This document shows, piece after piece, positions 1 through 64,000 of a stretch of 64,000 nucleotides of DNA. The stretch lies in contig OX597821.1 in the NCBI GenBank assembly GCA_951406725.2, forward strand, positions 112,654,001-112,718,000, read 5' to 3'. The notes below the pieces were generated by a model. That model made no database searches, was not told where the DNA came from, and saw only the letters and a list, made by a program, of their open reading frames with translations. The translations under genes and the position numbers were made by a program. How positions within the stretch are numbered: the stretch's first letter is position 1; every line of letters begins with the position of its first letter. Source of the stretch: Octopus vulgaris (taxonomy: Eukaryota).

Positions 1-183
1 CACCACCACCATAATCGTCACTACCACCACCGCCATCACCACCACCACCACAACCACCACCACCAGCCGCATAAGAATCATAACCATTGCCGTCATCTTC
101 AGAATGTGTTATGAGAAGCATTTATCGCCATCGCAACGCTTTCATCATCACCGTCATCACCATCTTTGTCATCACCATCTTTG

Positions 184-226
<43 letters not shown>

Positions 227-390
227 TATCAACAACAACATTATCCTCATCCACATCTTCATTATCGCTATACTTCTCTTGCTCCTCCTCCTCCTCCTCC
301 TCACCCTCCTTTTCTTTCTAGTTCTCTTCCTCTTCCTTCTCTTCCTCCATATCATCATCATCATCATCATCGTCAACTTCATCGTCACTC
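1..390. repeat. Compound (CAC)n/(CAT)n/(CCT)n microsatellite
   Basis: Direct reading; explains the poly-His and poly-Ile ORFs. Confidence 0.95.
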
Positions 391-591
391 ACATCTACCA
401 GGCATTTAGCCACAGCGGCAGTTGTCAAAGCAACTGGTTGCTCTGACGGTGGTGGTGGCGGCGGCGGCACAAGTGGTGAAAAAGAAATATGGCGCTGACA
501 GCTTTTGGCGCTGATGAAGATTTTTGCCGCTGACAGTTAAAAGCTGTACTGAGTGATTGCTCTGGCATCATTATAAACGAAAAAGAGAAAC

Positions 592-641
<50 letters not shown>

Positions 642-937
642 CATACACGCACATATTCATACATACACATACATATATTCGTACACTCATACATACACAC
701 ACACACATACATACATACATACACATACATACATACATATACATACATACATACATACATACATACATACATACATACATACATACATACATACACACAT
801 ACATACACACATACATACATACCTACTGACGTACATACATACATACATACATACATACATACATACATACATACATACATACATACATACATACATACAT
901 GCATACATACATACATACATATATAGAAACATACATA
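592..937. repeat. (AGT)n followed by (TACA)n microsatellite
   Basis: Direct reading. Confidence 0.95.
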
Positions 938-1290
938 CTGGGGTATGTAACACACTGCCTAAATACCATTCTTGAGAAATTAGGCCTCTCAAAACCAGAA
1001 AGGAGAATGCTAATTCGAAGACTACAGATCCAATCCATCACTGGAACTGTAAAAATCTGTGAAACTTTCCAGAAGTTTATCATTTAGATATATATGAACA
1101 TGTCTAGATATGCAACTATATGCGTGAGAATACATACTTAAAACAAACCATACAAATCTGCGCATACATACATACTAACAAAAATACCTTGTTGTTGATG
1201 TTGAAATTCCAATGAAAGACCCTTGGATCTAGGTTAGAAACCGGTTCTTTTTCTATTTGCAAGAAGTCTTGAAATAAAACTAAATAATGA
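938..1290 (+). mobile_element. 5'-truncated R4/Dong-type RLE LINE, family A (TACA-flanked): C-terminus and 3' UTR
   Basis: Encodes LGYVTHCLNTILEKLGLSKPERRMLIRRLQIQSITGTVKICETFQKFII*. Near-identical to the end of 28002-29177. (CATA)n on both sides. Confidence 0.85.
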
Positions 1291-1342
1291 CATACATACA
1301 TACATACCCTGCTGTTGATGTTGAAATTTCAATGAAGGCGCC

Positions 1343-1798
1343 TTGGATCTAGGTTAGAAACGACAGATATAATGATTTGGGATAGAGAAGAGAAACTGTG
1401 CACAGTTGTGGAAACCAGTTAACATACGGCTGAAGATCAATAAAAAAGGACACTTATGCTGATCTATTGAGAAATCTGCAGATACTCTATTCAGATTTCA
1501 AGTTGAGGTTTATACCAGTAAATTATTGGGGCAATGGGATATGTAACACACTGCCTAAATACCAATCTTGAGAAATTAGGCTTCTCAAAACCAGAAAGGA
1601 GAATGCTTATTCGAAGACTACAGATCCAATCCATTATTTGAACTGTAAAAATCTGTAAAACTTTGCACAAGTTTATCATTTAGATATATATGAACATGTC
1701 TAGATATGCAATTATATGCATGAGAAGACATACATAAAGCAAAACATACAAATCTGTGCATATACAAACATACATACATACATACATACATACATACA

Positions 1799-1832
<34 letters not shown>

Positions 1833-2236
1833 CATACATACATACATACATACATACATACATGCATGCATGCATGCATACATACATGCTTACATACATA
1901 CATATAAACATACATACATACATACATGCATACATATATACATACATACATACATACATACATACATACATACATGCATGCATGCATGCATGCATACATA
2001 CATGCTTACATACATACATATAAACATACATACATACATACATGCATGCCTGCATACATACATACATAAATAAATAAATACATACATACATACGTACGTA
2101 CGTACATACATACATACATACATACATACATACATACATACATACATACATACATACATACATACATACATACATACATACATAAAAAATACGCTGTTGT
2201 TGATGTTGAAATTCCAGTGAAGGAGCCTTGGATCTA
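1343..2236 (+). mobile_element. Second family-A RLE LINE fragment with an expanded internal (TACA)n
   Basis: DIMIWDREEKLCTVVE (PD..D/E endonuclease region) through the stop at ~1683, then a 3' UTR interrupted by (TACA)n at ~1766-2183, then a truncated tail. Confidence 0.85.
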
Positions 2237-2389
2237 AAAAAAACTGAACAAGAGCACTCAGAGAGTACAAACCTCTGCCAAGGCAACACCAACGTCTTGT
2301 CAACGATTTGCCAGAGAGGATTTTTAAAATGAGAATATCTGATATCAACTCGACTGCTCTCACAAACGAGAATACTGCTCTCAGAAAGT

Positions 2390-2570
2390 AAGTAAAAAAA
2401 ACAGGAAAAATAATCCAGAAGCCTTGTCTGGTGCCGGATCGATCCCAATATCTAGTCAGTTCGTGCCAGTCACGAGTCCAAATTTCCTTGAAAAATTCAT
2501 CCGAATTCACGGACAAACAAACAAACATAACTGAAAACAATACCTCTGCCTTCGTTAAGGCGGATGTAAT
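2390..2570 (+). mobile_element. Helentron/DINE-like non-autonomous element, 3' end
   Basis: (ACAA)n followed by GAAAACAATACCTCTGCCTTCGTTAAGGCGGATGTAAT, a terminal hairpin of this class. Confidence 0.5.
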
Positions 2571-2596
2571 GCTGACATTATATACATACATGCACT

Positions 2597-2862
2597 CTCA
2601 GCTTCTTACCTATCATTATTGGAGCAATAGGATACATACCAACCTGTCTGGAGCAAAATGAGGCTGAATTTGGGAACGTGAGGAGAGAATGCAAGTCCTT
2701 AATTCATAAGCTGAAAATGATCACGATATCTGGGGCTATAAAAATCTGCAAAACCTTTTTCAAGATTTAAAGGTCAATCGTTAAAAAAGGAAACTTTTCT
2801 TCACAACTATGCTACCAAGTTAGTGGCCGGTCAAAACTAACTCTAAATTAAAACCAGAAAAC
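2597..2862 (+). mobile_element. RLE LINE 3' end, sister family of A, TACA-flanked
   Basis: SFLPIIIGAIGYIPTCLEQN...RECKSLIHKLKMITISGAIKICKTFFKI*, then (CATA)n. Confidence 0.7.
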
Positions 2863-2889
2863 GCACATACATATATACATACATACATT

Positions 2890-3103
2890 GGTTTCAAATT
2901 TTGGCGCAGGGCCAGCAATTTCGGGGTAGAGCGTAAGTCGATTACATCGACCCCAGCTTTCAATTAGTACTCATTTTATTGATCCCAGAGGGATGAAAGG
3001 CTAAGTCGAAAGTGACGTTATTTGAACTCAGAGCGTAAAGGCGGACGAAATGCTGCTAAGCATTTCGTCCGGCGTGCTAACGATTCTGCCAGCTCACCGC
3101 CTT
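2890..3103 (-). mobile_element. tRNA-derived SINE with Nin-like central domain (family N)
   Basis: Head AAGGCGGTGAGCTGGCAGAA, B box GAGTTCAAAT and central CCTTTCATCCCTCTGGGATCAATAAAATGAGTAC. Confidence 0.8.
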
Positions 3104-3365
3104 GTATGTAAGATGAATTAAAATACAGTTTTATATTTAAAAAAAAAATGGAGACCACCTCCTTCTGTGGGGTGAAGTTAAAATAACAGACAGAGAACAC
3201 CACTTGAAAATACGAAAACTAAAAGAAGCAGCACATATGCTAGGATACAACAACCTCCTAAGCAGAACGAGTACAGATATGAGCAGCATATGGGAACCGG
3301 TATTAAGGAAGGATAGGAGAATATTAGATTTATAAGCCCTAAAATTCACTCCATAATTGCCCACA

Positions 3366-3438
3366 GGCATATGACGTGGTGGTAAAGAGCGCAGGCTACT
3401 AACCCCAAGATTCCGAGTTCTATTCCAGGCAGTGACCT
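3366..3438 (+). promoter_or_regulatory. tRNA-like segment with Pol III A and B boxes
   Basis: TGACGTGGTGG (A-box-like), anticodon-like loop CT-ACT-AA, GAGTTCTATTCC (B-box-like). The acceptor stem is imperfect, so this is not called a tRNA gene. Confidence 0.6.
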
Positions 3439-3496
3439 GAATAATAGCATCGAAAAATACCTTAGGAATGAGAACCCAGGTTCGAAATTTCCCCAA

Positions 3497-3542
3497 GACA
3501 CCTGAAGAAGGCTGGAGGGTATATCAGCCGAAACGTTGTGTT
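3497..3542 (+). ncRNA. Minimal type-I hammerhead ribozyme
   Basis: GACAC-CTGAAGA-A-GGCTG[10 nt]CAGCC-GAAAC-GTT-GTGTT: stems I and II pair, the core is intact, and stem III is the palindrome AACGTT. Confidence 0.85.
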
Positions 3543-4247
3543 AACAACAAACAAATGAGGACAAATATTCCTCAAATGTAAATAATGTAGATGAATTAAA
3601 ATGTTATGGTAAGTGTTTGCTCAACGAAAGTTATTAATTTTCGTTTCCTTACTTAGTTTTTCCCACCTACGCATTTTATCAGTGGCGACATTTTTCCAGA
3701 AGCTCTGAAACTGAGAGGCACTCGAGGGATGGGTGAAATCTTGTTTCGAGATCACTATCTTCGGTATGTTTTATCAGATATGTATGTATGTATATGCATA
3801 TGAATATATTAATGTCTAATAAATATTTAATTGATAATATATATTAAGTGTGTATGTAAAATATATGATATATCTATATACGCGTATACATGCGTATCTG
3901 TATGTGTGTATGTATGTAAAATCTGATAAAATGTACCCAAGATAGCAATCTCGCTTCATGTTTGCAGTTTGTTTCAGTCAGTAATACGGCAAGCAAAGAA
4001 TACTTGGCACCAAATATTTTAAAAGACCTCGAACGCAAGATTGATCACGTGGGCAAGAACGAGAAGAACTGGTGTGATACGACCACGCTGACATCTAACG
4101 AGGGGTGGGAAAAAAGTGGTAGTATTATTTATCCACGATTCTACGTGTTTCATTTGCTAATAGAAGTTACAAAATCGACCGTGTACGTATCTCTTATTAG
4201 AAATTCTTCGGACAGAGAATCTCGGGGACCCAGCTTCGATTATAACC

Positions 4248-4280
<33 letters not shown>

Positions 4281-4282
<2 letters not shown>

Positions 4283-4478
4283 ATGATAGATCCATATAGA
4301 TAATCGTTAGCCACTACACACATTTTTTCTCTCCTTGTTTTTTCTGTGTCCCTTTCTGTAGAAAAGCGTAGGCTCGAAACGTAAAATACTTTTTCTATTC
4401 CTGAGCATTATACTAATACATACATCTGTTTGTTTTGTACACCACCTGTCTTCGTCCTTTTTTTATTTCGTAAACTCT

Positions 4479-4481
<3 letters not shown>
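4281..4481 (+). mobile_element. ~200-bp (TA)n-embedded element with a variant hammerhead (4352-4387)
   Basis: CTTT-CTGTAGA-A-AAGC[GTAG]GCTC-GAAAC-GTA-AAAT. Second copy at 43760-43948. TA repeats on both sides. Confidence 0.75.
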
Positions 4482-4530
<49 letters not shown>

Positions 4531-4939
4531 TAATGTGAGTTTAGAGGGATATATTATCTGGGTAGATACCGTGGTGGCTCTCAGGTATATTCCAGATTAC
4601 GGCTAACTGCATCGATTAGTATTTACTGTCAATGACTACCATGAGTTGTCAGTCACACTTTAAATTCTTTATTTGAATAATTCCGTGTGTTCGCTTCTCT
4701 GGATGGCAGTATTATCTGGAGTGTATATAAGCAATAGTTATAACGATAGAGAACATGGAAACTTGTTTATCCTCAAAATTTATTTCCTTTTAATTTGCTA
4801 TTTCATACAACATATATTCATGTTTATTACGACTTAAACAGAGTATGGGCGGTTGCACATGAAACCGGGCATAGTTTTTTTGTGCAGCTCCGTTCAGGGT
4901 GTCTCCACCCAAGAATTTGCTTCGAGACTTACTAATGGA

Positions 4940-5334
4940 TGGATGGATGGAAGCACTCCGTCGGTTACGACGACGAGGGTTCCGGTTGATCCGAATCAAC
5001 GGAACAGCCTGCTCGTGAAATTAACGTGTAAGTGGCTGAGCACTCCACAGACACGTGTACCCTTAACGTAGTTCTCGGGGATATTCAGCGTGACATAGAG
5101 AGTGACAAGGCCGGCCCCTTTGAAATACATGTACAACAGAAACAGGATGTAAGAGTGAGAGAAAGTTGTGGTGAAAGAGTACAGCAGGGATCACCACCAT
5201 CCCCTGCCGGAGCCTCGTGGAGCTTTAGGTGTTTTCGCTCAATAAACACTCACAATGCCCGATCTGGGAATCGAAACCGCGATCCTATGACCGCGAGTCC
5301 GCTGCCCTAACCACTGGGCCATTGCGCCTCCACT
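4940..5334 (-). mobile_element. Full-length tRNA-derived SINE (family R) with (CCAT)n tail
   Basis: Head GGAGGCGCAATGGCCCAGTGGTTAGGGCA...GGTTTCGATTCC. 15-bp TSD AGACTTACTAATGGA at 4925-4939 and 5335-5349. Confidence 0.9.
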
Positions 5335-5577
5335 AGACTTACTAATGGAGAGACCATGAACGAAGCTACACAGAAAATTATGCCCGGTTGGATGTGCAGC
5401 TGGCCATACTGTGTGCAGTGGCAACACGCGTAGGTCGTAATATCCATAAAAATATGGCGTATGTGAGTGTGAAATAAAAGTGAATAAATTTTGGGGATGA
5501 ACGAGTCTCCATATTCTATATCGTTATAATTATTGCTCACACACACACACATACATATATGCACACACGTGTGTGTA

Positions 5578-5612
<35 letters not shown>

Positions 5613-5754
5613 CCGCACTTACATATATGTATACCTATATATATGAAGGTGAGCATTAAATATATACATTATGCGAACCCCACACATAGAAAACACGTGC
5701 TCACATGATCAACTCCCTCAATACACAAGCATATGAACATTACATATATACACC

Positions 5755-6480
5755 ACGGGTTTCTTTCAGTTTCCGTCTCTCAAATCCACTCACAAGGCTT
5801 TGGTCGACTCGTGGCTATAGTAGAAGACACTTGCCCAAGGTGCCACATAGCGGGACTGAACTCGGAACCATGTGATTGAGAAGGAAGCTTCTTACCACAC
5901 CACACCCACTTCTGTGCCTATTACTCACAGCATTTAAACTCTGAACGTAAAGAGCCAAAAGGAAATGACGCTAAGAATTTGGTCCGACGCGACAGCGATT
6001 CTGCCAGTTCGACGACTTCATAATAATAATAATGGTTCCAAATTCTGGCACAAGGCTAGCAATACTGGGGGCGGGGTTAAATCGATTACATCGACCCTAG
6101 TATTTATTCAACTAGTGACTTATTCTATTGACCCCTAAAGGATGAAAAGCAAAGTCGACCTCGGTGGAATTTGAACTCAGAACGTAAAGACGATCGAAAT
6201 GATGTTAAGCGTTTTGTCCGGCGTACTAATGATTATGCTAGCTCGCTGTGTCTTGTAGTTTTTAAATAATACTCTTTTCTACCCTAGGTACAAGGCCCGA
6301 AATTTTGGGGGAGCGGGCCAGTCGATTAGATCGACCCAGTACGCAATTAGTACTTAATTTATCGACACTGAAACGATAAAAGGCAATGTCGACCTCCGTG
6401 GAATTTGAACTCAGAACGTAAAGACGCTACGCTAAGCATTTTTTCCGGCGTGCTAACCATTCTGCTAGCTCGCCGTGTCG
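5755..6480 (-). mobile_element. Cluster of SINE fragments (one family M head, three family N copies)
   Basis: Similarity to full copies elsewhere in the window. Confidence 0.8.
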
Positions 6481-7459
6481 TGTAGTTTTAAATAATACTA
6501 TCGCACAATAAACACTTCGCCGTAAGTGATTTAAGTAAACTAAATAGATTTAGTTATTCAGAATTGAAAAGCTTATGTTGTTTCTATCGAAATAAACATA
6601 TAAATAAGATGACGATATAGTTGAAATATACGAGGTATCTTTTAAATTGTTGCTATTATTGAAAAGTAAGCAATCTCGGTGACTGCAAAGCTGATAAATT
6701 AAGAGAAGTGAAAGAGAAGCTATTAAAATATTTTTGTCTCAAAGCTTACAATGATACAAATTCTCAGAAGTGTTAGAAAAATATGAGAAATATTGATTAA
6801 ATCTGAAGAATCTTTAGTGATATTAACAAATACGTGGAGTGTAGAATGTAAGTAATTTTGTCTTCAAAGAAGATAATATTAGATACAGTCTCAATCTTAC
6901 AAGAGTCGAAGTTAGCTTTTCATTCATCCGGAAGTCGATAAACCAAGTACCAACAATACACTCGGGGGCCTTTAATTGACTATACTCTGAGCTTACGAAA
7001 ATCCAACTTTATTACTAGCCCAATAAAATCAATATTTCCTTTAAAAAAAAATCGAAGCTTATTTACAAGTGATACGAATAGGTTTCAGTTTGAGTGTGTC
7101 ACCAATTCGATACGTTTATGTAGCTAATACCCTGGAGAAAAGTGTGGATATTGCGAAATTCTTACTCTACGTGGCTTTGAACTAAACTAGAAAATTAATA
7201 TTTTCTCATAAGATGTCACATCCCAAAACCAATGTAGGAGTTGAGTTTTAAATTACGTTTTTAGTCATAGAATGTTGTTACTTCAGTTCTAAGCAGAATC
7301 AACAATTCCATCAAGAGACTGAGACTTGATAAATTCATTCCTGCTAAGACCATAAATGCTTAGTGGTTAGGGTGTTGCACTCACGATTGCGAGATCGCGG
7401 TTTCGATTCCTAGACCGGCCGTTGCGTTGTGTTCTTTAAGCATGGCACTTCATTTCACG

Positions 7460-8010
7460 TTGTTCTGCGATCGGTTTCTTTTTGCCGAACCGCTAGTTTA
7501 CAGAGATCTAAAAACACCAACACCGGTTGTCAAACGGTGTTGGGGACAAACACAGATGCAAAAACACAGACACATACATACACACATACGCACACACAAA
7601 CAAACAAACACACACACACACACACACACATATGACGGGCTTCTTTCAATTTCCGTCTACCAAATCTACTCACAAAGCTTGGTCGGCCCGAGGCTATTGC
7701 AAATGTCACTTGCCCAAAGTGCCGCGCATTGGGACTGAACCCGGAACCATGTCGTTAGGAAGCAGGCTTCTTAGCGCACAGGCACGCCTATATATATATA
7801 TATATATATATATACGCACTTTTATTTGTTTCAATCATTTGACTGCGGCCATTCCGGAGCATCGCCTTTAGTCGAACAATCGACCGCAGGACTTATTATT
7901 TGTAAGCCTAGTACTTATTCCATCGTTCACTTGTGCCGAACCGCTAAGTTATGGGGACGTACACACTCCAGTATCGGTTGTCAAGAAAGGATGGAAGGAC
8001 ATACAGACAT
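7460..8010 (-). mobile_element. Two partial family M SINEs
   Basis: Match to 11754-12185. Confidence 0.8.
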
Positions 8011-8011
8011 A

Positions 8012-8053
<42 letters not shown>

Positions 8054-8109
8054 CATATATCTAAATATACACACACACACACACATACACACACACGCAC
8101 GCACACGCG

Positions 8110-8182
<73 letters not shown>

Positions 8183-8189
<7 letters not shown>

Positions 8190-8968
8190 CAATAAAAGGC
8201 TTCCTAATATAGAAGTGCTGTGCTAGAAACACAAAAAGGGGATAAATTCATGAAAGGAATGAAAATTAAAACCGTTTACCATCTCAGCTAATCCTAGACC
8301 GACGGTTTCATCTATTTTTAGCAAACAAACAGAATTTATCTGCCAAGGCAAGAATCATCAGTAGGGAGCCTTCGTAATCCTAGATGTACAGACCGTTAGA
8401 AGCACATGAAAATCTAACGATTTGTATACCCTAACTTTTCAAACCAGTGCGCAGTCGCAAATCATACCCGGCGACAGAGAGGATGCCGGTAAAAAATTTA
8501 CGAGCAAATTTATCAGGCAATATTTAAACATAGTAAATAGGGTAATAGTAAATAGGCTTTGGTCGGCCCAAGGCTACAGTGGAAGAAACTTGCCCAAGGT
8601 GCCACCCATGAGGACTGAACCTGGAACCAGGAGGCTGGGAAGCAAGCGTCTCACCACACGCCCATGACTTCTCACCATTAGGATTACGAAGGCTCCCTAC
8701 CGATGATTCTTGCATTGGCAGATAAATTCTGTTTGTTTGCTAAAAATAGATGAAACCGTCGGTCTAGGATTAGCTGAGATGGTAAACGGTTTTAATTTTC
8801 ATTCCTTTCATGAATTTATCCCTTTTTGTGTGTCTAACACAGCACTTCTCTATTTGGAAGCCTTTTATTGTATTTCTATATGAATAATATATAGTCTAAT
8901 GACTAATTCGTCTTTTGTGCTGGGTCACTGGTAATAATAATTTATTTTTTATTACTCTATTTACTATG

Positions 8969-8972
<4 letters not shown>
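8183..8972. mobile_element. Fold-back insertion with ~200-bp inverted arms, each carrying a hammerhead motif
   Basis: Arms at 8183-8382 and 8679-8877. Flanked by (TA)n(GA)n and (TA)n. Confidence 0.8.
8293..8365 (-). ncRNA. Type-I hammerhead candidate with an enlarged stem-II region
   Basis: CCTA-CTGATGA-[44 nt]-GAAACC-GTC-GGTC-TAGG. The plus-strand copy at 8696-8768 has CCGATGA (U4C). Confidence 0.65.
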
Positions 8973-9063
<91 letters not shown>

Positions 9064-9077
9064 CATACATACATACA

Positions 9078-9125
<48 letters not shown>

Positions 9126-9297
9126 GTAGAAAAATACAAACTGGGACAAGAACGTAAAACATTTAGAAGACGATACATTTAGAAGACGATATATAGCGGC
9201 GTCCGTACCTTCTTTGGCCTTGTCTCCTTGGTGTTTCATGTTCTTGTCCATGTTTGTACTTATTTTTTACTGTTTACATATATATATGTATATATAT

Positions 9298-9651
9298 ACG
9301 ACAGGTTTCTTTCAGTTTCCATCTACTAAATCCACTCACAAGGCTTTGGTCGGCCTGAGGCTATAGTAGAAGACACTTGCCTAAAATGCCATGCAGTGGG
9401 ACTGAATCCGAAGCGATGTGTTTGGAAAGCAAGCTTCTTACCACACAACCACGCTCGACTGGTACTTAATCTCTCGACCCCGAAATATATGACGGGCTTC
9501 TTTCAGTTTCACTCTACCAAATCCATTCACAAGGCTTTGGTCGGTCCGAGGCTACAGTGGAAGAAACTTGCCCAAGGTGCCACGCAGTAGGACTGAACCT
9601 GGAACCAGGAGGCTGGGAAGCAAGCGTCTTACCACCCGCCCATGACTTCTC
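9298..9651 (-). mobile_element. Two family M SINE 5' halves
   Basis: Match to the family M head. Confidence 0.8.
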
Positions 9652-10433
9652 CTCACTATTAATTAAATTAGTTTCTCTGAAATATTTGTAATCGGCAGAA
9701 ATACTAAAATAACGTTTACTAATTAAAAGAGGGTAATTAGGCGTTTTCGAAATAACTTAAAGAATTTAGGTTGATAGCATCTGTTATTTACTAACAGAAT
9801 TTCTAAAATTTTAAATACTAACATCGCCCAACCACTCCCAGCAAAATGGGAGAAGCAAAAAAAAAAGGCGTTGGAATCCCAGTAATTTTTTGTGTTCCAA
9901 CCCTTTTATTTTTTTGCAAATGTTTTTTTAATATCTTCTCCATTTCTAATATCGCTAAGAATCTAATGTCAAGAATATCTGGATGGAATTCCAGGTTTTC
10001 TGTCAATCAGTGTATGATACATCAATGTTGGTTGTCTTATATGGAAACTTGATAGATAGATAGATAGATAGATATGTTTCTTTATTAGCCACACAGGGCT
10101 GCACACAGACGGAAGATAGATAGATAGAAAGGAAGTAAGAGATAGAGAAAAGGGAGATATACAGAGGAAGAAGGAAGGACGAAAAAGTCGAAGAAGAGCG
10201 AGTGATTAATTGATCAAGTAAAGAATCAGTCAAGTACTGGATCGGTCTAATCCAATATGTCCATCCTTCACCAAACTTGAAACCTGGTGCCAATGTTGAA
10301 TCAGTATTCTATAGGCGCAGGCGTGGTCGAGTGGTAAGATGTTTCCTTCTCAACTGTCTTTCTCGATTGCCTCGGGCTGACCAAAGATGTGTGAGTGGTT
10401 TTGGTAGAGTAACTAAAAGAAGTCTGTCTTAAA

Positions 10434-10644
10434 CAGTTATCCGCCGCAATATCGCGGTCCACATATCGCGGTTTAATATTTAAGCTTACGTCGATTCCTC
10501 TGTGGAGTTTTTTTGCATTTATAATAAAATAAATATATGTAATTTTAGAAAAATATACAGTACAGTACTGTTTCTACTTCGCGGATTTTCAGTTATCGCG
10601 GTAGGTTTTGGAACGTAACTCCCGCAATAGTCGAGGGATTACTG
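10434..10644. mobile_element. Tigger/pogo-like MITE
   Basis: Imperfect TIRs CAGTTATCCGCCG...CGAGGGATTACTG followed by TA. Confidence 0.6.
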
Positions 10645-11271
10645 TATGTATATGTATATATATATATACACACACATACACATATGTGTGTGTGTATGTG
10701 TGTGTCTTTGTGCCTGTGTTGGTATTTGTTTTTCACTACTGTGTCGGTGACAGTTCGGCAAAAGTGACCGATAAAATATGTAGTAGGCATAAGGTCTAGG
10801 GTCGATTCGTTCGAATGAAAATTCTTCAAGGTGGTGCTTCAGCAAGGCCGTAGTCTTATGACTGAGACAAGCAAAAGATAAAAGATAAAAGAGTAAAACT
10901 CTTTATAGAATAAACAGAAACACCGTGGTCGCGTGTTCGAATTAGACATTCTACCGTGTTTAGCTTCGCGCCTTTGTAATGTTGATCTCCTGTGTTATTT
11001 CTCGTTGCCAGATGGTTGAGTTTGATCAGATTTGCCGGTCTCTGTCCCGCCTTTCATCTTGATTCTCCTGCATAGTATTCGGGAGGTCAGCAGGGTAACG
11101 ATCATCTGTCCACATAGGACTGGCAAATGAGTTTTACTGGTCAGCCTACGAACGTATATCCATAACGAAGTGTAGCTAACCGTGCATCACGGTTCCTGCT
11201 TAACTCTCCAGCAATGTTTTACAAAACCCATGTGTCTCTTTTTAATTACAGATTCCAAGACTGCCACACCG

Positions 11272-11906
11272 TCTAAAGTAAGGGTTCTCGGCCATTTTTT
11301 TTATCTATGAACCCCTTTGATTACTACTTCATTCCGGCGAACCCCTTATAGCCACTTGATGTTTAAAAACTAGTTTCATAGAAACTTCTTTCCAAATTCC
11401 TATTTTGTTTTTCCCCCATTAACTTGTAAAATGTTAGAGAAAGAAACCTAACTATATCTTGCGATAGATACCAATACATACATCTAAAGCAGGAGTTCTC
11501 AAGCATTTAAAAAAAATCTATGGACTCCTTTGATCACAATTTTATTCTGGCGAACCCCCATTCAATGTTTAAAAACTAACTTTATAGAATTTTTATTTTA
11601 TTATTCACACATTAACTTGTCGTAGGTTGAAGCATGTAAAAATGTTAGAGAAAGAACCAGGCTGTTTCTTGCAATACATATCAACACATACATCTAAAGC
11701 AGGGTTTCTCAACCGTTTCTTTGCTTACCATTTCATTCTGGCGAACCCCTATAGCCGTGTGGTAAGTAGCTTGCTCACCAACCACATGGTTCCGGGTTCA
11801 GTCCCGCTGCGAGGCACCTTGGGTAAGTGTCTTCTACTATAGCCTCGGGCCGACCAATGCCTTGTGAGTGGATTTGGTAGACGGAAACTGAAAGAAGCCC
11901 GTCGTA

Positions 11907-11963
<57 letters not shown>

Positions 11964-12420
11964 ATATGTTTGTGTGACTGTGTTTGTCCCCCCCCCTCCA
12001 ACATCGCTTGGCAACCGATGCTAGTGTGTTTAGGTCCCCGTAACTTAGCGGTTCGGCAAAAGAGACCGATAGAATAAGTACTAGACTTACAAAGGATAAG
12101 TCCTGGGGTCGATTTGTTCGACTAAAGGCGGTGCTCCAGCACGGCCGCAATCAAATGACTGAAACAAGTAAAAGAGTAAAAGAGTTAGGAGTATAGAAAC
12201 TTCCTTCCAAATTCCTTATTTGTGTTTCACACATTAACTTGTCGTAGGTTGAACTATGTAAAAATGTTACAGAATGAAACCTAGCTGCTTCTTGCAATAA
12301 ATACATCTAAAGCAAATTTTTTTCAGGGAGCCTTAAGTACTATTTTGGGTCTCCAGTTTAGTATTTTGTAGCCTGGGCCCCCAAAATCTTATGCGGTCTT
12401 TCAGAGGCCATGAGGGTGCA
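11272..12420 (+). repeat. Three ~210-bp tandem units of a hAT-like MITE, interrupted by a SINE
   Basis: TCTAAAG anchors at 11272, 11483, 11693 and 12306. The first three are followed by a CAGGGTTTCTCAAC-like TIR start. Confidence 0.65.
11754..12185 (+). mobile_element. Near-full-length tRNA-derived SINE (family M) with an internal (TA)n(TG)n
   Basis: A/B boxes (..GTGTGGTAAG, GGGTTCAGTCCC), central CCTTGGGTAAGTGTCTT, tail GAAACAAGTAAAAGAGTAAAAGAG. Confidence 0.9.
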
Positions 12421-12836
12421 AGCACAAACGAGCCTTGCATTCGAGCATTTGGTGAAAGTCCAAATAATGTACTCGTACATCAGTACAGATTCCATTGGAC
12501 ATGGAAGAAATTTCTCTTAAGATCATCGAGTAACGACTGTCAAATGACCTGTAACTCAAATTATCTCAAGGTGGACTGTGGCAATATTTTGGTGTGTCGT
12601 TGATAACTTCAGAAAACGATGTGTGCGAATAAATTTTGCAACTGAGTTTGAATTAAGACTTCTTTGTAATACACACACGCACATACACATACATAAACAC
12701 GGACACATAAGCGCACACAAACAAACAACACACACACGCAAACAAACGCACGCACACACACATGCACACACACACATGCTCCTACACACATGCACACACG
12801 CAAACAAACACACACACGCACACACGCACGCACGCG

Positions 12837-12879
<43 letters not shown>

Positions 12880-12881
<2 letters not shown>

Positions 12882-13129
12882 TGGGTTGGTGCATAATTAT
12901 TGCCGCTTTTCTTCAACAAATTTTCTTCAACAAAAACAATTTAATTTACCAAAAACACCTTCAAATGACGGTCTGACCGTCTGCTAAGTAAATGGGAAGC
13001 AGTAATTGAAGTAGATGGTGAATATGCTCCGGAATAATAATTTAAAGATATTTTTGTTACATATTGTTATTGTTTTCGTTGAATAAAATTTATTGAAAAA
13101 AAGCCGCAATAATTATGGACCAACCCAAT
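12880..13129 (+). mobile_element. Internally deleted mariner element
   Basis: ~30-bp TIRs ATTGGGTTGGTGCATAATTATTGCCGCTTTT / AAAAGCCGCAATAATTATGGACCAACCCAAT. Encodes a mariner-type C-terminus RLLSKWEAVIEVDGEYAPE*. Confidence 0.85.
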
Positions 13130-13899
13130 TCATATATATATATATATAAATATATATGAGCTGAAACTCATTGCCGTCGTTGCTGGGTCATAGTGCTAGT
13201 GCATGTATACATGTGTACATATTACATGTACATCTATATACATACATCTACACATAAAATACAAAATACAAAGTTATATCTTGATATCGCTAGTGATAAC
13301 AATACTCAAAATATATAACAGACTGGAATTGTTAGCCCGTCTCTTGTAATTTCGATCAATTGTATCTTGTTCTCCCTCTTGTATAGAAGTGTGGCTACAA
13401 TCCAGCTTACCTCTACTTCTGGGGGGGGGGGGGGGGCATTAAAAATTTTTTTCCGGGACGTCCTACGTCCCAGATATAAAGGTAAAAATAAAATATTTCC
13501 ACTTTGCAAGTTCGAGTCGAGTACTCCCTTGCACGCTCCGTTGACTCGAAACTTGCTTCTATTGTAGCGAATTTACCGCCTCTGATTAGATATCTTTCAT
13601 AGTCCTCTATGTGTTCAAATCTTCTTTTTTCTCTACATTGTATACTTTATAGACAATAGTCTTTTCTTTAACTTAATTTTTTATTATCCATCTGGACTAT
13701 TCCATTTCTGAACGCTAATTTTATTTTTAATTTATTCTCATTCATGTGAAACCACTTATTCAAGTTCAAGTCATTGTTGCAATTTTATACCAATTTTTAC
13801 TTTTGTTATGTTACGATTATATTATACTTTAGTTTGATTTTAATTATTACTTACTACATATAATTGAATTGTTATTATTATTTTTATTGTTAAAGTGAA

Positions 13900-14154
13900 A
13901 GTATCTGACATAAAATAGAGAAGCGTTTTTGTTTCACTTTTAACACGTAATACTGAAATAGTGGAGAAGATATGATATTGCTATGGGCTCGCTCTAGGCA
14001 AGAACATTTTTTTTTGCCGATGACACTCCCCGGACCCTAAGTAAGGCATGTGTATAATTTGAATGAAATTGGTTGTGTAGTTCTCAAGTTTTAGGGAAAC
14101 ACACAGACAGACAGACAGACACACACACGTTCTCAGTTTTTTATATATAAAGAT
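13900..14154 (+). mobile_element. Helitron/Helentron-like non-autonomous 3' end
   Basis: (ACAG)n followed by TTTTATATATAAAGAT, the same terminus as 43107-43401. The 5' boundary is uncertain. Confidence 0.5.
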
Positions 14155-14349
14155 GAAAGAAGGTTTGAAAATGCAATTTTATGAGACTCGAACTCACACC
14201 TCGTGATTACGCGTCGCGGTGCCCTGAACCGGTTTAGCTTAATGCTTCAGAGTGGGTGGTTTAGCTTAATGGTTCAGAGCACAGGGACGCGTAATCACGA
14301 AGGTGTGAGTTCGAGTCTCATAAAATTGCATTTTCAAACCTTCTTTCAT
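14153..14349. repeat. Inverted duplication of a tRNA-like sequence
   Basis: Arms at 14153-14230 and 14271-14349. A box TAGCTTAATGG and B box GAGTTCGAGTC lie on the + strand at ~14258-14318. Confidence 0.8.
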
Positions 14350-14384
14350 ATATAATTCTACTCGTGCGGTACCTTACAACTTCA

Positions 14385-14480
<96 letters not shown>

Positions 14481-14801
14481 CATATATGGATACAGGACGT
14501 CACCAACTGTGTAAACAACGTGAAATACGTAGACAAACGAGTTAAATTCGTAAACAAGAGGAAAAATGGGAAACAGGACTTGTAAACACAGAGAAAGGAC
14601 CCTTCATTAGTTGTCGGTTGTCTATCTACTCCTCATTTCGAAAAACAGTTGCTCCCATAAATTCTAAAATAAAATTAAGGATTTACGTAGGCTCAAAGTT
14701 GAGAACAAAACAGGACAGTGGAGACATACGAGGAAACCGAACGGAAACATGGAGGGTAGACAGATAGACAGACGGACAGACAGACGGACATAAAGACAGA
14801 C

Positions 14802-14837
<36 letters not shown>

Positions 14838-14851
14838 GGATGGATGGATAG

Positions 14852-14885
<34 letters not shown>

Positions 14886-15103
14886 AAAGTGAGAGAGAAT
14901 CGTTTACTTCATTCGTTTATTTGTTTCACTCATTTGACTGCGGCCATGCTGGAGCACCGCCGAGAAAGATTTTTTATAAACAAACACAACGTTATATTCC
15001 ATCCTTTCGTTTAAATAAGTACCAGTTACGCACTGGGGTCGATGTAATCGACATCAACATCCGGTTGACAAGCTATGTTTGTCAAACACAGAAAATACAT
15101 ATA

Positions 15104-15138
<35 letters not shown>

Positions 15139-15531
15139 GACTGGTTTCTTTGAGTTTCCGTCTCCCAAATTCACTCACAAAGCTTTGGTCTACCCGAGGT
15201 TATTGTAGAAGACGCTTACCCAAGGTGCCACGCAGTGAGGCTGAACCCGGAGCCATGTGGTTGGGAAGCAAGCGTCTTATCACACAGCCACTCCTACGCC
15301 GAGAAAGATTTTTATAAACAAGGACAACATTATATTCAAACTTTAGCACAAAGCCAGCAATCTCGAAGCTGAGGAAGTAAGTCGATTACATCGACCCCAG
15401 TGCGTAACTGGTACTTAATTTATCGATCCCAAAAGGATGAAAGGTAAAGTTGACCTCGGCGAAATTCGAACTCAGCATGCTAACTATTCTGCCATCTCGC
15501 TGCCTTTGTTGTAACTATAATATTGATTTCT

Positions 15532-15937
15532 AAGACGGCGAGCTGGCAGAATCGTTAGCACGCCAGGCAAAATGCGTAGCGGTGTTTCGTCTGCCGTTAC
15601 GTTCTGAGTTCAAATTCCGCCGAGGTCGACTTTGCCTTTCATCCTTTCGGGGTCGATAAATTAAGTACCAGTTACGCACTGGCGTCGATATAATCGACTT
15701 AATCCGTGTATCTGTCCTTGTTTGTCCCCTCTGTGTTTAGCCCCTTGTGGGTAGTAAAGAAATAGGTACCTCGTCTGTCTTTACGTTCTGAGTACAAATT
15801 CCGCCAAGGTCGACTTTGCTTTTCATCCTTTCAGGGTCGATAAATTAAGTACCAGTTGCGTTCTGAGGTCGATCTAATCGACTGGCCCCCCCCCCCCACC
15901 CAACATTTCGGGCCTAGTGCCTAGAATAGAAAAGAAT
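15532..15937 (+). mobile_element. Family N SINE dimer
   Basis: Full unit plus a 5'-truncated unit with the alternative tail. TSD TATAATATTGATTTCT on both sides. Confidence 0.85.
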
Positions 15938-16567
15938 ATAATATTGATTTCTGTTATAGGCACAAAGCCACATATTTGAGGCCGGGTCAGGAGAAAGGCT
16001 ATAATCGAGTAAACCGACCCGAGTATTCAACTGGTACTAATTCTATCAACCCGTGAAAGATGAACAGACAAGTGACCAATTTCTATACGATAATAGTGCA
16101 ACTGTAACACGAGATCAAAAGTATATAACCAATTTAATCGATCACATAAGATTGTCTTCTATAAAACTTAACCTTTTGCCTCGTCAGTATGTTGTCTAAA
16201 TTCTGTTTTTCTTTTCACAAACAACCAAACGAACATCAATAAGGAAAAAAAAAACCCTTAAACAGGATTTTAATTTTTTTTTAAATACTGTTTTTGAGTT
16301 TCGCAATAATGAGTAACGCTATCATTTTTAATTGAATTTTTGGTATTTATTATATTTTATTTTTATTTATTTGTTTGTTTGTTTATGTATACACCTTAAA
16401 GAGAAACGGTTCTTTCGCTGCAAGTAAAATACACTTGAAAACAACTACAATAACAACAACAACAACAACAACAACGAAAATAAATATCAATAACACGAAA
16501 CAATAGCATTAAAAAATATCATTATCGTCGTCGTCGTCGTCGTCGTCATCATCATCATCATCACCAT

Positions 16568-16602
<35 letters not shown>

Positions 16603-16893
16603 CTATCGTCATCATCGTCATCGTAATTATCACCGACAGCAACAACACAACAGCAACAACAATAACAACGTCGACGATGAAACCGTTTCTTTTCTTTTCT
16701 TTCTTTTCTTATCTTTTTTCTTTCTTTTTCATAAAATACCAAGGAATATTAGAAAAAAACAAAAACAAGAATTCAAAAGAAAGGGAAGCCATGTTTAATA
16801 AGACCAAGATATGACAGAGTAACTAACTACCAAGGAAAAGTAATTGTATTAACAGCGAATTTATTAAATTAACATAGAACGTCATTTATTGAC

Positions 16894-16924
<31 letters not shown>

Positions 16925-17145
16925 TTGTTGTTGTTATTGCTGTTGTTATTTTGTCTTATTTTTGTTTTATCTTTCGAATTTTCTTCCATATTATCGAAAC
17001 GTTCGTTTCTCCTACGCCCTATATTTCAATTATGCTGTTCAATAAACAAGATTTTTTTTTTCTTCCTTTCAACTTTCTTATACCATATTCTAATTCGGTT
17101 GTTTAATGTTAGTTCATATTCGGGGCATTATTTTAAGGCGGCGTA

Positions 17146-17537
17146 AGGCGGCGAGCTGGCAGAATCTTTAGCACGCCAGGCGAAATGCGTAGCCGTATTT
17201 CGCCTGCCGTTACGTTCTGAGTTCAAATTCCACCGACTTTGCCTTTCATGCTTTCGGGGTCGATAAATTAAGTACCAGGTACGCACTGGGGTCGATATAA
17301 TTGACTTAATCCATTTGTTTGTCCTTGTTTGTCCTCTCTGTGTTTAGCCCCTTGTGGGTAGTAAAGAAATAGGTATTTCGTCTGACTTTACGTCCTGAGT
17401 TCAGATTCCGCCGAGGTCGACTTTGCCTTTCATCCTTTCGGAGTCGATCAATTGATTACCAGTTACGTACTGACGTCGATCTAATCGACTGGCCCCCTCC
17501 CCCAAAATTTCGGGCCTTGTGCCTAGAGTAGACAAGC
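17146..17537 (+). mobile_element. Family N SINE dimer
   Basis: Same architecture, with a ~60-bp flanking duplication. Confidence 0.85.
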
Positions 17538-18021
17538 ATATTCTAATTCGGTTAGTTTAACATTAGTTAATATTTGGGTCATTAGTTTAAGGCGGCGAGC
17601 TGGCGGAATCGTTAGCATGCCGAGCGAAATGCTTAACGGCATCTCGTCTGTTTTAACGTCCTGAGTTCAAATCTCGCTGAGGGCTGATTTTCATTTTGTC
17701 CTTTTGAAAGAGGATAAATTGAATAACATCACGTGCTTTCGGTTAATATCACGTAATTATAGGATTTATGATTATAAATATTAGCAAAAGTCTGAAGAAA
17801 CCAAGAAGACTATTGCCGGAATAACGGGTTCATGAAAATAATTCACTTCTTAATAATAATGTTCGTACTGTGTCTTTACATTGGGAGTTTAAATTCCGCA
17901 AAAATCGACGTTGCCTCTCATCCTTTTAGGGGCACTAAATTGACCCTAGTTGCGTACTGGCGTCAATGTAATCGACTAAACCCTCACCCCAAAATGCTGA
18001 CCTCGTGCCACAATTTGGACA

Positions 18022-18053
<32 letters not shown>

Positions 18054-19794
18054 CGCCACCACCACCGCTAGAAAAACCGATGATGGTGTGTTTAAGGCCC
18101 TGAGCATAGCGGTTCGGCGAAAGAGATCGATAGAATAAGTACAATGCCTAAGCAAAAATAAATGCCGGGTTCGCTTCACTCGACAAAAAAATTCTTCAAG
18201 GTGGTGCCCCAGCATGGCCACAGTCAAATGAAATAAAATATAAAAATGATAAATGATGTTAAAATCTATGTCATATGCATTTCTTTCGGGCAAGTATGGG
18301 AGATAACTCTGTACATGTTTCTGGGTTTCCTTTATTTTCCACATCATCAGCGAATCATTACCTTCCCTGTACTTTCTGATGTAGTAATGAGTAAATTACT
18401 TACCCCCCCCCCACCAACCCCCTTTTTTGTTGACTTGTGTCTATGGAGGGAGAAACTCTCCTGGTCTTTGCAGGCAATGGGTATTGCTCCCTCGGTGTTC
18501 TGAGACCGGTGAGATTGATGCCATTAATGTTTCTCTTCAACATCCGCCGAAAAGACATTAACAAGGTGAGAGCACTAGGAGCCCTACTTTCTTGGAAGTA
18601 AAAACTGTGCGGAGCGGTTAATGTGTGGCTAGTAGGGCCTACAGGTTTGCACAGAGGAAGGGCGATAATTGACACTCCGTCGGTTACGACGACGAGGGTT
18701 CCAGTTGATCCGATCAACGGAACAGCCTGCTCGTGAAATTAACGTGCAAGTGGCTGAGTACTCCACAGATATACCTACCCTTAATGTAATTCTCAAGGAG
18801 TTTCAGTGCGACACAGAATGTAACGAGGCTGACCCTTTGAATTGCTGGTACAATTCATTTCAGTCAAGTGAATAGACTGGAGTAACGAGAAATAAGGATA
18901 TAACGCACCGTCGAGAATCGAACTGGCGACCTAACGATCGTGAGCAAAATACCCTAACCACTGTGCCACGCGCCTTCACACAAGGGTGATAAGAGGAGGA
19001 GAAACGGGTGGGTTGGAAATGCCTGAATCGAGAAATGGCTCGCGTCCAGCCAAGTCCGAGCAGCAACGGCCAAAGTTTGTACATTTATTGGCATAAGAAA
19101 ATAGAATTGTTTAGAAATTAAACACTTCGCCGACATCACTGATATAAAAGAATAATTAAATTAATGTTAATGTATTTAATGAAGTGAATAGCATTAAAGA
19201 GCTAAGTAGAAATAATTATACAGCCAAGTACAAAAAAAAAAGCGTTTGATGAGCGTTTTAATAATTAGCAAATCGACTTTAATTTTTCTTAAACGTTGTC
19301 TCTGACTTAACTCTTTCTGATAAAGTACATTACGTATGTTTTAATTAATTTTGAAAAAAAAGCATAAGATTTATTAAAATAATTTTGTTATTATTAACCT
19401 AGTATTTAGAAGAGAAATGAAAATAGAATTCCGAATAAAGTTTTGCTTCAGATCATTTCACCCTGGTGTTACCATATTTTAGCTTGAATACGTTTCCTTT
19501 GTTGTTATTCATTTTGAAAATAATAAAGAATTCAGCAAAATAACTTCCTAATTATTGGCTTAAAATTTTGATACGAGGCCAACAGTTTCGGGGAAGGCGT
19601 GGTAATCGATCTAATCGATTCCCCCAATTAGTACTTATTTTATCGACCCCGAAAAGATGAAAAGCGATGTTGAGCTCTTCGGAATTTAAACTCAGATCGT
19701 ACGGTGGGGCGATAATACTTGTAAGTACTTCGCCCGGCGTGCTAACGATTCTACCAGCTTGCCGCCTTAAATAGCTTTATAATGATTAAAAATG

Positions 19795-20565
19795 TCCTTT
19801 CTATTATAGGCACAAGGCCTGAAATTTGGTGATGGGGCTTGTCGATTAGATCCACTCCAGTACGTAACTGGTACTTAATTTATCGACCTCGTGAGGATGA
19901 TAGGTATATTCGACCTCGGCGGAATTTGAAATCGGGACGTAACGGCAGATGAAATACCTATTTCTATTTCTTTACTACCCACAAGGGGTTAAACACAGAG
20001 AGGAGAAACAAGGACAGACAAACGGATTAAGTCGATTATATCAACCCCAGTGCGTAACTGGTACTTATTTAATCGACCCCGAAAGGATGAAGGGCAAAGT
20101 CGACCTCGGTTGAATTTGAACTCAGAACGTAGCAGTAGACGAAATACCTATTTCTTTACTACCCACAAGGAGCTAAACACAGAGAGGAGAAACAAGGACA
20201 GACAAACGGATTAAGTCGATTATATCGACCTCAATGCGTAATTGGTACTTATTTAATCGACCCCGAAAGGATGAAAGGCAGAATCGACCTCGGCGGAATT
20301 TGAACTCAGAACGTAGTGGCAGACGAAATACCTATTTCTTTATTACCCACAAGGGGCTAAACACAGAGGGGACAAACAAGGACAGACATAGGTATTAAGT
20401 CAATTACATCGACCCCAGTGCGTAACTGGTACTTAATTTATCGACCCCGAAAGGATGAAAGGCAAAGTCGACCTCGGCGGAATTTGAACTCAGAACGTAG
20501 TGGCAGACGAAATACCGCTATGCATTTCGCCCGGCGTGCTAACGATTCTGCCGGCTCGCCGCCTT
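19795..20565 (-). mobile_element. Family N SINE tetramer (184-bp period)
   Basis: GAAATACC anchors at 19951, 20141, 20325 and 20509. Confidence 0.9.
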
Positions 20566-20898
20566 TATAATTATCAAAATGGTGTTTTAAACAAATTAAT
20601 ATTTTGATGGAAGGTTTTATTTTAGATCACTCTAATCCTTTAGTTACCATATTTCAGTTTAAATACGTTACTTTTGATGTAATAAATTCTGGTAAATTGT
20701 GAAGAATTTAGTTAAATAACATTGTCAATATCAAGACGGTGTTTCAAGCATAAATTAATATGAAATTTTAATGGAATTTTTTAAATTTAGATCACTTTTG
20801 TTACTTTATATCTGTTGAAATACATTATCTTTGCTTTATAATTTATTACGCAAAATAATACAGTATTTGGTAAAGTAACTGTGTAACTGTGTAACTGT

Positions 20899-21329
20899 GT
20901 AACTTTTTCGGTTTGACCGGCAGTTTTTTAAAATAATTTCCACGTAACTAAACACTTTTAAACTTCGTATACTGGTAGAATGTGTTTATAAAACATCTTT
21001 TTCTCTTGGCTGTATTGAGAAAATTCTATAGTTTGTAGGATTTTTTTTCTTCAATTTCTGCAATTTCAACCAATCAATGACGTCAATTGATGTGAAAATA
21101 TTCTGTGCCGTATGAAGGTGTCCCTCGTTTAAGAAACAGATTGGGTTTATTTACATTTCTGAAGAAAAAAAGATACCCTTGCCCCCACCTCTAACCCTAA
21201 CCCTAACCCTAACCCTAACAAGCCCTAAAACAGATTGAAATGCAATAGATCGATACTAGGGTCATAATTATGGGTGACAATTTCATATGACACCGCTAGA
21301 AAAAACTGCCGATCAAACCGAAAAGATCC
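20899..21329. mobile_element. MITE with internal (TAACCC)n, copy 1
   Basis: Highly similar to 47213-47621. Right TIR AAAAACTGCCGATCAAACCGAAAAGATCC. Confidence 0.85.
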
Positions 21330-22125
21330 GTGACTGTCAATAATAAGGTGTGTTTGGAACATAAATTAACATGGAATTATGATAAAAAGTTTTAGCCTTA
21401 ATCTCTTTAAAGTAGAAACACTTCGTATTCCAGAACTAGAGGTTATCCCTGCCGTGTTAGTATCAAAGGGGTTAAGAAATTAATAAGAAGAAATGCACAA
21501 ACTGTAACAGCATTCTGTCAAGAAATGTTCACGTAAGTCTCAAGAATGGAATTGCCTGAAACAAACGGTCAACATGGCTTGTCAGGAATTTTGAAAAGTC
21601 GTCGGTAATGGAGGTAATATAAATAAGGCAGTCTTGAAAAACTACTTGTGAAAACACTTTAATATGGAAATCAATCAGTTTTCTCTATTCAATGATAATG
21701 CGTTGGAATATGAACAATCCAAGCTCTTTCTCGCCGAAGCCATAGCCTGTGGTGGCGTCCACAGATGGAGTTTAAAATCGAACACATTTCTGTAATCCTG
21801 CCAAATTGGTACAATATTTCTTTGTTCTTGTTGTTTCGCTTCAAATAACTCAGATTTATCATGAGTTGTTACTCTAATATGCAGACGATAACACACACGC
21901 AGGCAGGCACACATTCACACACATACTTACGCATACAAACACACGAATAACCGTACAGGCATACGAACACACGTCCGTATACTGATACATATAGACATAC
22001 AGGAATACGCATACACACTTACACACAAATACGTATGAACATAAATAATTACACATACAAGTACAAAAATACACATATGTATACGAATATGCAAATATGT
22101 ACACACATATACTCGTACTTATACA

Positions 22126-22168
<43 letters not shown>

Positions 22169-22172
22169 TTAT

Positions 22173-22203
<31 letters not shown>

Positions 22204-22691
22204 CGAATACGTATAGACATGAATACGTGTACACATATGCAAATACGTATATATACGAATACGTACACGCAATCACGGACAAGCCTGCTCAAAGACGAAT
22301 ACCTACACACAAAAAGTACACATATGCACAAAATCGAATGCACATGCATACAAGCGAATACTCAAACACACACACACATACATATACATATACACAGCTC
22401 CAGCCATACATACGTCTACAGAACGAAACACAAGCAGTCTTCCTCCTGCCACCGCTCCTCACCTCCTCCTACTTCCAGCACATCAGCTACGATATTATTG
22501 ACTTCATAATGGTCTCTGAGAAATTAGTTTCGACAGGCTCCGCTATGATGGAGATATAGCAGTTTCTCACGCGATTCTTTCATAGCTTTTGTCATACACC
22601 GGTCAATGTTTCGTTACTAACGCTACACCGTTACACTGTAGGTGCTGTATGGTCGAATGGATCGTAATTTCGAGTCGTAACCAGTCGGTTC

Positions 22692-23214
22692 TAGGTTCGA
22701 TCCTAGCGCGTCGCTTCTTCATTTAATATATATTGTATTTTATATATTGTATTTAAATTTTTTTTTTACTTGTTTCAGTCATTGGACTGCGGCCATGATG
22801 AGGCACAACATTCAGGGGATTTAGGCTCGATCCTAACGCGTCGCTCCTTTATTTGTATTTTATTTTATTTTGTTTCATTTTTCTTTTACTTGTTTCAGTC
22901 ATTGGACTGCGGCCATGCTGAGGCACTATATTCAGGGGATTTAGGTTCGATCCTAACGCGCCGCTCCTTTATTTTATTTTATTTTATTTTATATCATTTC
23001 ATTTTTGTTTTTTACTTGTTTCAGTCATTGAACTGCGGCCATGCTGAAGCACCGCCTTCAAGGGATTTAGTTGACCAAATCCACCTCAGTATTTTATCTG
23101 TATTTTTTTAAAGAGTGGTACATATTACATTGGTCTATTTTGTCGAACCGCTGAGTTACAGAGACGCAAACAAATTAACACAAGTCGAGCGGTGGAGCGG
23201 TGGCAAATACACAC

Positions 23215-23283
<69 letters not shown>

Positions 23284-23400
23284 CACTCCAGCATTGGTTG
23301 TCCCGAAACTATCATAGAAGACACTCGTCCAAGATAACACGCAGTGAGACTGAACCCGAAACCATATGGTTTCAAAGCGGGCTTCTTAACCACAGGATCA
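22692..23400. repeat. Three 120-130-bp tandem units of a SINE/SINE junction running into a family M SINE (-)
   Basis: TAGG(T/C)TCGATCCTA anchors at 22692, 22822 and 22942. Confidence 0.75.
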
Positions 23401-23569
23401 TACTTGCCAACGTTGGACGGAAACTGTAAAGAATCCCGTCCGCTAGATTGCTTGGAAATTACATTATGGGTACACATGTCTGTTTACTCAGCCACTTATA
23501 TGTCGTTTCAGAGCAGGTAATTCAATGGATCAGATAATTGAATACTCATCGTCGAAACCGACTGAAATC

Positions 23570-23964
23570 CTCTACCACCACTACCACCATCACCACCGAG
23601 AAAAACCGCCGCCATCATCACAAACACTTCAACCGCCATCTCCACAACCACCACCACCACCACCACCACCACCACCATCACCAAGAACAGCCGCCACCAT
23701 CACTACCATCGTTGCCACCAACACCACCGCCGCCACCACCACCACCAAGAACAACCGCCGCCATCATCGCCACCAACACACCCGCTGCCACCACCGCCGC
23801 CGCCACCGCCGCGGCCACGACGACGACGACGACGACGATGACAACCACCACCACAACAACCACCACCACAACAACCACCACCACCACCACTGCCGCCACA
23901 GAATACATCAATGATTTCTGTACATGATTTCACGATTAACATTTAACACAATCGTTTCCAAAAC

Positions 23965-24013
<49 letters not shown>

Positions 24014-24019
24014 TAGTAA

Positions 24020-24052
<33 letters not shown>

Positions 24053-24070
24053 CAGCAGCAGCAGCAGCAG
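23570..24070. repeat. (CAC)n, (CAG)n and (TAG)n low-complexity tract
   Basis: Direct reading. Confidence 0.9.
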
Positions 24071-24385
24071 GAAGAGCAACCACAATGGCAATAGCATGGA
24101 CAAGGCATCCACTGGAGGACAACATACGGGGTCTGTCGCTATGCTAAAAATAATAGCAAACCGTTTCTGCAAAATCACACCATTCTGTCTTGGAAATAGC
24201 AAAGGTCAAAGCGAAAGAATACCATAAACAAAACAAACTAGCAACAAAATGAAATAAAACAAAACAAAAACAAACAAAAAAAAATAAGGAAAAGCAACAA
24301 CAACAACAACAACAAAAAAAAAAGGTCAGGGTTAGAATACTTCTCGTCTTAAGTCTGATCGATCAGACGTTGTACAACAACAACA

Positions 24386-24421
<36 letters not shown>

Positions 24422-24549
24422 AATACAAATACAAAAAAAATACAATAAGAAAAACAATCGTGATATTTGTTTTATGATATTAATATCAAATCAAACATTT
24501 CTGATAAATAGCAGCAGCAGCAGCTGCTACCTTATATGTCATGTTGCGA

Positions 24550-24633
24550 CACACATACACACACACATACATACATACACACATACATACATACATACAT
24601 ACATACATACATACATACACACACATACATACA

Positions 24634-24667
<34 letters not shown>

Positions 24668-24861
24668 ATACATACATATGCATACATACATACATACATA
24701 CACACACATACATACACACATACATACATACATACATACATACATACAGACATACATACATACAACATACATACATACCATACATACTTACATGCATACA
24801 TGCATATAGACATACATATGCACACACATACACACACATATATATGTTTGTATATGCATAC

Positions 24862-24906
<45 letters not shown>

Positions 24907-25390
24907 TATATATATATATATGTACATATATATACACTCATGTATTTATATACACAAATGTATATTTATATAACACATGATATATGCATATATATAATAT
25001 AAAGTATAAAGTTTATATACACATGAAGTATAATATATGTATGTGTATATATGTGTGTATGTATATGGATATATATGGATTTATATATGTGTATGTGTGT
25101 ATGTATGCATGTATGTATGTATGTAAGTGTGTGTTTGGATGGTCTTTGAAACGATTTAAAGTATCTTGTTTTCCGATTTTTACTGTGTCTCAGGTCAAAG
25201 GTAATATTGGTCAGTTAGTTTCTTAAACCAAAGTAAATACATCATTAAAAATCTTAGGCACGTACACACACACCTACACATGCACACACACACACACACC
25301 TACACATAGACACGCACACACACACACACACCTACACATAGACACACACACACACACACCTACACATAGACACACACACACACACACACC

Positions 25391-25430
<40 letters not shown>

Positions 25431-25550
25431 CACATAGACACACACGCGCGCACACACATACAGATAAACTTATACAAACGCACACAGAAGCACACCTACA
25501 AATTCACACACAAACGCACAAACACACACATATATACATACATACAAGCA

Positions 25551-25617
<67 letters not shown>

Positions 25618-25626
25618 TATATATAT

Positions 25627-25670
<44 letters not shown>

Positions 25671-25715
25671 TATACATATATATGTGTGTATATAAAGTAT
25701 ATATATATATATATC
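24550..25715. repeat. (TACA)/(TA)/(CA) tracts including a ~30-bp (CA)nCCTACACATAGA minisatellite at ~25265-25445
   Basis: Direct reading. Confidence 0.9.
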
Positions 25716-26448
25716 GACGCAACTGTCAGATGCTGTTATACACCGCTGGCCACAATGTGCTTCCTCGAATCGTTGCAGCGTTCGAATGTACCCACTCCAC
25801 TGAGTAGAAAAGCACGCCAACACTTCACCCAATAAACGGAATGGAATGAGATGGAACGGAACGCCAGTTAGTCGCAGGTTGGGTTACTTATTTTCAGTTG
25901 AGCGGACGGAACTACCTATAAAGGGAAGAGTTTTGCCCGAGAGCGCATGCGTCAACCAGTTTGGGGGATCAGATCCACGATCTTGCGATCGATGATGAGT
26001 GCAGCACCTGATCCACATGTCCCCTGCACAATTACACATACATGTATAGATATATAGTAGAAGACACTTTGCCAAGGTGCCACGCAGTGGGACTGAACCC
26101 AGAGCTATGTGGTTGGTAAGCTAGCTACTTACCACACAGCCACTTCTGCGCCTATGCATACATACATACATATATATCTATCTATATATATATATAAATT
26201 CATAAATGAGGGTGAAAAATTAGATATTAATTTAATAATACCATAAGTTTAACACCAAGTGGCTTAGCACATAAAAAACCAGGGAGACAATACATATTTA
26301 TACGTAAATATAAGTGAGTTACCGTTAAGTGGTTAACTCTAGTGCTAAAAATAGCTCCTTATTCTGGTATAGCCACCGAAGTTGTTTCCACAAAGAAATA
26401 ACATTACCTTCAACGTAAGGAAAGTGAAATACAACGAAAAGATAGATT

Positions 26449-26526
26449 AATGCTGAACAATTGTTTCTTTATCAATATAATATGCAATTATACTCATATA
26501 TTTATCTATAAATCATCAGCAGCATT
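26449..26526 (-). ncRNA. Type-I hammerhead ribozyme (left arm)
   Basis: Reverse complement of 26668-26745. Confidence 0.8.
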
Positions 26527-26667
26527 TGTCTTCGATACAATTTATTAGACCCCCACGAGCGACAAATACCCATGCGGTCCAATCGATTGCATACATAGTT
26601 GTGATTTAGGTTCCCCGCCAAAAGCATGGTAAGACTCATTAGGGTCTAATAAATTGTGTCGAAGACA

Positions 26668-26745
26668 AATGCTGCTGATGATTTATAGATAAATATATGA
26701 GTATAATTGCATATTATATTGATAAAGAAACAATTGTTCAGCATT
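26668..26745 (+). ncRNA. Type-I hammerhead ribozyme (right arm)
   Basis: AATGCTG-CTGATGA-TTTAT...ATAAA-GAAAC-AATT-GTT-CAGCATT: 7-bp stem I, intact core, palindromic AACAATTGTT stem III. Confidence 0.8.
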
Positions 26746-26889
26746 AATCTATCTTTTCGTTGTATTTCAATTTCCTTGCGTTGAAGGTAATGTTATTTCT
26801 TTGTGGAAACAACTTCGGTGGCTATACCAGAATAAGGAGCTATTTTTAGCACTAGAGTTAACCACTTGCGGCAACTCTCTTATATTTAC

Positions 26890-26965
<76 letters not shown>

Positions 26966-27110
26966 AGGCATATTCATATTCATACACACATACATAATAC
27001 ATGCATACATGTAAGTGGAACAGTAAAATATGCAAGATTTTTCTCAAGTTTAAAATTCTTAAAAGAAGAAGAAACATTCAAATAATTAAAAACGGAAGCG
27101 TATATGCACA

Positions 27111-27988
27111 CAGGATGTGGTGAATAAATTGTCGTTTGAATTACGCAAAAAAAATAAAAAATAACACCGACATCTCATTTTGACAGATACATTTACCAAA
27201 ATTACATATAAAAAATCTTGAAATGCTAAAGAGTAAATTTATTCAATAAAATCGTCATTGGTTTCAATCACGGCGTCCAAACGACTTCGGAATCTCCTGC
27301 ACTCTTCTGGACAGCCTCCTTGTCTAAGTTGGTGAATGCAACCATAATCCTTGTCTTCATTTTATCTTTGGTGTTACCAGGAGTTTTGTTGGTCTGTCGC
27401 TCAACTGCGCCCCACACATAATAATCAAGGGTGCTTCAGTCTGGGGAGTTTGGTGGACAGATGTTAGGGGTGATGTGGTCACGCAAATTGTCTGACAGTC
27501 ATGATTATGTTCTCCTATTTGTGTGGCATGGTGTAGAGTCCTGCTGCCAGCAGCCACCCTTTTTACCCAGGGCAGCACTACCTCCTCCAGGCACTTGATG
27601 TAGGCCTCTGTGTTGAGTCCGAGGCCGCATGGGAAGATGAATGGAGGCATAACGTCGCCATCATTAGTGATCGCTCCAAACATCATGATGTTGACTGGAT
27701 GTTTGATTTTTATCATTCTCGGTACATGTCCTCAGATTGCACTGTCCTCAGATTGACACCCAGACACTCTGAAATGTTCAAGTTAGAGCTTCCGATGCCA
27801 ATGCCAAGCATTACAGTATGTCGTTTCCAAATTTCTGACCGAGAATTGCATCTTGGTGCCGTTTTTCTCACAGACAGTGCCCAATTAACCCTACTATACT
27901 GTGTAGACAACAATCAAAAACTAGCAATGCGCATGCACGAGATTAAAAATATAAAATGGTGACAGTGACAATTTCCCATCGCATCCTG
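27111..27988 (-). mobile_element. Defective maT (DD37D) Tc1/mariner transposon
   Basis: TIRs CAGGATG(T/C)G(G/A)TG..AAATTGTC. Pseudogenised transposase QD-STPCHT...PPNSPD*STL-DYYVWGA with 37 residues between the 2nd and 3rd Asp. Internal deletion and stop codons. Confidence 0.85.
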
Positions 27989-28001
27989 TACATACATACA
28001 T

Positions 28002-29025
28002 CAAATGACTTGGAAGGCAGCTCTTCGAGCAATACTCTTTGTCTGATAACCTCGAATACAAGCCCAAAGAAGTCACACGACTCTACCGCAACATATCAGA
28101 TGAAAGGATGAGCCTGTATCAGCAGAAGACTATGCACGGATATGTTATTAGAAAGCTCCGTGATGATAGTAACATCAATCATCAAAGCATTTTATCATGG
28201 ACGAATAGCCAAAATTACTACGTCCCACTTTGAAGGGTATGCGTTTGCAATTCAAGAACAGGAAATATCAACCAAATACCTGATGCAAAAAAGGGATAGA
28301 GATGCAGGAAAAACCATAAAATGTGACAACCGATGCAGACTTTGTGTACATCACACTGAAGATATCAACCACGTCGTAAGCTGTTGTCCGAAAATGTCAT
28401 CATATTAGACATGATGTTGCAGCTAGGACACTCTATAATGAAATCCATTAAAAGGATAATCCCAAGGACAAAGAAATAAGAACCCATAATGTGGTAGAAG
28501 CCATTGCCATTCATAATGAAAAATGAATACTAATGGAATGTACCAGTGAAGACCTCAATAAAATGTAAGCACAACAGACTTGATATAGTGATTTGGGATA
28601 GAGAAGAGAAACTGTGCAGAGTTGTAGAAATTAGCTGCCCAGCAGATGTTAACATAAAGCTGAACATCAGTGAAAAAGAGAACACCTATACTGAACCATT
28701 GAGATATCTGCAGTTACTCTATCCAGAATACAAGTTCAAGTTTATAGCTGTAATTACTGGGGCCCTGAGATATGTAACACACTACCTAAATACCAATCTT
28801 GAGAAATTAGGCTTCTCAAAACGAGAAAGGAGAAAGCAAATTCAACGACTACAGATCCAACCCATCACTGAAAGGTAAAAATCTGTAAAACTTTCCAGAA
28901 GTTTATCATTTAAAAATATATGAGCATGTCTATATATATGCAACTATATGCATGAGAAGACATACATAAAACAAAAACATACAAATCTGTACATACATAC
29001 ATACAATCATAAATACATACATACA

Positions 29026-29059
<34 letters not shown>

Positions 29060-29177
29060 CAAACAAACAAAAATATCCTGTTGTTAATGTTGAAATTCCA
29101 ATGAAGGAAGCTTGGATCTAGGTTGAAACCGGTTCTTTCACTATTGGCAAGGAATCTTGAAATAAACTGAATAATGA
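28002..29177 (+). mobile_element. Longest family-A R4/Dong-type LINE fragment (pseudogenised)
   Basis: EGYAFAIQEQEI, CCHC knuckle CRLCVHHTEDINHVVSCC, and RLE core RLDIVIWDREEKLCRVVEISCPAD. Starts in (TACA)n. Confidence 0.9.
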
Positions 29178-29320
29178 CATGCATATATATGCCTTGATCA
29201 TCGATCTGATCTGGCAAATTAATAATCAATGGCATTGTAGTCGTAAGCATCTCATATTTTCAACATCATTTTTATACACACACACACACACACACATATA
29301 TGTATATATACATATGTATA

Positions 29321-29701
<381 letters not shown>

Positions 29702-29800
29702 TATATATATATATATATATTAGATATACGTAGACACACACACACACACACACACACTTAAACCTTTATATAAATATGTGCGCGTATAAGTCCCTCTTGC

Positions 29801-29919
29801 ATCTTGTGAAGGGATGCTCTGCAATGTGGACCTGTCCAACGTGGACCAGTATTGCACTTGTTTGCATAATATATTATTATAACAACTGAGTACTGATAAT
29901 TCGAAACAGCTGTAAAGAT
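29801..29919 (+). ncRNA. Degenerate type-I hammerhead
   Basis: ATCTT-GTGAAGG...GAAAC-AGCT-GTA-AAGAT: stem I and palindromic stem III are intact, with two core substitutions. Confidence 0.45.
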
Positions 29920-30152
29920 CTGAACTGTTTAATTTATGTAAATTTTATGCAAATTTTTATATAAATACAGGAATGCCTCGATGTACAAGTTAATTTGTTC
30001 CCGGAGGCTACTCGTAAAGCGGTAACTCGTAAACCAGAGAAATATTTTCCATGGTAGCAATGTTATAAATCGTAATTCCTTCCCAGAAAGATATTTTACC
30101 TATAAAATTTATAATACTCGTTAATAAATGGCAATATAACAACAATAGTGTA

Positions 30153-32063
<1,911 letters not shown>

Positions 32064-32076
32064 TAGACAGACACAC

Positions 32077-32147
<71 letters not shown>

Positions 32148-32433
32148 CGTATCAGTCCAAAACGATTGATTAACACATTGTTAGAGTATCGGGGAAAATG
32201 CCTCGCTGCTTCTTTTTCGGCCATACACGCTCCAAGTTCAAATCCTGCTCACGTAACTAGAAGAAAAAAAAAATCTCGAGGAAAAAAAAAAAACTGTGAT
32301 CTGCATTTGTGATGTCCTTAAAACACCTGCTTGAATAATCTCACCGATCTAACGCTATATTAGTATACCAGCAGCTAGGAGACTGCATTCGGGAAATTTT
32401 GTGTGTTAGAGACATAACAGCGACAGTGACGTG

Positions 32434-32466
<33 letters not shown>

Positions 32467-32639
32467 TTATGTGTGTGTATGTGTGTGTGAGCGCGTGTTA
32501 AAATCTGATAATTCTAGAAGCAGCTATGCTGTCTCGTTGTTGAAACAAGTTGCAAGTTGTTATCTTGGAAATATAAAATATAACACACCGCCTTCAAGCG
32601 TGATGAGAATATTTTTGCATTTACAGCCATCTTAGCTCT

Positions 32640-32686
32640 TTGACTAATCGTACCCATACAGCTACACAGACACACACACAGACACA

Positions 32687-32740
<54 letters not shown>

Positions 32741-32749
32741 TCACATGTG

Positions 32750-32786
<37 letters not shown>

Positions 32787-32863
32787 TGTCTGTGCATATC
32801 TGTTTATGTGTATGTTGCTTGTATGTGTGGGTTTGTACAGATTGATGGAGAGGGTAGTTAGAT

Positions 32864-32920
<57 letters not shown>

Positions 32921-33175
32921 ATCAACTTTCGGTAGGGGGAGAGGAAGATATATATATATATAGATAGATAGAACAGAATAGATAGGTAAATAGATAGATA
33001 TTGTCGCATTAAGCTAACTGCGGGCATGTTAACTTGCATTCAAAATGGCTCCCGATTTCAATGAAATTAAGTTTATTTCATATGCCACCAGAAAATGAAT
33101 AAAACCCTTTGAATTCGCATTGAAAAGAAGTCGAATTTTTCTTTGTCTGCATGATTCAACCACTCAATATTTTCA

Positions 33176-33249
<74 letters not shown>

Positions 33250-33426
33250 ATACGCACAGATATATGTGTGTATATATATATATTATGTCACATCATATCG
33301 TATATATATATATATTATATATACATGCTCATACATATATATATATTTTTATATATATATGTATGTGTATGTATATATGTATATGTACGCACACACATAT
33401 GCATATACTTATATGTATATATATAT

Positions 33427-33469
<43 letters not shown>

Positions 33470-33587
33470 TAGATAGATAGATAGATATAGATACATGTAT
33501 GCATATATTTATATATGCATTATATAGGTATGTGTATGTATGTAGATATATAATATGAGCGTGTATATATATATATGTATATCTATG

Positions 33588-33620
<33 letters not shown>

Positions 33621-33647
33621 GTATATATATGTACATACATATGTGTG

Positions 33648-33710
<63 letters not shown>

Positions 33711-33720
33711 ACATACATAC

Positions 33721-33791
<71 letters not shown>
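32640..33791. repeat. Long (TA)-rich and (CA) microsatellite region
   Basis: Direct reading. Confidence 0.9.
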
Positions 33792-33792
<1 letters not shown>

Positions 33793-34169
33793 GGTGTAAT
33801 AATTAATTAACGCTGAAACTTTACACCAATCGAAACAACCAGCGGAATTGGTCTCAATAAGAGATTATGTTTTCGACATTTGGCAAGTAGCAAACTTGTT
33901 TATGACACAGGAAATGTCTATATTTGGCACAAGTTCAGGTTAAATGTTCATTTCAACAGGCTTGAGCAATCTGCTTTTCCGACATAATAACTTCTTTGTT
34001 GATGTATTTAAAATCAATTCTTTTGTCCAATCAACACTGAATACGTAATCATCAGCACCTACAAGGAAGCATCTATTATTAAATAGTCGCGAGAATTGTT
34101 AGAAATAGCAGCCATGTTACCTACATACCACAAGTCCAACTGTCTTATAACAAGACGGACACATCGGAT

Positions 34170-34420
34170 CAATGGTTCTCGAGCATTTTTTATTGATGGA
34201 CATATTTGACCCGTATTTTAGTCGGGCGGACCCTCCGAGCAATTCAACGTTAAAAAAAATCCGATCACATTTTCAGAATTAATCATTATTAAGAATTATA
34301 TATAACACAAAATATTTTGTGTATTGCGGAAGCATAACCAATTTAAGGCACATAATTGTTAACAACAAAATCTCATATTGACCCACAAGGGACATGTGGA
34401 CCCCATTTAAGAACCGTTGC
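34170..34420. mobile_element. Degenerate hAT-like MITE
   Basis: CAATGGTTCTCGA...TTAAGAACCGTTG imperfect TIRs. Related to the 11272 units. Confidence 0.5.
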
Positions 34421-34943
34421 ATTAGAAAATACATTTGATGACAGGATGGTCATGACCCAAAGTGTTTGATCAGATACCTTTTTGGTGATGGACAGCCAGG
34501 GGCTGAACAAAAGTATTAAAACCGTTTCTTGCCCTAGTATAAATGCCAGCTCAGTTTATCTGAAAGAAATAGGACATAGCTGATAAGGCAGGGATGGTAT
34601 TGCAACCACTCAGCTGCTGGCAAGCCTTTGATTACAGCTAGCTACCCCTGGTTACCTCTCTTCTTGTACCTGGAATCTTAACATGCAAGCCTTCCCTGCC
34701 TGTATACAGTATTTCCCTAAACAAGTTTCTCCCGATACTTCCATCAATCACAAATAGACACTAAATACCTTGCATCCCCGGACTAAATTGGCAACCCTTA
34801 CGTCGCAACAGCGGACTTCTGAGGTACAGTATGCAGATCCTCCCTAGTGGATATTCTCAAGATTTTACTAGTCATTGCTCTGTTGCATGTTATTGAGTCT
34901 AAAACTACAAATGCCAGGAGGTCCTACTCTGACATAAACTCAC

Positions 34944-35039
<96 letters not shown>

Positions 35040-35659
35040 TGTGTGAGTGTGTGTGTGTTCGGCTTTGAGATGATTTCGGTCAGACTGAATTTCCGGAAGT
35101 CAGTAAAAGTTACTTACCAACTTGGGCCCCGCTTGCCACTGGATCTGTCTTCCTCCCAGTGAAGATAGCCAAGCGGCAAAATTTTGAACCTACGCCTTTA
35201 TTGACACTGGTGTCTTGTCATTCGACATGGATCTTGGACCTTTAAAATTTGGCAGCGATGAAGAATGGTAACTGGTGTAAGTAGTAAGAAATCTCCCTGA
35301 GAATGATACAACAGCAGTTGTTTGCTGTTGAGGTTAAGAGCCGTCCTTCAGCAGATTCCCGTTCAACCCAGCAGCCATAACTAGAAACCTCACCGCTTTT
35401 CCCAGCTGATGAGGAACAACGGAAATGCAATTCTCGGACGGTACATAGTTTACAGTCCCGAGAAATGGAAATTGCTTCAGCCAGAACATTCCAATTAGTG
35501 ATCGGACAAAAAAATGAAAGAGCAAAATATACCACCTAGACTAGTTGCGTGAGCTGTATGAACGTTACTTGGAGTTAGCTATCAATGAGACGCCACAGAG
35601 TACTACAGCTCTCGTAATCAATGACCAGAAGCGATATAGAGTTGTTGTTACTGCATTCA

Positions 35660-35920
35660 GCCAGATCAAACTACAAGGAAAACGACTGTCTCGTCATCCG
35701 CGCCAGGATGGTCAATACCACAATTAATTCAAACTTCATTTAAAGACCGTTTTGAAGAGAAGCAACATTAACCCATGAAAAGAGAAAGACCTCGGTGCCT
35801 ATTGTTCACATTAGCAGTCTCAATGCTGGAAGGAATGTGGGTGGAGCGGAGAAAATATGGAGGAGAAGAAACACACTGATCACTAACGAAATAAGAAGCG
35901 AGTAAAGAGACGGAGATGCA
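35660..35920 (+). mobile_element. Highly degenerate RTE-like LINE ORF end
   Basis: LQGKR...GQ...FKLHLKTVLKRSNINP*KEKDL resembles the RTE motif GKR..GGQ..RFKD.LK..LK..NI...WE.LA. Confidence 0.35.
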
Positions 35921-37511
35921 TATCTCTGCATGAAAAGCGCCTACCATCCTCCGTCAGAACAAAGATTTTAAATGACTTGTCTGATACGGAAACTATACAT
36001 CAAGGAGAATGATATAGAATCATAAATAGATCCACGAATGCGGGGAAAAACTGGTCATCATTGGATTCAGGAGACAACCATATGTAGGAGCGTATGCGTG
36101 AGTATTTGCGTGGGTACGCGTGTTGAGTGTGTGTGTGAATGCGTGTGCATTTGTTAAGATGAATAGATGTGCGCAATTATTGAAATTATTACAGCGATCA
36201 TAATAATATATTGCATGTATAAATAGGATAAATATCTATTTATCCCACGGACAAATGCCGCTAATACAATCAATTGCTTGACCTTTCATCAACAGATGAC
36301 CAATTGATTTCAAATAGGGAGGAGAGAATAGCTTAGTGAAATGCCTGTCTTTCCCAAATGGATTAATGAAATAAGAGAAAATAGCCAGATTGGCTCAGAG
36401 ACTTGGCTGGGTAGAAGTTAAACACGAACACCATATTATCTGCGCACAACACCTACAGCACATACACACACAACACACGTACACGCACGCACGTACACGC
36501 ACGCACGTACACATGCATGCATAAATGGGATTCGTATGCATGCATACACATCAGTAGACGCACACGCACACATACACACAGATGCATACATACGCACATA
36601 AACATGGATTCACATGCATACATACACATATATAAAAGCAAATATACACACACAAATACATACACACATACACACACACACACACACACAATTAGCTTAT
36701 TCTATACCAAATGCAAAGTCTTGTACTAGATGGCTTTTTAAGTTTACAAATCCCTCTCACTCTCTCTCTCTCTCTCTCTATCTTTCTCTCTCTATCTACC
36801 TCTCTCTCTACACACACACACACGCACACATATATATATAGAGAGAGAGACAGAGAGATACATACATACATACTTATATATATATATATATACATACATA
36901 CATACATACATATATATATATATATAAAACCCTCTCTCTTTCTCCTTTCCTCCTCTTTCTTTCCCGCTCTGTCTCTCCCTATATATATATCTGTATATAC
37001 TTATACATATATATACCCATATATATATATATATATATACACATACACAGCACGCACACACACACACACGCACATACGCATACATACATATGCACAGACG
37101 CAAGCACACATAGTGGCAAATTAGCTGAGTCGTTAGAGTGTTGGCTAGAATACCTCTCAATATATGTTCCAACTCTCTGAGCCCTAAGTTCAAGAGTTCT
37201 AATCCCACCGAGGCCAACTTTGCTGTTCGTTCTTTCGCGGTCACTACAAATGCACAAATTCAGGACGATGTACTGGCGAAATTGCTGGACGGTCCTGAAT
37301 GATGCTATGTGGTATCTGTTCCGGTTCCTTTATTGAAGGACATCTGGTGCCGAGCGGTATCGGCCCACGTCCGTGGCCCTTCCCTTGATTAAACGTTGGG
37401 GACGTGAAGAGAGGAAAGCTACTTGCAGGCATGGGTAATTGACCCTCCAAGGGAATCTTGCATAAGTTTGCATCTGTAAAGATGCATGGTCGATTTAGAC
37501 CGCCGAAGCTC

Positions 37512-38147
37512 CGAGCTGGCAGAAACGTTAGCACGCCGGGCGAAATGCGTAGCCGTATTTCGTCTGTCGACACGTTCTGAGTTCAAATTCCGCCGAGGTC
37601 GACTTCGCCGTTCATCCTTTCGGGGTCGATAAATTAAGTACCAGTTACGCACTGGGGTCGATGTAATCGACTTAATCCGTTTGTCTGTCCTTGTTTGTCC
37701 CCTCTGTGTTTAGCCCCTTGTGGGTAGTAAAGAAATAGGTGAGCTGGCAGAAACGTTAGCACGCCTGGCGAAATGCGTAGCTGTATTTCGTCTGTCGATA
37801 CGTTCCGATTTCAAATTCTGCCGAGGTCGACTTTGCCTTTCATCCTTTCAGGGTCGATAAATTAAGTACCACTTACACATTGGGGTCGATATAATCGACT
37901 TAATCCGTTTGTCTGTCCTTGTTTGTCCCCTCTGTGTTTAGCCCCTTGTGAGTAGTAAAGAAATAGGCATTTCGTCTGTCGATACGCTCTGAGTTCAAAT
38001 TCCGCCGAGGTCGACTTTACCTTTCATCCTTTCGGGGTCGATAAATTAAGTACCAGTTACGCACTGGGGTCGATGTAATTGACTTAATCCCTTTGTCTGT
38101 CCTTGTTTGTCCCCTCTGTGTTTAACCCCTTGTGGGTAGTAAAGAAA
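37512..38147 (+). mobile_element. Family N SINE trimer
   Basis: Three head-to-tail units. Confidence 0.9.
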
Positions 38148-38163
38148 TGTATATACATATGCT

Positions 38164-38212
<49 letters not shown>

Positions 38213-38428
38213 GTGTGTTTATACAGTCCATAGGAGCTGCAACTGTTACTTAAGTTTCCTTTTCACCAGGTGTATACGTATCACTAACACCGATAAAGCA
38301 TACAGGCTGCCATTCACGAGACAAGTTCAATACGGTTATTCATGCGTGATCTTAGCTAACAGTCTCAGGTGTGTTAGTAGAACAGGCATAAATCTATGTG
38401 GTTCCATTTAATATGTCCCTTGCGGGAT

Positions 38429-38467
<39 letters not shown>

Positions 38468-38716
38468 GCATTCGTATTTCCACGTGCACACACACATACA
38501 CACACACACACGCACACAGGCTTTCCCACTCTCCCTCTCTCTCATATACATACACACACAGAGGCTTACATCTACATATATACATATATACGTACACATG
38601 AATTTATATATTATTATTATTATTATTATCATCATAATTATTATTATTATTATTAATATTATTATTATTAGTATTATTATTATTAGTAGTAGTAGTATTA
38701 GTATTAGTATTAGTAT

Positions 38717-38778
<62 letters not shown>

Positions 38779-39054
38779 TTGTTCTTTTTCTTCTTCTTCT
38801 TCTTCTTCTTCTTCTTATTATTATTATTATTAATATTATTATTGTTATTATTATGAGTATGTGAGTGAGTGTTTGTGTATGTGTATGCATGAAGGCCACT
38901 ATTCTCCATGCGGTAAGAACAATTAGAAACCGATGTTCGATAAATCAATAAGGAGCATTTTTACTAAAAAGCAAAACTTCGGTCGACATTACAATGCTAT
39001 TTATCCAAATAACACCGAGCAGTGCTTCTACAAATCAATACACACACACACAGT

Positions 39055-39065
39055 GACAGACAGAC

Positions 39066-39152
<87 letters not shown>

Positions 39153-39165
39153 CAGATAGACAGAC

Positions 39166-39252
<87 letters not shown>

Positions 39253-39261
39253 CAGATAGAC

Positions 39262-39346
<85 letters not shown>
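39055..39346. repeat. (GATA)n microsatellite
   Basis: Direct reading. Confidence 0.95.
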
Positions 39347-39529
39347 CCTTGTTGATTAATGTATAAAAATGTGTCTATCTTACTGAGAAAAACGAAGACA
39401 GAAATCTGGTGAAGTGATGTGGTGTGTAAACACATGATGTGAGTGGCTTGAGCTGTCTGTGTTATTGTGTAGGGAGACAAGTTTAGCTCAAACTGCTGCG
39501 GAAAGAGATAATATGAGTTGAAAGTATTC

Positions 39530-39923
39530 TCTCTTTTACTCTTTTACTTGTTTCAGTCATTTGACTGTGACCATGCTGGAGCACCGCCTTTAATCGGGCA
39601 AATCGATCCCAGAACTTATTCTTTGTAAGCCTAGTATTTATTCTATCGGTCTCTTTTGCCGAACCGCTAAGTTATGGGGACGTAAACACACCAGCGTCGG
39701 TTGTCAAGCGATGCTAGGGGAGACAAACACAGACACACAAACATATGTACACACACATACATATATACGACGGGCTTCTTTCAGTTTCCGTCTACCAAAT
39801 CCACTCACAAGGCTCTGGTCGGCCCGAGGCTATAGTAGAAGACTCTTGCCCAAGGTGCCACGCAGTGGGACTGAACCCGGAACCATGTGGTTCGTAAGCA
39901 AGCTACTTACCACACAGCCACTC
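39530..39923 (-). mobile_element. Full-length family M SINE
   Basis: Match to 11754-12185. Confidence 0.9.
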
Positions 39924-40324
39924 CGATCATGTATTGAAGTGTATTATAAGTATATTAGAAGATGGTGTTATGAGGGTGCATGTTTCAGTGGTTAGAATCG
40001 TGGTTTCAATTCCTAGACCGAGCAGTGCATTGAGATCTTGGGCAAAATACTTCCCATGTTATTATCCAGGTTGTTCCCCGAACACTTCGACATCTGATGT
40101 GTGGTATACGCTGTGCAACTATTAAGGCAATGTCGAATTGGCGGAAGGAGTGAGCTAAATATACGGCACGTACATTTGATCATTAGAAACTGTTGTGGCG
40201 TGAGTCATTGACACCCCGGCTTGTCCATTCTCCAATCCACCAGGGGTGTCAATGACACTCGTCACAACAGAAATAAATCATTTGTGCAGGGTGCAGAACC
40301 GTCTACGAGAGACTACCATCACAC

Positions 40325-41092
40325 GACGAGCTGGCAGAAACGTTAGCAAACCGGGCGAAATGCTTTGCGGTATTTCGTCTGCCGTTATGTTCTGAGTTCA
40401 AATTCTGCCTAGGTCGACTTTGCCTTTCATCCTTTCGGGGTCGATAAATTAAGTACCAGCTACGCACTGTATTCGATATAATCGACTTAATCCGTCTGTC
40501 TGTCCTTGTTTGTCCCCTCTGTGTTTAGCCCCCTGTGGGTAGTAAAGAAATAGGTATTTAGTCTGCCGCTACGTTCTGAGTTCAAATTCCGCCGAGGTCG
40601 ATTCTGCCTTTCATCCTTTCGGGGTCGATTAAATAAGTACAAGTTACGCACTGGAGTCGATGTAATCGACTTAATCCCTTTGTCTATCCTTGTTTGTCTC
40701 CTCTATGTTTAGCTCCTTGTGAGTAATAAAGAAATAAGTATTTCGTCTGCCGTTATGTTCTGAGTTCAAATTCCGCCGAGGTCGACTTTGCCTTCCATCC
40801 TTTCGGGGTCGATAAATTAAGTACCAGTTACGCACTGGGATCGATATAATCGGCTTAATCCGTTTGTCTGTCCTTGTTTGTCCTCTCTGTGTTTAGCCCC
40901 TTGTGGGTTAAAGAAATAGGTATTTCGTCCTGCCGCTACGTTCTGAGTTCAAATTCCGCCGAGGTCGACTTTGCCTTTCATCCTTTCTGGTTCGATTAAA
41001 TAAGTACCAGTTACGCATTGGAGTCAATGTTATCGACTTAATCCCCCTGTTTGTCTCCTCTGTGTTTAGCCCCCTGTGTGCAACAAAGAAAC
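40325..41092 (+). mobile_element. Family N SINE tetramer
   Basis: Four units joined at AAAGAAATA(G/A)GT|ATTT(C/A)GTC. Confidence 0.9.
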
Positions 41093-42045
41093 AAATAAAA
41101 ACTGTGGTGGTCTTTAGGGAGTGTGACAGGGATTTCAAGAAGGTCCATCGGATGTTTTCCTGTCTGTGTCTGACCTATTGCATAATTGTATTGTTCTGCT
41201 GTGTTTCGTTTTACTTTCATCGTCCATGATGAATGTTTTATCAAAAAGGCTTACGTTATCTCCTACAATTGTTTCTTTAACGTGTTTCAGTCAGTTGACT
41301 GAGGTCATGCTGGGGCACCGCCTTCAAGAGTTATAGTTGAACAAATCGACCCCAGGGCACATTTTTTTAAAGCCTAGTACTTATTTTATCGATTTCTTTT
41401 GCCAAACCGTTAACTTACGGGAATGTAAGCAAACCAAGACCGGTTGGCCAGCGCTGTTGAGCGACAAAGCATACACAAAGACACGCACACACACACACAG
41501 ATACATACATACATGCATACATACAAGTACACACACACACACACACATACACACACATATATGTATGTATGCATATATACATACGTATACGTGCATACAT
41601 GTATATGTATATAAGTAAGTTTTACATATAATGTATATATATATCTTTATACATGAAGGGCTTCTTTCAGTTTCCACCTTCCAAATTCACTCACAGAGCT
41701 TGTGTAAGCTCGAGACTATAGTACAAGACACTTACCCAAGGTGCCACACAGTGGAACTGAACCCGAAACCGTATATTGGTTGGGAAGCAAGCGTCTCACC
41801 ACACAGTCATACCTGTGCCTCTTTATGTGTATATATATAAATGTATACATAATATATATTATATATTATATATGACATATGTATATATATATGTATGTAT
41901 GTATGTTCGTATGTTGTACGTATGTATGTATGTATGTATATCTATGAGTATTTATTTATGTATATGCACGTAAATGTATCAACATATATATATTCAAAAT
42001 TGTTGCGTCAGTGACCTTTGTGGTATGTGTATAAGATAAATATAA

Positions 42046-42122
<77 letters not shown>

Positions 42123-43106
42123 TGTGCGTGCGTGCCTGAGTGCGTGCATGTACTTTCGTATATTTTCCAATGTAAAATACGTATTGATACGCATCGATTC
42201 AGAAGAAATGAAAGACAGAAATCAACAGTGGCGTGCTGTACGGTTAGAAATCTAAGACGCCAAGGCAACGATACCATAAAACATTAAACGATGGGCGCCA
42301 TCTTTACCTTGTCTCTCACTGAGATATTATATTGCAAACTTCGTGTGCGTGCGTATTAATGTATTTTTACTTATCTCTTTATCGATTTAAGCTCAAGTTA
42401 GATAATGGACAAATGAGCTAATATGATTCTTTATTAATTCTTTCAGTGTCACTGTAACAGTCAGACATGTCGCTATACTATCTCCTAGCCACGTACATAC
42501 ATAACTGTTTCATTCGCATGTAGAGGCCGACGTTTACACAACCGAATTATTAATGAGAGAAAGCTATAAAGTAGCTATTTGGTTCAAGGGGAATTCCCTA
42601 TGCGAACTATGTGCTGTGAAGTCACGGCATTAGAAAATTCTTTCCCGTATTTCTCTGAATGTAAGAGATGCAATTTCCAACGCCGCAGCATCTTACTATC
42701 ATGGGTAATGTTTATCTGCTTATTAAGATAAATTTCGATAATGTCTTATCATGTAGTAAAGACATGCTATATATTTTGGTTGAATAAGAAGAGCTCCAAA
42801 GATTGTTGCAAGTTGACAACGAACTGGAACCTTTGACAAGCAGATTTCTAGAAACACGTCGAGTTCTGTCCCAGAACTATAGCGTCCAATACGTTATCTG
42901 TTCAACTGTTGTAAGTGTTCGAAATACGAAACGTAATTTCTGCTGTGACAGTGGCGAGTAAGAGATTAAGTTCTCATTACGGTTTCGATTTCCGTCAAGG
43001 AGTTTCCTTATATTTCACAATCAGATGGAGTAAAATTGTATTATATTGGTTAATATCTCCTCCATCCATCTCTCTCTCTCTCTCTCTTATATATATATAT
43101 ATATAT

Positions 43107-43401
43107 ACTAGCAGTATCGCCCGGCGTTGCTCGGGTTTGTAAGGGAAATAACTATATAAGCATTTTTAGAGTTATAGCCCAAAAATAGCAAAAAAATGCA
43201 TTAAAAATGGAAAAAAAATTATGGTAATTTTTTTTTAAATCGTAAACTCATCGTAGACGCACGCTAATACGCAGAAGGGCTCGATATGAATCACGACTAT
43301 AAGATACCCGGTTTTGGTTAAACTGCACCGCAAAATGTGGGAGTAGTTGGGAATCTAAATCGTAGGAGACAGACACACAACTTCTCTTTTATATATAAAG
43401 A
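43107..43401 (+). mobile_element. Helitron/Helentron-like non-autonomous element
   Basis: Starts ACTAGCAGTATCGCCCGGCGTTGCTCGGG (subterminal hairpin) and ends TTTTATATATAAAGAT. A related start occurs at 53730. Confidence 0.6.
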
Positions 43402-43569
43402 TATATATGTATATTGGCAGGGCTTACTGCTAGGGAGTCGGCCATATGCTAGAAATAGACCATCAACGGTCAAACTACAAGGAAATTCTCTAGAGGAAAA
43501 ATACAGCGAACACCAGAACCAATTTTGGCGGGCATGACAGATGAAAATTTATATAAAAAACAGAATTAA

Positions 43570-43642
43570 ATGCATACCTCGGTTTCAGCCTTAACAAGAG
43601 AATTACTTATGCAATCCAAATGTCCGTGCTTCTTCAGTGCAT
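43570..43642 (-). ncRNA. Type-I hammerhead ribozyme
   Basis: ATGCA-CTGAAGA-AGC...GCT-GAAAC-CGAG-GTA-TGCAT. Lies next to (TA)n. Confidence 0.8.
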
Positions 43643-43650
43643 CCTCATAA

Positions 43651-44014
<364 letters not shown>

Positions 44015-44021
44015 TATATAT

Positions 44022-44240
44022 AAAGTTAATCCAAACATGAAAACACAAAGAGAAAACACAACAACGCGAGGACGTGGAACAAATATAGTATTATTGGACG
44101 CTCAGGAAGGAAGGGAAGAAGGAGGGTTTAACGTTTCGAGCGGAGCTCTTCGTCAGAAACATACGAAAAGGAAAGATCCAGAGAAGGGAAGACGGAAGAA
44201 AAAAAAATCGCCAACGGTACACACGCGGTCACATTTTGAT
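44022..44240 (-). mobile_element. ~220-bp (TA)n-embedded hammerhead-bearing element
   Basis: TA repeats on both sides. Shares TTCCTGAGCG..AATAC downstream of the ribozyme with the 43760 family. Confidence 0.75.
44126..44160 (-). ncRNA. Minimal (35-nt) type-I hammerhead ribozyme
   Basis: GTTT-CTGACGA-A-GAGC[TCC]GCTC-GAAAC-GTT-AAAC. Confidence 0.85.
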
Positions 44241-44252
44241 ATATATATATAT

Positions 44253-44426
44253 AAATTATAATAAGGACAAACTATATGGTTGTATCGCATGCTAGATGTC
44301 AAATTATTCTAAAACTACCTTATCTAAATATTTAATATTTGATATTTAAATAAGGTTGTTTTAGAGTCATTTGACATCTCCTTCCAGCATGTACCACTAC
44401 CATATAGTTTGTCATTATTATAATTT
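44253..44426. repeat. ~175-bp imperfect palindrome
   Basis: AATTATAATAAGGACAAACTATATGGT...ACCATATAGTTTGTCATTATTATAATT, with pairing continuing to the centre at ~44338. Confidence 0.8.
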
Positions 44427-44575
44427 TTATTAAAAAATTATATGCTCTGTATCAATTTATACCAAAAAAGTTTTACATGCGAGCTACTTGATAAAATCCT
44501 ATGTAGATTTTATCCTTGATAATAATAACAATATCAATAATAATAATAACAACAACAATAATAATAATAATAATA

Positions 44576-44610
<35 letters not shown>

Positions 44611-44643
44611 AAATATATATGTATGTATGTATGTATGTATAGG

Positions 44644-44719
<76 letters not shown>

Positions 44720-44958
44720 CAGCCTAGTACTTATTCTATCTACACACACACACACACACTCACACACACACACATACACACATATTTATATATATATACG
44801 ACGGTCTTCCTTCAGTTTCCGTCTACCAAATCCACTCTTAAGGCTTTGACGGCCCGAGGCTATAGGAGAAGACACTTGCCCAAGGTGCCATGCAGTGGGA
44901 TTGAACCGTATTATGTGGTTGGTAAGCAAGCCACATACCACACAGCCACTCCTGCGCC

Positions 44959-45026
<68 letters not shown>

Positions 45027-46088
45027 CTCATATAACTGTACGTAAAACCACACAAAATACAAATGCACAATTTGATTTCATCGTATCGTACAGAAAGGAC
45101 ACAAAACTATGGAAGGATGCTGGTGTCAATTTCGAGAGAACTCTCTTCCTCTTTTTCCAGTTTTCCTATCAACGGAATTCATCTATTCATTGCATTATAG
45201 TCTAAGTGGTTACGTATTCCACCCTTAGCGTAAACTTCTGGGGAAATCAGCATGTCAAGTTTTTTTTCCTTTTTAATTGGTATTTATACACATACAAAAA
45301 CCAACACAGCCTTCAAGGAATTTCAGGAATTCGTCAATTATTAAAGATATTTGAATAGAATTTTCTAGAAGGTTGAGAGCAATTTATTTATTATTGCATT
45401 CGGGGTTCTGAAGATAAATTCTATGAGATTTATTTATGTTTTACTGTTTAGTTCTTGTGAATGAAGACATGACAAGATAGCGAAAAAAGGTACACTGGAG
45501 TGTAAATAGGAAATTGAGATTCCAAGTAGATAAAAATGGTTAGCATCACCGTTCCATAAGCTGTTACTGCAGGAAGCTGCTGGGCTTATCTCTTAAAAAT
45601 GAGTATGTAAAAGCGGCACGTAATCTAAGCATAATTCCAATATGAAGTAGGAAAAAACAAGGTAAGATCATGGATTTTTTTATGGGCAGTGTGGTTAACA
45701 AGCTTCCTTTACAATCATGTGGTTTTGGGTTCAGTCCTACAAAGCGGCACCTTGGGCGTGTGTTTTCTATTATAGGAGAAGACACTTGCCCAAGGTGCCA
45801 TGCAGTGGGATTGAACCGTAACCATGTGGTTGGTAAGCAAGCTACATACCACACAGCTTGTTGTGTGTGTGTGTGTGTGTGTGTGTTCGTATGTGTGTAT
45901 GTGTGTGTTCGGATGTGTGTGTGTGTGTGTTTGTGTGTGTGTATTCGGGTGTATGTGTGTTCAGCTGTTTGCGTGTGTGTGTGTGTGTGTTCGGGTGTAT
46001 GTGTGTTGTGTGTGTGTATGTGTGTGTTTGCGTGCGTCTTTGCCTTTGTGATTGTCCCCACCGTTGCTTAAGAAACAGTGATCGCTTG

Positions 46089-46254
46089 CACTGGCGTAGC
46101 TAGATTGTGTACCGCCCGGGGTGGCCCTTCCATTTGACCCCCACCCCACCCCGGACCTCACAAAAAACATAAATTGCCTACAACAGACCCAAAGTGCCGC
46201 CCGGGGTGGACCGCCCCTACCACCACCACCACCACCACCCTAGCTACGCTAGTG
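46089..46254. mobile_element. hAT-like MITE nested in a family M SINE
   Basis: TIRs CACTGGCGTAGCTAG / CTAGCTACGCTAGTG, with internal repeated GCCCGGGGTGG. Confidence 0.7.
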
Positions 46255-46684
46255 GCCGTTTGTTTACACCCGATAGCTTAGCAGTTCGGCAAAAGAAACC
46301 AATAGAACAATTATTCGGCTTTCAAAAATTAAGCAAGGGTTTGCTTTGTTCGACTGAAACCCTGAAGGTGTGGTGCTCCAGTATGGTCGCAGTCCAATGA
46401 CTGAAGCAAATACTAGATAAGGGATTAAAGATACCGTATGACAGTAAAATTAAGCAGAATATTGGTTTCACGTTTTCACACGAGGCCAGCAATTTCGGCC
46501 GGGTTGGGGTAAGCTGATTACATCGGTCGCTAGGCCTCAACTGCTACTTATTTTATCGATTCCGAAAGAATGAAAGGCAAAGTCGACCTCGGCAGAATTT
46601 GAACTCAGAACGTAGCAGCAGACGAAATACTGCTAAGCATTTTGCCCGGCGTGCTAACGATTCTGCCAGCTCGCCGCCTCAATA

Positions 46685-46685
46685 T

Positions 46686-46752
<67 letters not shown>

Positions 46753-46829
46753 CATGGTGATCATGATGATCATGATCATGATGATGGTGGTGGTGGTGGT
46801 GGTGGTGGTGGTGGTGGTGGTGGTGGTGG

Positions 46830-46874
<45 letters not shown>

Positions 46875-46962
46875 CGACGACGACGACGACGATGATGACG
46901 ACGACGATGATTATGATGACGACGACGACGACGACGATGATGATGATGATGATGATGATGAT
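46685..46962. repeat. (GAT)n/(GGT)n/(GAC)n microsatellite
   Basis: Direct reading. Confidence 0.95.
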
Positions 46963-47212
46963 AAATTTTAGCTCAAGGCCAGCAATTTCGGGGAGGGATA
47001 AGTCGATTACATCGACCCCGGAAGAATGTAAGATAAAGTCAACCTTAGCAGAATTTGAACTCAAGACATAAAGACGGACGAAGTGCCATAGTAGGAGACA
47101 CTTGCCCAAGATTCCACGCAATGAGAGTGAACCTGGAACCATGCGGTCGAGAAGCAAGTTTTCTTAACATAGTCACTCCTGCGGCTGTAGTTCAGTTTGA
47201 ATAAAGAAGTCC

Positions 47213-47621
47213 GGATCTTCTCGGTTTGAACGGCAGTTTTTAACATAATTTCCACGTAACTAAAAAATATTAAACTTCGTATACTGGTAGAATGTGTTTA
47301 TAAAACATCTTTTTCTTTTGGCTTTATTGAGAAAATTCTATAGTTTGTAAGATATTTGTTGTTTTTTTTCTTCAATTTCTGCAATTTCAACCAGTCACTG
47401 ACGTCCATTGAGGTAAAAAAACATTCTGTATCGTATGAATATGTCAGATTGGTTTTATTTACATTTGTGAAGAAAAAAAGCTACCTTTTCCCCCACATCT
47501 AACCCTAACCCTAACCCTAACAGAGATTGAAATGCAATAGATCGATACTAGGGTCATAATTATGGGTGACAATTTCATATGACACCGCTAGAAAAAACTG
47601 CCGTTCAAACCGAAAAGATCC
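47213..47621. mobile_element. Complete MITE with internal (TAACCC)n, possibly Merlin-like
   Basis: ~29-bp TIRs GGATCTTCTCGGTTTGAACGGCAGTTTTT / AAAAACTGCCGTTCAAACCGAAAAGATCC. 8-bp TSD AGAAGTCC at 47205-47212 and 47622-47629. Confidence 0.9.
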
Positions 47622-47629
47622 AGAAGTCC

Positions 47630-48065
47630 TTCTCTCCAGCGATGTCGGATCCAGCTCTTTCAAATGGCCACCCATTTCCAGCGAGAAGAATTCCTTCCCG
47701 GCTCATATTTAAATTGTACAGTCATTCGCAAGCTCAACAAAGAGAGAGGGATCAACAGAACGAGAGGGATCACCGAGGCGTATCAAATACGCTGAAAGTC
47801 TCCAGCCGAGAGGGAAATACAGAAACAGATGGAAATGGAGAACCCGAGACACAGAAAAAGACCAGCTAATTATAAAGTAATTCAACATGTTACCAACCAC
47901 AGAACGTGGGCATCTAATTTTAAACTTATGCATTTATTGTGTAACGTCTTTCACACCCACCATTCGCGTTTTTATATAAGCTGTTTGTCCCACTTCCTAC
48001 GATTTGTAAATCTCTGGTCTTAACATTTCATATTTTTGTAAATTTGATTGATGATCTCTGTAACA
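47630..48065 (+). mobile_element. Possible Penelope-like GIY-YIG C-terminus with a truncated hammerhead start
   Basis: MATHFQ...TVIRKL...RGITEAYQI/(frameshift)SLQPRG resembles HF...R...E..WI..L.SL.P.G.N. TTGATGA-T-CTCTG-TAA-CAG occurs at ~48047. Confidence 0.4.
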
Positions 48066-48097
48066 GTTTCAGCGGCTAAAATAGGTTATTATTATCA

Positions 48098-48367
48098 TTT
48101 TGGTTTGCCTCGGGTTCGGTTTTATTCCTGGTAGAAATTATGTGGCTATCGGGTTACTACCGGTAACCCTAGGTATTCACAAGTTTTCATCAGTCTTTCG
48201 GGTGCCTAGAGCCCTCCTCATAATCCTTGCTGAAGGAGCTCTACAGAGCATTCTATTTCAATCTCCTTCAGCCAGCCATTTGTCAATATCTTGGCTTAGT
48301 GTTCCCAACGCATCAATTATTATAGGCACCACATTTACTGTTCACATGCTCCAAATTTTAAGGGATT
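48098..48367 (-). mobile_element. R4/Dong-type LINE 3' end
   Basis: KIWSM*TVNVVPIIIDALGTLSQDIDKWL...ARIMRRAL, with the 3' end in a short TAA run. Confidence 0.75.
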
Positions 48368-48379
48368 GTATCATCATCC

Positions 48380-48424
<45 letters not shown>

Positions 48425-48460
48425 GCATCAGCATCAGCATCATCATCATTATTATTTTTA

Positions 48461-48529
<69 letters not shown>

Positions 48530-48530
<1 letters not shown>

Positions 48531-49804
48531 TTTGTCTTCTCAGAACGTTCAGTCATGTTTGTTCTGGTAGATTCTGTGAGAGCAGACAGCAGTCTGCCGT
48601 CAGAGGTATCACAGGGTCTCATTCCACACAACATAAGCTTTGATACTTGGCTGTTAATTATCGTGGGAGGCATTCAACATCCAAGTACCAATCTCAAAAT
48701 CCTAGCCGTCCCCAGCAGAGCAGCTTTTGGGGTTTGCTTTGCTCTCATGTCAATTCCGATTTCTCTGACATATTTCTCGAACTTGGTTGTTATTCGTCCG
48801 AGTGCCCCTACAACTACTGGAATGACGGACACTCTCCTCACAGTCCACATTGTTGAAATTTCATCCTTTAATATTCTGTACTTCTCAGTCTTTTCTAGTT
48901 CTTTGACCCTTATGCGTGCATCTCCAGGTATTGCAATATCTATGATCTTGGTTTCCTTTTTTCCTTTATCTGCCACAGTAACATCTGGTCTCCGAGCATC
49001 GATTAGGGAGTCACATTGGATTGTATCATATGCTCCTTGTTCTCAGTGATCCCTTCTGGTTCATGTTCGTACCATTTCTGTGCTCTTTTGAGGCCGTACT
49101 TTTCACATAGCCTCCAGTGGACGAACTTAACCACGTTATCGTGCCTCCATTTTGTAGTGCTTTTGGGCCAGAGCGCTACACTCACTCACAATATGTGAGG
49201 CTGTTTCATTCCCGTTGCCACACATCCTACAAAGTTCCTATTTGGAACTTGGTGTAATTAGTTCTCAGAGCTCGTTCCTGGGCGCTACATATCAATACCT
49301 CAATGCATCCTTTCAGATCGCTTTTTCTTAGCCATCTCCAAGTGCTGATCTTGTCTTTTCCTTCGATCTCTCTGAGGTATTGGCCATGCTGTGGTTTCAT
49401 TTTCCAGTTGTTCACTCTTTCTTGCTTCTTAAATGTTTGTGGGTGCATCGTATTTTCGGTAAGCATTATATTGTTAATTTTAACAGCGGCAAGCAAGGAT
49501 CCACCCTGGTGTTTGATGTACCAACCCAGACAGCTTCTCTCGTTGGCAACACAAATTTTGAATCCTATGAGACCTCTTCCGCCCATTCCTAGGCACATAC
49601 AGTTTGTCAGCATCGCTTTTGGGGTGTAGCTCGTTGTTAATTGTCAGCACTTTTCTAGTTTTCCTGTCCATTTCCTGAAACTCATTCTTTATCCACCTAA
49701 CAACACCTGCGCCGTATCGCATTAAGGAAACACCCTATGTGTTCATTCCCTTGATTTTGTTTTTTCTATTGAGTCTACTTCCCATAATTAACTTGGTTCC
49801 TCTG

Positions 49805-49805
<1 letters not shown>
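48530..49805 (-). mobile_element. R4/Dong-type LINE fragment inserted in (TAA)n
   Basis: RYGAGVVRW...DRKTRKVLTINNELHPKSDADKLYVPR..GGRGL, CRMCGNGNETASHIVSEC (CCHC), RPDV...IIDIAIPGD...LLGTARILR. TAA repeats on both sides. Confidence 0.92.
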
Positions 49806-49886
<81 letters not shown>

Positions 49887-50060
49887 GTCTTTGCACAGCT
49901 TCTAAAGCTGGAGATGTACTACGGTGCCAGCTGTTCATTACCAGTGAACTAAAGTTACACCTCTTATTTTTCGAGCACCTTCCGGAGTATTCGAGCGGTT
50001 CCAAGCAGTGTTGTTTTCTGCAAGTGCTCCACCTTTATTGCAGCTTCTATTTGTTCTATG
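49887..50060 (-). mobile_element. R4/Dong-type LINE extreme 3' end in (TAA)n
   Basis: IEQIEAAIKVEHLQKTTLLGTARILRKVLEK*. Confidence 0.85.
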
Positions 50061-50104
50061 TATTATTATTATTATTATTGTTATTATTATTATTATTATT
50101 ATTA

Positions 50105-50335
50105 TTTTTCTTTCTTCAAATCTTCCTCCATTTCTCGCCGAGTGTTTCCGCACACCTAGGGCAGAGAAGTTCATTGTATGCATTTCCAGATTACGCACGC
50201 AAATTCACAGGTAAAGTATGTATTTAAAAAATTAATAAATAAATAAATTCACGGATGGATGTTGTTTTCACACGATTTTTGCACTTCCAGTAGGGATGGT
50301 AAGCCTGGTACCTTTATTTTATCATCCCTATATTA
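50105..50335 (-). mobile_element. Probable R4/Dong-type LINE 3' end in (TAA)n
   Basis: KVPGLPSLLEVQKIV resembles QIPGNSKMEEIQKLV at ~62160. Carries the shared 3' stem-loop. Confidence 0.6.
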
Positions 50336-50337
50336 TA

Positions 50338-50373
<36 letters not shown>

Positions 50374-50597
50374 GATTGATTGATTCTAGTTTCAGCTCAT
50401 GAGCTGTGGCCATGCTGGGGCACCGCCATTTATATTTTACAGCAGGGATCGCCACCACCCCCTGCCGGAGCCTCGTGGAGCTTTAGGTATTTTCGCTCAA
50501 TAAACACTCACAACGCCTGGTCTGGGAATCGAAACCGCGATCCTACGACCGCAAGTCCGCTGCCCTAACCACTGGGCCATTGCGCCTCAACACATAA

Positions 50598-50708
<111 letters not shown>

Positions 50709-50895
50709 AGCGGTGAGCTGGCAGAATCGTTAGCACGCCGTCTTTACGTTCTGAGTTTAAATTTCGCTGAGGTAGAGTTTGCTTTTCATCCTTTCGGAGT
50801 CGATAAAGTAAGTTCCAGTTATGTAGAGGGGTTGTTGTAATCGAATTGCCGCCTCCCCTAAGATTTCAGGCCTTCTGCCTTTTGTAGAGAGCATT

Positions 50896-50928
<33 letters not shown>

Positions 50929-51097
50929 AGTGGTGGTGGTGATGATGGTGTTATCATTGTTGTTGTTGTTAGTCCTCGATTTTGCAGTGGTGATGTTATC
51001 TCATCATCATCGCTATGAGCTTCATCGTCGTCGTCATAATGACCACCATCACCACCATCACCTTCACCATCATCATCGTCGCCATCATCATCGTCGC

Positions 51098-51160
<63 letters not shown>

Positions 51161-52333
51161 AATCATCATCATTATCATCATCGTCTCTCAAAAGGGAGGC
51201 GTTAGTTGTGTGGTGGGTGCAGAGTCTCTGCTTCAGTAAAAGAAAAATCTCAGCAAGTCGACTGACCTTGTACCAAACTTCCGCCGATTGAAATTTTTTG
51301 TATCAGAATTCCGCCATTTCAGCCATCTTCATTATTTTAGTTTTTACTGCAAAGCGCTGCTAATTAGAAATGACTACTTCCGGTAGGACTGGTATGTAAC
51401 CGGAAGTTGCTACAACAAGGGTTAAAAAGAAAAAAAGAAGAAGGCGAAGTGGACAGATGAGAAAGATTGGTTGTCTTTGAACGAATAGTTTCTGCTTACA
51501 AAGAAAGAACGTTATTAGAAACAGCAGCAACAATAACAGCAACAACAACAACAACAATAACATCGACATCGACGAACGACAAGCGTTATGACTGATGTTT
51601 AATGATTGAAACTGTAATGTCTTGAGTACTACTCAACGACACTAGGAGCAGCGTTGGTGGTGGTGGTGGTGGCGGTGGTGGTGGCGGCGGTGCTGATCGC
51701 TACCAGATGTTGTTACATGAATGGCAGTGCTAAGCAGAAATAATGACAACAACAACAACAGCAATATCAACTACTTAAGTTGCAGCAGCATAAAGAAGAA
51801 GAACAAGAACAACAAGAACCGCGTTGTAGTTGTACAACTAGATGGACTTTGCCACATTAGCAAAACTACAAAATGGCATTTTGCAGTCGCCAGGTGTTGT
51901 TGTTGTTGTTGTTGTTGTTGAAGTGGTGAAGGTGATGGTAGTGGTGATAGCGATGAAAGTGGTGAGGTTGGTGGTGTTGATGTTTGTGGAGATGGTGGAG
52001 GTGGTGGTGACGGGGTGGTGCTGTTGAAAGTAGTTTTGGTGGTGGTGGTGGTAGTGATGGTAGTGGTGGTGATGGTGGTGGTGGTGGTTGTGGTGGTGGT
52101 GGTGGTGGTGGTGATGATGATGATGATGATGATGATGATAGTGGTGGTGGTAGTGATGATGATGGTGGTAGTGAATACAAATCTGCACACACATACATAC
52201 ATACATAGCTACATACCTACATACATACATACATTCATACATACAGAGAGACAGACAGACAGACATACATACATACATTAATACATACATACATACATAC
52301 ATATATACATACATATATACATACATACATACA

Positions 52334-52371
<38 letters not shown>

Positions 52372-52428
52372 CATAATGCATACATACATACATACATACA
52401 TACATACATACATACATACATACATACA

Positions 52429-52462
<34 letters not shown>

Positions 52463-52470
52463 GATACATA

Positions 52471-52581
52471 CAAAAATACCCTGTTGTTGATGCTGAAATT
52501 CCAATGAAGGAGCCTTGGATCTAGGTTAGAAACCGGTTCTTTCTCTATTGGTTAAAAATGTTCAAATATACTGAATGATGA
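52471..52581 (+). mobile_element. Family-A LINE terminal 110 bp between (TACA)n arrays
   Basis: AAAATACCCTGTTGTTGATG...CCTTGGATCTAGGTTAGAAACCGG...TGA. Confidence 0.8.
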
Positions 52582-52638
52582 CATACATGCATGCATGCAT
52601 ACATACACACACATATACATGCATACATACATACATAC

Positions 52639-52669
<31 letters not shown>

Positions 52670-53439
52670 CATACATACATACATACATACATACATACAT
52701 ACATACATACATACATACATACATACATACATACATACGCACGTACCTACTTAACGTATCGTCTGCATACAAATAAATAAAAATTTTCAGAGAGCTATCG
52801 TCTGCTTCCGTACACTGGTTGAAGAAAATCTTTAGCGTATCTTTACAAAACTAGTTTACTCTATTTCAGCTGAATTTTTTATACCTCACTGCAGCATATC
52901 GAGAAACACGATATCAGTCTTCTGTTCTCTTGCCTTTATGTGAATGTAAATAGGGAAATTATTGTAATGACAAATCTTTTTATATCATACATATTCAGCC
53001 ATTTTTCTCCTTCTCGACATATTCCTGCCATTTTTTCCCTCTAAAACGGAGCTCTTACACACCGTTTATTTATTCCATTGATCGTTTATATATTAGGTCT
53101 ATTTTTGTTCCTCTTTCTACGAAAAATGAAGCTAAAATGAACACGTAATAGTTTAAGAAAAATCAAAAGGTAAGTTATTTTAGCTAAAATTTGAATGAAG
53201 TCGATGTTTTACTCTTGACAATAGCGTTCTGCTGGATACGACGATATCGTAATTGTAACGAGCAGCGAAATGCTTCATGAGGTAAACAATTTATAAAAAT
53301 ATACACCTATATATATATATGGTTCCGTGTTCAGTCCCACTGCGTGGCACCTTGGGCAAGTATCTTCTACTATAGCCTCAGGCCGACTAAAGCCTTGTGA
53401 GTGGATTTGGTAGACGGAAACTAAAAGAAGCCCGTCGTA

Positions 53440-53485
<46 letters not shown>

Positions 53486-53548
53486 TAATTTACATGCATA
53501 TATTTATGGATGTTTGTGTATTTACGTTTTCACGTGCATGTATCTACC

Positions 53549-53618
<70 letters not shown>

Positions 53619-53729
53619 AACACGCAGACACAAATAGATATAACGAAATATACGCACACACATATGCATATTTATGTACACACGTATATACATGCATCCA
53701 CGTACCCAGCCATACACACACACACACAC

Positions 53730-54390
53730 ACTAGCTGAGTAATCCGTCGTTGCCGGGCAATTTTCACAATCGAATATCCTGGCGGTCAAAAAAAAAAATG
53801 GAAATCTTCGGTTAAAAAAAAAATTAGAAGTTGATGACCACTTTGTTTCGATACAGAAAATGAAACGTAATATAATTGTTTTTCTTTTAAACCCTCCCAA
53901 TCTACTCAGACAAATAAATCCTAAAATTTTCGGCTGTTTTCCGAAATATCATAGTTTTATAATACAGGCAGTCCAAATCTACAATTTATTTCTCTTTATA
54001 ATTTCAAAATAATTTTCAAATGGATTTAAGAGAACTGATTCGAGCACATCCCACATCCCACGACTACCTAGTACCTTCCTCGTGTCTTTGTCACTCGGGC
54101 ATGTATTGATGTTTTTCAATATTTTTCATCCCATCAACACATTTTATGGATTGATGATGCGGAAATAATGGTTTGGGGATTCATTTATTCCACAAAAACT
54201 TTAGAAAAATGTTGCAGAGGTTTGATAATTTTTACCCAATCAGAAAACAGGGTTTGGAAGCTAGAATTTTTTTTTTATTATTTCCCTTGTCTTTGGAACG
54301 CAGATTTCGAAAATCAAATTCGTTTTTTCTCGAGGACGCACCGTTACAGAGCCTTTCGAGGTTAAACACACATGCATAACCACATACCCC
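53730..54390 (+). mobile_element. Helitron-like non-autonomous element
   Basis: Starts ACTAGCTGAGTAATCCGTCGTTGCCGGG, like 43107. The 3' end is uncertain. Confidence 0.4.
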
Positions 54391-54579
54391 CCTCATTTAG
54401 TTGATATATAAACGTGGGGGGGAGCGGAGAGTGAAAAATTAAGTCCAGACATCGATAAAACACACCGAACATTATACGTAGAAACCATTCCTTGTCAACA
54501 GTTGTCGGCTGCAAATTAAAGTAATTTCGACATGTATGCGTGTACGCGTGTACACATGTATGTATGTGCGTGCGAGTGT

Positions 54580-54624
<45 letters not shown>

Positions 54625-54681
54625 TTATTATATATAGCTGCGCCCGTACCCTCTTTGGCCTTGTATGTAAGTACATATTTC

Positions 54682-54721
<40 letters not shown>

Positions 54722-54749
54722 AATCTATCTATCTGTCTATCTCTATATT

Positions 54750-54826
<77 letters not shown>

Positions 54827-55340
54827 TGATCTCTATATATTCTCCACTATACACGGACACATACATACACGACATGTTAAAGAATTAGCCAGTAAATTTA
54901 GATGTTGTGTGAGTTTTGGTCCGTGCTACTACTTGTTGTAAGAACGAATAAAAGATAAGAATCGGAAATGTAAATATTCTTCGCCGCATTCATCACTCAA
55001 CAAGACAATCTGATAGATGCCAGAGCCAAAAAGAAGTTAAGAGTTGCCAAACGATGAGAATGAAATATCATAGAAATAGCTTGCCAGGATTTCATGAAAA
55101 GACGGAGGATCATTGCGAGGAGAAAGAAATTTTGGCAAATACAATCGGATTTCGACATAAATGTTGAAAACGTAGAGACAATGAAAAGGATATTACCGTG
55201 TTTGAACATTTTACGCGTTTAGTTAAGTCGACATGCTGGTATAGCTGGAAACCCGTGTCTAGATATTAGAACGAATACTCATTATATTTGTACGTATGCT
55301 TTTCTACGTATTCTTACAAAGAAATGCACACACACACACG

Positions 55341-55384
<44 letters not shown>

Positions 55385-55465
55385 TACGCACACACACATT
55401 AATGATTATCAAAGGAATACGAAGGAGGTAATCAGCTTCGTTAGCTTACAGTTGTTTTTGCTGTT

Positions 55466-55860
55466 GTTGCTGTTGCTGTTGCTGTTGCAGTTGAGCGAAC
55501 GGTCTTCGTCCCAGAGCTCGTAAGATGGGAGAAGTCCGAAACGTGGTCCTTTGCTATTCGTAAGACCCTCAGAAGAGAAAGCAGGTCAACCCCCGACACC
55601 GAGAGCATCGACGGATGGATGAATGCACATCCAGGCTCAGCGGTTGCGTAGGAAGTCGGGGACAAGAAACAGGAAGAAAGAGTGAGAGAAAGTTGGAGCG
55701 AAAGAGTACAACAGGGGTCACCACCACCCCCTGCCGGAGCCTCGTGGAGCTTTAGGTGTTTTCGCTCAATAAACACACACAATGCCCGGTCTGGGAATCG
55801 AAACCGCGATCCTCCGACCGCGAGTCCGCTGCCCTAACCTTTGGGCCATTGCACCTTCAC
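55466..55860 (-). mobile_element. Family R SINE with an alternative 3' half
   Basis: The first ~190 nt match 4940-5334 and the remainder is unrelated. TSD-like TGTTT(T/C)TGCTGTTG. Confidence 0.85.
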
Positions 55861-56302
55861 TGTTTCTGCTGTTGAAGCAGTGCTCTCAAAGCTGAGTGCT
55901 TGTGCAATATCCTATAGCTTCGTTAGAGCCATTAAAATGTTGGTTATGTGATTTCTGTTCTTTTGTTATTTATGAACTGATATTGAACTCGGTACTCACC
56001 TAACGCTTTACTCTAAAGCAGTGGCTCACAAACAGGGTCGATATAGTCCCTGAGGGTCAATATAAGACTGGGGCGGGGGGAAGGTCCACATAATAAAATA
56101 ATAAATTGGGGATCTATAATAGTATTTTAAGGGTCACTGAAATTAATTTAGGTACTTATGTAATTGTGAGCAAACGTAGATGCTTTGTCCGTCCTCCTAC
56201 TGATCACCGAATGGAACATTCGGAGGACGAGAGCTGGAGGGTGAAATAGGGTTACACCCGCACCCGGCTGGGACACGGTTGAATAGAACTGAGTCACGCG
56301 AA

Positions 56303-56513
56303 GGCGGCGAGCTGGCAGAAACGTTAGCACGCTGGGCGAAATGCTTAGCAGTATTTCGTCTGGCTTTACGTTCTGAGTTCAAATACCACCGAGGTCGACT
56401 TTGCCTTTCATCCTTACTGGATCGATAAATTAAGTACCCAGTTACGCACTGGGGTCGATCTAATCGACCGGAATCCTACTCTAAAATTTCGGGCCTTGTG
56501 CCTAGAGTAGAAA
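56303..56513 (+). mobile_element. Family N SINE monomer with an 18-bp TSD
   Basis: AGAACTGAGTCACGCGAA at 56285-56302 and 56514-56531. Confidence 0.9.
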
Positions 56514-56956
56514 AGAACTGAGTCACGCGAAATGATGAGCTTTGCCGAAGAACACGACACACTGTATTGTTCGGGAACTGAACCCATAGCATTATGATTA
56601 TGAGCCGAACACCTTAATCGCTAAGCTACGCTTTTTCGTGGCATAATCATTATCACGCCGGACGAAATGCTTAGCGGAATTTCGTCCGCCTCTATATTTG
56701 GAGTTCAAATTTCACCGAGGTCCACTTTGCTTTTCATCCTTTCGGGATCGATAAAATAAGTACCAGTTGAACACTGGGGTCGATGACATCTCTAAATTTC
56801 TGGCCTTGTGCCGATAATGGTAACAATTTCTATTTGTTAATTTCAAATTCACGAGCGCAATATTGTTATTTCATAAGAACGAATATTATATATGAACTGC
56901 ATATTAAATAACATACTGACTGGATGTGGTGCTGTACAACGATAAATATATGTATA

Positions 56957-57004
<48 letters not shown>

Positions 57005-57012
57005 TATACATA

Positions 57013-57048
<36 letters not shown>

Positions 57049-57062
57049 TGTATGTATGTATG

Positions 57063-57097
<35 letters not shown>

Positions 57098-57968
57098 ACA
57101 CACACACACACACATATATATATATAGGTAGAACGATATAAAATGTTATATATGGGTGCGTGTATGTGTGTGTGTGTACAAGTAATATGTATAAATGTAT
57201 TTAACGATATAAGAAGTAATTTATATAAATATATAGATATATGCATATACATACACATATATACATGAGTATATATATACATATACAGTCATGTATATAC
57301 ATATATATATATATATGTATGTACGTACTTATGTATGTATGTACGTATGTATGTAAGTGTGTATGTCTGTCGCTATGTATGTATATATATTCTTCTCGCG
57401 TTATATACAGAAACTAAATACATTTCGTCATTTCATTGTTTCCGTTTCGGTTTTTCATTTCACCTGCATTTTACTTGTATGACAGTGACGCCATTACTGT
57501 CATCTGCGTTGAACTTTGGGCGATATTAAATTTGGAGGCGGCAGTTAATTGATTGCTTTTTGTAACTATGGAATTCCTTCTAACTAAACGTGGCAGCAGA
57601 AAATTACTCTATAATTTGTACGCTTATATTGTTGACTAAAAGAAGAATATCATTCCATATTGGAATAATATTGGAAATGTAAAGAAAGACGGAAATGCGT
57701 AGATGGACCTAATATATTAAATGTTGCTCTTATACATCATTTTTCTCAACCATTTTTCTGTTTCTCAACCATCTTTTACCCATGGATCCCTTCTATTCCT
57801 ATTTTGCTCGGATGGACCTTCGTAGACATTCGATGATTTAAAAATCCTATTATTATATTTTTATAATTAGAATAGGCGCAGTAGCGGCTATGTGGTAAGA
57901 AGCGGCGAGCTGGCAGAAACGTTAGCACGCCGGACGAAATGCATACATACAAATAGATACATACACAC

Positions 57969-58038
<70 letters not shown>

Positions 58039-58160
58039 GAGGGCTTCTTTCAGTTTCCGTCTACCAAATCCACTCACAAAGTTTTGGTCGGTCTGAGGTT
58101 ATAGTAGATGACACTTCAGCGGAACTGAATCCGGAACCATGTGGTTGGGAAGCAAGCTTC

Positions 58161-58567
58161 TTATTTCTTTATTACCCACAAGGGCACAAGGGGACAAACA
58201 AGGACAGACAAACGGATTAAGTCGATTATATCGATCCCAGTGCGTAACTGGTACTTATTTAATCGACCCCAAAAGGATGGAAGGCAAAGTCGACCTCGGT
58301 GGAATTTGGACTCAGAACGTAACACAGACGAAATACCGATTTCTTTACTACCCACAAGGGGCTAAACACAGAGAGGACAAACAAGGACAGACAAAGGGAT
58401 TAAGTCGATTACATCGACCCCAGTGCGTAACTGGTACTCATTTAATCGACCCTGAAAGGATGAAAGGCAAAGTCGACCTCGGCGGAATTTGAACCCAGAA
58501 CATAACGGCAGACGAAATACGGCTACGCATTTCGCCCGGCATGCTAACGTTTCTGCCAGCTCGCCGA
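58161..58567 (-). mobile_element. Family N SINE dimer
   Basis: Two units. Confidence 0.85.
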
Positions 58568-58569
58568 CC

Positions 58570-59050
58570 GTGGCTAGACATTACTAATCGCCAACGACCT
58601 CTCAAACATTTGCCCTTCCGTTCAGGGATAAAACCCACTTCTTCCTTTCGATATGACTGGTTTTCTACAAAACTCACGTGAGATCCACAATAAATAGTTG
58701 CTCCTACATCTATGGTAGCACAGCATTGCATTTGCACACAAAAACACTCTCAATAGTCTCTAGGAAAAGGACAATCGACTGATGGACCGGAAGTCATTCG
58801 CAGTCATGCTGTATGCTGTATCCTCTCTCTGCTTTTTCTACCGCTACTACAATAGCCAAGTCTTCTCCACGAGAAAAGCTGGTCACGAACCATCGACACA
58901 CTGGTTCGACTCACTTATCTCTCTTCCTTTCATCCCCCACATTGTGTCCAATAGCATCACCGGGCAAAGCAGTAACCTCTCAAAATACCCAGTCCTTCCT
59001 CTCTTGAATGTTGACCCCCTGGAAATCCCACCTTTCTCACGTCTTGCTGT
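58570..59050 (+). mobile_element. Degenerate CR1/Jockey-group LINE ORF2 C-terminus
   Basis: YKTHVRSTI..CSYIYG and AVSSLCFFYRYYN resemble YKAQVRP.MEYCSHIWG and VASL.LFYRYY. Confidence 0.55.
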
Positions 59051-59090
59051 AAGTTCTCGACTTGCTGTAATTGAAGTTGTACGTTAATGG

Positions 59091-59355
59091 CATCACTCTC
59101 ATCGGTTAACAATCTCATGAGTCATTTTCATTAGTCATCAATCTGAACGGCTATCAATCTGATCCGTCATAAATCTAACTGGTCGTCAGTCTCATTCGTC
59201 ACAAATGTTATCGGCCATCAATCTCACCAGTCATTAATCTAACTAATCATCAATCTCACCAGTCGTCGATCTCGCTATTCGTCAATCTCATCAGTTATGA
59301 ACCTCAGACATCACCAATCTCACCAGTCATCAATCTCATGTCAGCGATCTCACTA
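59091..59355. repeat. Degenerate 16-bp minisatellite (CAATCTCACCAGTCAT), ~16 units
   Basis: Direct reading. Confidence 0.8.
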
Positions 59356-60498
59356 ACCTCTTTGAAAATACCGTGGAAAAGTCTCGAGATTGATTTAGCT
59401 GCTATTTCTAGCAACTCGACTACAGATAGGCCACCTGCTAGAAATAGATCAACTTGTTAGAAATAGCAACCGAATCACTATCAAAAAATGTCTTGAAAAA
59501 CAAAAACTCAAAAATAATTGGAACACGTTAAGATAAATAAAAATGTATGATGACTTAATGCCACTACACTAATACAATTTTCACTTCTCACTTCGATATA
59601 TACGTTATGGTGGAAAAAAAAAAACTGTAGATAGTGGTTTATTTATTTATCTATGTATTTATTTATTTTTGTCTTCTTTTTATCGATTACTCATTTTCTA
59701 TAAGCGACATACTCAGCATGTACAATTGCTAATACAATTAGTATTTTTATTTTTCATTCTTAACGTAAAATAAAAGTTTAGAATAAAATATATAAATCGC
59801 AAAAGCAGACGTTCATAGTCGTCTGTTCATCTACCGCTGTTCAACATGGCGTCCACAGCATTTTATTATTCACAGTGAGTAATATAACAGAATTGTTACC
59901 AATACTGAATAGAATTTTCTTTTCCCCCTGCTTAGAATGCATGCAAAAAAATATATAGTAACCATTTGGGATATACACATCCTGTCTGTGGTAGGTAAAG
60001 TTCTCTCCTACATTTTTCTGTGCAGGATGTTGTCACCCAACGTTTGATGAACCTAAGCTATTTAGGACATATAAGCTAACTTCACAACGCTACAGACGAG
60101 AAGTGTTACATTTCTTCATCGCTTTTTATTCGAGAGTCTTCCTTTCTCTCTTTGCACCGAAGTCATATGTTACGTAAGCGCTTGTATACGCCTGTGTGTG
60201 TGTGCGCCTGTGTGCGTGCGTATGTATGTATGTATGTATGAAATATATACACATATGTGAGTGTGTCTTAGCGTGCGTGTATGTGCGTGTGTGTCTATGG
60301 TATGTGTTTGGTAAGAGTATGTTCGTGTGTGTTGTGTGGTAGGCAAGCTTTTGTCATTCCTTCTGTTGAGAATCAATTAAGAAGCGAACGTTGCATTGTC
60401 TGCATATACACACACATACAGACACTCGTCCACACATACACTGATACACACACACACACACACATTCTTTTGTTGTCACTTTTTATTATTATATAATA

Positions 60499-60543
<45 letters not shown>

Positions 60544-60949
60544 TCGTGTATACATGTGGATGTATATGTTGTTATAATATATATAGATATATAGTGAACA
60601 ATAGAAATACATACATCATACACACACACATGCACAAATACACACAAACGCATGCACGCACGCACACACACACACACACACACATACACACATACACACA
60701 CATATATATATTGTGTTGTATTGTGAAGTAGATAAAACGTCTTTAACACACTGACAGCTACCATTTTGTTTTAAATACCTTCTGTTAATATACTTCTAAC
60801 GATGAAAGACATGAAAGACACCAACTGCACATGTAGTTAATGCATCAAATTGTAATTCCAAGCTCTTATAACACATGTTATTACTTTTCTTCAATTCTTT
60901 GAGTTTTCTCCTCTTCACTATATGAGTACGAAGTACATTATGTATACCT

Positions 60950-61158
60950 ACCGTATTTGATGGTATCAAAGATACTCGGCAATATAAGACGTACCCCAGT
61001 TTCAGCAGCACACAGTCAGAATTAAAAGAACGTTTTTAGTGCTTTAAAGCCTATGACAGACCCAGTAGCGCACATTGGACTCGGGTGGGGAGATATTTTG
61101 AGGTGTGCTTTTTGGATTAAAAAAAAGGGGTCTTATATACCGAGGCTACAAAACTGTA
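60950..61158. mobile_element. pogo/Tc2-like MITE relic
   Basis: TA-CCGTATTT start, internal ATATAAGAC / GTCTTATAT inverted motifs. Partial copy near 63600-63660. Confidence 0.4.
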
Positions 61159-61185
61159 CGTTGCATCGGGTCGAATCAAACTGTT

Positions 61186-61256
<71 letters not shown>

Positions 61257-61398
61257 CCTTTCTACTAAAGGCACAAGGCCTGAAATTTGAGGGTAAGTCG
61301 ATCATATCGACCCTAGTACTTGACTGGTACTTAATTTATTGACCCCGAAAGGATGAAAACTAAAGTCGACCTCGGTGGATTTTGAACTCAAAACATAA

Positions 61399-61448
<50 letters not shown>

Positions 61449-61485
61449 AGTAACAACAGCAACAACAATAATAATAATGAAGGTG

Positions 61486-61559
<74 letters not shown>

Positions 61560-61564
61560 AAGAA

Positions 61565-61599
<35 letters not shown>

Positions 61600-61626
61600 A
61601 GAAGAAGAAGAAGAAGAAGAAGAAGA

Positions 61627-62536
61627 TAAATGCCTACCTACAAGAAGCTACCAGGCCAACTTCTTAAAAAACGGCAGTAGCCCAACGTGTGTATGTAAAT
61701 AACAAAAGGAAATTATTGATCACGTTGTCTCCATGTGCAGTCTTCTTGCACCAACAGAGTATCTAAACAAGCATGACAGAGCAGCACAGTATACCCACCG
61801 GGTAATTTGCAAAGACTTGGACTTACCCCATGATAAAAACTGGTTAAAAAACCAAACCACCGCCAGTGCTTGAAAATGACAACCTCTCACCCCTTTGGAA
61901 CTTCAACGTTCTAACTGACTGAAAAATAGATGCAAATAGGCCAGATTGAAGGATTTCAGTCAAAAATCATGCCTCCTCATCGATATGACTGTCCCAATCG
62001 ACATAAATGTACCTTGCAAGACCTACCAAAAAACTGAGCAAGTATTGGGATCTTAAAATAGAGATTGGCAAAATGTTGAACCTCACGACTAAAACAATAC
62101 CTGTTGTCATAAGTGCCCTAGGAATGACAGCAAAAGGGGCTGATTGCTACCTAGCTCAGATACCAGGAAATTCAAAAATGGAAGAAATCCAAAAATTAGT
62201 ACTCATGGAAATTCCTGGTATGCTCCGTAAAATATTGTCTCTGTAATCCCCAAAATAATTTAATCTGTAAACATTGTCAAAATACTTTTAAATGTATATA
62301 ATACCAAAAACCCCTTTTACTGTCGTCTTAACACAACACCAACATCTTATAATCAAATTACTTTTAACACAAGCTTCTAATTTACTTAGGTTTTGACAGA
62401 CATTCTCTTGAACAATACTCTGAGCAAAACCAAATTTATGACATCCTAGGCATAGTACCAACTTCTATCTTGTCACTTGAGGCCTCTGGGTGAGACTTGG
62501 AGTCAACTTGTACAAATACAAAGCATAAACAAACAT

Positions 62537-62537
<1 letters not shown>
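61627..62537 (+). mobile_element. R4/Dong-type LINE fragment ending in (TAA)n
   Basis: CKQKEIIDHVVSMC-like knuckle, RHD-like KHD, ANRPD...LIDMTVPID, KYWDLKIEI...IPVVISALG. Confidence 0.85.
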
Positions 62538-62603
<66 letters not shown>

Positions 62604-62605
<2 letters not shown>

Positions 62606-63230
62606 GCTGCCCAGTCCTGGCTAAGAAGGAATATATTCACAGACATGACAGAGTTGGAACCTACATACATTGGAAGCTATGCCAACATTATGGAATAACA
62701 ACAGAAAAAAAGATGGTATAGGCACACACCAGAAAAGGTCACAGAAAACGAGAAAGCAACCATACTCTGGGATATGCCGATACACACAGATAGAGAAATT
62801 AAGGCCAACAGACCAGATATAGTTGTCAGAGATCATGAAGAAAAAAAATGCTTTTTAATTGATGTATCAATACCGGCAGATGACAACATGTCTCTAAAAG
62901 AAATGGAGAAACTCTCAAAATACAAAGACCTGGAAATAGAGGTAACTAGAATGTGGAATCTGAAAACAGAAACAATTCCTATCATAGTAGGTGCATTAGG
63001 CATGATAAAAAAATATTCAGACAAATACATAACAAAAACACCAGGACTTACAAACACATATAACATACAGAAAATTGCACTACTAGGCACTGCCCACATC
63101 CTACGCAGAACACTTTCCATACAATAACCATCAGAGCATCACAACAAATCACAGCACATACCCAAGGCACACAGAGCTGCGCTCGATAGTAAAGTGAAAG
63201 CACGCTATAAAAATAAAAATAAAACTACTG
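62604..63230 (+). mobile_element. R4/Dong-type LINE fragment in (TAA)n with a well-preserved RLE domain
   Basis: CPVLAKKEYIHRHD...ANRPDIVVRD...LIDVSIPAD...EKLSKYKDL...IPIIVGALG...LLGTAHILRRTL. TAA repeats on both sides. Confidence 0.92.
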
Positions 63231-64000
63231 AATAATAATAATAATAATATTAGTAACAGCAGCAATGACAACAACAACAACAACAGCAATAATAATAGCA
63301 ATAAAAATAACAATAACATATGAATGTACACACACACACACACACACACTCACACACACACACACACATACATAAGGCTATATATATATATATATTATAT
63401 ATATGTATATGTGTGTATATTGGCCTGCTCGTTTAGCCAGCGGGGTGGCGTCCTTTGAAGGCTAAAACAATGCGAAGCGCATTGTGACCAGCGATGTGTA
63501 ACAACATCTGATAGCCTGGTCGGTCACGGGAATCACGGTGATATGTGTGTGTATATATTATATGTATTAGTATCAATGTATGTACTACAGTTGTTGACAA
63601 AAGACTGACGGGTATTTTAGACACACCCCAGTTTCAGCAACATACATTAAGGATTAAAAGTTGTTAGTGGGAGGCCCAACTTCGCATATAAGAATTGGTT
63701 TTTTTTCTTTTGTTTGTTTCAGACCATATCTTTCTTTTGTTTTTTGTTTTTTGTCGGGAAGTAAAATATGCGTTTTTTACCATCAAACATAGTATATTAT
63801 TGAATCGAGTCAACTAACCTACCCTATGTTTGTATTTAAAGGATGGAGAGCGAACGAATAATAGACGATCATCAACCAGTGGTGCCCTTGGTGGTTGGAG
63901 TGATCTAGGGCCTGTGGTGCCCTTAGCGACTCCTAGTGGTATTTATCTCTTTGGAAGAAATTTTGGTGATAACTTTCATGTTAATCGTTATATTTTTCTA

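What the first reader, a model, noticed from the sequence alone, without database searches (positions are those of the whole stretch)
8183..8972. Fold-back hammerhead element with terminal redundancy suggesting a tandem or circular template
Seen: the minus-strand copy begins with TATTACCCTATTTACTATGTTT (8547-8526), and the plus-strand copy ends with TATTACTCTATTTACTATGTTT (8950-8971). Joining the two gives a ~430-440-bp unit whose end runs into its own start. The stem-II region is replaced by two small hairpins. Inference: the element was reverse-transcribed from a circular or multimeric RNA and integrated in inverted form, as is known for PLEs.
Basis: partly seen in the sequence, partly recalled or inferred. 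Interest (0 to 1): 0.72.

Follow-up and report, generated by a model that had tools for sequence, protein, structure and literature searches.

The report
Back-to-back hammerhead retrozyme insertion
This is one copy of a dispersed 437-base non-coding repeat that carries a predicted self-cutting RNA motif and sits in a TA microsatellite as two back-to-back arms with two fixed, different ends, likely pasted in by a Penelope-type jumping-gene enzyme; it is a likely new member of a known class (retrozymes), and whether its RNA is a circle is untested.

Summary
The 22-nt match is real (21/22; best of 500 shuffles 19), and the two arms do join into a 437-bp unit that occurs in direct tandem elsewhere in the genome. 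The match is not a terminal repeat: the minus arm is 5'-truncated 22 nt into the preceding unit's tail. Stem II is one long covarying hairpin, not two small ones. Among 100 arms in 61 loci, 90 end at one of two fixed sites about 95 nt apart, mostly at microsatellites; 25 of 34 head-to-head pairs combine one of each end, none has two tails. This is the Penelope 'tail' signature. 66 arms read through the hammerhead cut site and 26 exceed one unit, so the template was circular or uncleaved multimeric RNA; I could not separate these. The 124-nt spacer is a local copy of DNA 560 bp downstream. No ORF; autonomous Penelope-like elements exist in the genome, but the partner was not identified. Self-cleavage and circular RNA are untested. 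Verdict: a non-LTR retrozyme / non-autonomous Penelope-type element in an octopus-like genome. The scan noted such families before, in this genome and others.

The parts
8121..8182 (.). Left target flank, (TA)n(GA)n microsatellite
   Evidence: sequence
8183..8547 (-). Arm 1: last 22 nt of tail, 143-nt middle, 200-nt core; 3' end at the tail-less end (unit position 437)
8286..8370 (-). Type I hammerhead motif, intact core (starts 8361); predicted cut between 8297 and 8296
   Evidence: cleavage untested
8526..8547 (-). The 22-nt match: end of the tail of the preceding unit, at the 5' truncation point of arm 1
8545..8556 (+). Junction 1: 12-nt direct repeat of 8530-8541, its last 3 nt shared with the start of the spacer donor
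8554..8680 (+). Spacer: local templated copy (94%) of 9532-9661, 3' part of a SINE-like repeat plus its unique flank; 2-nt overlap with arm 2
8679..8971 (+). Arm 2: 199-nt core plus 94-nt tail; 3' end at the tailed end (unit position 94)
8691..8775 (+). Hammerhead motif with core change U4 to C; predicted cut between 8764 and 8765
8878..8971 (+). Tail: the 94 nt between the two fixed 3' ends of the family
8975..9121 (.). Right target flank, (TA)n microsatellite
   Evidence: sequence
9532..9661 (+). Donor of the spacer

Best explanation
The locus is a single two-armed insertion of a 437-bp non-coding repeat with a predicted type I hammerhead ribozyme, likely copied in trans by a Penelope-like RT/GIY-YIG enzyme that likely primed reverse transcription from both cut strands of a TA microsatellite. 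Shown: unit, tandem copies, covarying hammerhead fold, two fixed 3' ends, head-to-head geometry, common source of both arms, local origin of the spacer. Inferred: the enzyme nicks both strands; one DNA end starts cDNA at the tail end of the RNA, the other about 95 nt upstream (both sites are followed by AUAU-like RNA that could pair with a TA primer); each cDNA runs through the hammerhead site and the unit junction and stops at a random point; the two free ends are joined by microhomology-type repair, here after copying about 125 nt of neighbouring DNA. For the template I favour, at about 55:45, a circular monomer made by dimer-dependent hammerhead cleavage and ligation over an uncleaved linear transcript of a roughly two-unit locus.
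For: Dispersed family: 54 matches from 40 scored of 2018 candidates, 481 exact tail 25-mers. No frame over 55 codons and no Penelope protein match. Hammerhead: 46 of 53 parsed copies intact, 8 of 61 not parsed; 93.5% of cells paired against 88.5% shuffled (0/500) and 25-49% slid, 8 pairs with two-sided changes; short self-complementary stem III that pairs as a dimer (-12.7 against -0.3 kcal/mol), as described for Penelope and retrozyme hammerheads (PMC4209133). 90 of 100 arms end at two sites, 81 of those 90 next to a microsatellite; 25 of 34 head-to-head pairs have one end of each kind, 0 have two tails; a Penelope enzyme extends both strands from two internal RNA sites that define the tail (PMC11167929). 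66 of 100 arms contain the cut site internally, 26 exceed one unit. Variants private to one locus are shared by both inverted arms at 8 in 3863 sites and by direct repeats at 3 in 2467, against 0.09-0.12 per 1000 for matched pairs from different loci; the window arms share one. No three-unit array among 16 exact dimers. Autonomous RT+GIY-YIG elements with intact frames, hammerheads and (TA)n ends are in the genome; two such families share the unusual U.U pair at the base of stem II. In L027 an arm is joined head-to-head to the 3' part of an autonomous element.
Against: No autonomous element sharing the tail or hammerhead was found in 60 Penelope loci, so the partner is assumed. No cleavage or RNA data. 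The longest arm (822 nt) would fit inside a linear two-unit master; differences between upstream and downstream copies recur in the same direction 12 times and in the opposite direction 6 times, a lean towards fixed linear masters; only 3 shared private variants support regeneration from a monomer, and local gene conversion could give the same. PMC11167929 found hammerhead cleavage dispensable and priming without target homology. The sister family has 2 two-tail pairs among 14. Rfam finds no hammerhead, stem II lacks the G10.1-C11.1 pair, and the covariation rests on about three subfamilies. Loci are top hits of three queries, not a random sample.
Confidence: 0.8

Rival explanations
1. Same enzyme and geometry, but the template is a linear, uncleaved transcript of a roughly two-unit master locus; the hammerhead is carried along or acts at another step, and no circle is needed.
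For: All arms (at most 822 nt) fit a two-unit master; no trimers; 12 against 6 same-direction differences; unprocessed RNA is the main substrate in vitro (PMC11167929); 8 of 9 frog retrozyme dimers did not cleave in vitro (bioRxiv 10.64898/2026.07.22.740005).
Against: 3 private variants shared by direct repeats within an arm against about 0.3 expected; compensatory changes show the fold is kept in three subfamilies; linear masters can only shorten; three arms start within 4 nt of the cut site (320, 322, 324), a weak hint of cleaved RNA.
Confidence: 0.4
2. The copies are only truncated pseudo-LTRs of an autonomous Penelope-like family whose ORF-bearing members I did not sample.
For: Tail rule, inversion and hammerhead are all pseudo-LTR features; searches score only the best 40 candidates.
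Against: The core is preceded by the same 143-nt middle part and then by the tail of the previous unit in every long arm; no ORF and only one Penelope fragment in useful contact among 111 sequences, on the other strand.
Confidence: 0.07
3. The fold-back arose after insertion, by DNA-level inversion or by two independent insertions into one microsatellite, or is an assembly artefact.
For: The spacer is a DNA-templated local copy; microsatellites are insertion hot spots; no contig of other samples was seen to bridge the junctions.
Against: 34 head-to-head pairs in 31 of 61 loci, 23 of 34 with -3 to +6 nt between arms and a fixed end rule; arms share private variants yet differ by 3.5%, unlike a chimeric read.
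Confidence: 0.05

Closest known systems
Metazoan non-LTR retrozymes (Cervera and de la Pena 2020, PMC7229834, passages read; Li, Clavereau and Pollet, bioRxiv 10.64898/2026.07.22.740005, parts 1-3 of 5 read, supplements not seen)
   Same: Non-coding unit of 150-450 bp, low GC, one type I hammerhead per unit, tandem copies, short self-complementary stem III, co-occurrence with Penelope-like elements.
   Different: Dispersed arms of under two units, mostly back-to-back, no long arrays found; long stem II closed by U.U; RNA, cleavage and circles not shown.
EN+ Penelope-like elements (Craig et al. 2021, PMC8557442, passages; Cervera and de la Pena 2014, PMC4209133, passages; Frangieh et al. 2024, PMC11167929, parts 1-2 of 4)
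   Same: 5' truncation, partial tandems, inverted 5' arm, tail at one end only, (TA)n bias, no visible target duplication, hammerhead upstream of the 3' end, two internal start sites.
   Different: No ORF; tail about 95 nt, not 30-40; one-tail-per-pair rule counted here in genomic copies; both start sites have TA-like microhomology, whereas the anole enzyme primed without homology.
LINE-1 twin priming and polymerase-theta-type templated insertions (recalled, no call)
   Same: Head-to-head join of two cDNAs with short microhomologies and a locally templated filler.
   Different: Both priming sites are fixed and the two arms overlap in sequence.

Membership tests
non-LTR retrozyme | Type I hammerhead with conserved core in each unit | tested here: met
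   46 of 53 parsed copies intact; covariation; not matched by Rfam
non-LTR retrozyme | Short (150-450 bp) non-coding, low-GC unit | tested here: met
   437 bp, longest open frame 55 codons
non-LTR retrozyme | Tandem organisation with at least two consecutive hammerheads | tested here: met
   Met for the family in 3 of 61 loci (L059, L069, L079); not for the window copy; no trimer among 16 exact dimers
non-LTR retrozyme | No LTR, primer-binding site or polypurine tract | tested here: inconclusive
   Architecture shows no LTR pair; no dedicated search for the two motifs
non-LTR retrozyme | Self-cleavage in vitro | not testable with these tools
   needs a transcription assay
non-LTR retrozyme | Expressed as linear and circular monomer RNA | tested here: inconclusive
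   Only assembled contigs of runs guessed to be RNA were available
autonomous Penelope-like element | ORF with RT and GIY-YIG domains | tested here: not met
Penelope-type insertion | Partial tandem, inverted 5' arm, tail at one end | tested here: met
Penelope-type insertion | Microsatellite / AT-rich target | tested here: met
   81 of 90 fixed ends abut a microsatellite
Penelope-type insertion | Sequence shared with the pseudo-LTR of an autonomous partner | tested here: inconclusive
   none in 60 sampled Penelope loci out of thousands of candidates
canonical / Penelope minimal hammerhead | G10.1-C11.1 closing pair of stem II | tested here: not met
   U.U in the window subfamily, A-U plus an extra A in another; U.U also in two autonomous families

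The most novel reading that the evidence does not exclude
These insertions are genomic records of a Penelope enzyme dimer in which each subunit starts at a different fixed RNA site on opposite target strands and rolls round a small RNA circle; the enzyme can load two different RNAs (the retrozyme arm fused head-to-head to an autonomous Penelope arm in L027), and host end-joining copies neighbouring DNA into the joint. A superfamily of at least three such circles shares one tail motif, which would be the cis signal for the enzyme.
Probability: 0.3. Interest if true: 0.6.

Novelty: new member of a known kind. Interest (0 to 1): 0.36.

Why it matters
The element class is known, and I found no paper on it in octopus (searches; subscription papers and supplements are not covered). 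Its value is as a test bed: hundreds of short, ORF-free copies show the two-start-site, two-strand behaviour reported in vitro for one Penelope enzyme, and they make the open question of whether Penelope-type elements copy a circle or an uncleaved multimer testable by counting shared variants in dimers and by one RNase R experiment. The shared tail may define the minimal signal for mobilisation in trans.

Tried and rejected
Rfam: no family at gathering score in the window; only microsatellite-driven chance hits at E up to 10. Free folding of the hammerhead region did not give the active fold (z -1.4 to -1.9), expected for a 1-nt loop III. RNA: no RNA holder listed; contigs of four runs guessed to be RNA cover the unit wholly (X1) or partly, with a 'goes back 437' joint in X1 and X3 that genomic tandems give too. 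Laying three runs on 8400-8800 listed no contig across either junction (24 of 1733 pieces shown). Search for the autonomous partner: profiles of the unit over 40 GIY-YIG loci and 20 loci of the L027 family found no shared pseudo-LTR. Position-specific variant test inconclusive. A spike of 5' ends at the cut site is not established (3 of 100 arms within 4 nt, biased sample). The apparent cluster of 5' ends at unit position 1 was set aside as a product of the query and of short undetected upstream pieces. Stem III was left out of the pair count because the alignment misregisters it between subfamilies; it was read by pattern instead. A look-up of earlier findings by sequence gave nothing. A tRNA A-box-like stretch after the cut site was noticed but not tested.

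Full report
Setting. The window is G000:C8:112654001-112718000, in a 2.8-Gb assembly of 227 contigs. Genome size, about 30 chromosome-scale contigs and the SINE-like repeats suggest an octopus; this is recalled, not from a call.

Observation. The 22-nt match is present at the stated places with one mismatch and extends to 29 nt; 500 shuffles reach at most 19 of 22. The inverted arms are 200 nt and 96.5% alike. I split the element into tail T (94 nt, 8878-8971), middle U (143 nt, 8525-8383 on the minus strand) and core C (about 200 nt, in both arms). The minus arm reads end-of-T, U, C; the plus arm reads C, T. Locus L024 holds T-U-C in one piece, 437 bp, and served as ruler. So the 22 nt are where the minus arm is truncated inside the previous unit's tail. 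The stem II claim is wrong: the region folds as one long hairpin.

Family. A search with the plus arm gave 54 matches from 40 scored of 2018 candidates; a tail 25-mer has 481 exact hits. From three searches (90 loci, 29 dropped as duplicates) I kept 61 loci with 100 arms of 40 nt or more; they are top hits, not a random sample. 3' ends: 54 at the T end, 36 at the C end, 10 elsewhere; 81 of the 90 fixed ends abut a microsatellite. 64 arms cross the unit junction, 26 are longer than one unit, 66 contain the predicted cut site and 3 contain two hammerheads; the longest is 822 nt. There are 34 head-to-head pairs in 31 loci (three loci count twice): 25 join a C end with a T end, 1 has two C ends, none has two T ends, 8 involve another end. 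Genome-wide, 16 exact T-to-T dimers were found and none adjoins another; a trimer with a changed motif would be missed. The unit has no frame over 55 codons and no match to three Penelope proteins.

Hammerhead. Rfam does not find it. By pattern, 53 of 61 copies parse as type I and 46 are intact. Stem I switches between four compensated versions, position 7 and the cut-site letter vary, and stem III is a short self-complementary stretch that pairs far better between two molecules than within one. On 36 of the 61 copies, 24 pairs (stem III left out) are 93.5% paired, against 88.5% shuffled and 25-49% slid; 8 pairs change on both sides (5 of 500 shuffles reach that). These changes come from about three subfamilies, so they are few independent events. 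The base of stem II is U.U, not G-C; the same is seen in two autonomous Penelope families here. The window's minus-arm motif is intact, the plus-arm motif has U4 changed to C.

One event, one source. The window arms differ at 6 letters and one gap, and share a variant seen in no other locus. Over all inverted pairs such shared private variants occur 8 times in 3863 sites, and in direct repeats within an arm 3 times in 2467, against 0.09-0.12 per 1000 sites for matched cross-locus pairs. This supports one template lineage per insertion. For direct repeats the number is small and gene conversion is not excluded; the opposite test, variants fixed to the first or second unit, gave 12 same-direction against 6 opposite recurrences among 98 differences, which is inconclusive and leans the other way.

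The spacer. 8554-8680 is 94% identical to 9532-9661, including unique flank beyond the SINE-like repeat, and a 29-mer of it occurs exactly twice in the genome, at 8623 and 9601. The joints show a 12-nt duplication, a 3-nt and a 2-nt overlap. 23 of 34 pairs have -3 to +6 nt between arms; the two other long spacers are further pieces of the element. I read this as repair with a locally templated filler (mechanism recalled).

Enzyme. The genome holds many GIY-YIG elements (148 matches from 150 scored of 6136 candidates), among them intact 781-residue RT plus GIY-YIG frames that end in (TA)n behind a hammerhead variant. None of 60 sampled loci shares our tail or core. In L027 an arm joins, without microsatellite between, the 5'-truncated and decayed 3' part of an autonomous family on the other strand, whose own 3' end lies at (TA)n. 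It may be a two-template insertion or two events; it is one case.

Relatives. A motif seen led to a sister family (208 exact hits) with a 478-bp unit, its own hammerhead, a similar tail and the same targets; 10 of its 14 inverted partner arms end at the C end, 2 at the T end, 2 elsewhere. A third family with a similar tail lies in L034.

Literature. Penelope-like insertions are 5'-truncated partial tandems with an inverted 5' copy, a 30-40-bp tail at one end and microsatellite bias (PMC8557442, passages). An anole Penelope protein cuts and extends both strands, starts at two internal RNA sites that bound the tail, is predicted to be a dimer, and does not need hammerhead cleavage (PMC11167929, parts 1-2 of 4). 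Circular templates for more-than-unit copies were proposed in PMC4209133, which also notes hammerhead pairs on opposite strands 100-700 bp apart (passages). Animal retrozymes are 150-450-bp tandem units expressed as linear and circular RNA (PMC7229834, passages) and are proposed to be non-autonomous Penelope derivatives (bioRxiv 10.64898/2026.07.22.740005, parts 1-3 of 5; supplements not seen). Searches listed no paper on octopus retrozymes; I saw those lists only. Earlier notes of this scan, read after the analysis, describe like families of 310-600 bp in this and other genomes, some with the same two-end rule.

Verdict. A real, dispersed, non-coding hammerhead element with Penelope-type insertion anatomy: a new member of the non-LTR retrozymes (confidence 0.8 for the overall mechanism, about 0.55 for a circular template). 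Interest 0.36.

Noticed in passing
window 8554-8680 and 9532-9661: The spacer between the arms is a copy of DNA 560-690 bp beyond the insertion, unique in the genome; a templated insertion at a retrotransposon joint.
   Followed up: yes
L027:1496-3160: Retrozyme arm joined head-to-head to a decayed autonomous Penelope 3' arm, both pointing out into (TA)n; a possible two-template insertion.
   Followed up: partly
L113-L132 (L123:1459-1936 oriented): Sister family with a 478-bp unit, U3 core variant, similar tail, inverted arms and TA targets; 208 exact motif hits.
   Followed up: partly
L034, minus strand 2290-2840 (oriented): Third family of about 470 bp with its own hammerhead and a related tail.
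   Followed up: no
L152:1245-3587 and L037, L042, L049: High-copy Penelope-like family with many intact 781-residue frames and a hammerhead variant with U3 and A8 about 110 nt before its (TA)n end; 3' UTR has tandem repeats with CCAAT-like and CRE-like words (labels recalled).
   Followed up: partly
L135:821-1586 and 3218-3983: Penelope copy with a 766-bp perfectly identical inverted arm: a very young insertion.
   Followed up: no
window 8765-8790 and homologues: The stretch after the cut site resembles a tRNA 5' end with an A box (recalled); no B box seen by eye.
   Followed up: no
L007, L010, L016: Subfamily with a 17-nt duplication in the 3' side of stem II.
   Followed up: no
window, about 17 places: Many copies of a SINE-like repeat at 72-84% identity to the spacer.
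   Followed up: no
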